From a virus: a stretch of 64,000 nt of DNA. The stretch is taken from positions 32,001-96,000 of IMG/VR virus record IMGVR_UViG_3300009161_000003; one strand, written 5' to 3'. Positions 1 through 64,000 of the stretch are shown one piece after another. The position numbers were made by a program, and so were the translations under genes. Each line of letters opens with the position of its first letter. The first letter of the stretch is position 1. The notes below the pieces were generated by a model that was given only the letters and a program-made list of their open reading frames with translations, ran no database searches and had not been told where the DNA came from.

Positions 1-51
1 GACAATGACTCTTGCTGAAGAATTCTCAAGACTTACATATGTCTAGAATGG

Positions 52-60
52 TGGTATAAT
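52..60 (+). promoter_or_regulatory. extended -10 promoter (TGGTATAAT)
   Basis: TG-n-TATAAT at 52-60, upstream of the ORF starting at 99. Confidence 0.6.
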
Positions 61-98
61 AAATATCTGATTATTTATAATCACTACCAAAGGAAGTT

Positions 99-248
99 AT
101 GGCAGAAGAAAAAGGTTTAAGGCCTAGAGTTATAGTTGATGTAAATAAGCATGGTATTAGACGAGAACGAAACATAGATTTTGTTAAGAAAAAGTTTAAA
201 GATGAGGATGAATTGAATCCTAAAAGAAAAAAGAAGAATCAAAAATGA
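99..248 (+). CDS. small basic hypothetical protein (49 aa, MAEEKGLRPRV...; not in ORF track)
   Basis: Hand-translated; AAGGAAG RBS; stop overlaps the next ATG (ATGA). Confidence 0.65.
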   Translation: MAEEKGLRPRVIVDVNKHGIRRERNIDFVKKKFKDEDELNPKRKKKNQK

Positions 249-454
249 CAACAACTCCTTTTTCACTTATAAAAAATATGTTATGGGATAATTATGGATA
301 TACTCTTTCAGATGATCCTTCATACATGACTAAAAAAATTATTAGTAAGTTGGAAAATAATGGATATAAAATTGTTCCTTTTATTTTAAATGATAACCCT
401 GATGGAATGAACGGTAGAGAAAGCAATCCTAATAGACAAGGACTAGATCAATGA
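245..454 (+). CDS. hypothetical protein
   Basis: ATGA-coupled at both ends within the operon. Confidence 0.6.
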   Translation: MTTTPFSLIKNMLWDNYGYTLSDDPSYMTKKIISKLENNGYKIVPFILNDNPDGMNGRESNPNRQGLDQ

Positions 455-702
455 AACAGTTAATGCATTTTACTGCAAAATGGTGTACTCCATGCAAGGC
501 AATGGAACCTGTAATTGAAGATTTTAGACGCAGGCATCCAGATGTTATTTATACTAAAGTAGATATTGATGATGATATGCAAACTGCTGTTGACTTTGCC
601 GTAATGGGTGTTCCAACATTCATATCTATTGTTGATGAAAATTTGTTTGAAAGAAAAAGTGGTAGAGCCACTATCTTTCAATTGGAGGCGTTGTTTAATT
701 GA
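451..702 (+). CDS. trxA: thioredoxin
   Basis: FTAKWCTPCK (WCxxC) active site; VMGVPTF cis-Pro motif. Confidence 0.92.
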   Translation: MKQLMHFTAKWCTPCKAMEPVIEDFRRRHPDVIYTKVDIDDDMQTAVDFAVMGVPTFISIVDENLFERKSGRATIFQLEALFN

Positions 703-785
703 TTACTATATTTAAAAAAATAAAATTATTTTATTACTTACTAAAAATAAGAAAAAGAAAAAATAATAATAGGTTTATATATTAA
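699..785 (+). CDS. 28-aa basic peptide preceding the carbamoyltransferase (MITIFKKIKLFYYLLKIRKRKNNNRFIY)
   Basis: TTG start overlapping the thioredoxin stop (TTGA); GGAGG at 684-688; fills the intergenic gap. Confidence 0.55.
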   Translation: MITIFKKIKLFYYLLKIRKRKNNNRFIY

Positions 786-805
786 TTTATTAGAAAAGGC
801 ATACA

Positions 806-2242
806 ATGATTATTCTTGGAATTAATGGAACCTCTCATGACGCATCTATATCTTTAATAGAGGATGGAAACATACTTTTTGCTGGGCATTCTGAAAGATA
901 TAGTAAGGTAAAAAATGATTGGTACAACTGCCAAGAATTGTTTGACGATGCATTTCAATATGGATATCCAGATCAAATAGCGTACTATGAAAAACCTTGG
1001 TTAAAAAAATCAAGACTATTATTTGGCGGTTCTTCAGACTGGAAACCAAAATTTAAAACTAAATTTGATACATCAAAAATAAAAATAACAAATTTTAATC
1101 ACCACTACTCACATGCAGCAGCAGGATATTTTACAAGTGAATTTGATGATGCAGTTATTGTGGTTTTAGATTCAGTAGGAGAATGGACAACCTCGTCAAT
1201 TTATACTGGAGAAAATAATAAAATTAATTTATTAGAAAAAACAGACTATCCATTTAGTTTTGGATTATTTTATTCTGCCTTTACTCAATTGGTTGGCTTA
1301 AAACCAAACGAAGAAGAGTATATTATGATGGGTATGGCAGGGTATGGAGATTGGAAAAAATACTATAAAGAAGTTATAGAATATTTTCCAGATATAAATA
1401 CACAAAAATATAATTTTCATAAAGGTATACATGATTGGCCTTATAATATTTTTGCACAAGACAAGTTTGACATAGCAGCAGCAGTTCAAAAAGTCTATGA
1501 AATTAGACTGCTTGATTTTATGTTAAAGGCTAAACGTATTTCAGGAAAAAACAACTTAGTATTTATGGGTGGATGTGCTTTGAATTGTTCTGCTAATACA
1601 CAGTTGTGGGAAGTGTTTGATAATGTTTGGATTATGCCTAATCCAGGAGATGCTGGAAGTTCTCTTGGTGCAGCAGCAGCATTATATGGAAAACATATTA
1701 ATTGGAATGGTCCGTACTTAGGACATGATTTATGTGGAACATATCCCGTTGATCAAATTTTAAAACAATTAAAAGAAAATAAAATTGCAGCCGTTGCTTC
1801 AGGAAGAGCCGAGTTCGGTCCAAGAGCACTTGGAAATAGAAGTATTTTGGCAGACCCAAGAGACCCAGAGATTAAAAACAAGGTAAATAAAATAAAACAA
1901 CGAGAAGAATTTAGACCATTTGCTCCAGTAGTATTAGAACACTTGGCAGATAAATGGTTTGAAATGCCAACGACATCTATTCCATATATGCAGTATGCGG
2001 TTAAATGTAAAAGACCAAAGGATATTCCTTCTGTAGTTCATGTTGACGGAACTTCTAGAGTTCAAACAGTAAATGAAAAACAGCATCCAGGATTATACAG
2101 AGTATTAAATAAATTTTATTTAGAAACTGGAGTACCAATTCTTCTTAATACAAGTCTAAACATAAAAGGGCAACCACTTTTAAATGATGAAACAGATATA
2201 GTTAATTGGGAAAAAAAATATGATAGTAGTATTATAAGATAG
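806..2242 (+). CDS. carbamoyltransferase, NodU/CmcH/TobZ family
   Basis: ILGIN..HD, HHYSHAA, GGCALNC, GDAGSSLGAA, EFGPRALGNRS, HVDGTSRVQTV, LNTSLN motifs. Confidence 0.95.
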   Translation: MIILGINGTSHDASISLIEDGNILFAGHSERYSKVKNDWYNCQELFDDAFQYGYPDQIAYYEKPWLKKSRLLFGGSSDWKPKFKTKFDTSKIKITNFNHHYSHAAAGYFTSEFDDAVIVVLDSVGEWTTSSIYTGENNKINLLEKTDYPFSFGLFYSAFTQLVGLKPNEEEYIMMGMAGYGDWKKYYKEVIEYFPDINTQKYNFHKGIHDWPYNIFAQDKFDIAAAVQKVYEIRLLDFMLKAKRISGKNNLVFMGGCALNCSANTQLWEVFDNVWIMPNPGDAGSSLGAAAALYGKHINWNGPYLGHDLCGTYPVDQILKQLKENKIAAVASGRAEFGPRALGNRSILADPRDPEIKNKVNKIKQREEFRPFAPVVLEHLADKWFEMPTTSIPYMQYAVKCKRPKDIPSVVHVDGTSRVQTVNEKQHPGLYRVLNKFYLETGVPILLNTSLNIKGQPLLNDETDIVNWEKKYDSSIIR

Positions 2243-3020
2243 TTAAAGAATCTTCATATTGTTTTTTAAAATGTCTATACCATCCATATTGTGATTCTAT
2301 TCCTGGATGACGATAAATGTCAGTGTCATCATCATCTGCTTTCCATAACCTAGGATGATTTTTATTTAATTCTATATAGTTAAATGTTTCTAACAAAAAA
2401 TCTTTTGAAATTAAAGGTGAAAAAATTGTATCAAAATTATTAAAAATACCATTTTTTTGAAAATCAGAAGACATAAAATTTTTGTTTAAATTTTTGTTAG
2501 AATTTTTTTTATTTTCATAATCTTTCCAAAATGTTGATATTAATTTTATTTTATTAGAATAACAATATTCTTCAAGCATAAGGTAGTTATAAAAAAACAT
2601 TTCTTCGCAAACATCATCTTTATAAAAAACATCTTCTCTATCTATGGGTGGCAACAACAAAAAAATAATTTTTGGATTTCCAAATAATTTAAAATATTTA
2701 AATAAATTGTGAATTATTTTTGCAACAGAATGACCAGAAATTGCTAAATTAAAATATCCAGAATGTGTATTATTTTTATTTAGTTCTTCATATAACATTT
2801 TAGACCAAACTTCAGATTCCTCTAATCCACTGCCAGAGGTCATAGAACAACCAGAAAATAAAATATGTTTTTTATCATGCTTATTGGTAAAATCATCACA
2901 TCGATATTCATAGTTATTTTTTCTATAAAAAACATTGTTTTTTGTTTGTCCTTGTTTATCTAAGTATGGACCCCAAGTAACTTTGTCAAGATTAAAATAA
3001 TCATTAGTATTATTAATCAT
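2232..3020 (-). CDS. SGNH/GDSL-like hydrolase
   Basis: LFSGCSMT block I, NLAISG block II, C-terminal D...HPG. Confidence 0.6.
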   Translation of the reverse strand: MINNTNDYFNLDKVTWGPYLDKQGQTKNNVFYRKNNYEYRCDDFTNKHDKKHILFSGCSMTSGSGLEESEVWSKMLYEELNKNNTHSGYFNLAISGHSVAKIIHNLFKYFKLFGNPKIIFLLLPPIDREDVFYKDDVCEEMFFYNYLMLEEYCYSNKIKLISTFWKDYENKKNSNKNLNKNFMSSDFQKNGIFNNFDTIFSPLISKDFLLETFNYIELNKNHPRLWKADDDDTDIYRHPGIESQYGWYRHFKKQYEDSLTIL

Positions 3021-3034
3021 TGTTTTAGTTAAGG

Positions 3035-3466
3035 TTAATGCTTTGTAAATCTAAAAGCAGAACCATCCCATAAAGACTTTCCAAATGCAGGTTGTGCTTC
3101 ATCTTGTAAACTAAAAGCACTTCCCTCCCAAATTTTTTCTTTTTTATTTTTTTCACGATTAACTATGCCACGACTCCAACTAAACCCAGCATCTCCGCCC
3201 CATGCATCCCACATAATTCTTCCATTTGATGGGAACTCTGGACCAGAGTAAAACCCTTTACCTTTTTTATCTACTTCGTGACGGGAAAAGAAAGAATACA
3301 TTCTTTTAACGGTATCAAGCGACATTGCTGAACCATTAACAATATCTGTTGCTCTGCCCCAACCAACAGGAGTTCCTGCACCAGTTGCTTTTCCATCTTC
3401 TTTCCATTTAAGTGCACGTCTTGCTGCAGCCTTCATTCCAGAAGTTGGGCTATATGTGTCAGCCAT
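3035..3466 (-). CDS. phage protein (domain seen in head-associated proteins) with two C-terminal KxxW[DE]GSAF motifs
   Basis: P..GM...ARRAL.W, TVKRMYSFFSRH, AWGGDAG motifs. Confidence 0.6.
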   Translation of the reverse strand: MADTYSPTSGMKAAARRALKWKEDGKATGAGTPVGWGRATDIVNGSAMSLDTVKRMYSFFSRHEVDKKGKGFYSGPEFPSNGRIMWDAWGGDAGFSWSRGIVNREKNKKEKIWEGSAFSLQDEAQPAFGKSLWDGSAFRFTKH

Positions 3467-4041
3467 TACTTATTAAAGCCTCTTGTATCAAACATACTTC
3501 CATCCCAAACTGATTTTGTTGCAACTGAGTTTGATTTGTATGTTCCACCACGACGCTTGTATTCTTGAACTACCCAAGAATTTGCTACTGCACTTGGATA
3601 TACGTCAAACTTATCTTTTGCTGCTTGAACAACTCTAGCATAAAGTTTTGGGTTTGATGGATCAGATCCACCACTTCTTGGTTTAATAAAATCAGCATAG
3701 TTTGGTTTCTTTGCCTTATCAATTGATTCGTAATTTTCTTCCATTTTAAACTCCTTCATAGTCATATTATTAAATTTTCCATCAAGATCTGGAATAGTTA
3801 GTGGATCAATTTTAGTTACTAAAGAACCTTTTACTCCAACTAAACGTTCAGTTTCATCCCAGCCATAACCTTCTTCAAATTCAAGAATACGTACTAAAAC
3901 TGCTGGTTCTTCTGTTGAAGCCATTAAAGAATAATCAGAGTATTGTATTCCAAACATACCATCTGTCATAACATGCTGAACAATTCCAACGTAGGTTTCA
4001 TCGTCACCCTGTGCAAGAACAAAATCACCTTCAGATATCAT
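3466..4041 (-). CDS. two-domain phage protein; C-terminal DUF5872-like domain and KSVWDGSMF tail
   Basis: PSNPKLY...KFDVYPSA.AN..VVQEYKRRGG.YK; leaderless start. Confidence 0.55.
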   Translation of the reverse strand: MISEGDFVLAQGDDETYVGIVQHVMTDGMFGIQYSDYSLMASTEEPAVLVRILEFEEGYGWDETERLVGVKGSLVTKIDPLTIPDLDGKFNNMTMKEFKMEENYESIDKAKKPNYADFIKPRSGGSDPSNPKLYARVVQAAKDKFDVYPSAVANSWVVQEYKRRGGTYKSNSVATKSVWDGSMFDTRGFNK

Positions 4042-4075
4042 GTTTCCATTATAACAGATATTCTGCTATAATTGT
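4042..4075. promoter_or_regulatory. back-to-back divergent extended -10 promoters
   Basis: TGTTATAAT on minus (-10 at 4048-4053, 6 nt before ATG 4041) and TGCTATAAT on plus (4064-4072). Confidence 0.75.
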
Positions 4076-4095
4076 AAAACCAACGATTGGAAACA

Positions 4096-5052
4096 ATGGC
4101 TCATATTGTATTTTTAGGTAACTTTGAAGTGTCATATAGTAGTGAGAATCATCATGCTAAGTCTTTAGAGTCTCTTGGCCATACCGTTTGCAAATTGCAA
4201 GAAAGAACAATTAAGGATAGTTTTGTTCTTGAACAAGCAATGAATAGTGATCTCTTTATATGGGTGCATACACACGGCTGGGTGACTCCTGGAAGACTTG
4301 GAATGGGCTTTGTACTGGAAGAGTTAAAGAAGGCCAACATCCCCACAATGACATACCATTTAGATCTATGGTTTGGCCTAGAAAGACAGAAAGATTTAGA
4401 AGAAGATGACTTCTATAAAACAATTGGGCACTTCTTTGCAACAGATAAGTTAATGACTGATTGGTTTAATAAGAACACTAATGTTAAGGGGCACTTCCTA
4501 CCTGCTGGGGTATATGATAAAGAGTGTTACATCCATGAAGATTATAATAAAGATGAGTTTGAGTATGATGTAATATTTGTTGGTAGTAAGAGGTATCATC
4601 ATGAACATAAATACCGTGCAGAATTAATAGATTTTTTAAGACGAATCTATGGTAAAAGATTTTTACACGTTGGTGGAGATGGAGACACTGGAACTGTACG
4701 TGGAAACGATTTAAATAGAATTTATGCAAAAAGTAAAGTAGCAATTGGTGATAGTCTTAACATTGATTTTAATTATCCATATTATACAAGTGATAGACTA
4801 TTTGAAAGTACTGGTCGTGGTGGATTCACTATCTACCCTCGCATTAAAGGCCTTGAAGAATATTTTATTGATGGAGAAGAAATTGTTTTTTATGAGCACG
4901 GGAACCTTGAAGATCTAAAATCAAAGATAGATCAATATCTTGATGATAATTCAACAAGGGAACTAATTAGATTAAATGGTCATGAAAGAACTAAACAAGA
5001 ACATACATATATTCACAGATGGGCAACTATTATGAAGGAGTTGGGATTATGA
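4096..5052 (+). CDS. GT-B glycosyltransferase (CgeB/Glyco_trans_1_2-like)
   Basis: DVIFVGS, YTSDRLFESTGRGGF, GHERTKQEHTY.HR; ATG at 4096 preferred over TTG at 4087. Confidence 0.85.
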   Translation: MAHIVFLGNFEVSYSSENHHAKSLESLGHTVCKLQERTIKDSFVLEQAMNSDLFIWVHTHGWVTPGRLGMGFVLEELKKANIPTMTYHLDLWFGLERQKDLEEDDFYKTIGHFFATDKLMTDWFNKNTNVKGHFLPAGVYDKECYIHEDYNKDEFEYDVIFVGSKRYHHEHKYRAELIDFLRRIYGKRFLHVGGDGDTGTVRGNDLNRIYAKSKVAIGDSLNIDFNYPYYTSDRLFESTGRGGFTIYPRIKGLEEYFIDGEEIVFYEHGNLEDLKSKIDQYLDDNSTRELIRLNGHERTKQEHTYIHRWATIMKELGL

Positions 5053-5762
5053 CTGAAATGATTAAAGCCGTTATTAACGGAGAGTTTGAAATTACTTTAC
5101 CAAAACATCGTGCAGATAGACCAGATTGGTATCAACCTCATGGCTGGGAGAAACCAAGACTAAAGCATATGTCAGAAAATATTGGATCTGGAGATGTTGT
5201 ATATTATGTTGGTGCAGAAGAAGGAGAGATGCCTGCTCTATGTCAGATGTGGGGTGCTGAGGTAGTTTTGTTTGAACCTAATCCAAAGGTTTGGTCGCAT
5301 TTCCCATTACTGTGGAGTGCAAATAATTTAGAAATGCCACTTGCTTGCCTTCCTGGATTTGCGTCAGACAAAGATAATAAACTTGCAAGAATATATTATG
5401 GAGAATTTCCACCAGAAGCAGATGCACCAATTGAAGCAGCACATGGATTTAAAGAACTTCAATATGAAGCAGATAAATATGGTCAAACAAAAATTGACAC
5501 TCTTGTTTATGAAAAAGGATTAAAGCCACCTACTGCAATTTCATTAGATGTTGAGGGTAGCGAATGGCGTGTACTTGGTGGTGCAGAAAAAGTTATGAGA
5601 GAGTTTAAACCAAAAATCTGGCTATCTGGTCATCCAGAATTTATGATGATGTATTGGAATGAATATCTTTACGATCTAAGACAATTTATTAAAGGCATTG
5701 GATATAAAGAAACTTTCCTTGACTATCAACATGAGGTACATTTATTCTATGAAGCAATCTAA
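5049..5762 (+). CDS. FkbM-family SAM methyltransferase
   Basis: YVGAEEG, FEPNP, ISLDVEGSEWRVLGG; ATGA-coupled start at 5049. Confidence 0.85.
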   Translation: MTEMIKAVINGEFEITLPKHRADRPDWYQPHGWEKPRLKHMSENIGSGDVVYYVGAEEGEMPALCQMWGAEVVLFEPNPKVWSHFPLLWSANNLEMPLACLPGFASDKDNKLARIYYGEFPPEADAPIEAAHGFKELQYEADKYGQTKIDTLVYEKGLKPPTAISLDVEGSEWRVLGGAEKVMREFKPKIWLSGHPEFMMMYWNEYLYDLRQFIKGIGYKETFLDYQHEVHLFYEAI

Positions 5763-6603
5763 CTGTTATCTATACTCTTTTAATGAAGGAGACTGTGCTG
5801 CTGATAAGTGGGACTATGGACTTCTTAAAGAAATATTTGATAAATATAATATAGAACAAATTAAGGTTAATGCTTTGCCAATAGAAGACAGAGCATTTGT
5901 TGTAATTCCTGGACCACAAAATATAGGACATGAAAAACATATATCAAAAGAATTAAAAAATATATCTAGATTAGTTTTATTTATAACAGGGGATGAAGAA
6001 GGAGTCTTTGATATAGATAGAATAGAACATTCTAATGCAGAGATTTGGATTCAATACCCTCACAAAAAACATGAAAAATATAACAAATTTCCAATTGGTG
6101 TACCGCAACATTTAAAAAACAATTTGCCTAATTATAAGACTAAAACATATGACGTATTTTTTGCTGGGCAAATCACACACCAAAGAAGAGAACAATTGGC
6201 AGGGGCAATAGCATTAGTCAACAATGCCCTTTATAAGCCCACAGATGGCTTTGCTAGAGGAGATAAGCCAATTCATTACTACGACAACCTAGCCAGTTCA
6301 AGGATTGCTGCCTGCCCTGCAGGGGCTGTAGTTATTGACTCATTTAGATTGTTTGAAGCAATAGAGATGATGTCCTTGCCAATAGCAGACCTTATAGATT
6401 CAAGTGGCTTGGAGGATGATTTTTATCAACGTCTTTTTAATGAGGCAGTTCCATTTTATAAAATAAAAAATTGGAACGACTTGCCTGTTACTGTCTCAGG
6501 TTTGTTAGAGGGTTATCCAAACAACATGCATACTGTGGTATGCTGGTGGATCAAATACAAAAGAGATTTTGGGATTAAATTAATGAGGCAAATCAATGCA
6601 TAA
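5749..6603 (+). CDS. exostosin/GT47-like glycosyltransferase
   Basis: DVFFAGQ, YYDNLASSRIAACPAG...SFRLFEAIEMMSLPI resembles the GT47 CPxG...RxxEA motif. Confidence 0.65.
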   Translation: MKQSNCYLYSFNEGDCAADKWDYGLLKEIFDKYNIEQIKVNALPIEDRAFVVIPGPQNIGHEKHISKELKNISRLVLFITGDEEGVFDIDRIEHSNAEIWIQYPHKKHEKYNKFPIGVPQHLKNNLPNYKTKTYDVFFAGQITHQRREQLAGAIALVNNALYKPTDGFARGDKPIHYYDNLASSRIAACPAGAVVIDSFRLFEAIEMMSLPIADLIDSSGLEDDFYQRLFNEAVPFYKIKNWNDLPVTVSGLLEGYPNNMHTVVCWWIKYKRDFGIKLMRQINA

Positions 6604-7357
6604 AAATGATGTGACAATAATTTTAGCAACATCAATTGTTCCAGATCATCCAAACACTAAAATGATAGAAGAAACAATACATAGTATTAGAGCACATTTT
6701 CCAGATAATGAAATCATTATGCAAATTGATGGGTTAAGAAAAGAACAGTTGCATAGAAAAAATGATTACGATGAATATAAAAATCGCATACTTTGGAAAT
6801 GTTTACACGAATATAAAAATGTTTTGCCAATTATTTTTGATCAGCATAGCCATCAAACAACCATGATGAGGCAAACAATAAAAGAAATACAAACATCATT
6901 ACTTTTATATGTTGAGGGAGATACACCTCTAACTCCAGATATAGAGATTGATTGGCAAAAATGTTTGGATATGATTGAGTATGGAAAAGCAAATACAATA
7001 AGGTTTCATTTTGAAGCATCTATTCCAGAACCACACAAACATTTAATGTTTAAATTAGAAGATGGATTTTTACAAACTGCTCAATGGAGTCAAAGACCTC
7101 ACTTAACTAAGGCTTCATATTATAGGAATATTATATTACCACCACTTGATGAATGTGCTTTTATTGAAGATAAAACTCATGGGATAATTCAAGATGACAT
7201 TTTACCTTATAATCTTTTTAGTGAAGAAGGATGGGAAAAACACAAACTTTGGATATATCATCCAGAAGGAAACATTAAAAGATCACAGCATTTAGATGGT
7301 CGTCAAGGAACACTTAAATACACAAGTGATGATGAGATTAGAGGATACACTGGATGA
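6596..7357 (+). CDS. GT-A fold glycosyltransferase
   Basis: VTIILATS N-terminal strand; LLYVEGD (DxD equivalent); HLDGR; cluster context. Confidence 0.6.
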   Translation: MHKNDVTIILATSIVPDHPNTKMIEETIHSIRAHFPDNEIIMQIDGLRKEQLHRKNDYDEYKNRILWKCLHEYKNVLPIIFDQHSHQTTMMRQTIKEIQTSLLLYVEGDTPLTPDIEIDWQKCLDMIEYGKANTIRFHFEASIPEPHKHLMFKLEDGFLQTAQWSQRPHLTKASYYRNIILPPLDECAFIEDKTHGIIQDDILPYNLFSEEGWEKHKLWIYHPEGNIKRSQHLDGRQGTLKYTSDDEIRGYTG

Positions 7358-8394
7358 CACTTGGAATTATTGCTAGATCTGATAATACTGGACTAGGAAA
7401 TCAAACACGGGAGTTAGTTAAGATGCTTAATCCCGACAAAATTTTATTGATTGACTCAGAACACTTCAATGGTAATGAACAACATCCAGAATGGTATAAG
7501 GATTATAATGTAGTACATACGGAAAGAGGTTTTCCAACTAAGCCAGAAGTAATAGATTTTTTAAGAAACATAGATGTGGTGCTAAGTTGTGAAACTTTCT
7601 ATAGACAAGATTTTTTACATTATGCCAAACGAAGAGGCATTAAAACAATCTTGCAATATAATTTTGAATTCTTACTTAACATGTCTAATCCAGAAGCAGA
7701 ACTTCCAGATGTTTTACTTGCTCCAAGTTTATGGAACATAGAGCAAATAGAAAAAATGGTTGATGGAAGATGTAAAGTAATTCACCTCCCACCACCAACC
7801 GATACAACCTTATTTGAAAATGTTAGACAAAATAATATGTCAAAAGATCATAATAGATTGTTGCACGTTGGTGGAAAGTTTGCAGCAAAAGATAGAAATG
7901 GAACTCAAACTGTTTTGCAAATGCTTAAGTATTCAAAGGCAAGTTATGAGTTAGTAATTACAACACAAAAGTTTCCAGAATTAGATTTAAAAGATTCAAG
8001 AGTTACCGTTAATAACAGTAATCCAGAAAATAGGGAAGAACTTTATAATGGGTTTGATGCTATGCTTTTGCCAAGAAGGTATGCTGGTTTATGTCTTCCA
8101 ATGAATGAGGCATTGATTAGTGGACTCCCAGTATTTATGACGGACATATCTCCAAACAATTTAATTCTTCCTAAAGAATGGTTAGTAAGATCTGAACACA
8201 TTAATAGTTTTCAAGCCAAATCGTTAGTAGATGTATATGATGGAAATCCAGAACATTTAGCAGCCATTGTTGATGAGTATATGGATAATAAAGATAAGCG
8301 TGAAATGAAAGATTCTGCATTACAAATAGGATTAAATCATTTTGCTAAAAATAATCTAAAGGATAATTATTTAGATCTTATCGCTCATATGTAG
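7354..8394 (+). CDS. GT4-family glycosyltransferase
   Basis: FDAMLLPRRYAGLCLPMNEALISGLPVFMTD (Ex7E-type motif, first Glu replaced). Confidence 0.85.
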   Translation: MTLGIIARSDNTGLGNQTRELVKMLNPDKILLIDSEHFNGNEQHPEWYKDYNVVHTERGFPTKPEVIDFLRNIDVVLSCETFYRQDFLHYAKRRGIKTILQYNFEFLLNMSNPEAELPDVLLAPSLWNIEQIEKMVDGRCKVIHLPPPTDTTLFENVRQNNMSKDHNRLLHVGGKFAAKDRNGTQTVLQMLKYSKASYELVITTQKFPELDLKDSRVTVNNSNPENREELYNGFDAMLLPRRYAGLCLPMNEALISGLPVFMTDISPNNLILPKEWLVRSEHINSFQAKSLVDVYDGNPEHLAAIVDEYMDNKDKREMKDSALQIGLNHFAKNNLKDNYLDLIAHM

Positions 8395-9067
8395 ATTTTT
8401 CTGAAAAGTTTGTAGTTAAAAAATCTAACAAAAACATAAAAGAAGTATCTGCGCTAGACAAATAAGGAATTTCTTTTTTGTCTTGGTTATAAGATAATGC
8501 AACTAATGCCCCACTTTTATGAACCTTTACATCTTTTACTGTTTCTCCACCAATGTTAAATGTATTTCCATACTTTGATCTCCAAAGTGTTGAATAATTT
8601 TCTTCAAGAATAGTTATTAGTTTGCTTTTTTTCATTGGCATTGGTACGTGAAGTTCATAACTAATAGGATTTAATATATCTCTTCTTTGTAAATAAGCAT
8701 ACGTTGTTCCTAGTCTATTTAAATAAGTAGATCTAATCCCCAGATTATGATACTGATTTATTTGATCTTCAAGTAATCCGTTGTTGTATATTTCTACTTC
8801 ATCTATTTTGTTTGTAATATAGAAATCATCATTCATTAATATAAAGTCTTCAGGTATTTCTTCAGAAGCACAGGCAGCCCTAAGATTATTAAGTGCATTT
8901 TGATATTTATGTTGATCTTGTAATACTGAAATATGATTGCCAACATACCAGTCTGGTTTTCCACCAACTACCCAAATTTTTGGATCATTAGTATTTTTTA
9001 CAACAGATCTAATTGAGTATCTAAGTTCTTCGTTTTCACCATCTTTACATATGTATACAAAATTCAT
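8378..9067 (-). CDS. Stealth-like hexose-1-phosphate transferase
   Basis: EELRYSIRS, FILMNDDFY and HVPMP match Stealth conserved regions. Confidence 0.7.
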   Translation of the reverse strand: MNFVYICKDGENEELRYSIRSVVKNTNDPKIWVVGGKPDWYVGNHISVLQDQHKYQNALNNLRAACASEEIPEDFILMNDDFYITNKIDEVEIYNNGLLEDQINQYHNLGIRSTYLNRLGTTYAYLQRRDILNPISYELHVPMPMKKSKLITILEENYSTLWRSKYGNTFNIGGETVKDVKVHKSGALVALSYNQDKKEIPYLSSADTSFMFLLDFLTTNFSEKSTYER

Positions 9068-9082
9068 AAATTCCCTTTATAT

Positions 9083-9115
9083 AAAAAAATAGGGACAGAC
9101 GTATCTATCCCTATC
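9083..9115 (-). terminator. intrinsic terminator after the holin
   Basis: ATAGGGATAGA-tacg-TCTGTCCCTAT hairpin followed by a T-run on minus. Confidence 0.8.
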
Positions 9116-9127
9116 TATTAAGTATAA

Positions 9128-9406
9128 TTACTTTGCTACTTTTTTAGCAACTTTCTTTTTTGCTGCCTTTTTAACTGGCTTAATATTCTTAAGCGCAGCC
9201 TCTACATCTTTTGCAACTGCATCAAACTTACCAAAAGATTTGTCTTTTGGATTGGCTGCACGAAGTGCAACTGGAACTAATGCTGCCACAAGTGCTGCCC
9301 ACATATCTTTAGGATCTGTAATTCCAGCGGTATACAAGGCAATTACGCCTGCAAGAACTGAACGACCATAACTTGAAAGCATTGCTTTTAATTGTACGTT
9401 ATTCAT
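9128..9406 (-). CDS. putative holin (2 TM) with Lys/Ala-rich tail
   Basis: SYGRSVLA...LRAANPKD..FG pattern; two hydrophobic segments; KKAAKKKVAKK tail. Confidence 0.65.
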   Translation of the reverse strand: MNNVQLKAMLSSYGRSVLAGVIALYTAGITDPKDMWAALVAALVPVALRAANPKDKSFGKFDAVAKDVEAALKNIKPVKKAAKKKVAKKVAK

Positions 9407-9455
9407 TTAATCACCTCTTCCATATACTATTATAGCGTATATTACTATAAATTTT

Positions 9456-9845
9456 TTATTTTTGCTCAACTATAGGCTTGAGTTTTTCTAAGATAAATTT
9501 TAATTTTGCATCTGAGTATAAGTCTGCCAACTTTGGCTGTTCAATTTGTTGCTCACAATATAAGATAATATCATTAACAATAGCCATTGTTTCTTCAATA
9601 TAGTTAAAGGCCACATCTCTAGAATCTGATAAAAATTTAATAAAGTTTTCTTGGGTTTCATCTGTTTCATTTTTAATTAAATCTAATTGATCTTTTAAGG
9701 TTTCAGAAAAAGCCTTTAATATTCTTTGATCAAGAACAAATTGTTTTAATAATGTTTTTAATGTATACACCTTATAGGACAAGGATACAATAACACACAT
9801 GCTTAAAAATAATCCAGTAAACGTAATTAAATTAAAGAACTGCAT
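9456..9845 (-). CDS. membrane-anchored coiled-coil hypothetical protein
   Basis: N-terminal TM; ENFIKFLSDSRD.AF.YIE motif. Confidence 0.6.
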   Translation of the reverse strand: MQFFNLITFTGLFLSMCVIVSLSYKVYTLKTLLKQFVLDQRILKAFSETLKDQLDLIKNETDETQENFIKFLSDSRDVAFNYIEETMAIVNDIILYCEQQIEQPKLADLYSDAKLKFILEKLKPIVEQK

Positions 9846-10335
9846 CTAATAACTCATTTCTTTGTGCGTGTGTTGGCCAATAGTAATTGCATTTTTCACA
9901 ACATGGTTCATTATATAAACTAATTGTTGCATACTGATACTTGTTATAAAAAATAGGATCTTTTTTAAATAGATTGGCCTTATGGGTTGTTGTAATACGC
10001 ATTACTTCATTATCGTTAGACCAGAACATTGGTGGAGTCTTTCCCCATCTACCCGAACATTTTTCTTTAAGATCATTAAGGTTGTTCTCATTGTTTATTG
10101 TTTTGATACCGCGAACCTTAGCCTCTTTTATCATATGCTGTATATAGGACCACAACCCCGTCTCATAGCCCTTCCACATAAGCACGGCAGGGTGATTACG
10201 CCATGCTCCAGATGGTGACTCTCCTGACAACACCTTGAGTATTTGATACCCCTCAAGGATCTGTTTGTTAAGTCTTTTATTGTCTAAAGATTTTGCGGTA
10301 TATGAAATGTCACTGGACGGCAAAAATGTTTGCAT
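9832..10335 (-). CDS. pyrimidine-dimer DNA glycosylase (DenV/MSMEG_6728-like)
   Basis: MQTFLP, LDNKRLNKQILE, HPAVLMWKG, H.ANL..KD...Y. Confidence 0.85.
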   Translation of the reverse strand: MQTFLPSSDISYTAKSLDNKRLNKQILEGYQILKVLSGESPSGAWRNHPAVLMWKGYETGLWSYIQHMIKEAKVRGIKTINNENNLNDLKEKCSGRWGKTPPMFWSNDNEVMRITTTHKANLFKKDPIFYNKYQYATISLYNEPCCEKCNYYWPTHAQRNELLDAVL

Positions 10336-10442
10336 CAAACAACCTTAAGAGTATTGCAACGAGTACAGCCAACATATGTATTTCCAGTAAATGGACATGC
10401 TCCAGCATCTACAAAGACATGCCCTTTAATCTTACAAATCAA
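10335..10442 (-). CDS. small Cys/His protein (DUF1660-like; not in ORF track)
   Basis: ICKIKGH...CPFTG...CTRC; TGATG-coupled to the downstream gene; start uncertain (TTG). Confidence 0.55.
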   Translation of the reverse strand: MICKIKGHVFVDAGACPFTGNTYVGCTRCNTLKVV

Positions 10443-10447
10443 TATTT

Positions 10448-10684
10448 TTATAATGGTTTGCCACCCGTCCTAACTAACATAACTATAGCCCCATTTTCTT
10501 CTAAGGCTTTTTTAACCCTTACCATATATTCTACAGCAACTCTTTTATCTCTGTCAAATAAATTCATAAAACTTTTTTCATCTGCCCTTACTGTAATGAA
10601 ATGCTCATTATCAATAATGTCTACACCAAATCCTTGTGGAGGAGTAAGGGATCTAACTGCTCGCTTCATTGCATCTGTATACAT
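10448..10684 (-). CDS. hypothetical protein
   Basis: ORF in tight operon with GAGG RBS. Confidence 0.7.
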   Translation of the reverse strand: MYTDAMKRAVRSLTPPQGFGVDIIDNEHFITVRADEKSFMNLFDRDKRVAVEYMVRVKKALEENGAIVMLVRTGGKPL

Positions 10685-10685
10685 T

Positions 10686-10967
10686 TTACCTCATTGTCAA
10701 ATTCTGCCATATTTCAGACCATTTAGATTTTGTTTTATGACTATTAAACTCTCTAGATATTTTACCTTTGTCTAAATAAATACCGCCCCAAATTCCATAT
10801 TCTTTCTGTGATACACCTACAGCAAAACATGTTGCTGCGACTGGACACTTTAGGCAAACACTGTCAACACCATGACGAATATCTGGAGTTTCTTCATATT
10901 TATCAAAAAATAGATTTGTATCAAAGTCTTTACAAGCAGCACTTTCTTTCCATAAGTGTTTATTCAT
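10686..10967 (-). CDS. whiB: WhiB-family Fe-S transcription factor
   Basis: W...AAC, CxxCPV...C and YGIWGG motifs. Confidence 0.93.
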   Translation of the reverse strand: MNKHLWKESAACKDFDTNLFFDKYEETPDIRHGVDSVCLKCPVAATCFAVGVSQKEYGIWGGIYLDKGKISREFNSHKTKSKWSEIWQNLTMR

Positions 10968-11175
10968 GCTGTTTGTACTTATCTGGCATAGTCCAGCCGT
11001 TACGGTTTGCTACATATCTTTTTTGAATATTCCATTTATTATTTTTATATACTCCGTTTTTTTCAAAGGCAGCAGAATCTAATGGAGTTAGTTCAAGAAC
11101 ATCCCAACCATCCCAAGACAACTTGCTATTCATGGAAACAATTGATTCCATTTGTTTTAAATTATTTACAATCAT
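10960..11175 (-). CDS. hypothetical protein
   Basis: AGGAG RBS; LSWDGWDV motif. Confidence 0.7.
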   Translation of the reverse strand: MIVNNLKQMESIVSMNSKLSWDGWDVLELTPLDSAAFEKNGVYKNNKWNIQKRYVANRNGWTMPDKYKQHE

Positions 11176-11184
11176 TATTACTCC

Positions 11185-11547
11185 TTAGTATTGGAATGTT
11201 CCAAATTCAAAATCTTGCTCTTGTGCAAGTCTTGCTATATTTGATAGTGCTTGGTTTGGTTTTGATAGATAGGAAAAGTAATCAATTTCATGTAAGTTTT
11301 CTTCGACCCATGTATAATGAACCTTGATAAACTTAACTTTGATTCCTCTAGCCTTTAGATTTCTTTCTGAAACATTGCAAAACTCAGAAGCAAAATCATT
11401 TACATTTGATGGTCCTAATGAATATACAATAAACTCATGATCAGTTTCTTTTAAACCAGACATCATTACACCCATAGAACGAAGGAAAACAGAATACTCA
11501 TCGAACTCATTGGTTCCCTGTACTACGACCTTCATTTCTTTTTCCAT
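11185..11547 (-). CDS. SLOG/YspA-like hypothetical protein
   Basis: MKVVVQGT..F.EY N-terminus resembles SLOG fold; probable start at MKVVV. Confidence 0.45.
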   Translation of the reverse strand: MEKEMKVVVQGTNEFDEYSVFLRSMGVMMSGLKETDHEFIVYSLGPSNVNDFASEFCNVSERNLKARGIKVKFIKVHYTWVEENLHEIDYFSYLSKPNQALSNIARLAQEQDFEFGTFQY

Positions 11548-11920
11548 TCTTTAGGTGATCTAATATATCTAACATCTTTGCTACTTCTTTATTGTCCATA
11601 TTTGTAAAATCAATTGGTTTTGCATTTTCCCTATCGACTTCGCCTTCTTCTACATTTGCTTGATAAAACACATTATTGTTTACCCAGTAAGCAGTTGGGC
11701 CAACAACTAAAACACGAAAGGTATTTTTTTCTTTCAGTTTTGTAGTTTGAGATACACGTTTTATCTCTATACCTTCTGGCAAAAGGTTAGAAATAATACT
11801 GTGAATCCTAGTCTGACTATATTTAATTTTTGGTAAAACTTTTTTTTCTTGTTTCTTTACTGTATAAAGTATAGCCCAAATGCCATAAATTGTCAACAAT
11901 AAAAGAACAATTTGATTCAT
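11507..11920 (-). CDS. membrane-anchored hypothetical protein, leaderless
   Basis: N-terminal TM; TGATACAAT 6 nt before ATG. Confidence 0.7.
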   Translation of the reverse strand: MNQIVLLLLTIYGIWAILYTVKKQEKKVLPKIKYSQTRIHSIISNLLPEGIEIKRVSQTTKLKEKNTFRVLVVGPTAYWVNNNVFYQANVEEGEVDRENAKPIDFTNMDNKEVAKMLDILDHLKNGKRNEGRSTGNQ

Positions 11921-11932
11921 GTATCTATTGTA

Positions 11933-12259
11933 TCACTGTTGCGATAAAATTCTTTTGATTTCATTCAAAACTGTTTTATAAATATCGTCCAACCAAGAAA
12001 TAGCGTTTTCATCAAAAGCCTTTTCTGTTAGTCCAACATCTGGATTATCTTGCAATAAATCAATTATTAAAAATCCTTGTTCCCATAAAAACATTACCTC
12101 ACGGTTTAATTGTGTTTGATGTATATCAAATAGATCTGGATTAATGTCTTTTAGTTTGTCGGTAAAGTTATAAATGGCTTCACCTTCTTCATTTAAACCA
12201 GCATATTCAATTGCACCTTGTTCAATCAAATCTATAAACATAAAGTCTTCTTCTTTCAT
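11933..12259 (-). CDS. hypothetical protein
   Basis: ORF with GGAG RBS. Confidence 0.7.
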   Translation of the reverse strand: MKEEDFMFIDLIEQGAIEYAGLNEEGEAIYNFTDKLKDINPDLFDIHQTQLNREVMFLWEQGFLIIDLLQDNPDVGLTEKAFDENAISWLDDIYKTVLNEIKRILSQQ

Positions 12260-12261
12260 TT

Positions 12262-12837
12262 TTACTCCCTGTAGTCAATGTTAAGAATACATCTAATTTG
12301 TGATTCTTTTGGTGATGTAGATGAATGGTAATATCTACCGTCAAATTTTATTGCAGTACCCATTTTGGGTTCTACAGAATGTAAAACTGGTAAATCTTTA
12401 GGATTGGAAATATCATCTCCAAATTTTTTATCAAAGATGACAGTGTTTCCATCTGCAGAATTAAAGTAATACAGGAACACATTATGGGGAATTGCATTAT
12501 CAACATGTGGATAATTGTAGTTATCATAATCAGACTTAGTTAAGATATTTATCCTAGCCCTAATTACGGTTTTAGGTTTGATATTATGCTTGTCACAAAA
12601 TTTATTAAATACATATTGATATTCATTATTATTTAAATCTTGCACAACTTGAAATGTATTATAGGAATCAGATGTTGCTAGTACTAATGACTTTGGCAGT
12701 TTTTCTCTTTGCCCTGGAATATTCATTATTTCTAGGGCTCTCCAAACTTTCCAGTTTGGTTGATAGTTTGAAAAAATTTGATTAGCAAAATCAACCTGTT
12801 CTTCGTATGTTAAAAAATTGTCATCTTGAATGAACAT
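12262..12837 (-). CDS. 2OG-Fe(II) oxygenase
   Basis: PHVD...LYYFN..DG.T...FDG..YHSS..P....R. Confidence 0.85.
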   Translation of the reverse strand: MFIQDDNFLTYEEQVDFANQIFSNYQPNWKVWRALEIMNIPGQREKLPKSLVLATSDSYNTFQVVQDLNNNEYQYVFNKFCDKHNIKPKTVIRARINILTKSDYDNYNYPHVDNAIPHNVFLYYFNSADGNTVIFDKKFGDDISNPKDLPVLHSVEPKMGTAIKFDGRYYHSSTSPKESQIRCILNIDYRE

Positions 12838-13091
12838 TACTGATACGATTCGCCTTGTAGCCTATTTTCAACAAGTCTTTCTCTTTCGTCGAGGAAAGAG
12901 TAGGCATATGCCAACATCTTTTCTTTTCCAACTGGGTCATTCATAATTTTATTATAATGATGGCTGCAAAACATTAGTTCGCCATTTACTCCAGTTACAG
13001 ACACATATGCCTGTGCTGGACAAGAATCACACCTATCTAAGGGTGTAAGAAGCCATTTGCGTTCAGCGGTTTGCTCAATCATTCTATTCAT
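12837..13091 (-). CDS. actinobacterial-type small Zn-binding protein
   Basis: LT..DRCDSC.AQAY...LMFC.HH; start trimmed to avoid overlap with the upstream gene. Confidence 0.7.
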   Translation of the reverse strand: MNRMIEQTAERKWLLTPLDRCDSCPAQAYVSVTGVNGELMFCSHHYNKIMNDPVGKEKMLAYAYSFLDERERLVENRLQGESYQ

Positions 13092-13092
13092 A

Positions 13093-13278
13093 TTATACCT
13101 TCTTATTGTCGGTGGAGTAAAAACCCTTACTATTAAATTGTACACCAAATGGAGTGTATTGTCTAGTTAGGACACCGTTGCATTTTTCACAAAAATATTT
13201 AGGCTCATCTTCTAAGATAGATCTTTCTTTAGTAAAGTTTATTGCACAAGGATAACATAGGTATTCATATTTTGGCAT
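13093..13278 (-). CDS. FmdB-family zinc ribbon protein
   Basis: MPKYEY.CxxC...CxxC...F.SKGFYSTD. Confidence 0.88.
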   Translation of the reverse strand: MPKYEYLCYPCAINFTKERSILEDEPKYFCEKCNGVLTRQYTPFGVQFNSKGFYSTDNKKV

Positions 13279-13287
13279 AATTTAATC

Positions 13288-13929
13288 CTAAAGTGATGTT
13301 ATTGTTATTTTTAGTTTAGGGCATTTAATAGATTTAATTGCCAAAAATTCTTTTTCATCTACAGAAAGTGACCATCTAATTTTAATTGAGACCCAATTTG
13401 AAATATATTGACATTTATATTTTTCATTTGTTGGCAGCCAATCTGCTGGATCTTGATCGCTTTTAGATCTATTTGATGAACCAGTTACCGCAATTAAATG
13501 TCTTGGGTCTGTTTGATCATTTGCATATAGTTCACGTTTTTTATCATCCCATGCAGAGGCTCCAGAATCCCAGGCTTCTGCAAGTGGAACCATATGGTCT
13601 ACATCTAATTTTCCAGCATCAGTTACTTTTACACTGTCATAAATACTAAACCATTCTCCGCCTTTAATTACACAGCCTTTTTCAACAACTGGTTTAATAA
13701 TTGCTTCTGAAATGATTACTGCTTTTCGTGAGTCGCATCCATTACCAACACCAACCCAGTGCTTAAACTTGGTCCTTACGTAGCCTGTACGATCTTCTGG
13801 GGCCACCTTTAAGGAATTTACTGCCTGATCTATAGAGTTATAGGAAATAGTCTTGCTAGGCAAAGCGTAGGCAGTATTTGTAAAGATAAAACTAATTAGT
13901 AATAAGGCTAAGACCATTTTTGATTTCAT
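13288..13929 (-). CDS. secreted HNH endonuclease (DUF1524-like)
   Basis: Signal peptide ending AYA; LDVDHMVPLAEAWDSGA...LIAV..SSNRSKSDQDPADWLP. Confidence 0.88.
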   Translation of the reverse strand: MKSKMVLALLLISFIFTNTAYALPSKTISYNSIDQAVNSLKVAPEDRTGYVRTKFKHWVGVGNGCDSRKAVIISEAIIKPVVEKGCVIKGGEWFSIYDSVKVTDAGKLDVDHMVPLAEAWDSGASAWDDKKRELYANDQTDPRHLIAVTGSSNRSKSDQDPADWLPTNEKYKCQYISNWVSIKIRWSLSVDEKEFLAIKSIKCPKLKITITSL

Positions 13930-14072
13930 TTTTTTCCTTTTGTTTTAATTGGCTCTCCAGTAATTCTGTCTTTTCTATATCGTTCAGTGCCGTCTTTATT
14001 TAAAGCAACGATATTTCCATCACGCAGAATCATATGGTTAAAACCAATTTTAGTCTTAGCCTTGAATGACAT
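13926..14072 (-). CDS. 48-aa hypothetical protein (MSFKAKTKIGFNHMILRDG...; not in ORF track)
   Basis: Coupled at both ends (TAATG, ATGA). Confidence 0.7.
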   Translation of the reverse strand: MSFKAKTKIGFNHMILRDGNIVALNKDGTERYRKDRITGEPIKTKGKK

Positions 14073-14659
14073 TATTTTGCTGCCTTCTTTGCTACCTTTT
14101 TTGCTGCTGGTGGTGCTAATTTTACTTCAAGAGGAGTTGCTTCTTCACCTTTATAAATTGGACGACCCCAACCAACAATAGTGTTTACTAATTTTTTTCC
14201 ATTATCTTTTACATATGCCCGTGTTTTTTCAGCACACATCCCACCATTACGCTGATCTCCCTTAGCAGATCCAGCAGTATTTCCTTCAACGGTTTGAATG
14301 GTTCCGTCTCCATTGTTTTTAATACATAGACCTACGTGTGAAATTCGGTTAACGCCATCCTCTGGGAAGTCAAAATAAATCCAATCTCCAGGTGTTGGGT
14401 CATCATTACGAGCATCTGCCCATCGTTTATTTTTCTTAAACCAATCTGATGCTTCTACTGTTGAAGCAGATTTTGGATATTTCTTTGGATCTAGTCCTGA
14501 TGTAAATGCAGACCAAGAAACAAAAGACTGGCACCAAGGAAGAAAATTTGCACCTGTCCATTTGCCATACTTTGTTTCATTATCTTTTGGACCTTCAATA
14601 GTCCCTACTTCTTTCTTGGCGATTTCAATGATCGCTTCTACTGTGCCTTTTTCTGCCAT
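14072..14659 (-). CDS. endolysin, CHAP-family amidase/peptidase
   Basis: PWCQSFVSW (Cys), SHVGL (His), TVEGN; AKK-rich tail. Confidence 0.88.
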   Translation of the reverse strand: MAEKGTVEAIIEIAKKEVGTIEGPKDNETKYGKWTGANFLPWCQSFVSWSAFTSGLDPKKYPKSASTVEASDWFKKNKRWADARNDDPTPGDWIYFDFPEDGVNRISHVGLCIKNNGDGTIQTVEGNTAGSAKGDQRNGGMCAEKTRAYVKDNGKKLVNTIVGWGRPIYKGEEATPLEVKLAPPAAKKVAKKAAK

Positions 14660-14707
14660 TTTATTCTCCTTTGTTTGTGTTATATATTATATCATTAATC
14701 TGCATAT

Positions 14708-15268
14708 TTATTGCAGGTCTGGATCTACATGTTGATATTGCGTGGTATGCATTAACAATAAAGTGTATCTTTTTCCATCTTCAATTGGAGTAATTCCATG
14801 CTTCCATTTTTCTCCGTCACTAATAAAAAATACAGCACTATATTTTTTTGGTTTATATTCAAAGTCTAAAACAGGAAAAAAAATCTTTCCTCCTAAAAAT
14901 TCATCATTTAAATAAATTACAGAACTATATTCAATAAATTTTTCTGGATCCTGATCATCAATATGAACCCCTCCAGAACTTCCTACGTTCCATACTGATC
15001 CAAAGGCTTTGAAACATTTAATTTGATTTTTTTCGTTTGGATTTAATTCTTGATGAATTAGGTTTGCTTTTAAAGCATATTTTTTTAAAAGACTAATGGT
15101 TGTTTTGTTATATGGAAATGCTGTTCCTCCGTATCTACTTTTATAATATTCTGGATAAGGATTTATTTCTGAAGGTTTATTGATTTCAGATATCAAAACA
15201 TTAGCATCTTCTTCACTAATAAAGTCATTAATTATAATTGGTTTATCTTTTATAGGCAAGTTAGTCAT
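14708..15268 (-). CDS. prolyl-4-hydroxylase-like 2OG-Fe(II) oxygenase
   Basis: HIDD, VIYLNDEFLGG, HGITPI..GKRY. Confidence 0.88.
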   Translation of the reverse strand: MTNLPIKDKPIIINDFISEEDANVLISEINKPSEINPYPEYYKSRYGGTAFPYNKTTISLLKKYALKANLIHQELNPNEKNQIKCFKAFGSVWNVGSSGGVHIDDQDPEKFIEYSSVIYLNDEFLGGKIFFPVLDFEYKPKKYSAVFFISDGEKWKHGITPIEDGKRYTLLLMHTTQYQHVDPDLQ

Positions 15269-15272
15269 AATC

Positions 15273-15917
15273 TTATTCCTCCCCTGTGGAAAAATATCTT
15301 TTTTCTTTAGGTACGTTATGATACCAATTTGGCAAAGAATATTTTATTCCATCTGTTATTTCTTCAACTTCATGAACATATAAAAAATTTGATGGGAAAA
15401 ACAATATACTTCCAGCCTCTGGTTTAAATGATAAATTTGAATTTTTAAAAACCAAATTACCACCTTTATAATCATCATTTAAATACATCAAAACAGAAAG
15501 AGTCCTAGTGCTTACACCGTGATCTTGATGTGCTGGCAGATATCCAGATTTTTCATACTTAAGTAAATGCATTGCATCATCTCTAGATTTAACATTTAAA
15601 AATGGATAGAGACCCTTATACTTAGAAAGATATTCGTCTAATGGAGAAAATAATTTTTTTGAAATGCTGTAAATTTCATCATAAAAAAAATCATCTTTAT
15701 TTATTTGTCCCTGTGGTATAAAAAATTTTTGCCAACAAAAAAATTGTTCTTTGTCATTCCAAGGAGACCAAGGCCTAGCCATAGTTTTAATAATTTTATT
15801 TTTATTATTTAATATTTTTTTATCTAAATCTTCAACCTCTTTAATTATTTTTTCTGAATCAATAATTGCATTTTTATAATAAACTAATCCTAAATCTAAA
15901 ATTTCAACACTATTCAT
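15273..15917 (-). CDS. prolyl-4-hydroxylase-like 2OG-Fe(II) oxygenase
   Basis: HQD, LMYLNDDYKGG, FPSNFLYVHEV..IT.G.KY. Confidence 0.88.
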   Translation of the reverse strand: MNSVEILDLGLVYYKNAIIDSEKIIKEVEDLDKKILNNKNKIIKTMARPWSPWNDKEQFFCWQKFFIPQGQINKDDFFYDEIYSISKKLFSPLDEYLSKYKGLYPFLNVKSRDDAMHLLKYEKSGYLPAHQDHGVSTRTLSVLMYLNDDYKGGNLVFKNSNLSFKPEAGSILFFPSNFLYVHEVEEITDGIKYSLPNWYHNVPKEKRYFSTGEE

Positions 15918-16762
15918 TATGATACTTCTTTAACTCTAATTGAATCAAAACCAGGAAAATATCTATTTGTTTCTGAATCTAAATTAGAAGTAGTATTTTT
16001 GTATGATACTCCAATATTATCAAATGGCAAATAATTTATATCTAATATGTCAATATTTTTATATTTTTCAAAATTATTTAATTTGTTTTTATTTTTCTTT
16101 AAATAATTAATTGATTCATTGTAATTATGATACAGATCATATGAACAAAAAGAATCCTCTAAATTATTTACTTTTGAAATTAAGTAAAAACTAGACGGAC
16201 ATGAGTATATCTCAATATCATTTGCCATTAATTCTACTGAAAGTAAAATATCTTGTCCATAATATTTTAGATTATTTAAAATAGAAAAAAACTTTATATA
16301 TTTTTTATCTAAAAAAATAAAATTCATATCTACCCAATTATTTAAATAAAAATTATTTGAAAGTTCTTCGTTTTTATTTATTAAAAAATTATTAATAGAT
16401 AAATTAGTTTTTCCCTTTCCAGATATAATTAAATTATTTTTTGATTTTAAAAAATTTGTTAAAAGCATGTCCCAATTATTTATTAACTCTATATGTTCGC
16501 TTATTTCTAAAAAATAATCATAATTGGTTTTTAAAAACGTATATCTATAATGTGGAATCCCTACATGGTCATCCCATCTTACGTGATTATACTTAACATG
16601 ATGATTATTATAAAAATCTTTTTCCCTATTTATATTTGATTGGTCATAAATAAAAAATCTTAATGTTAAATTGCCACTAGATTTTTTTATAATGCTATCA
16701 ACGATTGACTTTAAATTTTTATTCTTATATGAATGAATAAAAATGCCAATAGTTTCTTTCAT
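15917..16762 (-). CDS. GT-A glycosyltransferase, GT60 (Skp1 GlcNAc-transferase)-like, possibly degenerate
   Basis: IFIHSYK...L...V.S; YDYFLEISEH..L..NWD resembles YxLQIDSH.RF..WD; TAATG-coupled start at 16762. Confidence 0.45.
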   Translation of the reverse strand: MKETIGIFIHSYKNKNLKSIVDSIIKKSSGNLTLRFFIYDQSNINREKDFYNNHHVKYNHVRWDDHVGIPHYRYTFLKTNYDYFLEISEHIELINNWDMLLTNFLKSKNNLIISGKGKTNLSINNFLINKNEELSNNFYLNNWVDMNFIFLDKKYIKFFSILNNLKYYGQDILLSVELMANDIEIYSCPSSFYLISKVNNLEDSFCSYDLYHNYNESINYLKKNKNKLNNFEKYKNIDILDINYLPFDNIGVSYKNTTSNLDSETNRYFPGFDSIRVKEVS

Positions 16763-17394
16763 TATAACAATGGGATCCAATGCTGTTGAACAAGACTATT
16801 ATTTGGATCATCTTGAATAAGGTCTGATAGCGGAACAATATCATATGCTAATGTAATTCTTGGTCCTTCCCAATCCCAATCTGCCATAGCATGCCTATGA
16901 CCCATTTCAGAAACAATCATTCTATTATTTACATTATGGTTATCAACATTTTTTCCATGAACAATATAGTGTGTTGTTGATGGTTCTGCATTGATTGAAT
17001 AGTACCCATGAAAACGAGGTGCTGGGAATGGACCATGATCATGCCAATCTAATTTTCCCTTTTTTGTAAAATTAACATTAAACCAACCTTGAACCATAAA
17101 CTTTTGTTTGCTAAAATCAATATCATAGTATTCACAAGCCTCTTTAATTAATTCAGAAAGACCTGTGTATACATTATAAATTTCTGGATTATAAAATTGA
17201 AAAACATTGTAATCTCTCCATTTTATGGTAGAAATACTTTGAGAATCAACAAAGTTATCTGACTTAGGGTCTAATGGAGTAATTCCTTTAATTTGTTCAT
17301 TTTGTATTTCATCGTAAGTTTTAAGCAAAAAACCTTTTAATTTATCAAGATCATTGTCTAAAAATCTTTCAAAAAACTTATGTTCTTTTTTCAT
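16762..17394 (-). CDS. putative 2OG-Fe(II) oxygenase (HxH...H type)
   Basis: WFNVN...WHDH...HGYY...HAM...RITLAYD. Confidence 0.7.
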   Translation of the reverse strand: MKKEHKFFERFLDNDLDKLKGFLLKTYDEIQNEQIKGITPLDPKSDNFVDSQSISTIKWRDYNVFQFYNPEIYNVYTGLSELIKEACEYYDIDFSKQKFMVQGWFNVNFTKKGKLDWHDHGPFPAPRFHGYYSINAEPSTTHYIVHGKNVDNHNVNNRMIVSEMGHRHAMADWDWEGPRITLAYDIVPLSDLIQDDPNNSLVQQHWIPLL

Positions 17395-17424
17395 AACAAA
17401 ACCTTTCTATTTCTAATAAGTATA

Positions 17425-18159
17425 TCATAAATACGTCTTCTTTTGCCATGTAGTTTTTCTGTAATACCCAGTTACATTTGTCCTTCTTTTCTCTTCAGAT
17501 ATATTTTTTTTTGCATACTCTTTTTCATCAATCACAATCTCTTTTTGCCAAGGCTCCCTTTTTATTGGCAGCATCTGGCATATAGGAGTTCCTTTTGGAA
17601 TAATTCCAAAGAAATTCTTTTTTATAAAAATTGGAATAAAGGCAGGCAGACCCCAGATATCTGAATCAACAACGGCAGATGAAGTATAAAATGGTAAATC
17701 ATATCTATTGAATGGATGAGTAATTAAAATAGAGTACCCTTTAGGTGTTTCATAAAACCAATTCATTTTTATACCAAAATGAATAGGATGGCATTCTAGT
17801 GGAATAGCCATATCTACAGCGGGTCTTTTGTCTACTAAAATTATTCCACTATTCCACGAAAGAGAAGGAATTCCATCCTTATCTAATTCTACTAATAGGT
17901 CCTCCTCTAAACAATACATATACCCCATTACCATTGCGTCAAAAAAAGGTAAACAAAGTTTAGTAGACACATTGCTTCCATCTACCCCTCTATCGTTGAT
18001 TGGTGCCAAATCTTTTAATTTATTGCTTGCTCCTCCATATGGAGATAAATCTTTATACCAATCTGGAAGGCACTTTATAGCCTCTACTGGAGGAGACAAC
18101 CTTTTAGTAAAATCAGAAGCACCTTCACTTGCAACAAAAGTTATTTTTTTATTTTTCAC
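17425..18159 (-). CDS. dUTPase-like fold hypothetical protein (DUF6065-like)
   Basis: P.WYK, TKLC.PFFDAM..GY, TPKGYS.L.THP.NR, IPKGTPICQ.LP.KRE.W. Confidence 0.6.
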   Translation of the reverse strand: MKNKKITFVASEGASDFTKRLSPPVEAIKCLPDWYKDLSPYGGASNKLKDLAPINDRGVDGSNVSTKLCLPFFDAMVMGYMYCLEEDLLVELDKDGIPSLSWNSGIILVDKRPAVDMAIPLECHPIHFGIKMNWFYETPKGYSILITHPFNRYDLPFYTSSAVVDSDIWGLPAFIPIFIKKNFFGIIPKGTPICQMLPIKREPWQKEIVIDEKEYAKKNISEEKRRTNVTGYYRKTTWQKKTYL

Positions 18160-18805
18160 TGTACTCCTTTATAATTTTTTTTATAATAACCTTATCTTTA
18201 ATAATGATATCAAATGCTGGAGTATTGTTTTCAATAATAAAAAAACCATCTTTTATCATTGATTCTTGTTTCTTAATTAAAAAATATATCCACTTTGGGT
18301 AAATATGTTTTAGTTTTATATCTATTTTATTTAATTTAATTGTTTCTGGAAAAACAAAAAACGGAGAACTTAAAATATTTCTGATCTCAACATCAACATC
18401 TTCATCAATAATCCATTGTGTATACATCTTGTATTGTGCTAAGTAGCAGTCATCTTTATCTTGTAAAACCCTATCTGATGGATAAAATTGTCTTAGCCAT
18501 GTTTTATCTAATGCATAAATATTATGAACACCTTTTCTTTCAACCCATATGTCTGCATGTGTATGTTGTCTTAAAACAATGTAATCATTTTCTAAGATTA
18601 ATTCTGGCCTTATTCCAAAGTTAAGGGCATAAGCATTAACAGGTTTTACTATATTATTTTTGTATTTACTATTTAAAACCCCTTCAATTTTTGTCCACTT
18701 TCTAGGCACATTTGAAATATTTTGAATTTCATAAAAATCAATATTCGCAGAGTTAAGCCAAAATTTTGATCCAACTATATTGTTAAGCACATTATCATGA
18801 GACAT
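18149..18805 (-). CDS. hypothetical protein
   Basis: 218-aa ORF starting 4 nt after the tRNA 3' end. Confidence 0.6.
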   Translation of the reverse strand: MSHDNVLNNIVGSKFWLNSANIDFYEIQNISNVPRKWTKIEGVLNSKYKNNIVKPVNAYALNFGIRPELILENDYIVLRQHTHADIWVERKGVHNIYALDKTWLRQFYPSDRVLQDKDDCYLAQYKMYTQWIIDEDVDVEIRNILSSPFFVFPETIKLNKIDIKLKHIYPKWIYFLIKKQESMIKDGFFIIENNTPAFDIIIKDKVIIKKIIKEYSEK

Positions 18806-18809
18806 ATTG

Positions 18810-18880
18810 AGCCTCTTGCAGGAATCGAACCTGCACCATCCGCTTACAAGGCGGAAGCACTGCCACTATGCTAAAGAGGC
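18810..18880 (-). tRNA. tRNA-Thr(UGU), CCA not encoded
   Basis: Acceptor GCCTCTT/AAGAGGC; D-loop AGTGG; anticodon stem TCCGC/GCGGA with loop CT-TGT-AA; T-arm GCAGG-TTCGATT-CCTGC. Confidence 0.95.
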
Positions 18881-18892
18881 ATTTTTTTGTTC

Positions 18893-19072
18893 TTATTCTA
18901 ATATCTTGAATACTACTTGGCATGGATCTCCACCTTCGTCCCACTCCTGTGCTTCTTCTGGAGTCATATGAGGATCTCCATCATGTGTATTACAAAATGG
19001 TGTCGTTATCCATCCCCTTGAAATTCCGTTATTAATCCATATATCAAACTCTAATTCTTCTGTTTTGTCCAT
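18893..19072 (-). CDS. 59-aa Cys/His acidic hypothetical protein (not in ORF track)
   Basis: MDKTEELEFDIW...CNTHDG...DPC; TACAAT 5 nt before ATG. Confidence 0.7.
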   Translation of the reverse strand: MDKTEELEFDIWINNGISRGWITTPFCNTHDGDPHMTPEEAQEWDEGGDPCQVVFKILE

Positions 19073-19086
19073 AATATATTGTATCC

Positions 19087-19611
19087 CTAAATACTCACTG
19101 TGTCAATTGGACCAAGACATGATGTAGAAAATTTAATGGCAGATGAAACAGCATTTATAGATCTTTTGCGAGCATCTTTTTGATTTTCAGTAGCGTGTAA
19201 ATTTCCTAATGCATATTGCATTCCAGATCCCATTACTAAATAATCTCCAGTGTATTGTGTTAAAGACATATCCGCAGCACTGTGCTCAAAGATCTTTCCT
19301 TTAACGCAAATAATCATTCCAAAATCAGAATCTTTTGATACATCTACCCACCACTCATTATAAAAATCACGAAGTTCTTTAATAAATTTAGTGTACATAA
19401 ATTTTTCAATATTATTTCCAGTTGGAATTGATGGTTTAAAATTATGTTTTATTCTATCGCCATCCATAGTTCCTGCGTATCCAAATAGGTATGGACCTTG
19501 TTGCCAAACTTTTGAGGTGGCACATTGAAGTATGATTTCATCGTCAGATACGCCTCTTTCGCCAGACATATAAATTTTTTCATCTTTGCGAACAACGACA
19601 ATACAAGTCAT
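19087..19611 (-). CDS. HslV/proteasome-beta-like Ntn-hydrolase
   Basis: M-T-CIV N-terminal Thr; K at about position 33; GYAG; MGSG..YALG. Confidence 0.75.
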   Translation of the reverse strand: MTCIVVVRKDEKIYMSGERGVSDDEIILQCATSKVWQQGPYLFGYAGTMDGDRIKHNFKPSIPTGNNIEKFMYTKFIKELRDFYNEWWVDVSKDSDFGMIICVKGKIFEHSAADMSLTQYTGDYLVMGSGMQYALGNLHATENQKDARKRSINAVSSAIKFSTSCLGPIDTVSI

Positions 19612-19647
19612 GCTACTCCCTTAGTTTTGTTATTTTTTTTAATATTA

Positions 19648-20364
19648 TTATGCTTCATCATAGATCTGAGGTAATGGAAAATAATGTTGTTCCCAAAAAG
19701 TTTCATGTTCTTGAAATTTAGAATTAAGAAAATCTTTTTGTAAAGCCATATTTAATGGAATTATATCGTATGCAATTGTAATTCTTGGACCATCAAAATT
19801 CCAATCAGACATTGCGTGTGGAAAACCAACTAAAGACAATATTGCACGATTATTAATGTTATGATTTATTTTTATATCTCCATTAATATTATAATGTGTT
19901 TCAGAAGGTTCTGCACTTACAGAATAATATCCATGAAGAGCAAAAACTTTACGATCTGGATGCACATGATCATGCCAATTTAACTTTCCACCCTTTTCAT
20001 TATTGTTAATATTAAACCATGATTGACATACAAATTTTTGACTATTATAGTCCACATCATAATACTTACAGGCTTCTCTTGTCATGTCAACAACAGAGGA
20101 ATAAAGGTCATGGATAAATGGGTAGTACATTTTAAAAGCATTATATTCTCTAGATTTTATTGTAGAAATAGAATTTGATTCTTTAAAAAATTCATTTTCT
20201 GGATGAAGAGTATCAAACTTTTTTACTCCACGCATTTCACCATTAAGAATTCTATCATATTCAAATTCTAAAACTTCTGTTGCTTCTTTTAAATCTATAT
20301 TTAAATCTCTATAAAAAAACTTTTGTGGCTTATAGTTTTTATTAAAATAAGGTACCTTGCCCAT
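19648..20364 (-). CDS. putative 2OG-Fe(II) oxygenase, paralog of 16762..17394
   Basis: SISTIK.R.YN.F, WHDH, HGYYSV.AEPS.THY, GPRITIAYD. Confidence 0.7.
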   Translation of the reverse strand: MGKVPYFNKNYKPQKFFYRDLNIDLKEATEVLEFEYDRILNGEMRGVKKFDTLHPENEFFKESNSISTIKSREYNAFKMYYPFIHDLYSSVVDMTREACKYYDVDYNSQKFVCQSWFNINNNEKGGKLNWHDHVHPDRKVFALHGYYSVSAEPSETHYNINGDIKINHNINNRAILSLVGFPHAMSDWNFDGPRITIAYDIIPLNMALQKDFLNSKFQEHETFWEQHYFPLPQIYDEA

Positions 20365-20391
20365 AAAACCCCTTCAGTAGTAGATACATTA

Positions 20392-20421
20392 ATTGTACCA
20401 CTTAAAGGGGTCTTATGTCAA
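20392..20421 (-). promoter_or_regulatory. sigma70-type promoter TTGACA-N18-TACAAT
   Basis: Consensus -35, TG extension, 18-bp spacer. Confidence 0.85.
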
Positions 20422-20437
20422 CTAAGGGGATTTGTCC

Positions 20438-20728
20438 TTATTTAGACTTTTTGTCCACTGACGAGAATGCTGCATTAATTTCTTGAATTGTAAGTTTGCC
20501 ATCGTCAAGAAACCCTCTAGCCAGTCTTTCAACTACAGTTGCCACTCCTAGCGTTCCAGCCAGAATAACAGCCTTTGTTGTACTAATTCCCACTACTGCT
20601 CCAGCACCTATTACAGATAGTCCTGATGCTGCAAATACCGCAACAATTCGCATAACAATATTATTTATGCTTGCAATTGCTCCTGATCCGACTTGGGTAG
20701 CCTCTTCAATTTGTTTTGCTCTTGCCAT
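20438..20728 (-). CDS. 2-TM membrane protein with C-terminal EF-hand-like DDGKLT.QE motif
   Basis: AGGAGG RBS; hydrophobic segments. Confidence 0.75.
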   Translation of the reverse strand: MARAKQIEEATQVGSGAIASINNIVMRIVAVFAASGLSVIGAGAVVGISTTKAVILAGTLGVATVVERLARGFLDDGKLTIQEINAAFSSVDKKSK

Positions 20729-20730
20729 TT

Positions 20731-20901
20731 TTATTCCTCCTTTTTATTTCTGATTGGATAACTTATCATCCAAGCAATAAATGTACCTATAATTGCATAA
20801 CCAACTACTGTTTTAGCACTTCCGTCTAAAACAACCCAGGCAATGAACATGCCAAGGATGGTCCAAAGTTGATCTATCATATCTTTTAGTATTTTTACCA
20901 T
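20731..20901 (-). CDS. 56-aa 2-TM membrane protein (not in ORF track)
   Basis: [56 protein letters not shown]; overlaps the stop of the PA14 gene. Confidence 0.75.
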
Positions 20902-23189
20902 CTCTCATTCCTCCTTGACCCTGATGAGCCACTGCCTGACCCTCCAGAATTTCCTCCTCCAGTTGACCCACCTGAAGATCCTGCTGCGCCTGCTGCTCCT
21001 GTGGCTGCTCCAACAGCATTAATTGCTGCTCCTGCAGCGATAACTGTTGCAACAACTGCGTCTGTAGATTCATTTCTTTCTTCATCACTCATGTCTGCTC
21101 CAACATTTCCAAATGCTGCCAATGCTGCTCCTGGATCTGAAAATGCTGCTGATAACAACGCTCCTGGGTCTGTCAATAACTCTAAAGAAACAGCAACTTC
21201 TGCTGTAATCACAACTTCATTTCCATTCACATCTGTACGAACCTCAACTGGAGTTTCTGGTGGAAGATCTTGTAACTGAATGCCTGCTTCAGCAACCTGT
21301 TCTTTTGTAAGGTTTTCTCCTGGCGCTACAGATTGAATAAGAGCGTCAGCAACAATATTTTTTTCTGCTTCAGATAACTTTCCATCTCCACTTACTAAAT
21401 CAATAATTGCTTTTAAATCTTCTTTTGAAACTTCTCCATCTGAAGCAAGTGCATCTAATACTGCTTCTTTATCTGCCAATGAAAGTTTTCCATCTTTTGC
21501 TAATGCTTCAATTAATTGATTAGTTTCTTTTGTATCAATTTTTCCATCTGCAGACATTACATCTGCAATATCTGAAACTTCTGAACTATCTAATTTACCA
21601 TCAGACAATGCATCAGACACAGTGTTATTTACTGCTTCTTGAGTTCCATTATCTATAGCATCTGCTTCAGCCTGTGCATTTGCTTCTTCTTGTGCCAGTG
21701 CTTCAGACTCTGCTTTAGCATTCGCCTCTTCTTGTGCTAATGCTTCGGCTTCTGCCTGAGCATCCGCTTCTGCTTGTGCTTGAGCCTCTGCTTCTGCTTT
21801 AGCGTCTGCCTCAGCCTGCGCTAGTGCTTCGGCCTCTGCTTGGGCATCAAGTGTTGCTTGTGCTAATGCCTCAGCCTCCGCTCTTGCATCCGCTTCTGCT
21901 TGTGCTTGAGCCTCTGCCTCTGCTTGTGCTTGAGCCTCTGCCTCTGCTTGTGCTTGTGCATCTGCAATTGCTTGCGCTTGAGCCTCTGCTTGTGCTTGTG
22001 CTGCATTTGCTGCTGCTATTGCAGCATTTTGTGCAGCAACTTGTGCGTTATATGCAGCAATGGCTGCTTCGGCCTCTGCTTGGGCTTGTGCTGCTTGTTG
22101 TGCAATTAATCTTGCTGCTTCTTCTTCTAGTCTTGCAATTTCAGCAAGTCTAGCAATTTCTGCTAACCTGTCTATCTCAGCAAGTCTAGCAACCTCAGCA
22201 AGTCTAGCAACTTCCGCAAGACGTGCAATCTCTGCTAATCGTGCAACCTCTGCTAAACGGGCAACCTCTGCAAGTCTGGCTTCCTCTGCTTGTGCATCAA
22301 TGATCGCTTGCGCTGCTGCAATTTCTTCTGCAGTAAGACCTATCTTTAATGTAACAACGTTTGAATTTGCAGAATACATTTGCAATGTATCGTTATCTGA
22401 TCTAATATTAAATGACCAAACCGTTCCACTTGGCTTTAGATTTGTTAGTACTGAGTGGTTAATTGTTATTGTTGTATTAAGAGAGTTGGGTTCTCCAACA
22501 TTTCCTGTTGCTATTCCCCATCCCCCGCCATCTGCGCTAAAAGAAATAGCATATCTTTCTGGCTGAGTATTACCAGTATTAGGTGCTTCCCAAGTTAATA
22601 CTGTTGATGTTTCTCCATCTACTACTGTTAAATTTCTTGGGGCACCTATAGTTAGGGGTGCTTGTGAAGTAAAGGCTTCTGCTGGAATAATTTGCATTGA
22701 TCCAGATTGATTCCAATATAGGAACACATTTGCTCCCCCACCATTTTCGTAATACATTAATTCTATAGTTTTAGGAACTCCTGCTGTAAAAGAAACTGGA
22801 GCACTTGTAGTTCCTCCACCACCCTTATCACGCCAGTCGTTTGTTATTAAAGTGCCATCAAGATATAATTTAGTTCCATCATCTGCTGTTGCTAAAAACG
22901 ATATGTTTTGGGTAGTGTTGCTAAGTATTGATCCTGTAAATCTTACAATTACGTCTTCTGAAGGTCCTCCAAGAACACTTCCACTTCCCCATTGAAAATT
23001 AATATTGGGCACAGTTGTTATTAAAGTTGGAGACATTCCTTGTGGTATATAGGGAGCAGCATTTTGACCTTGCACATTATAGACTTCTGCAGTTAAACCC
23101 TCTGTTGCATGGGCTTTTTCTGAGTACCCGAAAAATAAAGACCCGACGACAAGGCCTAAAACAATTAACGTTCTAAGTGATTTTTTCAG
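20895..23189 (-). CDS. secreted PA14 + FN3 + Ala-rich coiled-coil + EF-hand-like repeat protein with C-terminal hydrophobic segment; CTG start
   Basis: PA14 ([25 protein letters not shown]); FN3 (APRNL...LTWEAP); in-frame signal peptide from CTG at 23189 behind AGGAG/GGGG. Confidence 0.8.
21661..22000 (-). repeat. coding tandem repeat, ~30-nt unit ([10 protein letters not shown]-like)
   Basis: Visible tgcttgtgcttgagcctctgc units. Confidence 0.85.
22128..22287 (-). repeat. coding tandem repeat, 18-nt unit (AE[VI]ARL x ~9)
   Basis: Protein repeat with diversified synonymous codons. Confidence 0.9.
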
Positions 23190-23204
23190 TTCCCCTTCTC
23201 CTAG

Positions 23205-23234
23205 GTCAACATTGTTGACTATTATATTATAACA
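23205..23234 (-). promoter_or_regulatory. extended -10 (TGTTATAAT) followed by palindrome GTCAAC-N3-GTTGAC at about +1
   Basis: -10 at 23226-23231; palindrome at 23205-23219. Confidence 0.6.
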
Positions 23235-23241
23235 TTATATT

Positions 23242-23360
23242 AAAAAGTGAGCAGTTTATAGACAACTACTCGGGTCTATCGTTCACGGTATTAACCTAAC
23301 GACTCTCATATAGAGCATCCGTATTAAATATAGCCGATCAATGTTTCATAATCTCTATAA
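23242..23360 (-). ncRNA. candidate structured ncRNA with pseudoknots
   Basis: Own TATAAT (23367-23372); no meaningful ORF; several complementary segments; ends in hairpin plus T-run. Confidence 0.5.
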
Positions 23361-23377
23361 CTATATATTATACAGAA

Positions 23378-23794
23378 TTATTTGATTTTTATAGATTTTG
23401 GTTTCTTTTCTTCTGGAATATTGCGTGTAACTTTAACATTTAACATTCCATCCGTAAGATCAGCAGTTGTTACTTCCATATATTCACCAAGAGCAAATGA
23501 ACGAGTAAACTTACGAGCAGCAATTCCTTTATGTAATACTTCTGCATCAGTTACTGTTGCCTGTTCTCCCTTGATAATTAAGGTTCCTTTATCTACCGCA
23601 ATATCAAGGCTTTCTTTGCTAAACCCTGCTACTGCTAGAGTAATAATATAATTATCATCATCTAGTTTAAGTAGATCATATGGTGGAAATCCACCTGCAT
23701 TAATTGAATGTGCTTGGTTTAATCTATCTAATTCTCGATTAAATCCAATAAAAAAAGGATCTTTAAAAAGATCCATAGCGAACGTTGTTACCAT
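23378..23794 (-). CDS. hsp20: small heat shock protein Hsp20 (IbpA-like)
   Basis: FPPYDL, LAVAGF, HKGIAARKFTRSF, ADLTDGML. Confidence 0.95.
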   Translation of the reverse strand: MVTTFAMDLFKDPFFIGFNRELDRLNQAHSINAGGFPPYDLLKLDDDNYIITLAVAGFSKESLDIAVDKGTLIIKGEQATVTDAEVLHKGIAARKFTRSFALGEYMEVTTADLTDGMLNVKVTRNIPEEKKPKSIKIK

Positions 23795-23850
23795 TTTCTT
23801 TCTCCTTTTCAGCGAGTTAATTTATATCCCCGTTAGGCAGATACTATATT
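23795..23850 (-). promoter_or_regulatory. hsp20 5' leader with ROSE-like RNA thermometer
   Basis: CUCGCU-GAAA-AGGAG hairpin: UCGCU with bulged G pairs with the SD; TGTTATAAT promoter just upstream. Confidence 0.65.
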
Positions 23851-23859
23851 ATTATAACA

Positions 23860-23892
23860 CAAAAGGCAGGGAACTTATGTTACCCTGCCCTA
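23860..23892 (-). terminator. intrinsic terminator after the Ig-like surface protein gene
   Basis: GGCAGGG...CCCTGCC hairpin followed by TTTTGTG. Confidence 0.8.
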
Positions 23893-23905
23893 AGTGTTGG
23901 ACTAT

Positions 23906-26485
23906 TTACTTCTTTTGTAGTTTTGCTACTGCTTTAGTCAATGCATTAACAGACTTCATCAATGATGCAATCTGTGTAGTCAATGAATCGATCAAGGTTG
24001 CAACTGAGGCTTGTAGCACAGTTACCTGTGTTGCAAGAGCCTTAACTGCTGCGTTTGCAGTTGCTACGTCAGCCTTGACTGCTGTTACGTCAGTCTTGAC
24101 AGATGTCACTGAATCAATAACGTTAACTGCTGGAAGAGATACGATTGCAATTGCAGTGTTTTCTCCTTTAGCAAAACCAGTTACTGGAGTGTCTGCTATA
24201 TCTGCTGACTGTGCAATAGTTACAAGAGATGCAATGATTCCAGCATCTGCAAGTTTTCCATCAAAGGATTGTAATATTGCAGAGGCATTTCCATTAGCAT
24301 CAGTTACTGCTGAAGTTGAAGTTACTCCGTTGCCAAAGATTCCCTTAGAATCAACTGCAAAGTTAACACTAATTCCTTTAACTGGATTTCCCCAACCATC
24401 TTTAACAGTTGCAGTTACTTTTCCACTAGCAGTTGTTAATGTAATGTTTCTTGCTGTTGTTGCAACTGCATCATTAACAGTAAAGGTTGCAGTTTGTGTC
24501 AATCCTCCACCAACAACAGTTACTGTTGCAAGTCCAGGTTTCGTTCCAATTGCTGTAAATTCTTGTCCGCTTCCGATAGTAACAGTCTTCAAATCTCCTG
24601 TTAATGGACGAACAGTAGGTGCAGAAGTTCTAAGAACAACTCCGTCAGATGCAGTAACAACAAGTGCTACTCCAGAGACAGAAGTTCCTGAAGCATTCTT
24701 TAATGATGTTGCAATGGTTACTGCAGATGCAGTTCCTGCTGTTGTTGCTTGAACATCTTTTAATACTTTAACAGTCTCTGTGCTTCCACCAGTTAGTGTT
24801 AGTGAGGCATATGATCCCGTTGCAGAATAGGTAACTGTAAGAACATTTGCAGACGTTAGCAGACCAGTTGAAGTTCCTGGCGCAGTAACCTGAATGGTCA
24901 ATGCATCAACAAAGTTTGTTGTTGAAGTGCTTGAATCTTTAAATGTAATTGTTGCATCTCCATTAATATCAGTAACTGAAGTTGCAATTGTTGTTCCAAA
25001 GTTTCTGCTTGAAGAAGACAATGTTCCAGTAACAAAATAATATTGCTGAGCAGTGTCAAAGTTATTCTTTACATTAATCTTAAGGCTTGTGGTATCTCCA
25101 CTTTTAACTACAGAGTTTGTAATTGATGCACTTAATAGTGATGTAGAAATTCCAGTTGTTCCTAATGCACCTTGAGAAACTGAAGGAGCAGTATAGGTAA
25201 CTGTAACAACAGAGTTTCCTGTTGCTAGGGCAACTGTAATTGTGAATGATCCACTAGCAGTAGTAGCAGAAGTAACATATGTTCCAATTCCATTCGTTCC
25301 AATAACTACTGGATATGTTCCATTTGTAATTCCAGCAACGCTAGAAGATGTAATCTTAGCATTAACAATCGATCCTGCTGTTCCACTAATGGACCAACCA
25401 AGTGTTGATGCAGAAGAAGTGCTAGCAAAATATGTTGTTGATGTTGGTGTTTCAATTGCAACTGGAGCAACATACTTAACTGTAGATGTTGAAACTCCGA
25501 TGGCAGTTGAAAGAGCAACCTTTGTTGCAGTTGCTACTGGATTTGTTGTAAATGTTACGACTTTGGCAACTGATGGAGTTAAAATTCCACCCAAGTTAAA
25601 TGTAAGAGCAGAACTTGTTGAACCACTATGCTTAGCATGAAGATCATAGGATCCTGTTGATGCTGTAAGTGAGTCTGTTGACTCTAAGAATGTATTTGTT
25701 GTTGGTGTTCCAGATCGTGAAGCAGTTGTTAAAACACTTCCTGGAGCAGTTAACTTACCTTTTGTTACTGTTAATGTTTCTGTTGATCCAACTGCAATAG
25801 TTGAAGAAACTGTAATTCTTTCTAGAGAATTACGAAGCAATGTTGGAATACCACTAGTATCTTTAAGTGTAATTCCAAGATCAACTGACACATCCCCTGC
25901 TGTTACTAAAGAAGAAGAACTTGTTTCTAATGAAACTGGAGTTCCTCCAACTTTAACATCTGCAGTAAAGTAAGCCTCTCCACCATCAATGGTTGAGTTT
26001 CCGCCAATTGTGTTTCCCACATTGTCAATCCATAATAAAATTTTATATGTTCCTGGAGTTCTAAATGCGTTTGATAAAACGCTTACAGAATCAACCGTAA
26101 CTGTTTCATCACTTCCGCCTAGAACAACAGTTGCTGCAGTGTTGTTTGATAAAGTTGCAAGAGCCACAAGAGTGTCTCCAACTGTAATTTGAGTTGTTGC
26201 ATCGACTGTTGCTGGTGTTGGATTTGAAATAATACGACCACGAACAGTTACTGTCTCACTTGCTCCAGATGTATCTGAAAGAGCAATCATCGATACAGAA
26301 ATCTTGTTGTCTGCAGCAGTTGCTGTAGCAACGCCACTAGATAATGATGATGAACGGTTTGGAACGGTATCTACTGATAAAATTCCAGTAATTGCTGCAT
26401 TGGCTGGGGCTGATGTAATTACAGACACTCCAGACAGGGCAAGCGCACTAACTGCTGTAACAGCAATCTTTTTAAATAAGTTCAT
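23906..26485 (-). CDS. secreted Thr/Ser/Ala-rich Ig-like (S-layer-like) surface protein with C-terminal coiled coil
   Basis: Signal peptide MNLFKKIA...APANA; Big-1-like VTATVKD..GNPV.G..V.F and TDANG.A; heptad tail ending KLQKK; AGGAG RBS. Confidence 0.75.
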   Translation of the reverse strand: MNLFKKIAVTAVSALALSGVSVITSAPANAAITGILSVDTVPNRSSSLSSGVATATAADNKISVSMIALSDTSGASETVTVRGRIISNPTPATVDATTQITVGDTLVALATLSNNTAATVVLGGSDETVTVDSVSVLSNAFRTPGTYKILLWIDNVGNTIGGNSTIDGGEAYFTADVKVGGTPVSLETSSSSLVTAGDVSVDLGITLKDTSGIPTLLRNSLERITVSSTIAVGSTETLTVTKGKLTAPGSVLTTASRSGTPTTNTFLESTDSLTASTGSYDLHAKHSGSTSSALTFNLGGILTPSVAKVVTFTTNPVATATKVALSTAIGVSTSTVKYVAPVAIETPTSTTYFASTSSASTLGWSISGTAGSIVNAKITSSSVAGITNGTYPVVIGTNGIGTYVTSATTASGSFTITVALATGNSVVTVTYTAPSVSQGALGTTGISTSLLSASITNSVVKSGDTTSLKINVKNNFDTAQQYYFVTGTLSSSSRNFGTTIATSVTDINGDATITFKDSSTSTTNFVDALTIQVTAPGTSTGLLTSANVLTVTYSATGSYASLTLTGGSTETVKVLKDVQATTAGTASAVTIATSLKNASGTSVSGVALVVTASDGVVLRTSAPTVRPLTGDLKTVTIGSGQEFTAIGTKPGLATVTVVGGGLTQTATFTVNDAVATTARNITLTTASGKVTATVKDGWGNPVKGISVNFAVDSKGIFGNGVTSTSAVTDANGNASAILQSFDGKLADAGIIASLVTIAQSADIADTPVTGFAKGENTAIAIVSLPAVNVIDSVTSVKTDVTAVKADVATANAAVKALATQVTVLQASVATLIDSLTTQIASLMKSVNALTKAVAKLQKK

Positions 26486-26532
26486 TTTTCTCCTATAAGT
26501 TAACATGATTTTAGCCTTTATGACTATACCTT

Positions 26533-26562
26533 ATTATAGCAGATATATGAGAACTGTGTCAA
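26533..26562 (-). promoter_or_regulatory. consensus promoter TTGACA-N18-TATAAT (TG-extended)
   Basis: Exact -35 and -10 hexamers. Confidence 0.9.
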
Positions 26563-26567
26563 ACTGA

Positions 26568-28355
26568 CTATAATAAATTAAACTTTCCTAAAAACTCTTC
26601 AACATCTTTTGGCATCTGCATATTACGCTTCTCTTCTCTTTCTTGAAACTCCTGCCGATTTCTTTCTTTTGCAGCACTGCCCCAAGTGTGTACATCAATT
26701 TCTAAGTTTAAATCTTTTTGTGTGTGTGCAATTGCTCCATAGACTGCACCACAAACAGCATCTGCTAAATCTTTAGATAACTTACGTGGGTGGTCCACTC
26801 TGTTACCTTTCATAATTTTTAACTCAGAAAGTTCCTGAAGCAATAAATCAATTTGTGGCATTGCAATTCTTTCTTCATAAACCATCATTGCTAAATCTTC
26901 ATAATGTTTTTTAGCAACTGAAACTGTATCTGTATTTATTCCAACAGCCTTAAGTTCATTTTGAATATCAAATGATTGCCATCTATCAAAGGATACAATA
27001 CCAATGTTAAATCCTTGCCTTCTTAGGTTAATAATCCATTGTTTTACTTCAGATAAGTTTACTGGCCCCTCAATTTTTGGCTCCCACCATGCAACGGCAT
27101 CTACAACAACAACTGGTGCAACCTGTTCATAGTCTTTAATAACTTGAATGTTAACCCATTTGTCAACGTGTGCAATAGCAACAGCACACTTATCATGCTT
27201 CTGTGCAAGGTCTGCGTGTATATAATATGTTTTGTCTGGATCTGGTTTAAAAGATTCATCAAACCTTCTATTAGAATCTAGTGGATTTCTTAGCGTCATA
27301 CACTTAACTAACTTATCTTTTTGTTTAAAGAATGCGTCTGATGAAAATGTTGGGATACATGCAAAGCGCATCATTGCATCACCCAAGTCTGTATAGAATG
27401 CATGTTTAAAATCTTCAATACTTCTTGTTGGGTTTACTTCCCATGTTGGTCTTTTTAATGCTAAGATTCCAGGAAACTTATATGAAATAATATAATCTTC
27501 ATCCCAGGAAATTTCAAATGAGTTGTCTGGAGTATCTCCTAGTTCTGGATTTAAAATAAACTTATGGGTTCTTTCAACAACTTCTTTTTCAGCAATTACA
27601 CTGTCATATTTTTCAGAGATAAAGTCTCCTGGATATCTAGGAAATGAAAGCAATACAACTTTTCCAAGATCTGGGAAACGAGAATCGACTGATCCACGAA
27701 ACGCTTTATAAATATTTTCTGCAGTTTTACCTTGTTCATTACCAGTTCCAACTTCAGATGCAAAACCAGAAATCTCATCAAGAACTGCAAGCAATAGGTT
27801 TAAACCTTCATGTGATTCTCTTTCTGAGTGTCCAGAATAAACAGTTATCGATTGATCAAATTCAATAGAGTCTGCTTTTGCATTATACTTTCCCGCAAAC
27901 CAAGGAGATTTTTCAATTTTATTTTTAAATCCTTTAAAAAAAACGTTCTTTGCTTGTTGAGCATTTATAGCAACGTTAATTAAATCTATTGCGTCTCCGC
28001 TTGGTTTTCCGAAGTATCTTGCCGGGTCTTTAAGACATAGTAACTTATAAACAATATAGGCACAAGCCACAGTCGAAGTAAAGTCCTTGCCACTACCCTT
28101 CCCAAGTTGTAAAATAATTTCGTTTTTAGTAAATTTTTCATAATATTTTTTACCTTCCACTGTTCCCATTATTTTTTCTAAATCTTCTTTTTTATAAATC
28201 TGACTCATTGCTTCAACAATTTCATATTGTATTTTTGACAATGGCGGTTGGCCTAAATAGTTTGGAGACTCAATAAATGTTTTTGCATCTACTGGAACCT
28301 CTAAAAAATTATTGTCTTCAAGTACTTCTAGAAACTCATTGAACATCGTGGACAA
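26568..28355 (-). CDS. terL: terminase large subunit
   Basis: Walker A GKGSGKD, Walker B AVLDE, nuclease HADLAQKHD...DHP..SKD.AD. Confidence 0.9.
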   Translation of the reverse strand: MSTMFNEFLEVLEDNNFLEVPVDAKTFIESPNYLGQPPLSKIQYEIVEAMSQIYKKEDLEKIMGTVEGKKYYEKFTKNEIILQLGKGSGKDFTSTVACAYIVYKLLCLKDPARYFGKPSGDAIDLINVAINAQQAKNVFFKGFKNKIEKSPWFAGKYNAKADSIEFDQSITVYSGHSERESHEGLNLLLAVLDEISGFASEVGTGNEQGKTAENIYKAFRGSVDSRFPDLGKVVLLSFPRYPGDFISEKYDSVIAEKEVVERTHKFILNPELGDTPDNSFEISWDEDYIISYKFPGILALKRPTWEVNPTRSIEDFKHAFYTDLGDAMMRFACIPTFSSDAFFKQKDKLVKCMTLRNPLDSNRRFDESFKPDPDKTYYIHADLAQKHDKCAVAIAHVDKWVNIQVIKDYEQVAPVVVVDAVAWWEPKIEGPVNLSEVKQWIINLRRQGFNIGIVSFDRWQSFDIQNELKAVGINTDTVSVAKKHYEDLAMMVYEERIAMPQIDLLLQELSELKIMKGNRVDHPRKLSKDLADAVCGAVYGAIAHTQKDLNLEIDVHTWGSAAKERNRQEFQEREEKRNMQMPKDVEEFLGKFNLL

Positions 28356-28872
28356 TTGTTATTACCTCATTTGCCTTAGCGATAGATGATAATCTTTTCA
28401 TAATTTCATCTCTTACCTGTGGATATTCAGAAGCAATATCACGCAAGATTTCAATTAATACTTCTTGCTTTTGTTCAACCTCTAAGATCTCTTCTGCTAG
28501 TTCTTTATTTTCTAGCAGCCCTGCTTTTTGTAGCATATCAATTCTTTTTGATTCAATGTCTAATACTAATTTAATTGCATTAGTCTTTGCTCCAAGATTA
28601 TTATTTAATCCAGCCTCATCAATAACCTCGTAGGCTTTAGAAATTAACTTACCATAGTGTTGGTCTGCTGCTGCTAATGCTTCTTTTGCTCTACCTCGAA
28701 TTGCATCGTTAGCAGAAGCCATAACTTTCCACTCATTTATAAGTGCAACAACTCTAACTCTAGGCATACTTAAATCTTTTGAAATCTTGGTTGGGTCACT
28801 ACCCTTTAAATATTCTTCTACTACTTTATTTATTTGATCTAAGTGTTCAATAAGTTCAACTTCAGTTGACAT
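28336..28872 (-). CDS. HTH protein, probable terminase small subunit
   Basis: N-terminal HTH plus helical oligomerisation region, directly upstream of terL. Confidence 0.6.
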   Translation of the reverse strand: MSTEVELIEHLDQINKVVEEYLKGSDPTKISKDLSMPRVRVVALINEWKVMASANDAIRGRAKEALAAADQHYGKLISKAYEVIDEAGLNNNLGAKTNAIKLVLDIESKRIDMLQKAGLLENKELAEEILEVEQKQEVLIEILRDIASEYPQVRDEIMKRLSSIAKANEVITIVHDVQ

Positions 28873-29107
28873 GATTTATTCCTTCAATTCTATAGATTTC
28901 ATCTTGAATATAAAAAATTGCTTTCTTTAAATCTTCAACATGTTTCTCTTCGTTTTTTAATCCTGCTCTCCAAAGATACTTAATAGCATTGCCTATATTA
29001 AAATTTCTATGTCTAGTTATTTCTAAGCACTCAACGCCAGATGGATCGCTAGTATAATGTTCTGGATGGCTAACTTGATCAACCGTAATTTTTAAATGAT
29101 CGCTCAT
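28862..29107 (-). CDS. DUF3310 (SaV-like) protein
   Basis: VSHPEHY, GNAIKYLWRAGLK, EDLKKAIFY. Confidence 0.9.
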   Translation of the reverse strand: MSDHLKITVDQVSHPEHYTSDPSGVECLEITRHRNFNIGNAIKYLWRAGLKNEEKHVEDLKKAIFYIQDEIYRIEGINHVN

Positions 29108-29259
29108 CGCTTAGACTTCCTTAATCCAAATTTTGCAAGGTAAACGTAAACAGTCTCTACTGTACATCCACACTCCTTAGCAATCTCCTCTGGAGTCTTT
29201 TTATCCATAACATATCGTTTACGCATAAAGACTTCTGATGTATACAGTTTAGCAGCCAT
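29104..29259 (-). CDS. small HTH DNA-binding protein
   Basis: KTPEEIAKECGCTVETVYVYLAKFGL; start MAAKLY. Confidence 0.75.
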   Translation of the reverse strand: MAAKLYTSEVFMRKRYVMDKKTPEEIAKECGCTVETVYVYLAKFGLRKSKR

Positions 29260-29263
29260 ATCG

Positions 29264-29908
29264 TTATTTGTCAACTTCTGTCTCAAGGATATCATAGTTG
29301 TATGCGTTTGAGTCTTCAAGCGTCCATTTATCATAACTTTCAACATCCCATTTATTTGTATTAATAAGTCTTTGTATTACTAGATCTTTTTTTGTTACAA
29401 AAGATGGTTCTTTTAACCTTACCCTGTTATTTGGCTGTATTGCAAAGTTTCCATCATCTCTTTGAATTACATGCCCACACTTGTGCTGTCCTGGATTTTC
29501 AGAGTATCCATCATCAAGTATGTTACTTTCTGGACTATGCCAATCAAGTGTAAATAAATATTTTCCAGGAACATTTGTTTTATTTCTATCAAGATATGAA
29601 ATTCTCATGTTACTTAAATTTTCAAATTTTGTAACTGAAATATATGGACTAAAAGAATTCCATAAAACTAAATTATGAATTGGCTCTTCTGGAACATTTG
29701 GTTTTGTACAAAAAGCATTAATTGGCATTCTCCACCACATTCCACCATCTTCCATTAATAAATGAAATAGTGGACTTCTTCCCTTAACAGTTGCAACTCC
29801 AAATATAACACATGGAAAATATTGATCATGACTGTCTTCTTGATCTCTTAAAAAATTTCCACGAACATAACATTCTATTGGTGGTATGTTTGCATTTAAC
29901 TCTGGCAT
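29264..29908 (-). CDS. conserved phage hypothetical protein
   Basis: LNANIPP...YLFTLDW...HKCGH...GNFA.QPNNR. Confidence 0.75.
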   Translation of the reverse strand: MPELNANIPPIECYVRGNFLRDQEDSHDQYFPCVIFGVATVKGRSPLFHLLMEDGGMWWRMPINAFCTKPNVPEEPIHNLVLWNSFSPYISVTKFENLSNMRISYLDRNKTNVPGKYLFTLDWHSPESNILDDGYSENPGQHKCGHVIQRDDGNFAIQPNNRVRLKEPSFVTKKDLVIQRLINTNKWDVESYDKWTLEDSNAYNYDILETEVDK

Positions 29909-30498
29909 TACTTGTCAACTCCCATTGCTTTATCCCAGTTTTTTATAGCCCAATGCCCAATACCACAAGCATCTGCTACATCATTGTCAGTTATAGATCT
30001 ATCATACTGCATATTAATAAACCTTATTGTTCTTTCTTTGCGTAAATTTCTTTCATAGGTTTTATACCAAGACTCTGACTTTCCAGGATTTGCTGATCGT
30101 ATAGCAAACTTTTCATCCTTGTCAATTTTTTTATTACCAATAAAGTTTTGCCAAGTTATTGGAGAAACTGTTCCTATAACTTTTGTGCCAGTTAGTCCTG
30201 CTGCCCCTAACAAGGCTCCTTGAACAAGCGCTAAGTCTGCAGCAACCTTTGGACTATTCATGAATACAGTATGTTCAATAACTATTGCTTCAAACCCTCC
30301 GTAATGATCTAAGAATGATTTAGTCTTATTACATGCATCCATAACCTTTTCATAATTTGTTTTACCTTCAAAATTAATCTTACCAACTGTTCCAAGAACA
30401 TTATCATTAAATACAGCAAAGGCAAGGCTGTTTGTACTAGCATCAATGGCACATATTGTTTTTGGCTTAATAGCAAAGCCCCACTTATTCTTGTTCAT
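29908..30498 (-). CDS. ruvC: RuvC-like Holliday junction resolvase
   Basis: AIDAST, IVIE, DNDVADA catalytic acids. Confidence 0.75.
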   Translation of the reverse strand: MNKNKWGFAIKPKTICAIDASTNSLAFAVFNDNVLGTVGKINFEGKTNYEKVMDACNKTKSFLDHYGGFEAIVIEHTVFMNSPKVAADLALVQGALLGAAGLTGTKVIGTVSPITWQNFIGNKKIDKDEKFAIRSANPGKSESWYKTYERNLRKERTIRFINMQYDRSITDNDVADACGIGHWAIKNWDKAMGVDK

Positions 30499-30775
30499 AT
30501 TGCATATAACCTTTAATTTGATTAAGCATTCTATGTAATTCTTTTGGATCTACCGTGCAATTTGGACAATAGTTAACGTCGTTGTACATTGAAAGGGTAG
30601 TTCCACAACCTCTGGCACATTTTCTATCTTTGCCAATTCTTTTTTTTCTTTTATTTAATGCCTGCTTGTTAGCAATTTTTACTTTTGTTGCTTCATTTCT
30701 ACAAGTTGGACTACAGTAAATTTGATAACTTACTGTAGCATCAAACATATTCTCGCACCAACTACACGGCTTCAC
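30485..30775 (-). CDS. zinc-finger protein
   Basis: CxxC...YCSxxC and C..GC...CxxC. Confidence 0.75.
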   Translation of the reverse strand: MKPCSWCENMFDATVSYQIYCSPTCRNEATKVKIANKQALNKRKKRIGKDRKCARGCGTTLSMYNDVNYCPNCTVDPKELHRMLNQIKGYMQYEQE

Positions 30776-31598
30776 TTAGACCCTCTAGTGGAGCAATTTT
30801 AATTACTCCTGGTCCTGCATCAGCGCAGGCCTTTTGGACTGGACAAGCCTTACAAATTTTTGAATTTGCACGATAGTTTTTATTAGGAAGAGTTCTATCT
30901 TCCCAGGCCTTGCGTACTTCCCTTAGCCAGTTAAATGTATTGTCTATCCATTGTCTATAATGGTCATTGACGCTTATTGGAATTGCAAGAAGTTCATGGC
31001 TATTTTTATTTTCATATAATAAAACTCCATCTTTCTTCTTAAGAATTTTCATATACAGCAATATCTGAATAATGTGACCTTTTTTAGCCTTATTCATTCT
31101 TTTATAATACTGAAATGCTTCTTCTCCGCATGTTTTAATTTCTAACACAACTTCTTCATCATTAATAACTAAAATACCATCTCCATATCCAAAGATTGGA
31201 GGATCTTGGTTACTAATTTTAAATTCAGTTGTTGGCTTGCCAGTCTTTTCATCAGTAAATACTTTTGCTATTCCAGAATTAAGAATTGCGTCTTGAATTC
31301 TTCCATGAGATAACGTACCATTGCCCATATTTGCAGCAGAGAATGGAGTAGTCAAGTCATCAAACTCGTTGCCATCAAAGGCTAAGTACCAATATCTAGC
31401 ACACTCACCAAACCCATAAGCAATTGTTGATGGAGCAAATGTTTTCTTTTGAACAAACTTTTTGTCACGACCTACAAGATAGCCTTTTTCAATAGCCTCA
31501 ACTAAAGATTTAGTATCTATGTGACTTTCTGCCTTTGTTTGTTTTACCATTACTTGTTGTAGTAAACTTTTAGTCATTATATTCCTTTGTTTAGACAA
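30762..31598 (-). CDS. Cas4-like PD-(D/E)xK exonuclease
   Basis: C.R..Y, GYGDG, LEIKT, QxxxY, CKACP...C Fe-S cysteines. Confidence 0.85.
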   Translation of the reverse strand: MSKQRNIMTKSLLQQVMVKQTKAESHIDTKSLVEAIEKGYLVGRDKKFVQKKTFAPSTIAYGFGECARYWYLAFDGNEFDDLTTPFSAANMGNGTLSHGRIQDAILNSGIAKVFTDEKTGKPTTEFKISNQDPPIFGYGDGILVINDEEVVLEIKTCGEEAFQYYKRMNKAKKGHIIQILLYMKILKKKDGVLLYENKNSHELLAIPISVNDHYRQWIDNTFNWLREVRKAWEDRTLPNKNYRANSKICKACPVQKACADAGPGVIKIAPLEGLSEAV

Positions 31599-31605
31599 GT
31601 ATACA

Positions 31606-31911
31606 CTATCTGGTGATATATTTCAGTGCTGACACTAAATTGTTTACTGCTTCTGCTGCAGTATAATAAATGTTTTTCTTTCCCCTGTTACTTTTATCAA
31701 CATTTGCCATCCAGGTTGCTTTCAATGCCAACTTAGCAGCAATAGCCTGAAGTCTAACAATTTCTAAAGTTGCAACTTGAATAGGAATGTCTGGTTTAAT
31801 AATAAGTTTAGCAATCATAGTCAGTGCAGTTGTAAGATCTTCATCTTGCATGTACTCTGCTATGTCTGATAGATCATTAAGTTGTTCTAGTGTTGTATTG
31901 TTTTGTTCCAA
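31606..31911 (-). CDS. hypothetical helical protein
   Basis: ORF in the recombination block. Confidence 0.7.
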   Translation of the reverse strand: MEQNNTTLEQLNDLSDIAEYMQDEDLTTALTMIAKLIIKPDIPIQVATLEIVRLQAIAAKLALKATWMANVDKSNRGKKNIYYTAAEAVNNLVSALKYITR

Positions 31912-31929
31912 AGTTTAACTACTTTCTAT

Positions 31930-32601
31930 TTATTTTAACAATGAGTCTTTTTTGTAATATTCTTCTTGATATCTTAAAAAGTTTTTATTTTTAACCCAAG
32001 AATTCATTCTTTTTTCTCTTTCTTCTTGGGCTCTTGCTACAAAATTTAACTCTTCAAAATCTTTTCTTGTTGAAAAATGCATAGTTAAAACTTCAGTATT
32101 GTCTCCATCATTAAACAATATTGGATCTCTCCAATGAATTGTACCTGCACCCCAAAAAAGAAGAAGGTCTCCATATTCAAGACTAAATTCATCTTCTTCA
32201 ATAATAATTGGCCAATCAATATTTTTATCTAATTGATAATCAAGCGTTAGTTTACTATAGTAATTATCAGAATCAAAATGTGGTGGAAGTTTTGGATTTA
32301 CATCATCACCATGAATTTTATTATAACTTAAATAAGAATTATGACTCATAAAAACTTCTTCACCAATAATTTCACAGGCAAATGCTTCAAGTTTTTTTCT
32401 TATTTTTTCTGGATACAAAATTTCAATTTGCATTCTTGACATTTTTGGTATAACCAATGGTCTATAAAATTCAGGCAAAGAATCGTCAACTTTTTGTTTT
32501 TCTACAATTGCCAATATTTCATCAAGTTCTTCTTTGGTAAAGAAATCTTTTATAATATGTGGAGTTATGCTATTCTTAGGTTTATAATTATCTAGATACA
32601 T
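31930..32601 (-). CDS. 2OG-Fe(II) oxygenase-like, leaderless moron
   Basis: LPPHFD...HWRD; TATAAT 6 nt before ATG at 32601. Confidence 0.7.
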   Translation of the reverse strand: MYLDNYKPKNSITPHIIKDFFTKEELDEILAIVEKQKVDDSLPEFYRPLVIPKMSRMQIEILYPEKIRKKLEAFACEIIGEEVFMSHNSYLSYNKIHGDDVNPKLPPHFDSDNYYSKLTLDYQLDKNIDWPIIIEEDEFSLEYGDLLLFWGAGTIHWRDPILFNDGDNTEVLTMHFSTRKDFEELNFVARAQEEREKRMNSWVKNKNFLRYQEEYYKKDSLLK

Positions 32602-32608
32602 ATATATA

Positions 32609-32899
32609 TTATACACCATCTACAAATTGTTCAAGTACTGCTAATTCAGTTATTGCAAGTCTGACCTTATTTGTCCCTTCGCCAATAATAACAATTATGG
32701 CTGGGTCATTATTATTTTTAATAGCGTCAGTGGTTGCTTTGGCCCAAACTTTTTGATTAAGGGTAAAAGATTTTCCAACTTCTTTAAAATCTACCGTAAA
32801 ATTTTTCCAAGTGGCATCGCCCTTATGGGTATTTCTTCCACTATTCTTATGCTGTTTGGCGCCTATTTTTTTTGATTCTGATCTCTCACTCATCTTCAT
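32609..32899 (-). CDS. PD-(D/E)xK Holliday junction resolvase-like nuclease
   Basis: E...NSG...KGDA...VDFKE. Confidence 0.65.
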   Translation of the reverse strand: MKMSERSESKKIGAKQHKNSGRNTHKGDATWKNFTVDFKEVGKSFTLNQKVWAKATTDAIKNNNDPAIIVIIGEGTNKVRLAITELAVLEQFVDGV

Positions 32900-33062
32900 A
32901 GTCCCTTTTTCCTTTTGGAATAAGACTAACTTTTGATATATGTTTTTTAGTACACATCCAAGTTAAATCTCTTGTTTCTGTCCATAATCTACAAACAATA
33001 ACTTCTTCATTACATTTTTGACAAACAAACTTTCCTTTATATGTAGAAAAATTGTTAAGCAT
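32886..33062 (-). CDS. 58-aa Zn-ribbon protein (not in ORF track)
   Basis: Hand-translated: F.CQKC...W.CTKKH; fills the gap after recA. Confidence 0.7.
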   Translation of the reverse strand: MLNNFSTYKGKFVCQKCNEEVIVCRLWTETRDLTWMCTKKHISKVSLIPKGKRDYEDE

Positions 33063-34074
33063 TCTCTACCTTTAGTTTTAATTGTTCTTGTAAGTCTAAA
33101 TCTTCTCTTACTCTGTCAATAAATGCATCTCTACCCTGAACTTTTGTGCCATCATCAAGTTGATACCAAGCACCAGTTCTATTTACCATACCCATTTGTT
33201 CTGCGGTATCAACAAGATCGCCTATCTTATCAATCCCAATATCATTACCTCTAAAATAAAAATCATACTCACCAGACTGAAAGCCAGGAGAGGTTTTAGA
33301 GAATTGTAACTCCCATCTAATTTTTCTACCAATTTTTTCTTCAATTAATTTATCTCCTATTTTAATTTTTCCTTTGATTGCTTGATTGTCTGATTCCGAT
33401 GAGAATAATTTAATAACGCAAGAGGAATAAAACTTAGTAGCCTGCCCACCAGAAGGCTGCTGACTAGTATACATAGCGTTAATATTATTACGAGACTGAG
33501 AAATAAGTACAAGCATAGTCGGCTTAACTTTGTTATTAGCATAGTTAAGCATTTTCCAAGCGTTGCTAAAGTCACGTGACTCTGCTCCAATCTGTTTTGT
33601 ATTTTCTAAAGCCTTCATATCGTCTGTATCTTTTTCAAAGTAAATGGCAGGAAGCATTGATGTAATACTATCAATTACAATTAAATCAACTCCAGCATTA
33701 ATAAGGCCTACTCCTACATCTACCATATCGCTAATTGTTCGTGCTTGTGAATAGATTAGTTTTTTTGGATCTACCCCAAGTTTTATAGCCCAGTCTTCTG
33801 AGTATGACATCTCTGAGTCAATCCATGCACAAATCTTTCCTTCTGCCTGTGCCATTGCAATCATTTGCAGACACATAGAGGACTTTGCACTTGACTTGCT
33901 ACCCCAGATCAAAACCTGTCTTCCATACGGTAAACCGCCACCAAGAGCCTTGTTAAGACCATAACTGGGAGTAGGCTGGTATTCAAAAGTAATTCCTTCT
34001 CCAGTACCCAAACGTTTTCTAAGTTTAGGATCTAGTAATGCTAAAACATCTTCTACGCTAACTGACATGAACAT
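33055..34074 (-). CDS. recA: RecA recombinase
   Basis: LGGGLPYGR, G.KSSAKS P-loop, WIDSE, IVIDS, GG.A.KFY, GAWY. Confidence 0.93.
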   Translation of the reverse strand: MFMSVSVEDVLALLDPKLRKRLGTGEGITFEYQPTPSYGLNKALGGGLPYGRQVLIWGSKSSAKSSMCLQMIAMAQAEGKICAWIDSEMSYSEDWAIKLGVDPKKLIYSQARTISDMVDVGVGLINAGVDLIVIDSITSMLPAIYFEKDTDDMKALENTKQIGAESRDFSNAWKMLNYANNKVKPTMLVLISQSRNNINAMYTSQQPSGGQATKFYSSCVIKLFSSESDNQAIKGKIKIGDKLIEEKIGRKIRWELQFSKTSPGFQSGEYDFYFRGNDIGIDKIGDLVDTAEQMGMVNRTGAWYQLDDGTKVQGRDAFIDRVREDLDLQEQLKLKVENA

Positions 34075-37000
34075 CCTCCAAAGTTATAGTCCCATCTTTT
34101 GTTTTGCCAAAATCAAACTTATAGGTATTGCCCTCTTTAATATGCATATAGGCTTTTGCAAAAGATGTTGGGAATACTGTTATAGAATGTAAGTCTCTTG
34201 ATGAATCTGCTAAAGTTAATAATGCCATCTTCTTTCCAGTTTTTGTTGTTCTTGGTTTAAATGATATCACAAACATCTCTTCTTCTGCAAATGGCAATTG
34301 CTTATAATTTAAAAATCTAACTAAAGCATTTGGTGAAGTTTTAATTTCATCAACTGGTGTGGCAGAAACAATCCTATTGTCAGATGCTAATAGCAGATAA
34401 GTTTTACCAATCTCAATGGTAGTGTTCTCATCATCAAATATTCCAATTGATCCCGTTTTGTCTAACACATCAACACGAGACCATCCTGTTCCTCTTTTAA
34501 TTGATTTAATCATTCCCATTAAAATAAAAGATCCTTTTTCTTCAAAATCTTCTGTTGATTGAATGAATGAATGATATTGTGTTGGCACTGTCATATTAAA
34601 TTCTGGCAAATTTAAATACTCATATAAATTTTCTTTGATCTCTTGATCATTTCTTGGGTTATCAGAAAAGGTAGCAGCACCAGTAATCCTTAGTGACTGT
34701 AAGGCTCTGCTATTTACTCCGTTTCCTTTTGTAAAAGTAAATTCTTCAAGTTGTTTGTATGATGTGAATGGTCGCGCTTGGATATATCTTTCTGCAATCT
34801 TGTCAGATATATATTTAACAGAACTAAGTCCAAATCTAATACCTTTACCCTCAATTTTAAAATCCATATCCGAATCGTTAATGTGAGGTAACTTAATGCT
34901 AATGCCCATTCTTTTCGCTTCAATAAGATACTCAGTTCTTCCATCTTTATCCTTTTCATTTTTTAAAAGGGCAAACATAAATTCAAGTGGATAATAATAC
35001 TTTAACCAAGCGGTCCAATACGAGACCGTAGAGTAAGCAACCGCATGAGACTTGTTGAACGAATACCCCGCATGTGCTTCAAAGTCATGCCATAAATCCA
35101 AAGCAGAATTAGGACTAATGTACTTAGAAGCACCATTAACAAACTTTTCTTTAAACTGATCAAATTCTTTAGCATCTTTCTTCTTTCCAATAATTTTACG
35201 TACCTTGTCTGCTTCTGCCATTGTCATTCCACCAAGTTCAACACAGGCTTGCATAACCTGCTCTTGATACAAAACACAACCGTATGTATCTATTGTAATG
35301 GGTTTCATAACCTTATTTAAATAATCAATATTTTGCTTGCCGTGCTTTCTTGCAATATAGTCTTTGCCAATAGTATTCATTGCTCCTGGGCGAACCAATG
35401 CGTTAGATGCTGCAAGTTCATTTAGATTCTTCACACCCATTTTAATCAAAAGGCTTGTATATGGTGCAGCCTCACACTGAAAAACTCCTTTAGTATATCC
35501 ATCTGAAATCATTTCATAAACTTTAGGATCTTCTAAATCAATTTCTAATAAATTAATTTCTTTATAATGATTCTTTTTAATTTCTGCAATAGCATCTTGA
35601 ATAACACTAAGAGTTTTTAATCCAAGTGCGTCAATCTTAATTAGGCCAATTCTTTCTGCTTCTTCCATATCAACACCAACCACTGGAATTCTTTCGTCAG
35701 ATCCTGGAGATGATCTTGTTTCTAGTGGTGCATATCTAAAAATTGGGTTCTTGCTTGTCACAACTCCTGCAGCATGAATTCCAGTTCCACGAATACGTCC
35801 TCGCAACTGATCTCCATATACTTCTACTTCTGGATATTTTTCTCTAAACCATAATGTTGTTTTTGAATAACAAAAATCTTCCCATGTGTCAACTTGCTTT
35901 AGTGCTTTGTTTACATCTGACAAAGGAATATTTAAAACTCTAGCGACATCTCTAACTACACCTTTGCCTTTAAACTCTAAGAAAGTAGCAATAGATGCAA
36001 CGTGCCTATACTGTCTAACTAAATAATCTTTTACTTCTTCACGACGAGTATCTTGAATGTCTGTATCAATATCTGGAAAGTCATTTCTTTCTGGATTAAT
36101 AAATCGAAAAAACAGCAGTCCATATTTAATTGGATCTATGTCTGTAATTCCAAGTGCAAAGCAGACTAAAGATCCAGCAGAGGATCCACGACCTGGACCT
36201 ACCATAATTCCTTCCTTCTTTGCCCAAGCAATCATGCTTTGAACAACTAAGAAATATGGTGCAAATTTTTTATTTTTAACAATTTCTAATTCTTCACGTA
36301 ATCTATTAACATATTCTTCATTATCTTGCAGACCTTTAAGTGTCAAACCTTCAAAAGCAATCTTTTCTAATTCACTATCTGGACTTTTATATTGAACTGG
36401 TAAAAGATCAAGTCCATCTTGAATATCATAGTCTTCTACTGTGTCTGCTAGTAGGAGTGTGTTTGAGTATATGTCTGGTCTATCTATCCCCTGTTTTTCC
36501 ATTGCTAATTTAATTTCATCATATGATAGTAAATGTATATCAAATTTATTAAAGGTAATTTGACGATCTTCTCCGTACAGGTAGTCAAGTCTTTGCATCA
36601 TATTAGTTTTCTTTTTAGACTTTTCATATGTTGCTTCTTTATTAACTTTGCCGTGAGTATTCATCAATAATTTAAACTCTTGGATTTCTTTTTGTGATGT
36701 GTCTGAATGATGACAGTCTGGAGTTACAACAACCTTAATGTTAAATTCATCTGCAAGTTCAATCAAAGCCTTATTTATTTCTGGGGTATTGTGTGGCATT
36801 ACCTCAATATAATAATCATTACCAAAATTATTCTTAAACCATTTAATATTTTTCTTTGCAATAGCAAACTCATTTTCTTCTAATGCTTTTACAATAACAC
36901 TACTTGGACATGCTGAAGTTACAATAATACCTTCACGATATTTTTCAAGTATCTTAAAATCAAATCTTGGTTTCTTAAAAAACCCATCAGTCCAGGAAAC

Positions 37001-37333
37001 TTCACTAATTTTATTTAAATTTTCTAAACCAATCTGATTCTTTGCTAGAAGAACAATGTGATTATAAACAAGGTCTTGTTGACCTTCTCTTTCAGACTTA
37101 TCTCGTGTATCAGATATGTCTGCACACATATATCCTTCTAGCCCAAGAATTGGTTTAATGCCTTTGGATTTTGCGGTACGATAAAACTCACGATGTCCTG
37201 AAAGTGTGCCGTGATCTGTTATTGCCAATGCTGGCATTTTAAGATCTACGGCACGACTTAGATACTCTTCTGGAGTTGCAATTCCATCGAACAGAGAATA
37301 GTGAGTGTGTACGTGTAATCCTGCGTAGTTCAT
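34058..37333 (-). CDS. dnaE: DNA polymerase III alpha (DnaE) with PHP domain
   Basis: LHVHTHYS, TDHG, GRGSSAGS, PDIDTD, HAAG, KIDALGL, YSFNKSHA; start MNYAGL at 37333. Confidence 0.96.
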   Translation of the reverse strand: MNYAGLHVHTHYSLFDGIATPEEYLSRAVDLKMPALAITDHGTLSGHREFYRTAKSKGIKPILGLEGYMCADISDTRDKSEREGQQDLVYNHIVLLAKNQIGLENLNKISEVSWTDGFFKKPRFDFKILEKYREGIIVTSACPSSVIVKALEENEFAIAKKNIKWFKNNFGNDYYIEVMPHNTPEINKALIELADEFNIKVVVTPDCHHSDTSQKEIQEFKLLMNTHGKVNKEATYEKSKKKTNMMQRLDYLYGEDRQITFNKFDIHLLSYDEIKLAMEKQGIDRPDIYSNTLLLADTVEDYDIQDGLDLLPVQYKSPDSELEKIAFEGLTLKGLQDNEEYVNRLREELEIVKNKKFAPYFLVVQSMIAWAKKEGIMVGPGRGSSAGSLVCFALGITDIDPIKYGLLFFRFINPERNDFPDIDTDIQDTRREEVKDYLVRQYRHVASIATFLEFKGKGVVRDVARVLNIPLSDVNKALKQVDTWEDFCYSKTTLWFREKYPEVEVYGDQLRGRIRGTGIHAAGVVTSKNPIFRYAPLETRSSPGSDERIPVVGVDMEEAERIGLIKIDALGLKTLSVIQDAIAEIKKNHYKEINLLEIDLEDPKVYEMISDGYTKGVFQCEAAPYTSLLIKMGVKNLNELAASNALVRPGAMNTIGKDYIARKHGKQNIDYLNKVMKPITIDTYGCVLYQEQVMQACVELGGMTMAEADKVRKIIGKKKDAKEFDQFKEKFVNGASKYISPNSALDLWHDFEAHAGYSFNKSHAVAYSTVSYWTAWLKYYYPLEFMFALLKNEKDKDGRTEYLIEAKRMGISIKLPHINDSDMDFKIEGKGIRFGLSSVKYISDKIAERYIQARPFTSYKQLEEFTFTKGNGVNSRALQSLRITGAATFSDNPRNDQEIKENLYEYLNLPEFNMTVPTQYHSFIQSTEDFEEKGSFILMGMIKSIKRGTGWSRVDVLDKTGSIGIFDDENTTIEIGKTYLLLASDNRIVSATPVDEIKTSPNALVRFLNYKQLPFAEEEMFVISFKPRTTKTGKKMALLTLADSSRDLHSITVFPTSFAKAYMHIKEGNTYKFDFGKTKDGTITLEDVHVS

Positions 37334-37334
37334 A

Positions 37335-37991
37335 CTACCAATCTGTGTTGGTTGATGAAGTAGTTGATGGTGAGTCAAAGCCTAGATAAAAGGCTTCTTG
37401 CTCTGCATAAGGAACTTTGCGAAGTGCAAGTTCAATTTGGAATGGCTCGATTCCAGACCAATCAAATGGTTCTTTATCTGGTGCTGCTGGAATCATTGTG
37501 TAATTTGTTTCAGTACCCTGACCATTACGCTTCATTTTCCAAACAACGTTTGAAATGCTACCAGTCTCAAGTGCATATTCACGAATTGTATTAAAAGATG
37601 ATTGCTTGCTGATTCCCATAGACCAAATGGCTACATATGGTTTTTCAATTCCATCATCTACTAGTACGTTACAGTAAAAGCGAAGACGACCACGCCATCC
37701 AGCCTTTGGGTCTTTACGGTGCATTTCTTCTGCCCAGTCACGACCTTCTGTGTCCATAGTGTCTACTGCTTTGCGCTTGTAATCTTTTGGATTTACGTGT
37801 TCTTTGACAACTAGAGAGAGTCCACGAGATGCACTATAATTTGCAGAGTCTTCGTCTAGTTCTTCAATAAAGCGAATCTTTACTGATTGTCCATCAGCAA
37901 GTTTAAGCCATCTTACCTTTGGTGAGTTTTCATCGTATTTTGGTTTGTCGAGCAGGGCGTTGATGTTTTTTAATCCCTTTACTACGCTCAT
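37335..37991 (-). CDS. single-stranded DNA-binding protein
   Basis: gp32-like WLKL.DG..V.IRF, R.G.GT.T.Y; acidic aromatic C-terminus; adjacent to dnaE. Confidence 0.65.
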   Translation of the reverse strand: MSVVKGLKNINALLDKPKYDENSPKVRWLKLADGQSVKIRFIEELDEDSANYSASRGLSLVVKEHVNPKDYKRKAVDTMDTEGRDWAEEMHRKDPKAGWRGRLRFYCNVLVDDGIEKPYVAIWSMGISKQSSFNTIREYALETGSISNVVWKMKRNGQGTETNYTMIPAAPDKEPFDWSGIEPFQIELALRKVPYAEQEAFYLGFDSPSTTSSTNTDW

Positions 37992-38005
37992 ATCTTTCTC
38001 CTTTT

Positions 38006-39469
38006 TTATATTGTTATTTTAAAATCATCATACTGCTCTGCAGCACTATTGATTTTTTCTACTATTTTATTATACTCTTCCAATTCATTTTTGTCAAATG
38101 AATCTTTAGAAACTTTAAAACTATTTCCAGCATATAAAGATATCCAACTGTACAATAGCCAAGAAGGTGGTTGCATCAAATAAGAAAAATTCTGTTTGTT
38201 TGTTTCCATATCATTAATAAATCTTTTTATATTATAATGTTCATATTCTGGCATTGGATGTTTTAGTAAAAATTCTGACCAAAAATTGGTATTAGTTTTG
38301 TTTGTAACATAATGCATATATAGATAGGTTGTTATTGATTGTGCCATTCGTTCATTTAAATCATTAAAATAATCTATTTCCATATCAGCAATAGTATTAT
38401 TAATATATTTATAGAAATAATTATCTAAAAATAAATATAATGCATTAATCATTCCTGATATTGCAGTAGCCTCCATTGGTTCAAAGAATGATGTAGAAAG
38501 TCCTATACCTAAACAATTATTTATTAATATTTTTTTTGCATAACCTGGAGTAAAGTTAAAAGTTTTTATAATTTCTAAATCTTTTCCAAAAAACTTATAG
38601 GCTTCTTTTATTGCATCATCTTCACTAATATAATTATTATCATAAACATATCCACAACCATATCTATTTTGTAGTGGAACTTTCCATGCCCAACCATAAT
38701 TCATTGCAATTGCTTGTGTATATGGAACTTCTTTGCCATCTAAAGGAAGTTTGCAGGCAATTGCTGATGTTGCTGGAAGAAATTTAGATGTGTCAATCCA
38801 CTCAACGTTATAAGTATTATCTAAAAATAATCTAGAAAATCCAGATGCATCAATTAAAAAATCTAGACTAATGCTTGTTTCATTATCTAATGATAATTCT
38901 ACAATATCACCATTATTATTTGTTTTAGTATCAACAACAATGGCATCAATAATTTCTATATTTTTTTTAACTACCTCATTTTCTAAAAAATCTCCAAGCA
39001 GTTTTGCATCTAAATGCAATGAGTATTCTTTTTTACTATTAATTGAATGAACTTTATTTTTATAAGATATCTGTGCATTTAAATTAATAGAATCTAAATT
39101 TCCATGTTCTTGCATTGCCATATGACAAAGTTTAAAAATATTAATATTATCATAAAAAGGACGATCTTCAAAAAAATTATTAAACCCATGAAACCATGAT
39201 TGGTTTTCATTGTTCCATCCAGAAAAAACAACACCATTTTTGATAGTTGCATTTGTATATTTAATTATATCTTCAACATCAAGTTTTAAATCTTTACAAA
39301 TTTTATGTATGCTTGTTGTTAACCCTTCGCCAGGTCCAAGAACTCCTATTTGTTTACTTCGCACCATTGTTATTTTTAACTTTGGATACCTTTTGTTTAA
39401 CAAAAGTGCACTTAAACAACCAGCAGTTCCTCCACCAACAACAACAACATTTTTAATATCTCTGATCAT
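38006..39469 (-). CDS. flavin-dependent halogenase (tryptophan halogenase family)
   Basis: VVGGGTAG, ATIKNG (catalytic Lys position), GWAWKVP (WxWxIP), FFEPMEAT; start MIRDIK at 39469. Confidence 0.88.
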   Translation of the reverse strand: MIRDIKNVVVVGGGTAGCLSALLLNKRYPKLKITMVRSKQIGVLGPGEGLTTSIHKICKDLKLDVEDIIKYTNATIKNGVVFSGWNNENQSWFHGFNNFFEDRPFYDNINIFKLCHMAMQEHGNLDSINLNAQISYKNKVHSINSKKEYSLHLDAKLLGDFLENEVVKKNIEIIDAIVVDTKTNNNGDIVELSLDNETSISLDFLIDASGFSRLFLDNTYNVEWIDTSKFLPATSAIACKLPLDGKEVPYTQAIAMNYGWAWKVPLQNRYGCGYVYDNNYISEDDAIKEAYKFFGKDLEIIKTFNFTPGYAKKILINNCLGIGLSTSFFEPMEATAISGMINALYLFLDNYFYKYINNTIADMEIDYFNDLNERMAQSITTYLYMHYVTNKTNTNFWSEFLLKHPMPEYEHYNIKRFINDMETNKQNFSYLMQPPSWLLYSWISLYAGNSFKVSKDSFDKNELEEYNKIVEKINSAAEQYDDFKITI

Positions 39470-39977
39470 AACCAACTTTATTGATCTGTTCTGCAGAAGG
39501 AATCCATGTTTCAGAATTTTCTTGAACACCATGACCTTCAACAATTCTATTAAAGAAATTAAAAGCAGAGCAAACTGCAACAGCATCTTTAACTTGTTCT
39601 TGTGTAAATCCAGCCTCATAGCATTCATCATATAATTTCTTAGTCATACTTGCTGGATGCTTGGTTAACTGTTCTACTAAATTAAAAATTGTCGTCAATC
39701 TATTTGGAGTTGATTGAATCCCACCATCTAAAATCTCAATCTCAGCATTTATTGATTCTGCAAAAACACGGTGCGATCCATAACAAAACCTACATCCATT
39801 TAGATATGATGTATATGCTGCAATAATTTCTCTATCTTGTGGAGACAATGATGAAGCCTCTCGCAAGACTTCTTGTGCAAATGAAAGCATCATCATATAT
39901 TTTTTTTGATTTTCCATAAAGACATCAACGATTGTTGAATTTTCTTTAATTGAATCAAACACATTTTTTACGCTCAC
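39453..39977 (-). CDS. AhpD/CMD-family peroxidase-related protein
   Basis: LS..DREIIAAYTS.LNGCRFCYGSH; FNFFNRIV. Confidence 0.88.
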   Translation of the reverse strand: MSVKNVFDSIKENSTIVDVFMENQKKYMMMLSFAQEVLREASSLSPQDREIIAAYTSYLNGCRFCYGSHRVFAESINAEIEILDGGIQSTPNRLTTIFNLVEQLTKHPASMTKKLYDECYEAGFTQEQVKDAVAVCSAFNFFNRIVEGHGVQENSETWIPSAEQINKVGYDQRY

Positions 39978-39979
39978 AA

Positions 39980-40924
39980 CTACCTCAACATTTCTAATAT
40001 AGAGTTATCAATCGAACTACTTAACTTAATTATATCAGAATCTTGCATATCTCCAATATCTTTATACTTGGTGTCTAACTGTATTATTGATACCCTCGAT
40101 TTTAATTTATCAATCATTTTTTTAGACATTGATTTTCCAGCCTCATCATTATCTGCTATTAGATAGATCTCATTGAAATATTTTTCTAACAACTCTACTT
40201 GGCTTTTTGAAATTGTTGCTCCAAGCGTAGCCACTGCTGGCATACCTACTTGATCTAATCTTATAGCATCAAAAGATGACTCTACAACATAGACTCTATC
40301 ATTTGCTTTTACCCTATGCAGATTAAACAAAGTTTTGCTTTTTGGAAGTCCTGGAGTATTCTTAAAATCTTTTCCTTCAACACTTCTACCCACAAAACCA
40401 ATTACCATTCCTTCTGGGGAGTGAACTGGAATTGTAACCATATCCTGCTTCTCTGAATAACCTAGATTAAACTTATTAACTGATGACTTAGTTACTAGTC
40501 TGCCATCAAAATATCTCATTGCTCTTGGTGATTCAAGTGCTTGTGAGTTCAGTCTCTTAATAATAACTTCATCATATTGAACAAATACAGGTGGGGTATA
40601 TAGTTGTTTTGCTACTATTTGAGTAATATCAGACTCTTGTTCTTTGCTTTTTATATACCGCAAACTTTCAAAATATGATCTGTTGCTCATCTTCATTACT
40701 AATTCTTGTAGGTTAGCAACTTGTTGGCATCCAAAACAAAAAAACAATCCACTTTCCTTTGATACTTCTCCAGCAGGAGTTCTGTTGTTATTATGATATG
40801 GACAGAAAATTATGTAGTCAGAATCTACTTCTGATTGTATTGTGATTCCAGAACCGATGAGAACTCTTTTAATTTGATCTTCTGTGTATATATCGGATTG
40901 TACCCGTCTGCCGCGATCATCCAT
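39980..40924 (-). CDS. dnaG: DNA primase
   Basis: CPYH...CFGC zinc finger; Toprim VVES.FD, ADNDEAG. Confidence 0.92.
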   Translation of the reverse strand: MDDRGRRVQSDIYTEDQIKRVLIGSGITIQSEVDSDYIIFCPYHNNNRTPAGEVSKESGLFFCFGCQQVANLQELVMKMSNRSYFESLRYIKSKEQESDITQIVAKQLYTPPVFVQYDEVIIKRLNSQALESPRAMRYFDGRLVTKSSVNKFNLGYSEKQDMVTIPVHSPEGMVIGFVGRSVEGKDFKNTPGLPKSKTLFNLHRVKANDRVYVVESSFDAIRLDQVGMPAVATLGATISKSQVELLEKYFNEIYLIADNDEAGKSMSKKMIDKLKSRVSIIQLDTKYKDIGDMQDSDIIKLSSSIDNSILEMLR

Positions 40925-41166
40925 TCAATATTCTTTTTCCCTACGTAGATTCCATATACCGTTAATTTAAATTCAAACCAGTCTTTGCTTTCATTATAGT
41001 ATACCGTAAAGTCTGGCTCTATGTCAATTCTTGGAACATAGGCACATTCTTTCATTTGTACTATTAATAATCTAATATACTCTTCTTTTAGCCTGTATAT
41101 GTTTGACTCATCTTTGATGTTGCCATCTAGTTTAAAACACTTTATAGGCTTATGATGAATAGACAC
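40825..41166 (-). CDS. hypothetical protein
   Basis: ORF between helicase and primase; TATAAT 5 nt before GTG. Confidence 0.6.
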   Translation of the reverse strand: MSIHHKPIKCFKLDGNIKDESNIYRLKEEYIRLLIVQMKECAYVPRIDIEPDFTVYYNESKDWFEFKLTVYGIYVGKKNIEWMIAADGYNPIYTQKIKLKEFSSVLESQYNQK

Positions 41167-41172
41167 ATCTTA

Positions 41173-42399
41173 TTATAACTGCTTATCTTCATAATCCTTG
41201 TAACGATAGTAACCTTTGTCAAAATCTACCTGTACTAAGAACTCACCCATAAAGCCATTTCTATTTTTTCTGAAGGCACATTCAATAATATCGCTGTTAG
41301 ATGCTCTGCCAAGAGCAATTACCCAGTCTGCATCATAGGCAATCTGTCTTGACCAAGCAGTTTGTCCAAGTGTTGGAACACTGCTAAGATCATTTACATC
41401 ATCTGGAGTTGCAGAAGATATTGCAATAATAGGAACTTCTTCTCCAATAGCCATTAATTTTAGTTCACGGGAAAGGTTTTTCATTCTTACTGTCTCATTG
41501 TCTGATTTTTGGTTTGGACTCATTAACTGTAAGTAGTCAACAATAACAAAATCTGGACGGTATTGATCTATTTTTCCACGTAGAACTGATGGACTTATCT
41601 CTCCACCCTGATCATTTGAAATGATATGAAATGGATTCTTTCCAGTAACCTTATCTTTGTGCCAAGTTTTAAACATTTCTGGTTCAATGTGGCCCTGACT
41701 AATTTTTCTATGTGACCAAAGGCCTTCACCCATAATTGTAAATACACGGTTTCTAACTTCAGTCTCGGACATTTCAAGGCTAATTACTAATGGGGTTTTG
41801 CCTTGCTTCCATGCTTGTACCGCAAAATAAAGAGCAAGCCACGACTTGCCAATGCCTGGATAGGCTAAAAAAACTCCCAGTTGGCCTGGAGCGATACCAC
41901 TTGGAAGATAGTTATCAAATCCTGGCAATCCAGTTTTAATCCCTGTAATCCCAGCCTCTTCCATTTTACGCAAATGATCAAAGTAGGCAGCAGCGGATTC
42001 AAAGTCAGTAGCATCAATATCTCTAACGGAGGATGTATTCTTTTTAAGTTCTGAGGTTTGAGTAATTAGAGAATCTAGGGCAACTACTGAATTGCCACTT
42101 TGTACTTCTCCTGCTGCAGATCTTAGGATTGTTTTAAGACTATCGTTTAAATAGTCACCCTGTAATTCTGAAAGGTGATGCTTCGTTGCTCCAATATCAT
42201 CGACTACTTCAAAATCTCTAAACTTTTCAATTACTAAAGATAGTGGTGGAACGGAACTGTTTGCCTCAAAGTATTTTCTAATGAATGTCCATACATCTAA
42301 ATGTGTTCGTAGAAGTCCGTCAACATTTGCTTGTAATAAAACATGAATCTGTTTATCTTTTAATACTGCATTTAATACTTTTGATTCAATGCTAGCCAT
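41173..42399 (-). CDS. dnaB: DnaB-like replicative helicase
   Basis: AYPGIGKS, SLEMS, VDYLQLM, KNRNG. Confidence 0.95.
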   Translation of the reverse strand: MASIESKVLNAVLKDKQIHVLLQANVDGLLRTHLDVWTFIRKYFEANSSVPPLSLVIEKFRDFEVVDDIGATKHHLSELQGDYLNDSLKTILRSAAGEVQSGNSVVALDSLITQTSELKKNTSSVRDIDATDFESAAAYFDHLRKMEEAGITGIKTGLPGFDNYLPSGIAPGQLGVFLAYPGIGKSWLALYFAVQAWKQGKTPLVISLEMSETEVRNRVFTIMGEGLWSHRKISQGHIEPEMFKTWHKDKVTGKNPFHIISNDQGGEISPSVLRGKIDQYRPDFVIVDYLQLMSPNQKSDNETVRMKNLSRELKLMAIGEEVPIIAISSATPDDVNDLSSVPTLGQTAWSRQIAYDADWVIALGRASNSDIIECAFRKNRNGFMGEFLVQVDFDKGYYRYKDYEDKQL

Positions 42400-42700
42400 T
42401 GAGCCACTCCTTTGCCATCAATCTTCTCTCTGCACGTTCTTTATCATCTTGATCTTTATCTTTTTTAGCCTTAATAATTTTTTCTGCCTGGTATGCAAAA
42501 GTATTCCAAGATGGACTCTCAGTAACCTTAAAATAGTATTCTAAAATATCGTAACATCCTTCAATTCCATACGACTGAATAAGAGCATCTGCTGCCCATT
42601 GTTCAACGTTAAGATTCATTGATGGCTTTACATCATATCTTTCTTTGTGGTATTTGCTATACCTTGAAAGCAAAGCCATTCGGTCTTTGCGCTCTGGCAT
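42392..42700 (-). CDS. hypothetical protein (possible helicase loader)
   Basis: Directly upstream of dnaB; function inferred from position only. Confidence 0.5.
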   Translation of the reverse strand: MPERKDRMALLSRYSKYHKERYDVKPSMNLNVEQWAADALIQSYGIEGCYDILEYYFKVTESPSWNTFAYQAEKIIKAKKDKDQDDKERAERRLMAKEWLNG

Positions 42701-42906
42701 TACTCAGAGATTTCTGCTTTGGCTTCGTTAATTTTGTCAGTTAACTTATCTTCAACAAACTTGTAAACACGTTCCATTGCTTCGTTAGTTGTCTCTCCAT
42801 CTTTCTTAGAGTCAACAACTCCAAGATCAAGTCTTAATGATTGGAAGTTTCCAAGATTAAGTGTGTAGCCTAAAGTTACAGAAACCTTAGTGTTATCGTT
42901 TTCCAT
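42700..42906 (-). CDS. conserved phage hypothetical protein
   Basis: LGYTLNLGNFQSLRLD motif. Confidence 0.75.
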   Translation of the reverse strand: MENDNTKVSVTLGYTLNLGNFQSLRLDLGVVDSKKDGETTNEAMERVYKFVEDKLTDKINEAKAEISE

Positions 42907-42925
42907 TTTACATCCATTCAGTTAG

Positions 42926-43468
42926 TTAGATACTCTCCGACCATATCGGAATAAAACGTCCATCTTCAGTTCTCGTATATGTAAGTATACCATCGCCCAT
43001 TCTCCTAGTCAACTCTTGTTTAGTGGGAGTCATGTTGTTTGTTACAAGGCCATCTTTTCTTGGTTGACCAATATGAATTGATGCCAATATGTCCCTTATT
43101 TCCCTTATGTGACTTTCTGAATAATAACATCTTATTTGCCAGCCACGCTTTCCACCTATGCTAGATCCTATTGGTGCTGGAATTGTTCCACGTTTAATAA
43201 GAGTAGGAATATATTTCTTATGTCTGTTAATAAGTATAGCAGTTTCTCCAATAGTATATGCCTTTTCTCTTTTCTTTTTAAATTCCGCAATAAAACAAGT
43301 TTCAATTCTATCTTTATTTATATTATAAAGCGCAACAATTCCGTCTGATCTGTTTCTGTGATGCACTTTGACTAAATCATTATTTAAAAACCAAATAGTT
43401 TTATTACCTGAAACTATAGCGGACTGATTGTAGTTTTGGCCCTCAATATTTCCTGTTGTAGAATCCAT
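42926..43468 (-). CDS. MerR-like HTH DNA-binding protein
   Basis: YTIGETA..INRH...G.IP.P...R.YSE..I..IR. Confidence 0.65.
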   Translation of the reverse strand: MDSTTGNIEGQNYNQSAIVSGNKTIWFLNNDLVKVHHRNRSDGIVALYNINKDRIETCFIAEFKKKREKAYTIGETAILINRHKKYIPTLIKRGTIPAPIGSSIGGKRGWQIRCYYSESHIREIRDILASIHIGQPRKDGLVTNNMTPTKQELTRRMGDGILTYTRTEDGRFIPIWSESI

Positions 43469-43602
43469 GATCCCTCTTTGCTGCTGTCTGGTGGATGGTA
43501 AAATTTTCTTTTACCACAAATTACACAATAAACTTCAATATGTTCTTTGGTGCTGTACTGTCTGTCAACAAAAACAATACCACCGCATCTTGAACATTTC
43601 AC
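43414..43602 (-). CDS. Zn-ribbon protein
   Basis: MKCSRCGG...CVICG. Confidence 0.7.
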   Translation of the reverse strand: MKCSRCGGIVFVDRQYSTKEHIEVYCVICGKRKFYHPPDSSKEGSWILQQEILRAKTTISPL

Positions 43603-44057
43603 TAATTTGAAGACCCAACCAAAGGTGCTTTTCCAATAGCAAGAATATTAATTTTTGTATTTGCAACTCCTTTAGTATTATATCTTACAAGAAAAGAAGC
43701 ATTTGTATTTGTAACTGATGTAATAACTACAGAAACATCTTGACCTGCTGCTGTTTTTTCACTATCAAAAGGAGTTGCAACCACCATTGGAGTATTTTGA
43801 AAGTTATAGGTAATTGAAAATGCTTCCTGTTGTCCTGCAGAAACATCTTTTGATGTACCAAGAACATATGTTTTTGCAAAAACAGCCATTGTATTGATTG
43901 ATCCTCCAGTAGGCTCTCCAGTTTCTGAAATAATTTTAAAAGTTCCATTACCCGAACTTGATAGCCTGTCAGAAAGTTCATTTACGGCTGCAACAATGTC
44001 ATAAACATACGAAACGTCTAAAGGTTGCCCTCTTTGCGGTACAATTAATCTTCCCAT
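43602..44057 (-). CDS. minor tail/tail-fibre-like protein (H-type-lectin-like C-terminus)
   Basis: F.NTPMVVAT...VT.T.A.F...INILAIG; end of the tail operon. Confidence 0.55.
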   Translation of the reverse strand: MGRLIVPQRGQPLDVSYVYDIVAAVNELSDRLSSSGNGTFKIISETGEPTGGSINTMAVFAKTYVLGTSKDVSAGQQEAFSITYNFQNTPMVVATPFDSEKTAAGQDVSVVITSVTNTNASFLVRYNTKGVANTKINILAIGKAPLVGSSN

Positions 44058-44081
44058 GATTCCTCCATTATATCATTTAAC

Positions 44082-44558
44082 TTACGGTATTGATATTACA
44101 CTACTCTCGTGTAAGGTTAACGCTGTAATTCTTTCTTTTGTGATTCCTTCTGGTTGAACCGCAATCCTTAATGTTGTTGCCGTTGTTGCCGTATTAGCAA
44201 AGGTGTAAGTTGTCGTGGCTGTATTTCCAGAAAGAGTTGTTTGATTGGTTGTTCCATGATAAGAATATGAGTCAGATCCATATTTAATAAAAATATCAAG
44301 TTTTCCTCTACCTCTAGAATCTACGGTTCTAATAGAAATTGTTCCTGCGGTAGGAGAAACAGTTACTGCATTTTTGGTAGTTTCTGCAGTAAGGCCATTT
44401 AGTGGAACGGAATCAACATAATAAATTTTAGACCATGCTGATGTTCTATTAAAGTCATCAGAAATAATTCTATATCTTAATACGTGTTTGTTGCTAGAAT
44501 TTACTGGTGGCAAATCTTTTTTTAATATTGTTATTTTTTTTATGCCTTTATCTACCAT
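44082..44558 (-). CDS. minor tail protein
   Basis: RYRIISDD.NRTSAWS FN3-like strand; position. Confidence 0.55.
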   Translation of the reverse strand: MVDKGIKKITILKKDLPPVNSSNKHVLRYRIISDDFNRTSAWSKIYYVDSVPLNGLTAETTKNAVTVSPTAGTISIRTVDSRGRGKLDIFIKYGSDSYSYHGTTNQTTLSGNTATTTYTFANTATTATTLRIAVQPEGITKERITALTLHESSVISIP

Positions 44559-45688
44559 TAAGAAATATCTCCAATAGTTCCAATATCTAAAGCCATTCTA
44601 AATTCAACATAGTTGTTTGTATTTGTAGATTTGGTAATTGGTTCTCCATCTGCATTTTTAACAACAGTATATCCAACCAGTCCATACAAAGGATTAACTG
44701 TGTTTATATTATCAAACCTAATTGCATCAAAAGCAATGTAGTGTGTGTTTACTTCGTTTCCTGAATCTACAACACATGAATAAATTTTTGCAGTTTTAAT
44801 TGTTGCCCAGGAAAACCCTTGCTCTAAAACAAAATTTCCTAATGTTTTTGAAATTGCAAAATATCTGTTAGTATTAAAATTAACTCCGCCTGCTCCGTCA
44901 ACTAAATCAACTAAACATCTTGCATACTTGTTATTACTGTCTATAAATTCTAAAATTATTTTAAGACTATCTGGGTTTGTATAACTGGAAGCATTTTTGT
45001 TTACAAGAGAAAATGCAATTTTAATTTGATCAGATAATGAATTTTGAGACAAATTAAGATTAAGTCCAGTTTTTTGTATGTGATACTGTCCTGTTAAACT
45101 AGAAGCAACATTTGTAATGTCTTTAATTTGACTATAATCTCCTTTTATAAAAATCATATTATTAAAAAATCTACATCTTTCATTTTTTTCATTTCTATTT
45201 GCTTTAAAAAATATAGAATTGTCTGCTGCTGCCTGAAAAACATTTAAGGCTGTTGCAATAATATTGTCATCTAGTGGATAGTCAAGGGATGTTGTAATTG
45301 GCGAAGTAACATTTTCAAAAGTAGTATTGCCGTATTGCCATTGTTCTTCTTCTGTAAATAATAATAATGGTCTGCTATCAAAGCCAGAAGCATCTGGATT
45401 ACCTCCCGCAGAAAAAATACCAATTTCAGTAATTTCATATCTTTCTGTTGTTGGAAGTTCTGAAGTAAATACTATTTTATTAACTCCATCTTCTTCTACA
45501 TATCCCCTTGAAGAAATGGGAACTCTAAACATTTCAAAGTCTAAAACCTCTTTAGTAGAATACTGTCCAAAAAATTGTCCAGTTGTTAATGGTTTAGCCC
45601 CACAACCAAAAGCCATATAAGATGCGTAGGCAGGCGTGATTCCTATTAAATATTTTGCAATAATATCTTTTCCTTTGTTAGTTATCAC
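44558..45688 (-). CDS. minor tail/baseplate protein
   Basis: MITNKGK..IAKYL, YMAFGCG, EIGIFS motifs typical of tail-collar domains. Confidence 0.65.
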   Translation of the reverse strand: MITNKGKDIIAKYLIGITPAYASYMAFGCGAKPLTTGQFFGQYSTKEVLDFEMFRVPISSRGYVEEDGVNKIVFTSELPTTERYEITEIGIFSAGGNPDASGFDSRPLLLFTEEEQWQYGNTTFENVTSPITTSLDYPLDDNIIATALNVFQAAADNSIFFKANRNEKNERCRFFNNMIFIKGDYSQIKDITNVASSLTGQYHIQKTGLNLNLSQNSLSDQIKIAFSLVNKNASSYTNPDSLKIILEFIDSNNKYARCLVDLVDGAGGVNFNTNRYFAISKTLGNFVLEQGFSWATIKTAKIYSCVVDSGNEVNTHYIAFDAIRFDNINTVNPLYGLVGYTVVKNADGEPITKSTNTNNYVEFRMALDIGTIGDIS

Positions 45689-46260
45689 GATTCCTCATTT
45701 CCAAGATTTGTCTTATATATTGTACCACTTTGAAGAGTTTCAATCTGAATATTTTCTCTTGGCCCTAAATTTATTGCTTCTATAACTATTGCGCCCATTG
45801 TTAGATCTGACACAATTATGCCACCTTGATCATTTCTATAAACATTTATTCCATCTGGTCCATTTCCCACATTTGGAACTTTTGTTTCTAATTTAATTGG
45901 AAAATTTAAAAAGTATTTGTCTGAAGTATCTTGCAATGCAATAATGTTTTTAGGGTTTAAGGCTCTTATTGTTTCTGCCATATTTGAAATTGGTTGATAA
46001 GAAATTGTGCCAGTATCTAATTTTGCACTATTTGTTAAAGATAGCAAGGCTACACCATTAATCTGTTCAAAAAAAATTAACTTAATAAAGTCTTGGTCTG
46101 GTTCTGCATCGCCTTCTTTATCTCTATTAAATTTAACATATTGTGGAGTTGCAATTTTTACTGGAGATTTTACAACTAAGTTAGGTGATAAATTAACAGA
46201 AGGTGGAACTGGCATTACTTCATATTCATATTGATACTCTCCATCTGAAATTAATGGCAC
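45685..46260 (-). CDS. minor tail protein
   Basis: Position; GTG start after GAGGTG. Confidence 0.55.
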   Translation of the reverse strand: MPLISDGEYQYEYEVMPVPPSVNLSPNLVVKSPVKIATPQYVKFNRDKEGDAEPDQDFIKLIFFEQINGVALLSLTNSAKLDTGTISYQPISNMAETIRALNPKNIIALQDTSDKYFLNFPIKLETKVPNVGNGPDGINVYRNDQGGIIVSDLTMGAIVIEAINLGPRENIQIETLQSGTIYKTNLGNEES

Positions 46261-46261
46261 G

Positions 46262-49200
46262 TTACACCTCACTCAAATATATAGTCATGTCTGGTCCACT
46301 TAAACTTCTTGAATACTCTATATTATAAACAACAAATCTTGAAGTAGAAGATGCTACAAGATCTAGACCATTATTGTTTTTATAATCAATTGAAATAATA
46401 TCCCCTAATTGAATTGTTGGATTAGCAAAAATTTTTAATCCAATTGATTTTTTAGGAACTATTAGTTTATCAAGCAGCCAACCAATTAATTCCTCTGCCT
46501 CTTCTGTTGTTTGTATGTATTCAACATTTATGTTAAAGTCTGTTCTTCCATGTTTAAGTCTGCTTAATTTAATATTATCATATTTTTCTTTTTCTAATTT
46601 TGGTGAATAAACTATTACATCACCTTTAAGTTCTGGGTCTGAAAAGTTTGATCGTTTTTTAAAATAATCATCTACTGTTAGTTCGCTACTGCTATCACTA
46701 GTAAAAGCAATACCCATAATTTGCAAAGTATTAGATGTATCTGTACCAAGATTTAAAAGACTATCTGTTGCATTAAATACCAAAAACTCTGCTCCATAAG
46801 CATTTGCTTGGAATCCAGAGACTGTATATTCTTTTAGTTTATCTGGTGCCATTACTATTTTTGCATATAGTGCTGGATATGCATTATCAAATTTAGCATT
46901 AATGTATGCACACTCTCTCATTATAGTTCCAAATTCATCATAAAAAATATTAAATTTTGGTGTTGTCAATGTGTTAATGCCTTTTAAATAAGACTCTTGT
47001 AAAATTCCACTTAGTGCGTATTTTTTAATAGCATCATTTGCTGTAATTGATCTGTTTGAAAACGTTCTCGATATTTGATTATTAATTTCAAATCCTGTAT
47101 TTTTTGAATAGTTGTCTGATAAAGCATAAATATTTTCAAACATACATTTTGAAGAACCACGAACAAACAAAGCCGTTGATTGATAGTTTGGCAAAGGATC
47201 TAAGTCGTCAACTTGAGCAATAAGTTCATTATTAATATACAAATAAAACCTTCTTATATTACTATTTGCTAAGTCTTCATACTCTACGGCTAAGTCGTAT
47301 ATGCTAGTGTTTTCTTCATTGTATTTTCTTGATATACCAAAAAATTCTCCCGAATCATAATTAATTGTTTCATCATAAGTACTAAATAGTTTAACTGGAA
47401 CTGCTTTACTTTCACCAACACCTGCAACAACTTTATAAAAGATAACATTGTGTGTATCTGTTGTTGCATTGTCTAATGCAATTATTTCAAAATAATATCC
47501 TAAATTTGTTGTTGGATTTAACAAAACTGCAATTCCTCCAGAGTTTCCAGAAATATTAATTTTTTCTTCTGGCGCTGCTGTATTGTTGCCTTGTTTAGAC
47601 GCATTGTTTTCATAATAAGTCATTCCATTTAATGGAATTGATTTAATAACTACTTTGCCATCTGCTGTAGTTGTTTGACCTTGTGGTTCTCCAACAATTC
47701 TAATTCTAGTTCCAAAATGTTTAAAAACAGATTGATCTAATGTTTTATAAACATAAGACAAGTTATCTCTTGGAGAAAGGTCTGTTGTAACAAAGTCTTT
47801 ACCTTTAAAAACAAGAGCAGAGGATTGAACAAGTCCTTTATTTTTTGTTGGGTCTATAATTGTAACAGATGCTCTTTCTGTTTCTGTAAGTGCATACTCT
47901 GATAAAAATCTTTTAATTACTCCATTTACTGATGCTGCTTCTGCAGAAGTAATTCCAGCAGCAACTGTACCATTTAAAGTCCCTTCAAACTCTGTTCCTC
48001 CAAATAAATATTGAGAAGACATAAGAACGCCTTTACGATTATCTTTATTGCTCCAATAGGGGTCTAAAGATGCTGTATGGTTTTGAATAACAGTTCCAAA
48101 TTGAGCCCTTCCACTTTGAACAACTGGACCATTAACCATTCTAGTAACTCCATTAATAGTTTCATAGTATGGTTCTGCAAAAATTCTTACTTTTCCCGTT
48201 GGAAAAATTTTTCCACCAAATTTTAATTTATTTAAATAATTTTTATATTCAGAGTCACTACTTATAAAAACATTTCCAAATCCTTCAACTGAGTGCTCTA
48301 CAGCATCGTATCTAATTATTTCTCCACTTGAATAAAAATATCCTTGCTGCCTAGATATTAAATAAATCCCTTCGCCAAAATCAATAATATTATTAATAAG
48401 TTGATTGTTGACTACGGTTGGAAGTACTTGGGGAAGGGTTGAGTTTAAAGCAAGTGCAGAAAGGGTAAATCCACTTGACCTACTATCTTTTAGTTCTTCT
48501 TGATTTGAAATTTCCCATAAAGCAGATGGTTTGTATACCCAATATTTATTTTCTGCACTTGATGCAATCTGCTCGCCAAATGCAGAATATGTTTTATCAA
48601 TGTATCTTGTTGTATAACTAATCTTGCCATCATTGTATATTTTTTTATCTTGTGAAGCAATACTAATTATGTTAGCAAGTTTTTTGTTAGGCAGTGTTTT
48701 ATTTTGAATAATATTTGCTGTACTTTCTGCAAGAGAGGGAGAACCTCCTAAATTTATTTCATCCCATTCAGTAGTGCTATAAGATCCAGCATCCACAGTT
48801 TCAGTTGGCTCAGTGCTATATGTTGAAGCATCATCAAAATCTGTAATAATCTCTGGAACTGGTCCTGTAACTTTAGAACCAATCATTACAGTATCAACAG
48901 ATCTTTGTGTTGCTGTTGGCATTAAATAATTTTTACTCATTGCAATAAAATTATTATATTCATCAAAAAACATTGCAGTTTGTGTTGAAGTAGCCAAACT
49001 ATTTAAAACTTGTGCAACGTTGGTATCAGGACCCACATAAAAATAAGGAATAATTGGATCTGATTCTCCTTCAATTCTTTTATAAATATAGTTACTAAAA
49101 CCAATAGAGTCTAACAAAATTGATATTGCATAACTAATAGATATATTTGTAAGAAATAGTTTTGGTGCTGTTATTGATTCAAAATAAAAATAAAAATCTC

Positions 49201-50773
49201 TTAACTCTAAGGAGATTGTTCCTCCAGTTATATCTGCTTGTGGCATTCCTTCTGCATATAATGTTTTAATTGGAACGCTATAGTTTTTATTACTTACATT
49301 TAAGAATGTTTCATAAAAATTAAATTTAAGGTTTTTGGTAACATATTTAGCAATAATACTATTTGTATTGTTTTCATTAAACGCTTGATCGTCATCAAAT
49401 ATTGATATGTTTCCAGTAGAAGCCAGCAACTGTCCAACTGGCAAAGAGCCATTGCCAAGATCAGACAACTGCTTAGTTATAGAATAACTAATAGTTTTAT
49501 TTGATATATTGGCAACTAATCTTGGAGACATTTCAATTAAATCAAAAGTAGCCTCGTACTTGTTCATTTGTTCTGCAACAATTCTTACACCTTGAATATA
49601 TTGAAATTCACGATATACTCTTTGATTGTTTTTAATAAAATATTCTGGAGATGTAAAATCTGTAACAAAGTTTGTTTCTTTGGTTAAATCTAAATTTGTT
49701 AATTGCCATCCATAGTCTGGCACAAATGTATCGTAAACTTTTGTTGTGTCGTTCCATACATAATAAATTCCTTGATCTGTTGCACTTGAAGAAAGCAAAT
49801 AGGCATATCCATCAATTGATCTTGTTGGTAGTACGGTAGTAGAAGATATTTTTTCAACATGTCTAAATCTAGTTTTAAAATCATTTGGAATAATTAAACC
49901 ATAAGACAATTCTACATAACCATCTTCTTTAATTATAACGGTTGAGTCATCTCTTAAAGAGTTTGCATTAAAAGTTTTTGCTGAGACCCAAGAATTATTT
50001 AACAAATATTCAATACGCCAAACAACAGGAACTTGTTTATTAGAGTTTCCAAAAAGTGGATCTGCAATGGGACTTGTGACAGTGTTGAAAGGGCCAAGAT
50101 CTTTTGTTCCAACATGTGTTTGCATTTTGACAACAATTCGATTTGCTGGAACTGTTTCTTTATATACTACAAATGGTGCAGCATCTTCAATTGGATATTG
50201 ATTATTTACAGATTTTTTTGATATACCCCGTTCTGTTGTGGTAAAGGATGTAGCACTTTCTTTTTCTGTTCTAAACGATGTCCAATATTTAAACTCATCA
50301 TATCTTGATCCTATATAGTATCTTGGTCTTTGTGTAAAAAAACTAGTTGCTCCAATAGTAGAATCAGCAAAGACTTGATTATTAATTAAGTTAGTATTAA
50401 AATTATGAAGATATCTTCCTTGAATATAAAACGCTTTGTTGATTCCTGATCTTGGTCGGAAAGGTTTAAGACAGTCTTCTAAAGAATAAAGTCCTGCATA
50501 TTGTTCTTTAAGTGTTGAAAATAATGCTGGCTGGTCACTATTAGTAAAACCATTATCAACTACAATATCTGCATCTGTTGCTCCCGTGTAAGAATTGCCA
50601 ACATCATTTGCATCAAATGAAAGTGGTGCTTTTCCTGTATCTCTATTTCTATAATTTCCTAATTTAAAAATGTTATCTGGAACATTCATATTCCACTCTG
50701 CTAAAATAGTTGAACGGGTTTCAACTGTTGCAGAATTTTCTAAATGGTTCTTTAAAGTTGTATCAAGAAACAT
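46262..50773 (-). CDS. large minor tail (baseplate hub/tail-tip) protein
   Basis: 1503 aa following the distal tail gene; ANP.IQLGDII...VVYNIEY C-terminus. Confidence 0.7.
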   Translation of the reverse strand: MFLDTTLKNHLENSATVETRSTILAEWNMNVPDNIFKLGNYRNRDTGKAPLSFDANDVGNSYTGATDADIVVDNGFTNSDQPALFSTLKEQYAGLYSLEDCLKPFRPRSGINKAFYIQGRYLHNFNTNLINNQVFADSTIGATSFFTQRPRYYIGSRYDEFKYWTSFRTEKESATSFTTTERGISKKSVNNQYPIEDAAPFVVYKETVPANRIVVKMQTHVGTKDLGPFNTVTSPIADPLFGNSNKQVPVVWRIEYLLNNSWVSAKTFNANSLRDDSTVIIKEDGYVELSYGLIIPNDFKTRFRHVEKISSTTVLPTRSIDGYAYLLSSSATDQGIYYVWNDTTKVYDTFVPDYGWQLTNLDLTKETNFVTDFTSPEYFIKNNQRVYREFQYIQGVRIVAEQMNKYEATFDLIEMSPRLVANISNKTISYSITKQLSDLGNGSLPVGQLLASTGNISIFDDDQAFNENNTNSIIAKYVTKNLKFNFYETFLNVSNKNYSVPIKTLYAEGMPQADITGGTISLELRDFYFYFESITAPKLFLTNISISYAISILLDSIGFSNYIYKRIEGESDPIIPYFYVGPDTNVAQVLNSLATSTQTAMFFDEYNNFIAMSKNYLMPTATQRSVDTVMIGSKVTGPVPEIITDFDDASTYSTEPTETVDAGSYSTTEWDEINLGGSPSLAESTANIIQNKTLPNKKLANIISIASQDKKIYNDGKISYTTRYIDKTYSAFGEQIASSAENKYWVYKPSALWEISNQEELKDSRSSGFTLSALALNSTLPQVLPTVVNNQLINNIIDFGEGIYLISRQQGYFYSSGEIIRYDAVEHSVEGFGNVFISSDSEYKNYLNKLKFGGKIFPTGKVRIFAEPYYETINGVTRMVNGPVVQSGRAQFGTVIQNHTASLDPYWSNKDNRKGVLMSSQYLFGGTEFEGTLNGTVAAGITSAEAASVNGVIKRFLSEYALTETERASVTIIDPTKNKGLVQSSALVFKGKDFVTTDLSPRDNLSYVYKTLDQSVFKHFGTRIRIVGEPQGQTTTADGKVVIKSIPLNGMTYYENNASKQGNNTAAPEEKINISGNSGGIAVLLNPTTNLGYYFEIIALDNATTDTHNVIFYKVVAGVGESKAVPVKLFSTYDETINYDSGEFFGISRKYNEENTSIYDLAVEYEDLANSNIRRFYLYINNELIAQVDDLDPLPNYQSTALFVRGSSKCMFENIYALSDNYSKNTGFEINNQISRTFSNRSITANDAIKKYALSGILQESYLKGINTLTTPKFNIFYDEFGTIMRECAYINAKFDNAYPALYAKIVMAPDKLKEYTVSGFQANAYGAEFLVFNATDSLLNLGTDTSNTLQIMGIAFTSDSSSELTVDDYFKKRSNFSDPELKGDVIVYSPKLEKEKYDNIKLSRLKHGRTDFNINVEYIQTTEEAEELIGWLLDKLIVPKKSIGLKIFANPTIQLGDIISIDYKNNNGLDLVASSTSRFVVYNIEYSRSLSGPDMTIYLSEV

Positions 50774-51400
50774 TTACACTTCTTCCATAGAAACCGATAC
50801 GTCCCATAAGTCATGGTTGGTTTGACCACGTTTTGTAACGGTATATGAAAAATCAGAAATATAAACTTCAACAATTTCAGTATATTGATCTAAGTGTGCA
50901 TATCTATCATCGGTTTGATCATCCGCAAAATTGTTAAACTTGTCATACGATAGGAACATCCAAAATGGTCCAGTGTGGTTCTCATACCAATCTAGCATTT
51001 CTACACCGCCAGCACCCCCGTCAGCCGTGTATTCTGACCCCTGTGTAGTTACTCCAGTAGAGTCTACCCAGTCTGGTCTTCCACCATATGATCTTGAAGG
51101 AATGTTATTCCAACTTGTGCTAATTGTATTTTTATCAGCAATATGAAAAGACCTCATGTTGCCATTTACCATTCTTTGCCTTTGTTCAATTCTTTCTGTT
51201 TTAAAATCTAATGGTGCTCTGTTGTGATCAGATAAGATTAAAAATTTATTTAGATTTGTAGTAGCAGTTGTATATGCACCTATTTCAATTCCGTCTGGAA
51301 CGTAAATTCCATTTTGTAATGTACCTGGATTTTCTGACCAGATAATGGCTTGTGGTCTTCCAAAACGTTTTCTTCCTGCGGTATATGCTGCGGTAGCCAT
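50774..51400 (-). CDS. distal-tail-like minor tail protein
   Basis: Immediately after the tape measure; RMVNG.MRS, WDVSVSMEEV. Confidence 0.65.
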   Translation of the reverse strand: MATAAYTAGRKRFGRPQAIIWSENPGTLQNGIYVPDGIEIGAYTTATTNLNKFLILSDHNRAPLDFKTERIEQRQRMVNGNMRSFHIADKNTISTSWNNIPSRSYGGRPDWVDSTGVTTQGSEYTADGGAGGVEMLDWYENHTGPFWMFLSYDKFNNFADDQTDDRYAHLDQYTEIVEVYISDFSYTVTKRGQTNHDLWDVSVSMEEV

Positions 51401-54400
51401 TAGTAACCCCTAATTCTTTGATTTTCAATCATCTTAATTTGATTGATAACTGTTCGTGCAATATCATTTGGATTGGCATTACTGTTAGAAACATTAACGC
51501 TAAGGTTATAATTATACAGGGTTTTGGAATTATTTACTTCTGTTTGTGACCCACTAAGATTTTTAATAGAGGACATTGCTTCAGGAGTTGTAAATGTTGG
51601 TGAGTTTATAGCACCAAGAAGAGGCCCAAAACTTTGTGTTGCTTTTTTATTAACAACATATTCTCCAGGAGTAAGCATTGCTGGAACAGTATCAGTTCCA
51701 CGAGCCAGACCACCAGATGCCATGTATTTAGGAACCATTCCACCCATTGCACCAGTAAATCCAGGAATGCCGAGATAGTTTAAAGGGTTGTAGGATGATG
51801 TTTTGGGTGCAGTCTGCTTTTTGGGCATATCGCCAACCCCACCCAAATATCTGCCAAATTGGGTGGCCCAATCAAGTGCTGGTGCTGGTGCTGCCGAAAC
51901 TAAAGTCGCTGCTGCTGCTTGGGCTGCTGCTTGCGCTGCTGCTGCTTCTTTTGCTTTAATTGCATCTTCTGCTTTTTGATCAGCAAATGTTGTATTACCT
52001 TTAGTTCCAAGTTCTGCTTTTGCTGCTTTCATTGCAGCATCTGCTGCCTGGATAGATTTTGTTACATCAGTTAATGCAAGTATTGTTGAGTCAGCATCTC
52101 CCTTTACATTCTTAAGAATATTTCCAAGGAATTTAGAATCATTTGGATCAATACCTGCTTCTAATGCTAACTTAATAGCACTACCTGCTGCTGCAATTTC
52201 AACTCTTGTTAGTCCTAAAGTATCTTTAAGAGTTAAATCAAGTTTATCTTTTGCAAGTCTAATGTTGTTTGTTATATCACTTAAACGATCTGCAATAACT
52301 TTATTGTCTGCCTCAATTTGAACTCTGGTTAATCCGTTTGGAGAAGTAACAGATTCAAGTGCATTTGTTTTTGCTTTTTGCAAGGCTTCCATTCTTGTTT
52401 TTGCAACTTGTTGAATTTTTGCATTTCGGTAATCTTGCATTGCACTGCTTGCTGCACTAATATCTCCCTTTGCAAGTGCATCAGCAATTGACATTTTTGT
52501 TGAAATAAGTTGATTATTTTTTTCAGCAAGAGCATTGATCTCTTCTAATGCTGAAATCTGTTTATCATAAGTTTCGTTTATCTTATCTTCTTGCCTTGAA
52601 ATTAAATCTAAATTATAGTTATTATCATTTTGTTTTGTTTCTAATTTAGATTGCTCAAGAACATATTGGTTTTCAATTAGTTTTTCTTGCAATGCCACAA
52701 ACTTCTCAACTATATTAAATCTTGCAACTTGACCATCCATCTCATCCATTAATGCTATCTTTTGAGCATTATCATATTGTTTTTGTGCTGCAGTTAATTC
52801 TTCTGTTTGTGTTAATAATTCTTTAAGTTGGGCTGGGCTAAGTTCTTTATTGGCAATAGCAAGTGCAATGGTTTGATCACTTGCTAACTCCATAGCCTGT
52901 GCATAACTAAATCCAGCATTACGCAAAACAGACATAGCGCCTACTTGGTTTTTAATTCCAGCAATTTTATCTGTTAGTTGGGTTTGATATTCTCCCAATT
53001 TAATTGCTGTAAATGCTTTATTTAATGCATTTCCCAATTCAGTTAATTTCATTGAAGCAGTGCCTGCACCAGTAGTAATTTTGGCTAAATCTTCTTGCAA
53101 TCCTTGTGGGCTCATAGCATCTACAAAGTCTAAGAAATCTCTGCTTACTTTTCCATCTGCCATTAATTTTTGATCAATACCTTTAAATTGTGTTATTGAT
53201 GCATTTTTGCCCATTACTTTTTTTAATTCTTCTGCTCCACCAATTGCATTAATTGTTGAGTTTTGAACAAGTTTAAGTTTCTTAAGTGTGTCATCATATG
53301 TAGTATCTCTTTCGCCACCGCCACCTTTTTTTCCTGGTTTAAATGCTTTACTAGCATCTTTTGCTGCTTCAGTTATTTTGTTTGCTTTGTCTGTTGCCAT
53401 TAAATCCGTTACTTGTTTTGCGGTTGTTAATTTTACACTTTTTTTATAACCTTTAGGATTAAACTTTCTGTCTTTTGCATCTCCTGTTAAAGTTCCTACT
53501 TTATTTTTATTAAATGTTAGTCCTTTTTCACCCATAAAATTTTTAACATCTTGGCTATTTAGATCAATAGTTTCTGTTGTAGTTACCAGTGCTGTCATGT
53601 ATATCTTTTTTTGTTCATCTGGAAGTTTGTTGTAATACTCTAAATCAGTGTTTAATGCGCTTAGTGCTTTTGGATTTGCTCCTAACAATTTTGTGGTAAC
53701 TTTCATGTCAATTTTACCTTTTTGTTTTTGTATCTGTGCTATTGTTGTTTGCAAAGCAGCAGCACCAAGTTTATTTTTTTCAACGTAGTTACCAATAACT
53801 TCCATATCTAAAACAGTTCCCATTTTTCCAAGCGTTCCATAAAAATCTATAAGTTTTTGTGCTTCTTCAGGGGTTTTTCCGTGAACACTTAAAACAAGAT
53901 CTTTTTGTATTTGATCTAAATCTTTTCCTGTGCCTTTTTCAGTAAACATAGAAGCAACTGCCATAGCCTCATTTCCAACTACTGCACCAAATCTTGTCGT
54001 TATATCCATAAACTTTTGTGCGCCTGCTTTGTCTCCAGTAAACATATCAACCATATTTAATACTTGCATTGGATCCATTTGACCAGACGACAACTGCATG
54101 TTGATTAAATATTCATGTTCTTTATTTAATCCTAAACTTTGTATTTGTTTTGATGCTTCTTCGGCAACTGGTGCTAGAGCAGTTCCTTTATATTTATCAA
54201 TTGCAGCGCTTCTTGCTCCTTTTAATAATAAAGTTTGTACTTTTCCATCACTTGCTTTTTTATAAGAATTTAATATATCTGTATTAAGTGATGCATTTGT
54301 GGCAAGCAGTTTTATTCTTCCAGTTTCATATTCCCCTCTTAATTTTTCTGCCTCTACAAGTTTTCCTTCTGATTCAAGTAATTGTATTTTCTTTTGATTT

Positions 54401-57400
54401 TCAAGATCATAAGAATCTAAAAGTTCTTGACTTTGTTCTAAAGCAATTTTTTGCATTGCAACGGATGCTCCAGTTGATTTTGCAATTCTATCATTTCTTT
54501 GTTTGGCTCCTATTATTGCTCCTCCTATTCCGCCAATAATAGTTCCAGCAACGGCTCCAATAGCAGTTCCTATTAATGGAACAATACTACCAACTATTGC
54601 ACCTGCTGCTGCGCCAGCGCCCATACCAGCAGCAACACTACCTACCCCAATTACAATATCTTTTGGATTTTTTTTAAAACTTCCTGAAGCATTTGCTGCA
54701 TTAGATGCAATATCCATTCTGGTTTTACTATCTTGAATAAGTTGTGTTTTAATTGTTAAAGGATCTTTAAGAAGGTTTTCACCTTTTGGTCCAAATAAAT
54801 CAATTAGTTTGGCGTTTACAGTTATGCCAAGTGCTCTATCACCCATTGCTTCACCAATATTTGCAGCAACACTTCTTGCTTGTGCTGGTGTCATAATTCC
54901 GCTAGATATTGCTGTTGCAAGTTGAGCAGTTAATTCGCTTTGTGCAAGTTGTTGTCCACCTGGGCCGCCATCTTTTATTCTTTGTCCAAAATCTTTAACC
55001 ATTTGTTGTCCTTTTTCACCTTCAACAAATGATTCTCCAAATGTTTTTTTGCCTGTTTTAATTTGAAATTGAGATAGTTTATCATTTCTTCTTCTATCCA
55101 TAATTTCTCTTGCAGAAACTTTTCCAGTTGTTTCTGCTAGTTCTTTCATAGATTTTGCCCCTGCGCCCATATTAACTGTTGTCTCTATTGTTTTCTTTAA
55201 TAATGCTTCATTTGATTTCTTTAAAATAAAATATGTTGCAGCAAGTCCAACAATTCCTACTGCTAGCGCACTCTTTGGTCCTTGAATCATTGTCATGGCC
55301 ATTGTTGCTGCAGTTAATCCACCCAAGGCTCCTTGATATTTTTGAGCAGTTTCATTACCCATCATACCTAGTGCCATGTTTCCCATCATAACTGTTGACA
55401 TTGCCATGCTAGAACGTTGCATCATTTTTTGGCTTCTTGCCTGTTGTGCTGCCCTTGTTTGTTCATCTACAGGTGCAGAAGATTTGTTAAAATTAAATCT
55501 AGATTTTTGTGTTTTTTCTTCTTCGTTTGTCAGTGCTTGAGCCCTTGCTTTTGATGCTGCAATTGTTGCTGCCTTTGATGCTGCAGTTGCTTTTTTTGTT
55601 TTGTTACTTTTAGAACGAATGTCACCAGTTTTCCTGTATTGAATATTTCCAGAATTCATTGCTTGAAGAATTGGACCATGTTTTTGTGTTGCTGCTTTAT
55701 TTACTACAAACTCTCCAGGTGTTAGTAATGCTGGTACAGTGTCCTTTTCTCCATACCCTGGAACTGAACCACCAGACGCAAATTTCTTTGCTGTACTAAA
55801 ATTTTTAAATCCGATTCCTTGTCTCATTTTTAAATAGTTATAAATCATATTTGGTGCTCTTAACATTTTTTGATGTGATTCTGGTAGTAAATCAAAATCT
55901 TTTTGGCTTCTAGGGAAAAGCCCCATAAGAGCAGTAGCATTAGGAGATTTAGCAATCATTGCATTTGCTGCTTTGACAACGTGAGAACTAATACCACCAA
56001 TTTGTTTTAATCTTGCCACTCCTTTGTTAGGATCTACCTTACCTCTAGATGTCATTCCTTTATCTGCAGATCTTCCTGCTCTGTAATCGCTTGCAGCAAG
56101 TTTAACTATATTTTTTGTTATATCTGCTGTACTATTTCCTTGAATAGCCATAAAACGTTTGTATAGTCTTTTATAGGTTGGACCATTTATGCCTTCTCCT
56201 TCAGACATTGCACCAGCAAGGGCATATCTCATTCCCATTTCTTTTTTCCATTTAGTAGGATTTGAATGTATTTTTAAATTAGTGTCAAGATCTGCTAAGG
56301 CCATTTTCATAAATTTAGTATCTTGTTCTAATTTTATTGCACTTTGTTTATTAGGTGGTTGTGGTGGTCTTGATGTAAGTTCTGCTAATCTATTTTCAAT
56401 ACTTTTCTTTGATTTTACTGCATCTTGATAAGTTAAAGGATATGGTTTTGCAACATCAAGGCCACTTTGTTCACTAATTTGATTATAGCCGTGATTTCCT
56501 AAAATAGTAAAACCACTGTCAATCTTTTTTCCAAACTTTGAACCAGCAGCAGTATGTAAGTTTGAATCTTTTCCACTTGTAAAATGTAATTTTTCTAAAG
56601 AGTTTAAGGTTGGATCATATTCTCCTCTTAATCTAAAACCTCTAGAAACCAATATTTTTCTAAATGCTGGATCTTTAATTGAAACTCTATGACCCTTTTC
56701 TCCTGGTCTTTGAACGGGTTGAGTTGTTGGTTTTTTAATGTTTTGAGTTTTTCCTTCAGCGTGTATTTTATGAATTTCTTTCCAGTTAATCTTCTTAGCG
56801 TCTTCAACTCTTTGAACCATCTGAGAGTAAGCAACTTTTTCTTCTGGGTTAAGATTAAAAGACCCAATAGAAGATTTTAATTTAGGAAGAACTCTATCTA
56901 ATTCTTGTATCATTGCTTTTTCATATTGTGCAGGAGTCATTGATTGTGCTATTGATCTTGTTGCATCAGCAAAGTATCTTTTTGCCCCACCTTTTACTCC
57001 TAGGAAGTTTACCATTGCTTGATCTTTTACTGGAAGCATTCCTCCAAAGTTTCTTTTTCCAGATGCAGTTCCAAAAACTCCAGCAGGCCCTACGTCAGCA
57101 AGAATACTTCCAGACAAATTTGATTTTGATAAATCTTTGTCTCCTCTAACAACAGAAGCAACTGCCTGCTTAACAAAATCAGATTTTGTAAATTCACCAC
57201 TCATTGCTGCAAATCTTGGATCAAACTTAGACTCTAGAACTATTAACCTTCTACTTGGATTATTTGGATCAACCATTGTGGATAACTTTTGTTCTGGTGA
57301 AACTAATCCATGAACATCTCTTGCAATTGTTGTTCCACGCATTTCTGCTAAAGCAGATTTTTCATCTAAGAATGGTTTAACAAAAACTTTAGATCCGTCT

Positions 57401-59889
57401 GGTCTTTCATAAATACCACCAATTCCAGGAACTGGAAAACTTCTTCCACTTGATTCTGCAACTAACTTTCCAAAGTTTTTTGGTCTAACTTTACCAAGAT
57501 TACTATTTTTAACTTCATTATCAATTTCATCTAATACTGCATCTTGTTGTCTTACATCTTGAACTTGTTTAAAATTATTAGGCATTCCTAAAAATAATTT
57601 TTTCTTTTCTGCTTGTGCTTTTTGTTTTGCAACAAGTGCTTTAGCATATTCTATTGATCCTACACGGAATTGTGGTAATGTTGGATCATATCTTGGTCCA
57701 CCCTTTATTTCTCCAGCATAAGGATCTCCTCCAGTTCCATTACCACGTAAAACAAATCCACCTTTATTTAATCTTTGTAAAAATCCTTTATTTTCTTGTG
57801 CTGCGTCTTTTGTTACAACAAATTCTCCTGGAGTTAATACTGCTGGAACTGTATCTTTATTTCCCGTTCCAGGAACAAAACCTCCTGATGCAAATTTTTT
57901 TGGACCTAATCCGCCCTTCATCATTCCTGGATTTATTCTTGCAAAATTTATTCCTGCAACGTTTGCTTTTTGGTATGCTGCTGCCAAAGCGGTTGCTGCT
58001 GCAGTTTCTGCTGTAAATGTTTGAATTAATCTTGAGTGTGATTGATTAAGGGCTGTAGCAACTGTTGCTGCTTCAATTTGTTCAGAAGACATGTATCTAG
58101 TTTGATTACCTAAAAAGTTAGATTCTTTTCCTAATCCTAAAAATCCATTTCTTAGTGTTAAAAATAATTTAATTATATTTGCTGCACCGTTGGCAATTAA
58201 ACCAAAGGTCATGAGCAATGCTGGTCCTACTAATCCAACTGCTCCAATTAACATTACAATTGCTTTTTTACTTCCATCTCCAAGCCCGTTAAATTTTTCT
58301 AATATTTTTCCAATAAATTCTACAATAGGAGTTATTGCTTTAAGGAATTGTTGTCCAACTGGAGCAAGCGAAACTTTAAGGTTTTCTAATGATTTTTTAA
58401 ATTTAGTTCCAGTTGCATTTTCTACTTTTGCAAGTTCTCTTTCTGAAAGAATTGCAAGTTCTTCTATTGATGCTCCTGCTAAATCTAGTGTCTTTGAAGC
58501 CTGTGTTCCACTTTGTGTAACGTTTTGAAATAATGTTGATAAACGTGAAAATTGAAACTTGCCAAACAATTGTTCAATGGCTCTTGATCTTTCTAGTGGA
58601 GCAAGTGTATCGAGTGCTTGTGCAAACTGGATAACAGTATCTTTAATATTACCTTTGTTTGATTCAACAATTCCATTAATGTTAATGCCTAAATCTAAAA
58701 GAAACGCTGATGCTTTCTTTGATGGATTAATTAATGATGCAAGACCAGATTTTAGTGCGTTAGCACCTTCTGAAGCATTGATTCCACCTTCTTTCATTGC
58801 AGTCATAAAGAATGCAAGATCTTCAACATCTCCACCAAGTTGACGAATAACTGGTCCTGCTTTAGGAACTGCTATAGTCAAGTCTTCAATATTTAAAACT
58901 GTTTGGTTTTCTACAGCGTTAAGAAAATCAATTTTACCTTTTAATTTATCTGCTTGTATTCCAAATGCATTTGTTAATGATATGGTAGTTTTTAAAGCAT
59001 CTGCTTGTTCAACGCCACCAAGAACGGCAAGCCTTGTTGCTTCCGCAACTTGCGCCATTAAATCAGAACCCATCTTTCCGGTAGCAGCAGCGTCTGCAGC
59101 CATCTCCATTGTTTTCTCAACAGCAACGCCATACTTTGTAAATGATAAGGCTAATAGTTGTACTTCTTTTAATGCTTTTTCTGCTTCTCCAGAAGTTGTA
59201 AACATTTCTCCATATACACGTTTAAATCTAACTGCTTGTTTTTCCAAAGCCATAAATGTTTTTCCTGCTGTTGTTCCAAGCATTGTTAGTGGAACGGTAA
59301 AACCAACCATCAACTGACGTCCAGCCCATTGAGTATTTTTACCAAAGTTTAATAGGTTAGTAGAACCTTGTTTTAATAGTTGTCCAAATAATTGTTGTTT
59401 CTGTGCAGCAATAGCAGTCTTTGTTGCTAAATGATCCATGTCTAATGCAAGCGGTCTTACTGCTATTGATTGAATTGCACCGTTTGCTGTTCTACCCATT
59501 TTAATATATTGGGTCTGCATTGTTTTAAGACGTTCTTCTGATACCTTGCCAATTGTGTCATACTCTTGTTTGAAAAGCCTACTAAATGTTTTTGTTGCAC
59601 CACCAGCATATCTAAAATATTCTCTAGTGGAAAACTTGTTTCTTTCTAATGAATCGGTAAAACTGTCAGCAGAACTTTTTATTGTCGTAAGACCTGCTGA
59701 AAACTTTCCAGTAGCATTTACTGAATTTATAAGATTGCTTTGTAGATTTGCTTGTGCTTTCGCAGCAGCGGAACTTGTAGTTGCAACTGAAGCATGAAAA
59801 TTTGCAAGTTGTCTTTGAAGTGCTTTTAATTGTCCAAGTGCTTGAGAGGCGTCGAGATTAACCTCAATATTGGATTGTACATCAGCCAC
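51400..59889 (-). CDS. tape measure protein with internal inserted domains
   Basis: 2829 aa, Ala-rich helical; TP901-type core (AT.LA..G, A.E.ANALKS); TM/Gly-zipper segments; follows the chaperones. Confidence 0.92.
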   Translation of the reverse strand: MADVQSNIEVNLDASQALGQLKALQRQLANFHASVATTSSAAAKAQANLQSNLINSVNATGKFSAGLTTIKSSADSFTDSLERNKFSTREYFRYAGGATKTFSRLFKQEYDTIGKVSEERLKTMQTQYIKMGRTANGAIQSIAVRPLALDMDHLATKTAIAAQKQQLFGQLLKQGSTNLLNFGKNTQWAGRQLMVGFTVPLTMLGTTAGKTFMALEKQAVRFKRVYGEMFTTSGEAEKALKEVQLLALSFTKYGVAVEKTMEMAADAAATGKMGSDLMAQVAEATRLAVLGGVEQADALKTTISLTNAFGIQADKLKGKIDFLNAVENQTVLNIEDLTIAVPKAGPVIRQLGGDVEDLAFFMTAMKEGGINASEGANALKSGLASLINPSKKASAFLLDLGININGIVESNKGNIKDTVIQFAQALDTLAPLERSRAIEQLFGKFQFSRLSTLFQNVTQSGTQASKTLDLAGASIEELAILSERELAKVENATGTKFKKSLENLKVSLAPVGQQFLKAITPIVEFIGKILEKFNGLGDGSKKAIVMLIGAVGLVGPALLMTFGLIANGAANIIKLFLTLRNGFLGLGKESNFLGNQTRYMSSEQIEAATVATALNQSHSRLIQTFTAETAAATALAAAYQKANVAGINFARINPGMMKGGLGPKKFASGGFVPGTGNKDTVPAVLTPGEFVVTKDAAQENKGFLQRLNKGGFVLRGNGTGGDPYAGEIKGGPRYDPTLPQFRVGSIEYAKALVAKQKAQAEKKKLFLGMPNNFKQVQDVRQQDAVLDEIDNEVKNSNLGKVRPKNFGKLVAESSGRSFPVPGIGGIYERPDGSKVFVKPFLDEKSALAEMRGTTIARDVHGLVSPEQKLSTMVDPNNPSRRLIVLESKFDPRFAAMSGEFTKSDFVKQAVASVVRGDKDLSKSNLSGSILADVGPAGVFGTASGKRNFGGMLPVKDQAMVNFLGVKGGAKRYFADATRSIAQSMTPAQYEKAMIQELDRVLPKLKSSIGSFNLNPEEKVAYSQMVQRVEDAKKINWKEIHKIHAEGKTQNIKKPTTQPVQRPGEKGHRVSIKDPAFRKILVSRGFRLRGEYDPTLNSLEKLHFTSGKDSNLHTAAGSKFGKKIDSGFTILGNHGYNQISEQSGLDVAKPYPLTYQDAVKSKKSIENRLAELTSRPPQPPNKQSAIKLEQDTKFMKMALADLDTNLKIHSNPTKWKKEMGMRYALAGAMSEGEGINGPTYKRLYKRFMAIQGNSTADITKNIVKLAASDYRAGRSADKGMTSRGKVDPNKGVARLKQIGGISSHVVKAANAMIAKSPNATALMGLFPRSQKDFDLLPESHQKMLRAPNMIYNYLKMRQGIGFKNFSTAKKFASGGSVPGYGEKDTVPALLTPGEFVVNKAATQKHGPILQAMNSGNIQYRKTGDIRSKSNKTKKATAASKAATIAASKARAQALTNEEEKTQKSRFNFNKSSAPVDEQTRAAQQARSQKMMQRSSMAMSTVMMGNMALGMMGNETAQKYQGALGGLTAATMAMTMIQGPKSALAVGIVGLAATYFILKKSNEALLKKTIETTVNMGAGAKSMKELAETTGKVSAREIMDRRRNDKLSQFQIKTGKKTFGESFVEGEKGQQMVKDFGQRIKDGGPGGQQLAQSELTAQLATAISSGIMTPAQARSVAANIGEAMGDRALGITVNAKLIDLFGPKGENLLKDPLTIKTQLIQDSKTRMDIASNAANASGSFKKNPKDIVIGVGSVAAGMGAGAAAGAIVGSIVPLIGTAIGAVAGTIIGGIGGAIIGAKQRNDRIAKSTGASVAMQKIALEQSQELLDSYDLENQKKIQLLESEGKLVEAEKLRGEYETGRIKLLATNASLNTDILNSYKKASDGKVQTLLLKGARSAAIDKYKGTALAPVAEEASKQIQSLGLNKEHEYLINMQLSSGQMDPMQVLNMVDMFTGDKAGAQKFMDITTRFGAVVGNEAMAVASMFTEKGTGKDLDQIQKDLVLSVHGKTPEEAQKLIDFYGTLGKMGTVLDMEVIGNYVEKNKLGAAALQTTIAQIQKQKGKIDMKVTTKLLGANPKALSALNTDLEYYNKLPDEQKKIYMTALVTTTETIDLNSQDVKNFMGEKGLTFNKNKVGTLTGDAKDRKFNPKGYKKSVKLTTAKQVTDLMATDKANKITEAAKDASKAFKPGKKGGGGERDTTYDDTLKKLKLVQNSTINAIGGAEELKKVMGKNASITQFKGIDQKLMADGKVSRDFLDFVDAMSPQGLQEDLAKITTGAGTASMKLTELGNALNKAFTAIKLGEYQTQLTDKIAGIKNQVGAMSVLRNAGFSYAQAMELASDQTIALAIANKELSPAQLKELLTQTEELTAAQKQYDNAQKIALMDEMDGQVARFNIVEKFVALQEKLIENQYVLEQSKLETKQNDNNYNLDLISRQEDKINETYDKQISALEEINALAEKNNQLISTKMSIADALAKGDISAASSAMQDYRNAKIQQVAKTRMEALQKAKTNALESVTSPNGLTRVQIEADNKVIADRLSDITNNIRLAKDKLDLTLKDTLGLTRVEIAAAGSAIKLALEAGIDPNDSKFLGNILKNVKGDADSTILALTDVTKSIQAADAAMKAAKAELGTKGNTTFADQKAEDAIKAKEAAAAQAAAQAAAATLVSAAPAPALDWATQFGRYLGGVGDMPKKQTAPKTSSYNPLNYLGIPGFTGAMGGMVPKYMASGGLARGTDTVPAMLTPGEYVVNKKATQSFGPLLGAINSPTFTTPEAMSSIKNLSGSQTEVNNSKTLYNYNLSVNVSNSNANPNDIARTVINQIKMIENQRIRGY

Positions 59890-59912
59890 TCATAGCACCT
59901 CTTTACTTTATT

Positions 59913-60230
59913 TTATATATTAATTAAAGCACTATCTGACATGTTTGTTCCAGATGCTGCTTCAATAATTTTGTAAACTGTAGGTAAGTCTAGATTTTCC
60001 TCAAGAGACTTTAGGTCTTCTGATAAATCAGGCTTATACTGTTGCATAGCAATTTGAACACATTCCATAAGAATACTCATTGACTTATCGTTGTCTTCTG
60101 CTACTGCTGCAATACCCTCAAATTTCTTCATAAAAGGACGGAGTAGGGAAATCTTTAAAGGTCTAACTGAAACCTTTGTTCCGTCAATAAGAACTACAAC
60201 GTTCTCATCTGCCTTTGTTGCTGCTGCCAT
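59913..60230 (-). CDS. tail assembly chaperone (G-like)
   Basis: Between major tail and TMP; own TGATATAAT promoter and AGGAG RBS. Confidence 0.75.
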   Translation of the reverse strand: MAAATKADENVVVLIDGTKVSVRPLKISLLRPFMKKFEGIAAVAEDNDKSMSILMECVQIAMQQYKPDLSEDLKSLEENLDLPTVYKIIEAASGTNMSDSALINI

Positions 60231-60275
60231 TTGTTTCTCCTTTTGTTAAGTTAGTTAATTATATCACGAATAGGT

Positions 60276-60995
60276 TTATTTTTTAGTTAAATCTTCGTAA
60301 TCTAAGCCCATTCCAATACCAAACCCTGCTCTTGCTGCATTAGGACCTTGTAAAGACAATACATCGTTACCATCACTTGTTTGTCCACCACTGAAGACTC
60401 TTGCTTTCATGTCTTCCCATTCTTTTTGTCCCCTGCCATTTTCTGAATTTTTATCTAAATCTACTCCTTGAATTGCTGCTAAAAACTTTTTTTCTTCATA
60501 GTCTAAATCTCTTCTTGAGGACAAGGTTTGCATTAATTCTGGAATAGAAAGAGATGCCTCTAACTCTTCATAGTTTTTCCATATGCCTAAAGTAAAAACC
60601 TCTGACTCTAGTTTTGCTAAATCTAATTCAAACCAACCTTCATCTTTATCTTTTGAAATTTCTTTAATTGGTTTTATTTCTTTCTTATCAAGGTCTTCAC
60701 CTTCTTTATTTTTTTGTTTTATGTTAATTCCCGCAGCAATTTCAATAATATCGTATAGAGTATTAAGATCAATGTGTTCATCTAAATCTAAAAACAAATC
60801 TGGACTATATTGTTTCATGCATATTCTACAACATTCCAACAAAATATCAATAGATTCTTCATCATTTTGTGATTTTTCAAGAAGGACAAATATATCCATA
60901 AACTCTCTCATATATTTAATCTTTAAAGGAGAGCACTCAAGAACTTGATTGTTTAATAATACAATTTGAGATGTTTTAAAAACTTTTGTAGCCAT
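60276..60995 (-). CDS. tail assembly chaperone (GT-like: G-paralog N-half plus T domain)
   Basis: N-half aligns with 59913..60230; C-half WKNYEELE..LS..EL...; leaderless TGCTAAAAT. Confidence 0.7.
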   Translation of the reverse strand: MATKVFKTSQIVLLNNQVLECSPLKIKYMREFMDIFVLLEKSQNDEESIDILLECCRICMKQYSPDLFLDLDEHIDLNTLYDIIEIAAGINIKQKNKEGEDLDKKEIKPIKEISKDKDEGWFELDLAKLESEVFTLGIWKNYEELEASLSIPELMQTLSSRRDLDYEEKKFLAAIQGVDLDKNSENGRGQKEWEDMKARVFSGGQTSDGNDVLSLQGPNAARAGFGIGMGLDYEDLTKK

Positions 60996-61018
60996 TAGTT
61001 AATTTTAGCATAAAACAA

Positions 61019-61052
61019 TAAAACCCACTCCCGTTATGAGAGTGGGTTATTG
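61019..61052 (-). terminator. intrinsic terminator after the major tail gene
   Basis: AACCCACTCTC-ataac-GGGAGTGGGTT followed by TTATTGTTT. Confidence 0.85.
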
Positions 61053-61064
61053 TTTACTTTTTAC

Positions 61065-61730
61065 TTAGGCTCCGATGTAGTTTGTGCCAGATCCATCATA
61101 GTAGGTACGATCAACGATCTTACCATATGTTGCTGTTGTGTCATCTGGAAGCATACGGAATGAAACTTCAAACATAGAAGCCTCTTCACGCTTTGCTGAA
61201 ACTGTAACGGCCTCAATTGAAAGAGCACGGTATCCAACATAGACACGCTCTACTGAGTCAGACTTATCGCCATCACCAGTTCCTGGACCTACTGCAACAA
61301 GACCACGCTCAAGTGGTACTTCTCCAATGTCTCCTGCTGATAGTTGAAGGGTACGACCTGCTGATGTGTTCTTTGTTCCAGTTAATGCTGTATCTTTTCC
61401 TGCGGTTGCAAGAAGTAAATTTTCTAATGTTGCTTCGGCGAAAGCGGTAGCAAGAGTAACTTGCATTCCCTGCTTGTATAGTTTAGCAACGTCAAGAACC
61501 TGATCTACGGCTACCTCGCCGAAATCTGGTGTGAAGGTCAATTCAAGACCATTCATTGTGTATCCTACGTTGTCAAAATTTGGATTTGCTGACAAGGTGG
61601 ACTTATAAGATTCTGAAGATACAAATGCAGGAACTGCATGTGCGCCTGTTGGTGTAAGTTTGTAGTCTGCAACGAAAATTGCTGCTGCACCTACGATAAT
61701 ATTTGTGGATGTACCACGTGAATATGCCAT
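61065..61730 (-). CDS. major tail protein
   Basis: NIIVGAA, VGYT..GL, V.VDQ, AEATLENL, F.VSFR; strong RBS and terminator. Confidence 0.85.
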   Translation of the reverse strand: MAYSRGTSTNIIVGAAAIFVADYKLTPTGAHAVPAFVSSESYKSTLSANPNFDNVGYTMNGLELTFTPDFGEVAVDQVLDVAKLYKQGMQVTLATAFAEATLENLLLATAGKDTALTGTKNTSAGRTLQLSAGDIGEVPLERGLVAVGPGTGDGDKSDSVERVYVGYRALSIEAVTVSAKREEASMFEVSFRMLPDDTTATYGKIVDRTYYDGSGTNYIGA

Positions 61731-61815
61731 ATTTAACTCCCTTTTTCAATTTTTTTTCTATATTAAGTTATCAAAGCATTACTAATGCCTTCTCTAAACT
61801 ATTATATCAGCCTTT

Positions 61816-62403
61816 TTATGTATAATATGGGGCTGGGTCATTTATAGTATGATAGTCATACTCAATAATAAATTTATTTAAAGTCAGTCCTCGCAGAGAA
61901 GAAAGTTCTGTTAAATCTCTAACCTCTTCTAGTTGATAGACCTTGATATCATGAAAATATACATTTCTAATTAAGGGCACTGTTAAGTCTAAAAGAGGAG
62001 AGTCTCCATCTTGTTTTTTCATTGTCCACCTATTTAGGTCTTCTGCTGCTGCATCTGATCTATCTAATAATTGAGATAAAATTGTGCTAACATCTAAAAT
62101 TTTGCTGGGAGTTGAATATACATAATATAATAACTGCTCACACCTAAGAGGATACAAACCACTTCTTCTATATCTAATAAGTCTGTCATATTGGACAATT
62201 ACATCTGGCTGTGTATTTAATGCAATTCCTTCATCGTCATATTGTGTTGGTATGTCCACTCTGTTTTTACTTAAATCATCAATTGCTGCTGCATTAGATG
62301 GTATTGTTAAAACACTAAAGCCATATTCATTTAATGCTGCTTGAATAAAAGCATTTATCCAGATTGGTGGAAAAGGTAGATTTACTACATCTTTGGTTGC
62401 CAT
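61816..62403 (-). CDS. tail terminator-like protein
   Basis: Position upstream of major tail; I.YDYH C-terminus. Confidence 0.55.
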   Translation of the reverse strand: MATKDVVNLPFPPIWINAFIQAALNEYGFSVLTIPSNAAAIDDLSKNRVDIPTQYDDEGIALNTQPDVIVQYDRLIRYRRSGLYPLRCEQLLYYVYSTPSKILDVSTILSQLLDRSDAAAEDLNRWTMKKQDGDSPLLDLTVPLIRNVYFHDIKVYQLEEVRDLTELSSLRGLTLNKFIIEYDYHTINDPAPYYT

Positions 62404-62404
62404 T

Positions 62405-63082
62405 TTACTCTACCCCCACATTAATGTTTGTAATCCAACGATAGCCAACTTCTCTACCCTTTGATTTTCCAATGTTTGATCCTGCTTGTAAGTTTTTTTT
62501 GTATACTTGTGGATTGCTTAAATGATCATAAATTCCAGAAGCCCTTAAAAATGTTTGTTTAAAATAATAATTCATAAAGTTATCAAATGTTTTTTCATAA
62601 GAACCTTGAACCCAGTCTCCTCCAGGATTTGAAACATTAACTGGATTTTTTGTAAAAATTTGTTCTCCACCAACATTAAAAGAAAGTACGGAAGCATTTC
62701 TTGGTTTAATTACAACTGGTTGACCATACTCCATAATTCTTGCCTTGTTATAGAACGGAACCAAAGATCCCTGTTTAATTGATGTTGATTGTTTAAAGTC
62801 AGACTTAATAGATAATCCAAGATTGCTTACGGTATGTGTAACTTCAAAAAGTCTTTTAGATGCCATTCCAACCTTGCCCCATTCATAAACATGATGCATA
62901 GACATTGGATCCATTTTTGCATTTGCATCAACAAACATCTTTAATGCTTCTACTGTGTCTCTTCCTAAGTTATTTAAAAATACCGTTTTTCCTTTTTGTG
63001 CCCCTTCAAAAAATCCAAAAGAATAATCAACAATATTATTCATCTTTTTCATAAATTTTTTATCATCAAATTTAACTTGCAT
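62405..63082 (-). CDS. neck/tail completion protein
   Basis: HHVYEW, KA.IME.G; position. Confidence 0.55.
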   Translation of the reverse strand: MQVKFDDKKFMKKMNNIVDYSFGFFEGAQKGKTVFLNNLGRDTVEALKMFVDANAKMDPMSMHHVYEWGKVGMASKRLFEVTHTVSNLGLSIKSDFKQSTSIKQGSLVPFYNKARIMEYGQPVVIKPRNASVLSFNVGGEQIFTKNPVNVSNPGGDWVQGSYEKTFDNFMNYYFKQTFLRASGIYDHLSNPQVYKKNLQAGSNIGKSKGREVGYRWITNINVGVE

Positions 63083-63528
63083 TAGTCAGCCCCACTTTGG
63101 TTTTCTGTTCTTCGTAAAACAACTTTATAATAATCTATTGTACCAAAAGGGTTTACTACTGGATCATAAGTAGCAATTTCATAAATTGTACCCTTTCCAG
63201 AACGCTCTCCAGAAGTTTCTTGATATATGAGTTCATCCATACTGTTTCTTATGTTTGTAATAATAATATTTGTAAGTGAATTATTATCTTTATTTGTTGA
63301 CTTACGAATGTCATTTTTAATTCTTCCAATAAGCATGTTTTCATTTTTTGTAAAAACCTTTGCCTTAATATCTTCTGCTAATGCAGTTCCTCCTGAAGTA
63401 AAATTAACAATAACGCTTTTGTCAAAAATCCAATTCTTTAAACCAGATCCATACATATCACGTTGAATAGTTGGATAGTATATGTCTGCAATCATTGGAT
63501 ACAAAAAATCTGTTGCTTCGCATGACAT
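63082..63528 (-). CDS. head-tail stopper-like protein
   Basis: D.YG...K.W; YEI...P; position. Confidence 0.55.
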   Translation of the reverse strand: MSCEATDFLYPMIADIYYPTIQRDMYGSGLKNWIFDKSVIVNFTSGGTALAEDIKAKVFTKNENMLIGRIKNDIRKSTNKDNNSLTNIIITNIRNSMDELIYQETSGERSGKGTIYEIATYDPVVNPFGTIDYYKVVLRRTENQSGAD

Positions 63529-64000
63529 TACAATACTCCGATTTTAACTCTGGAATCCGATATATATTTTGAAAGAATTTTATCAACTAAAAGATTTCCA
63601 GTACCATCTAATATTGATTTATGAAACTGAAGTTTAAATTGATCTGTATTATAAGTAGTAACATATCTCTTGTAGTAATCAAGTTTGCCACAACGAATGT
63701 CATCTATTAACATTAATGTTGCTTCTTTAATATCAAGTGGTACTACCTTATATCCCGTTTCTAAAACAAAAGTAAAGTCTGATTGGTTATCAAAAGAGTT
63801 ACCGTAACCAATTGGTCCAAGCCAATCTGATTGAGCAGTTGGCAAAAACAATGGAGCCTGCTCTGATCTATTATACTCTTCTCCTGGTATATCTTTAATA
63901 ATTGCAGTACCATTATCACTTAACTTATAGGTAATTCCAAAAATTGCAGGAGTTGCTAAACTGCTGTCATACCAGAGGATATTATCTTGATACACTTTTA
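63528..64000 (-). CDS. head-tail adaptor (gp6-like), 5' end outside the window
   Basis: GY..VP.DI.EAT..L; TGN..VD.IL..Y. Confidence 0.65.
   Translation of the reverse strand, partial: KVYQDNILWYDSSLATPAIFGITYKLSDNGTAIIKDIPGEEYNRSEQAPLFLPTAQSDWLGPIGYGNSFDNQSDFTFVLETGYKVVPLDIKEATLMLIDDIRCGKLDYYKRYVTTYNTDQFKLQFHKSILDGTGNLLVDKILSKYISDSRVKIGVL

Follow-up and report, generated by a model that had tools for sequence, protein, structure and literature searches.

We have analysed a stretch of DNA of 64,000 nt (the window) from a phage genome of 112.9 kb with direct terminal repeats, held as an IMG/VR record. This lake phage probably infects actinobacteria, as judged from the WhiB gene that it carries. 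On the minus strand of the window an hsp20 gene is followed by the interval 23372-23242, and this in turn by a PA14/fn3 gene. A sequence-only reading had placed a candidate noncoding RNA in this interval, downstream of hsp20, and most of what it described is present on the minus strand, with a TATAAT box, several helices, an H-type pseudoknot and a U-run. The features are collected in Table 1.

Table 1. Features of the RNA interval and of the adjacent PA14/fn3 signals, in window coordinates
Feature	Position	Strand	Basis
-10 promoter box TATAAT of the small RNA	23367..23372	-	direct sequence reading
5' hairpin domain UAUAG.GAUUA...UGAUC..CUAUA, lineage-specific	23324..23361	-	minimum-free-energy fold only
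ACGGAUG, invariant, single-stranded	23316..23322	-	67/67 homologues, 64/64 distinct cores
H1 hairpin CUC-UAUAU-GAG	23305..23315	-	compensatory changes
Linker AG after H1	23304-23303	-	sequence
H2, UCGUU (23302-23298) with AACGA (23283-23279)	23279..23302	-	RNAalifold covariation
H3 hairpin GGU-UAAU-ACC, inside H2	23296-23287	-	19 distinct variants
Conserved GUG, inside H2	23286-23284	-	conservation
H-type pseudoknot	23249..23277	-	covariation of both stems
P1, AGAC with GUCU	23277-23274 / 23263-23260	-	homology
L1, CC	23273-23272	-	
P2, GAGUAG with CUGCUC	23271-23266 / 23254-23249	-	
L2, UU	23265-23264	-	
L3, AUAAA	23259-23255	-	
AC + U-run (ACUUUUU), terminator-like with the P2 hairpin, putative RNA 3' end	23242..23248	-	terminator scan
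PA14/fn3 gene expression signals, separate from the RNA	23187..23239	-	direct reading
Three overlapping -10-like boxes of PA14/fn3	23239-23234, 23231-23226, 23226-23221	-	
Hairpin GUCAAC-AAU-GUUGAC	23218-23204	-	
Shine-Dalgarno AGGAG of PA14/fn3	23202-23198	-	
CUG start of PA14/fn3	23189-23187	-	

Bounds and family of the RNA

The TATAAT box can be read directly in the sequence where it had been reported. An equivalent box (consensus TAGTATAAT) lies at a constant distance 5' of the RNA in 67 of 67 aligned homologues. The spacing from -10 box to start in this genome is revealed by its leaderless-type promoters of the form TGGTATAAT-N7-ATG, and that of the small RNA box matches them. Transcription would begin about 7 nt past TATAAT, near 23360, and the RNA would end at the U-run near 23243. 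A terminator scan reports 23271..23249 followed by the T-run; the P2 hairpin concerned has an energy of -8.7 kcal/mol (z = -4.4). Three -10 boxes come after the U-run in the window, and a next -10 box lies within 35 nt 3' of the RNA in 95 of 132 family members.

The interval was said to contain no open reading frame of more than 11 codons, and this is correct; the longest frame starting with ATG has exactly that length. Only two stop-to-stop frames of the minus strand overlap the interval, of 20 and 23 codons, and the 23-codon frame overlaps the end of hsp20. We reject a small peptide as the product, since the 11-codon frame is not conserved and the family consensus reads AUG CUC CUA UGA.

The RNA belongs to a family of ~115 nt that is found in at least 119 contigs of uncultured phages, mostly just 3' of hsp20, and that keeps the promoter and the covarying helices H1 and H2. 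In 44 of 132 copies, about a third, it does not stand behind hsp20; in other phages it is followed by a wide variety of genes, or by a further RNA gene. The sequence of the locus has what a stand-alone small RNA gene would show, namely a promoter, a U-run or next promoter at its end, no conserved open reading frame and conservation independent of the flanks. The earlier description of the interval as a phage small RNA is borne out to the extent that a conserved, structured, ORF-free phage element with its own -10 box is supported by these data.

Folding energy alone is not significant for this element, so the case rests on comparative data. The fold of the whole 131 nt is no better than those of shuffled sequences (z = -1.08); the value for the pseudoknot segment is z = -3.6. 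H1, H2 and H3 covary in the 67 aligned homologues, and both stems of the pseudoknot do so across relatives. RNAalifold on these sequences finds four pairs of H2 that change on both sides (UA48/CG10/UG8; AU45/GC11/GU11; GC60/UA5; CG61/UA6). H1 keeps 3 bp or more of its terminal stem in 29 of 29 distinct sequences, and a stem of 5 bp in 19 of these compared with 7.6% of shuffles; its compensatory types include CUCCC/GGGAG, CUCUU/AAGAG, UUCCC/GGGAA and GUCUA/UAGAC. The proposed hairpin CUC(U)/(A)GAG and the pairing UCGUU/AACGA are therefore confirmed by covariation. H3 varies in length, and forms a hairpin in 19 of 19 distinct variants. A crossed pairing UACGG/CCGUG had also been put forward. This overlaps the conserved H3, and ACGG itself is invariant and so uninformative for covariation.

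The 5' hairpin of the window lineage is the weakest part of our model of the RNA. It is 92-96% conserved in the relatives L002-L007, and these are too similar to give it support from covariation. Other lineages have a different 5' domain at that place (an AUUCCG-hairpin). A tRNA-like reading of the whole RNA, with a T-loop-like UCGAAU in H3, was rejected; loops and stems are of variable length, and the window reads UAAU there.

These data bear on the possibility that the element is a mere intrinsic terminator of hsp20, with the other pairings arising by chance in AT-rich DNA. It does stand directly 3' of hsp20, the P2 hairpin and T-run score as a terminator, and the whole fold is unexceptional as noted. 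However, covariation is seen in each of P1, H1 and H2, the 67 homologues share a conserved -10 box ahead of the body, a third of the copies lie away from hsp20, and relatives with the pseudoknot only (see below) show the body to be a separate insertion. We consider this explanation very improbable.

Exchange of the RNA body at the locus

At the same locus the relatives L008-L010 have the pseudoknot (hereafter the knot) only, the ~90-nt body of the RNA being absent, and L005 has a different RNA module together with the knot. The body is thus optional at this locus and the knot constant. Since near-identical phages swap the body as a cassette at one site, our guess is that it may act in trans, as a stable regulatory or decoy RNA. 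In L058 the same promoter, RNA modules and knot lead directly into a Shine-Dalgarno sequence and an open reading frame. A knot of this kind lies in a 5' leader, and could protect downstream, not upstream, RNA.

The RNA lies upstream of the PA14/fn3 gene on the same strand, and a riboswitch-like leader of that gene, or a ribozyme-like element, had been offered as a possible identity. The dense pairing would suit a cis-acting leader (riboswitch or attenuator) or a self-cleaving ribozyme, and so would the alternation in the window between the 8-bp terminator hairpin and the 4-6-bp P1, which draw on neighbouring bases. Yet L008-L010 retain the PA14-like gene (start codon TTG) and the same promoter boxes after the bare knot, with no body, and L005 carries another module. 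In the window the U-run and three further -10 boxes stand between the RNA and PA14, and in other phages the family sits before the varied genes described above. The junction loop of 1-2 nt would seem to offer no obvious pocket for a ligand. No Rfam riboswitch or ribozyme family matches at E<=10, and there is no sign of cleavage. Neither claim is supported by this comparison, and we give a leader or ribozyme very little credence. The preQ1-I riboswitch in particular is not indicated by the knot, which has no Rfam match, a 1-nt junction and unrelated downstream genes, with the next Shine-Dalgarno sequence ~10 nt past it instead of sequestered as in the preQ1-I type.

Structure and distribution of the knot

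The 3' part of the RNA had been described as AUAGAC/GUCUAU crossed with GAGUAG/CUGCUC and followed by ACUUUUU, within 23279-23242. The H-type pseudoknot and U-run are upheld, and only the extent of P1 needs revision. Its core AGAC/GUCU stands; the flanking AU dinucleotides do not belong to it, and are part of the 3' strand of H2 and of L3 (consensus NNAAAC). The motif that emerges comprises 27-31 nt, in the order P1 of any sequence (at least 4 bp), the 2-nt loop CU, GAGCA, a 1-nt junction N, P1', the A-rich loop NNAAAC, UGCUC and A, with P2 formed by GAGCA/UGCUC.

Both stems are supported by compensatory changes. P1 is fully paired (4/4) in 98 of 132 pattern-only matches, compared with 13 of 528 slid controls. 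Its covariation score over 94 pattern-only matches is 0.428 against 0.120 in shuffles, a value reached by none of 500 shuffles, with pair types GC37/AU22/CG20/UA15 and UA44/AU40/CG7/GC2 and 0-1 unpaired cells. The 271 unique knot copies contain 40 different P1 tetramers. P2 has the compensatory variants AAGCA/UGCUU, GGGUA/UACCC, GGACA/UGUCC and AGCCA/UGGCU, and for 21 of 45 non-canonical 5' strands the 3' strand is fully complementary. The helices are thus interleaved and individually covarying, as in a classical H-type pseudoknot, and the loops have appropriate lengths, with 2 nt in L1, a single nucleotide in L2 for 205 of 271 copies, and AAAC at the end of L3. The combined length of P1b and L3 is constant at ~10 nt. 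The loop of P1 comprises 8-10 nt and holds an S2 strand of 5-6 nt. A U-G pair is frequent in GAGUA/UGCUC, and this places the structure on the sense RNA strand. An element acting at the level of DNA was rejected, given that this pair becomes an A-C mismatch on the other strand and that the orientation of the knot follows the genes.

A structural scan finds 5 good copies of the knot in the 112.9-kb genome, compared with ~1.35 matches per shuffled genome. Hundreds of IMG/VR contigs also carry the motif, as do prophages of several phyla, in prophage-type gene contexts, and the cultured phage Melnitz-1, which has an OM43 host. In a prophage of Lacticaseibacillus suibinensis 247-3 the knot stands between the head-morphogenesis and scaffold genes. 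After hsp20 the Melnitz phages have an ordinary hairpin, not the knot; the true knot copy lies elsewhere in the Melnitz-1 genome. A genome-wide REP-like repeat of bacteria was considered and rejected, there being only 1-4 clustered copies per bacterial genome. On the evidence of sequence, then, the pseudoknot is a widespread cross-phylum gene-end module, and not peculiar to the ~115-nt RNA.

Neither the knot nor the small RNA family has an entry in Rfam 15, and we have found no published description of either. The Rfam 15 covariance models gave no match to 23372-23242, either at the gathering score or at E<=10, and none to the knot-rich loci or to the relatives with the other RNA modules. BLAST of the ~115-nt RNA against 50,697 isolate phage records also gave no match. 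Full-text searches of the literature yielded no account of the motif or the family. Of the nearest sources, one reports thousands of unnamed phage candidate structures, without pseudoknots (PMC10690425), another a class 3 xrRNA with a fold unlike that of the phage knot (PMC11702639), and a 2026 preprint UG27 ncRNA arrays of ~150-nt units unrelated to the knot or the small RNA.

The placement of the knot relative to genes is distinctive. It usually begins 5-6 nt past a stop codon, and the distances from stop codon to CUGAG block break off sharply below 9-10 nt. The knot is sense-oriented, and no more than 7 of 306 copies lie inside an open reading frame of the same strand. From the knot to the next start codon there are typically 20-30 nt, and the distance to the next gene varies widely. 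The genes upstream are diverse (26 PHROGs among 100). Knots lie at 7.3% of co-directional and 3.5% of convergent junctions. In 21 of 306 copies a tRNA gene begins 2-13 nt downstream on the same strand, with a tRNA just upstream in only 1; the copy at 16211-16237 in the window genome lies 2 nt before tRNA-Asp. The number of independent events is smaller than 21, since some of these junctions belong to one conserved synteny (a single PHROG accounts for 15 of 100 upstream proteins). The base following the knot is A in 69% of copies, with U or C about equally at +2 and +3 and only 42-58% U over positions +2 to +7. Many copies read ACC or ACUAAU here; ACC follows 3 of the 5 copies of the window genome, and ACU the window copy. 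Some lineages only have a mini-hairpin downstream of the knot.

The knot as a putative RNA-end module

We estimate a probability of about one half for the reading in which the knot is an RNA-end module, which ends or shields RNAs, and the window interval 3' of hsp20 is a phage small RNA gene encoding a stand-alone noncoding RNA of ~115 nt. A putative nuclease-resistant role for the module fits its genomic placement. RNA polymerase would start and stop at the points given above, and the knot would fold once its 3' strand has been transcribed. In the window the knot and U-run together would help to halt the polymerase. The folded knot would then be a compact, mechanically stable 3' end closed to exonucleases, and the RNA (or, elsewhere, the upstream message) would persist by virtue of its protected 3' end. 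At junctions of knot and tRNA, cleavage by RNase P would leave the upstream message with the knot at its 3' end.

Such a role has features in common with intrinsic terminators and with 3' stabiliser hairpins such as REP and the remnants of T7 RNase III sites, which likewise occur on the sense strand just after genes. The window knot with its U-run resembles a terminator, and the knot is proposed to define and protect 3' ends inside polycistronic phage transcripts. Instead of a GC-rich hairpin, however, the phage module is a pseudoknot whose loops are conserved; a hairpin with U-tract is present in the window and L008-L011, and most other copies have none. Nor is the knot generally a strong terminator, because it is commoner between co-directional genes than at convergent ends, and tRNA genes 2-13 nt downstream need read-through. 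We therefore reject a strong terminator at the ends of transcription units.

The loop geometry of the knot is nearly identical to that of the -1 frameshift pseudoknots of luteoviruses and poleroviruses (BWYV type), with a first stem of 4-5 bp, a 2-nt loop beginning with C, a 1-nt junction and an A-rich loop of 6-7 nt ending in AAAC. The loops of the BWYV type form base triples, and that 28-nt knot is unusually stable. The phage knot differs in its longer second stem. There is no slippery heptamer upstream, and the knot follows the stop codon at 9, 10, 11, 12 or 13 nt, in all three phases without preference. Recoding is thus not its role, and a signal for -1 frameshifting or stop-codon read-through was rejected.

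An alternative is that the knot is a bacterial counterpart of the exonuclease-resistant RNAs (xrRNA) of the coremin type, blocking the 5'-to-3' nuclease RNase J and protecting the RNA downstream. Actinobacteria, the probable host group, possess RNase J. In some relatives the knot forms a 5' leader right before a Shine-Dalgarno sequence and open reading frame, and a distance of typically 20-30 nt from knot to start codon would be in keeping with this. Coremin (xrRNA-C), a motif of plant, fungal and insect RNA viruses, is a mechanical block to an exonuclease and can also stall ribosomes (PMC10321173, PMC10520033). Like the phage knot, the coremin described there is very small, with a short first stem and an obligate pyrimidine first loop, and has a Watson-Crick variant in which the second stem starts GAG/CUC; its spacer before the second strand is GUUAAAC, close to the NUUAAAC of the phages (PMC10321173; 20-mer in PMC10520033). 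However, coremin has a 4-6-nt hairpin loop and no more than three second-stem pairs, strictly requires a second hairpin downstream, and blocks the eukaryotic 5'-3' nuclease Xrn1 (PMC10321173, PMC10520033). The phage knot has 5-6 Watson-Crick pairs and a P1 loop of 8-10 nt, its 3' strand is UGCUC and not a spacer ending in CUAC, it has no constant downstream hairpin, and it occurs in DNA phages of bacteria, anchored to the 3' ends of genes; any resistance is putative. The knot keeps its distance to the upstream stop codon while that to the next gene varies widely, and the window knot has nothing downstream on the same transcript to protect, because a U-run and new promoters follow. Downstream tRNAs require no 5' protection. 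Frameshift pseudoknots of comparable shape, moreover, are not known to stall Xrn1. On balance protection of downstream RNA appears unlikely as the general role.

Rather doubtful, too, is a mimic of the tRNA acceptor/T minihelix that punctuates transcripts by cleavage at a site for RNase P or another tRNA-end enzyme. Bacterial RNase P favours the pattern of U at -1, G1-C72 and A73. A U precedes P2 in the knot, the first pair of P2 is G-C, and A follows P2 in 69% of copies, with pyrimidines thereafter; ACC after most copies of the window genome and the strong one-sided association with tRNA genes point the same way. But the stacked helices comprise only 9-10 bp, compared with the 12 bp of a tRNA minihelix, and CCA is not conserved, the next two positions being U as often as C (ACU in the window). 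Neither ARAGORN nor the Rfam tRNA model detects the knot, and cleavage within it would destroy P1, leaving the strong covariation of P1 harder to explain. The short stack, the inconsistent ACC and the ARAGORN result equally separate the knot from viral tRNA-like structures of the TYMV type.

The strong conservation of loop and P2 could equally reflect a protein or enzyme partner. The conserved part might be the site of a phage regulator or host factor, such as a ribosomal protein, controlling neighbouring genes, with the small RNA as a sponge. Pseudoknot operators have precedents in T4 gene 32, S15 and S4; there are several knots per genome, and the cross-phylum conservation of CCUGAGCA...AAACUGCUC exceeds the needs of pairing alone. 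Against this, we found no protein family as a constant companion of the knot, the upstream PHROGs are diverse, and a host-specific partner would fit poorly with the spread of the knot over such different hosts. The conserved bases of the loops are also those expected in the base triples of a compact knot, where C and U would lie over G-C and A-U pairs and the A-rich loop in the minor groove. We regard a protein site as improbable.

A bolder extension of the RNA-end module, which we offer tentatively, is that the 27-nt knot is a portable phage RNA end cap. As such it would set the lifetimes of single cistrons within polycistronic transcripts, partly together with tRNA RNase P sites, and would cap swappable promoter-to-knot small RNA cassettes that act on the host in trans, for example as decoys against RNA-targeting defences. 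It might be viewed as a prokaryotic analogue of the MALAT1 triple helix and the viral xrRNAs, conferring exonuclease resistance on RNA before or behind the knot. In the MALAT1/MEN-beta 3' end a stabilising structure is separated by a few nucleotides from an RNase P substrate, which may be compared with the 21 knots before tRNA genes. The MALAT1/MEN-beta element is eukaryotic, with a U-rich clamp around an A-rich tail, and in the phages the substrate is a true tRNA and not a mimic.

If the RNA-end module is correct, phages of many bacterial phyla would have in common a 27-nt RNA module for marking and protecting the ends of transcripts, a new and simple layer of post-transcriptional control in phages comparable with the exonuclease-resistant RNAs that eukaryotic viruses possess. 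With a first stem that may take any sequence, the knot would be a compact, sequence-programmable tool to stabilise bacterial mRNAs or small RNAs. The module would also cap small RNAs that have their own transcription and that near-identical phages exchange, and these cassettes suggest that freshwater actinophages have an unexplored repertoire of small RNAs.

A small pseudoknot downstream of genes

Sequence alone had suggested two crossed pairings, AUAGAC/GUCUAU and GAGUAG/CUGCUC, at the 3′ end of the hsp20-PA14 interval, and both are present, followed by ACUUUUU. We read the DNA 3′ of the stop codon at 80 loci encoding relatives of the Hsp20 protein. One short motif recurs in nearly all of them, irrespective of the other sequence present: P1a (4-7 nt of any sequence, with C at the end), CU, GAGCA, N, P1b, NNAAAC, UGCUC and usually A. 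This is an H-type pseudoknot with stems P1 and P2, referred to below as the knot. A structural scan of the whole phage genome (G000) gave five good copies, compared with ~1.35 per shuffled genome. After two of the four plus-strand copies come a small GC-rich hairpin and, farther on, TGTCCG-type boxes and TTGACT-17-TAAAAT promoters.

A search pattern with loops and P2 fixed and P1 free matched at least 120 stretches each in IMG/VR and in GTDB species genomes; since exact patterns were used, such counts are lower bounds biased to the canonical sequence. P1, unspecified in the pattern, was paired at all four positions in 98 of the 132 distinct viral matches listed (13 of 528 slid controls), and in 41 of the 119 bacterial-genome matches listed (10 of 476). 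When 94 listed matches were aligned without gaps, each of the four Watson-Crick types occurred at both inner variable pairs, where 0-1 cells were unpaired. The P1 covariation score was 0.428 against 0.120 for shuffled alignments, of which 0 of 500 reached the observed value, and slid versions gave ≤0.10. At least 271 unique copies contain 40 different P1 tetramers. P2 was examined, with no pairing required, at 45 sites where P1 pairs and the 5′ strand of P2 is non-canonical. Full complementarity was found in 21, with doubly compensated types that include AAGCA/UGCUU, GGGUA/UACCC, GGACA/UGUCC and AGCCA/UGGCU. Because GAGUA/UGCUC, a common variant, has a U-G pair, the fold belongs to the sense RNA strand. 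The P2 hairpin of the window copy with its T-run is terminator-like (−8.7 kcal/mol, z = −4.4); a plain terminator with chance pairings is nevertheless unlikely.

The knot is co-oriented with genes, and only 7 of the 306 unique copies listed lie within a same-strand ORF of at least 80 codons. The distance from stop codon to CUGAG has a hard floor of 9 nt and a mode of 9-10 nt, so that P1 starts 5-6 nt past the stop; all three phases occur, and the next start codon is 20 to several hundred nt away. By crude ORF calls, on which all these context statistics depend, the knot is present at 7.3% of junctions between co-directional genes and at 3.5% of convergent ones. Among the 306 copies listed, 21 have a same-strand tRNA gene 2-13 nt (mode 4) downstream, and a single copy has a tRNA end within 30 nt upstream. 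In our phage one copy lies 2 nt before tRNA-Asp, after a DUF932-like gene. Such a gene precedes knot plus tRNA in many phages, and its PHROG accounts for 15 of 100 upstream proteins, so the 21 cases are not all independent; they nonetheless draw on several kinds of tRNA and of upstream gene.

Bacterial genomes contain 1-4 copies each, clustered on a single strand. The hosts among the matches listed are Saccharibacteria, Aminicenantes, Firmicutes, Bacteroidota, Actinobacteriota, Chloroflexota and Cyanobacteria, and in Lacticaseibacillus the knot separates the head-morphogenesis and scaffold genes of a prophage. The cultured Methylophilales phage Melnitz-1 has a clean canonical copy, unannotated (UAUC CU AAGCA A GAUA UCAAAC UGCUU), between gene _91, whose TAG stop is 5 nt upstream, and the Shine-Dalgarno sequence of _92.

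Coordinates of the features discussed (G000, whole phage genome; L-numbers, related or comparison loci)
Feature	Location	Strand	Remark
hsp20	window 23794-23378	minus	
TATAAT box	window 23372-23367	minus	
Knot	window 23277-23249	minus	
CTG codon	window 23187-23189	minus	sole start behind AGGAG box of PA14/fn3 gene
PA14/fn3 gene	window 20895-23186	minus	
tRNA gene	window 18810-18880	minus	Rfam 70 bits; ARAGORN tRNA-Thr, anticodon TGT
Knots after early genes	G000 13664-13693, 14240-14266, 15090-15116, 16211-16237	plus	structural scan
tRNA-Asp	G000 16240-16314		
Extended -10 promoters (TGGTATAAT or GAGTATAAT), 7 nt, ATG	G000 5329, 5880, 7150	minus	
Same type	G000 16408	plus	
Knot of Melnitz-1	L435, MZ577095.1 46487-46514		
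Structured RNA modules, hsp20 slot	L058 ~3400-3520; L027 ~3420-3520; L072 ~3550-3650		
Five-tRNA array	L072 2549-2930		immediately upstream of hsp20
Two-level hairpin CUGCACCCC..GGGGAGUCGCAG	relatives, just downstream of hsp20		inner stem covarying
Hairpin GUCGGGGGAGACAGCGAC	relatives, just downstream of hsp20		
~85-nt RNA, closing 12-bp stem GUCCCCACACAGG/CCUGUGUGGGGC	downstream of hsp20		own TGCTACAAT promoter

A putative ~115-nt RNA

In the window the knot would form the 3′ end of a longer, putative RNA. The TATAAT box noted by the sequence-only reading is there, and the overlapping minus-strand stop-to-stop frames have just 20 and 23 codons, and the longest ATG-started frame has 11, the limit that it had given for ORFs. 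The pattern ACGGAUG joined to an AUAGAC-type knot occurs in at least 119 IMG/VR contigs; the 132 instances listed include 64 different cores and 76 different full-length sequences, 67 of which were aligned. The long RNA was not found by BLAST in 50,697 isolate phage records. It lies behind hsp20 in 88 of the 132 instances listed and elsewhere in 44. A further -10 box follows within 35 nt in 95 of the 132, leading in 36 of these to another structured RNA, closed by a long stem.

Across the alignment a -10 box (consensus TAGTATAAT) stands at a fixed distance 5′ of the RNA, and the ACGGAUG block does not vary. The 5′ domain differs among lineages; that of the window lineage is a prediction from its minimum-free-energy fold. 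In every one of its 29 distinct versions helix H1 has a 3-5-bp terminal stem, found in 7.6% of shuffles, and its compensatory types are many. At four pairs of H2 both sides change; H2 encloses H3, a hairpin of variable length, and the knot lies directly 3′ of H2. Given the L3 consensus NNAAAC of the general motif, P1 in this family is AGAC/GUCU, shorter than the six pairs first proposed. Of the flanking AU dinucleotides one belongs to the H2 3′ strand and the other to L3; known pseudoknot geometry suggests that an L3 of 3 nt could not cross a 6-bp P1.

The upstream pairings CUCU/AGAG and UCGUU/AACGA proposed from sequence are likewise present. The bases of UACGG/CCGUG are complementary, but this pairing cannot be judged, because ACGG never varies, its partner changes only between C and U, and H3 overlaps it. 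The impression of selected pairing holds for the knot, H1 and H2, where homologues covary, but the fold energy of the 131 nt is unremarkable (z = −1.08). The interval matches nothing in Rfam 15, even at E ≤ 10, and a ribozyme is unlikely.

Exchange at the hsp20 locus

The window covers bases 32001-96000 of a complete IMG/VR virus record of 112,922 bp with direct terminal repeats. The phage encodes a WhiB protein, a family restricted, to our knowledge, to actinobacteria and their phages. Its promoters include the arrangement TGGTATAAT-N7-ATG, and this spacing suggests leaderless mRNAs, which are common in actinobacteria. The minus-strand order is a Big_1-domain protein, hsp20, the interval and a secreted PA14/fn3 protein; the tRNA-Thr gene lies 4.4 kb downstream of the RNA element on the same strand. 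The clear signal peptide of the PA14/fn3 protein begins upstream of the first ATG/GTG/TTG, and the L009/L010 homologue has a TTG start aligned with the window CTG. Residues ~290-520 are a long low-complexity stretch of short and then AQAEAEA-type repeats, which suggests a coiled or extended stalk joining the PA14/fn3 head to the C-terminal part.

In three relatives (L008-L010, Hsp20 87% identical) the knot stands alone 7 nt past the stop codon, followed by the same U-run and -10 boxes as in the window and by a PA14-like gene. In L005 (Hsp20 97% identical) a different RNA module lies 5′ of the knot. The RNA body is thus an optional, exchangeable insert, running from the post-hsp20 promoter to the constant knot. 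PA14 does not depend on it, which makes the proposed riboswitch leader for PA14 unlikely. Other structured modules occupy the same slot in further relatives (see table), without a match in Rfam. In some relatives, where the tRNA array is present, the order is rich in RNA genes: tRNAs, hsp20, small RNA and further structured RNA.

The knot as a possible RNA end

An explanation must account for a knot of very small size, its loops conserved and its first stem free to vary, that is anchored at gene 3′ ends, is frequent within co-directional gene strings, and is found a few nt before tRNAs and as the 3′ terminus of non-coding RNAs driven by promoters. An RNA-end module would cover most of this, and we give it roughly an even chance. 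A compact triplex-type knot would remain as the 3′ terminus after termination (in the window, with the U-run), or elsewhere be left there by downstream processing, as by RNase P at a tRNA, and would block 3′ exonucleases. The C-U loop would lie over G-C and A-U pairs of P2, the junction being 1 nt, and the minor groove of P1 would hold the A-rich loop. The loop pattern fits this reading; it is that of luteovirus frameshift knots. The A-rich spacer is similar to that of coremin, the exonuclease-resistant motif (xrRNA-C) of plant, fungal and insect RNA viruses (PMC10321173, PMC10520033), a resemblance and not membership.

The main alternative is that the knot blocks degradation from the opposite direction, by RNase J, shielding downstream RNA. 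This fits relatives such as L058, whose promoter, modules and knot run directly into an ORF, but is at odds with the window. RNase P or a protein may also recognize the knot, in agreement with the U before P2, its G-C first pair and the A that follows. Alongside the RNA-end reading, our one commitment on the RNA body is that it is a putative stable, trans-acting small RNA.
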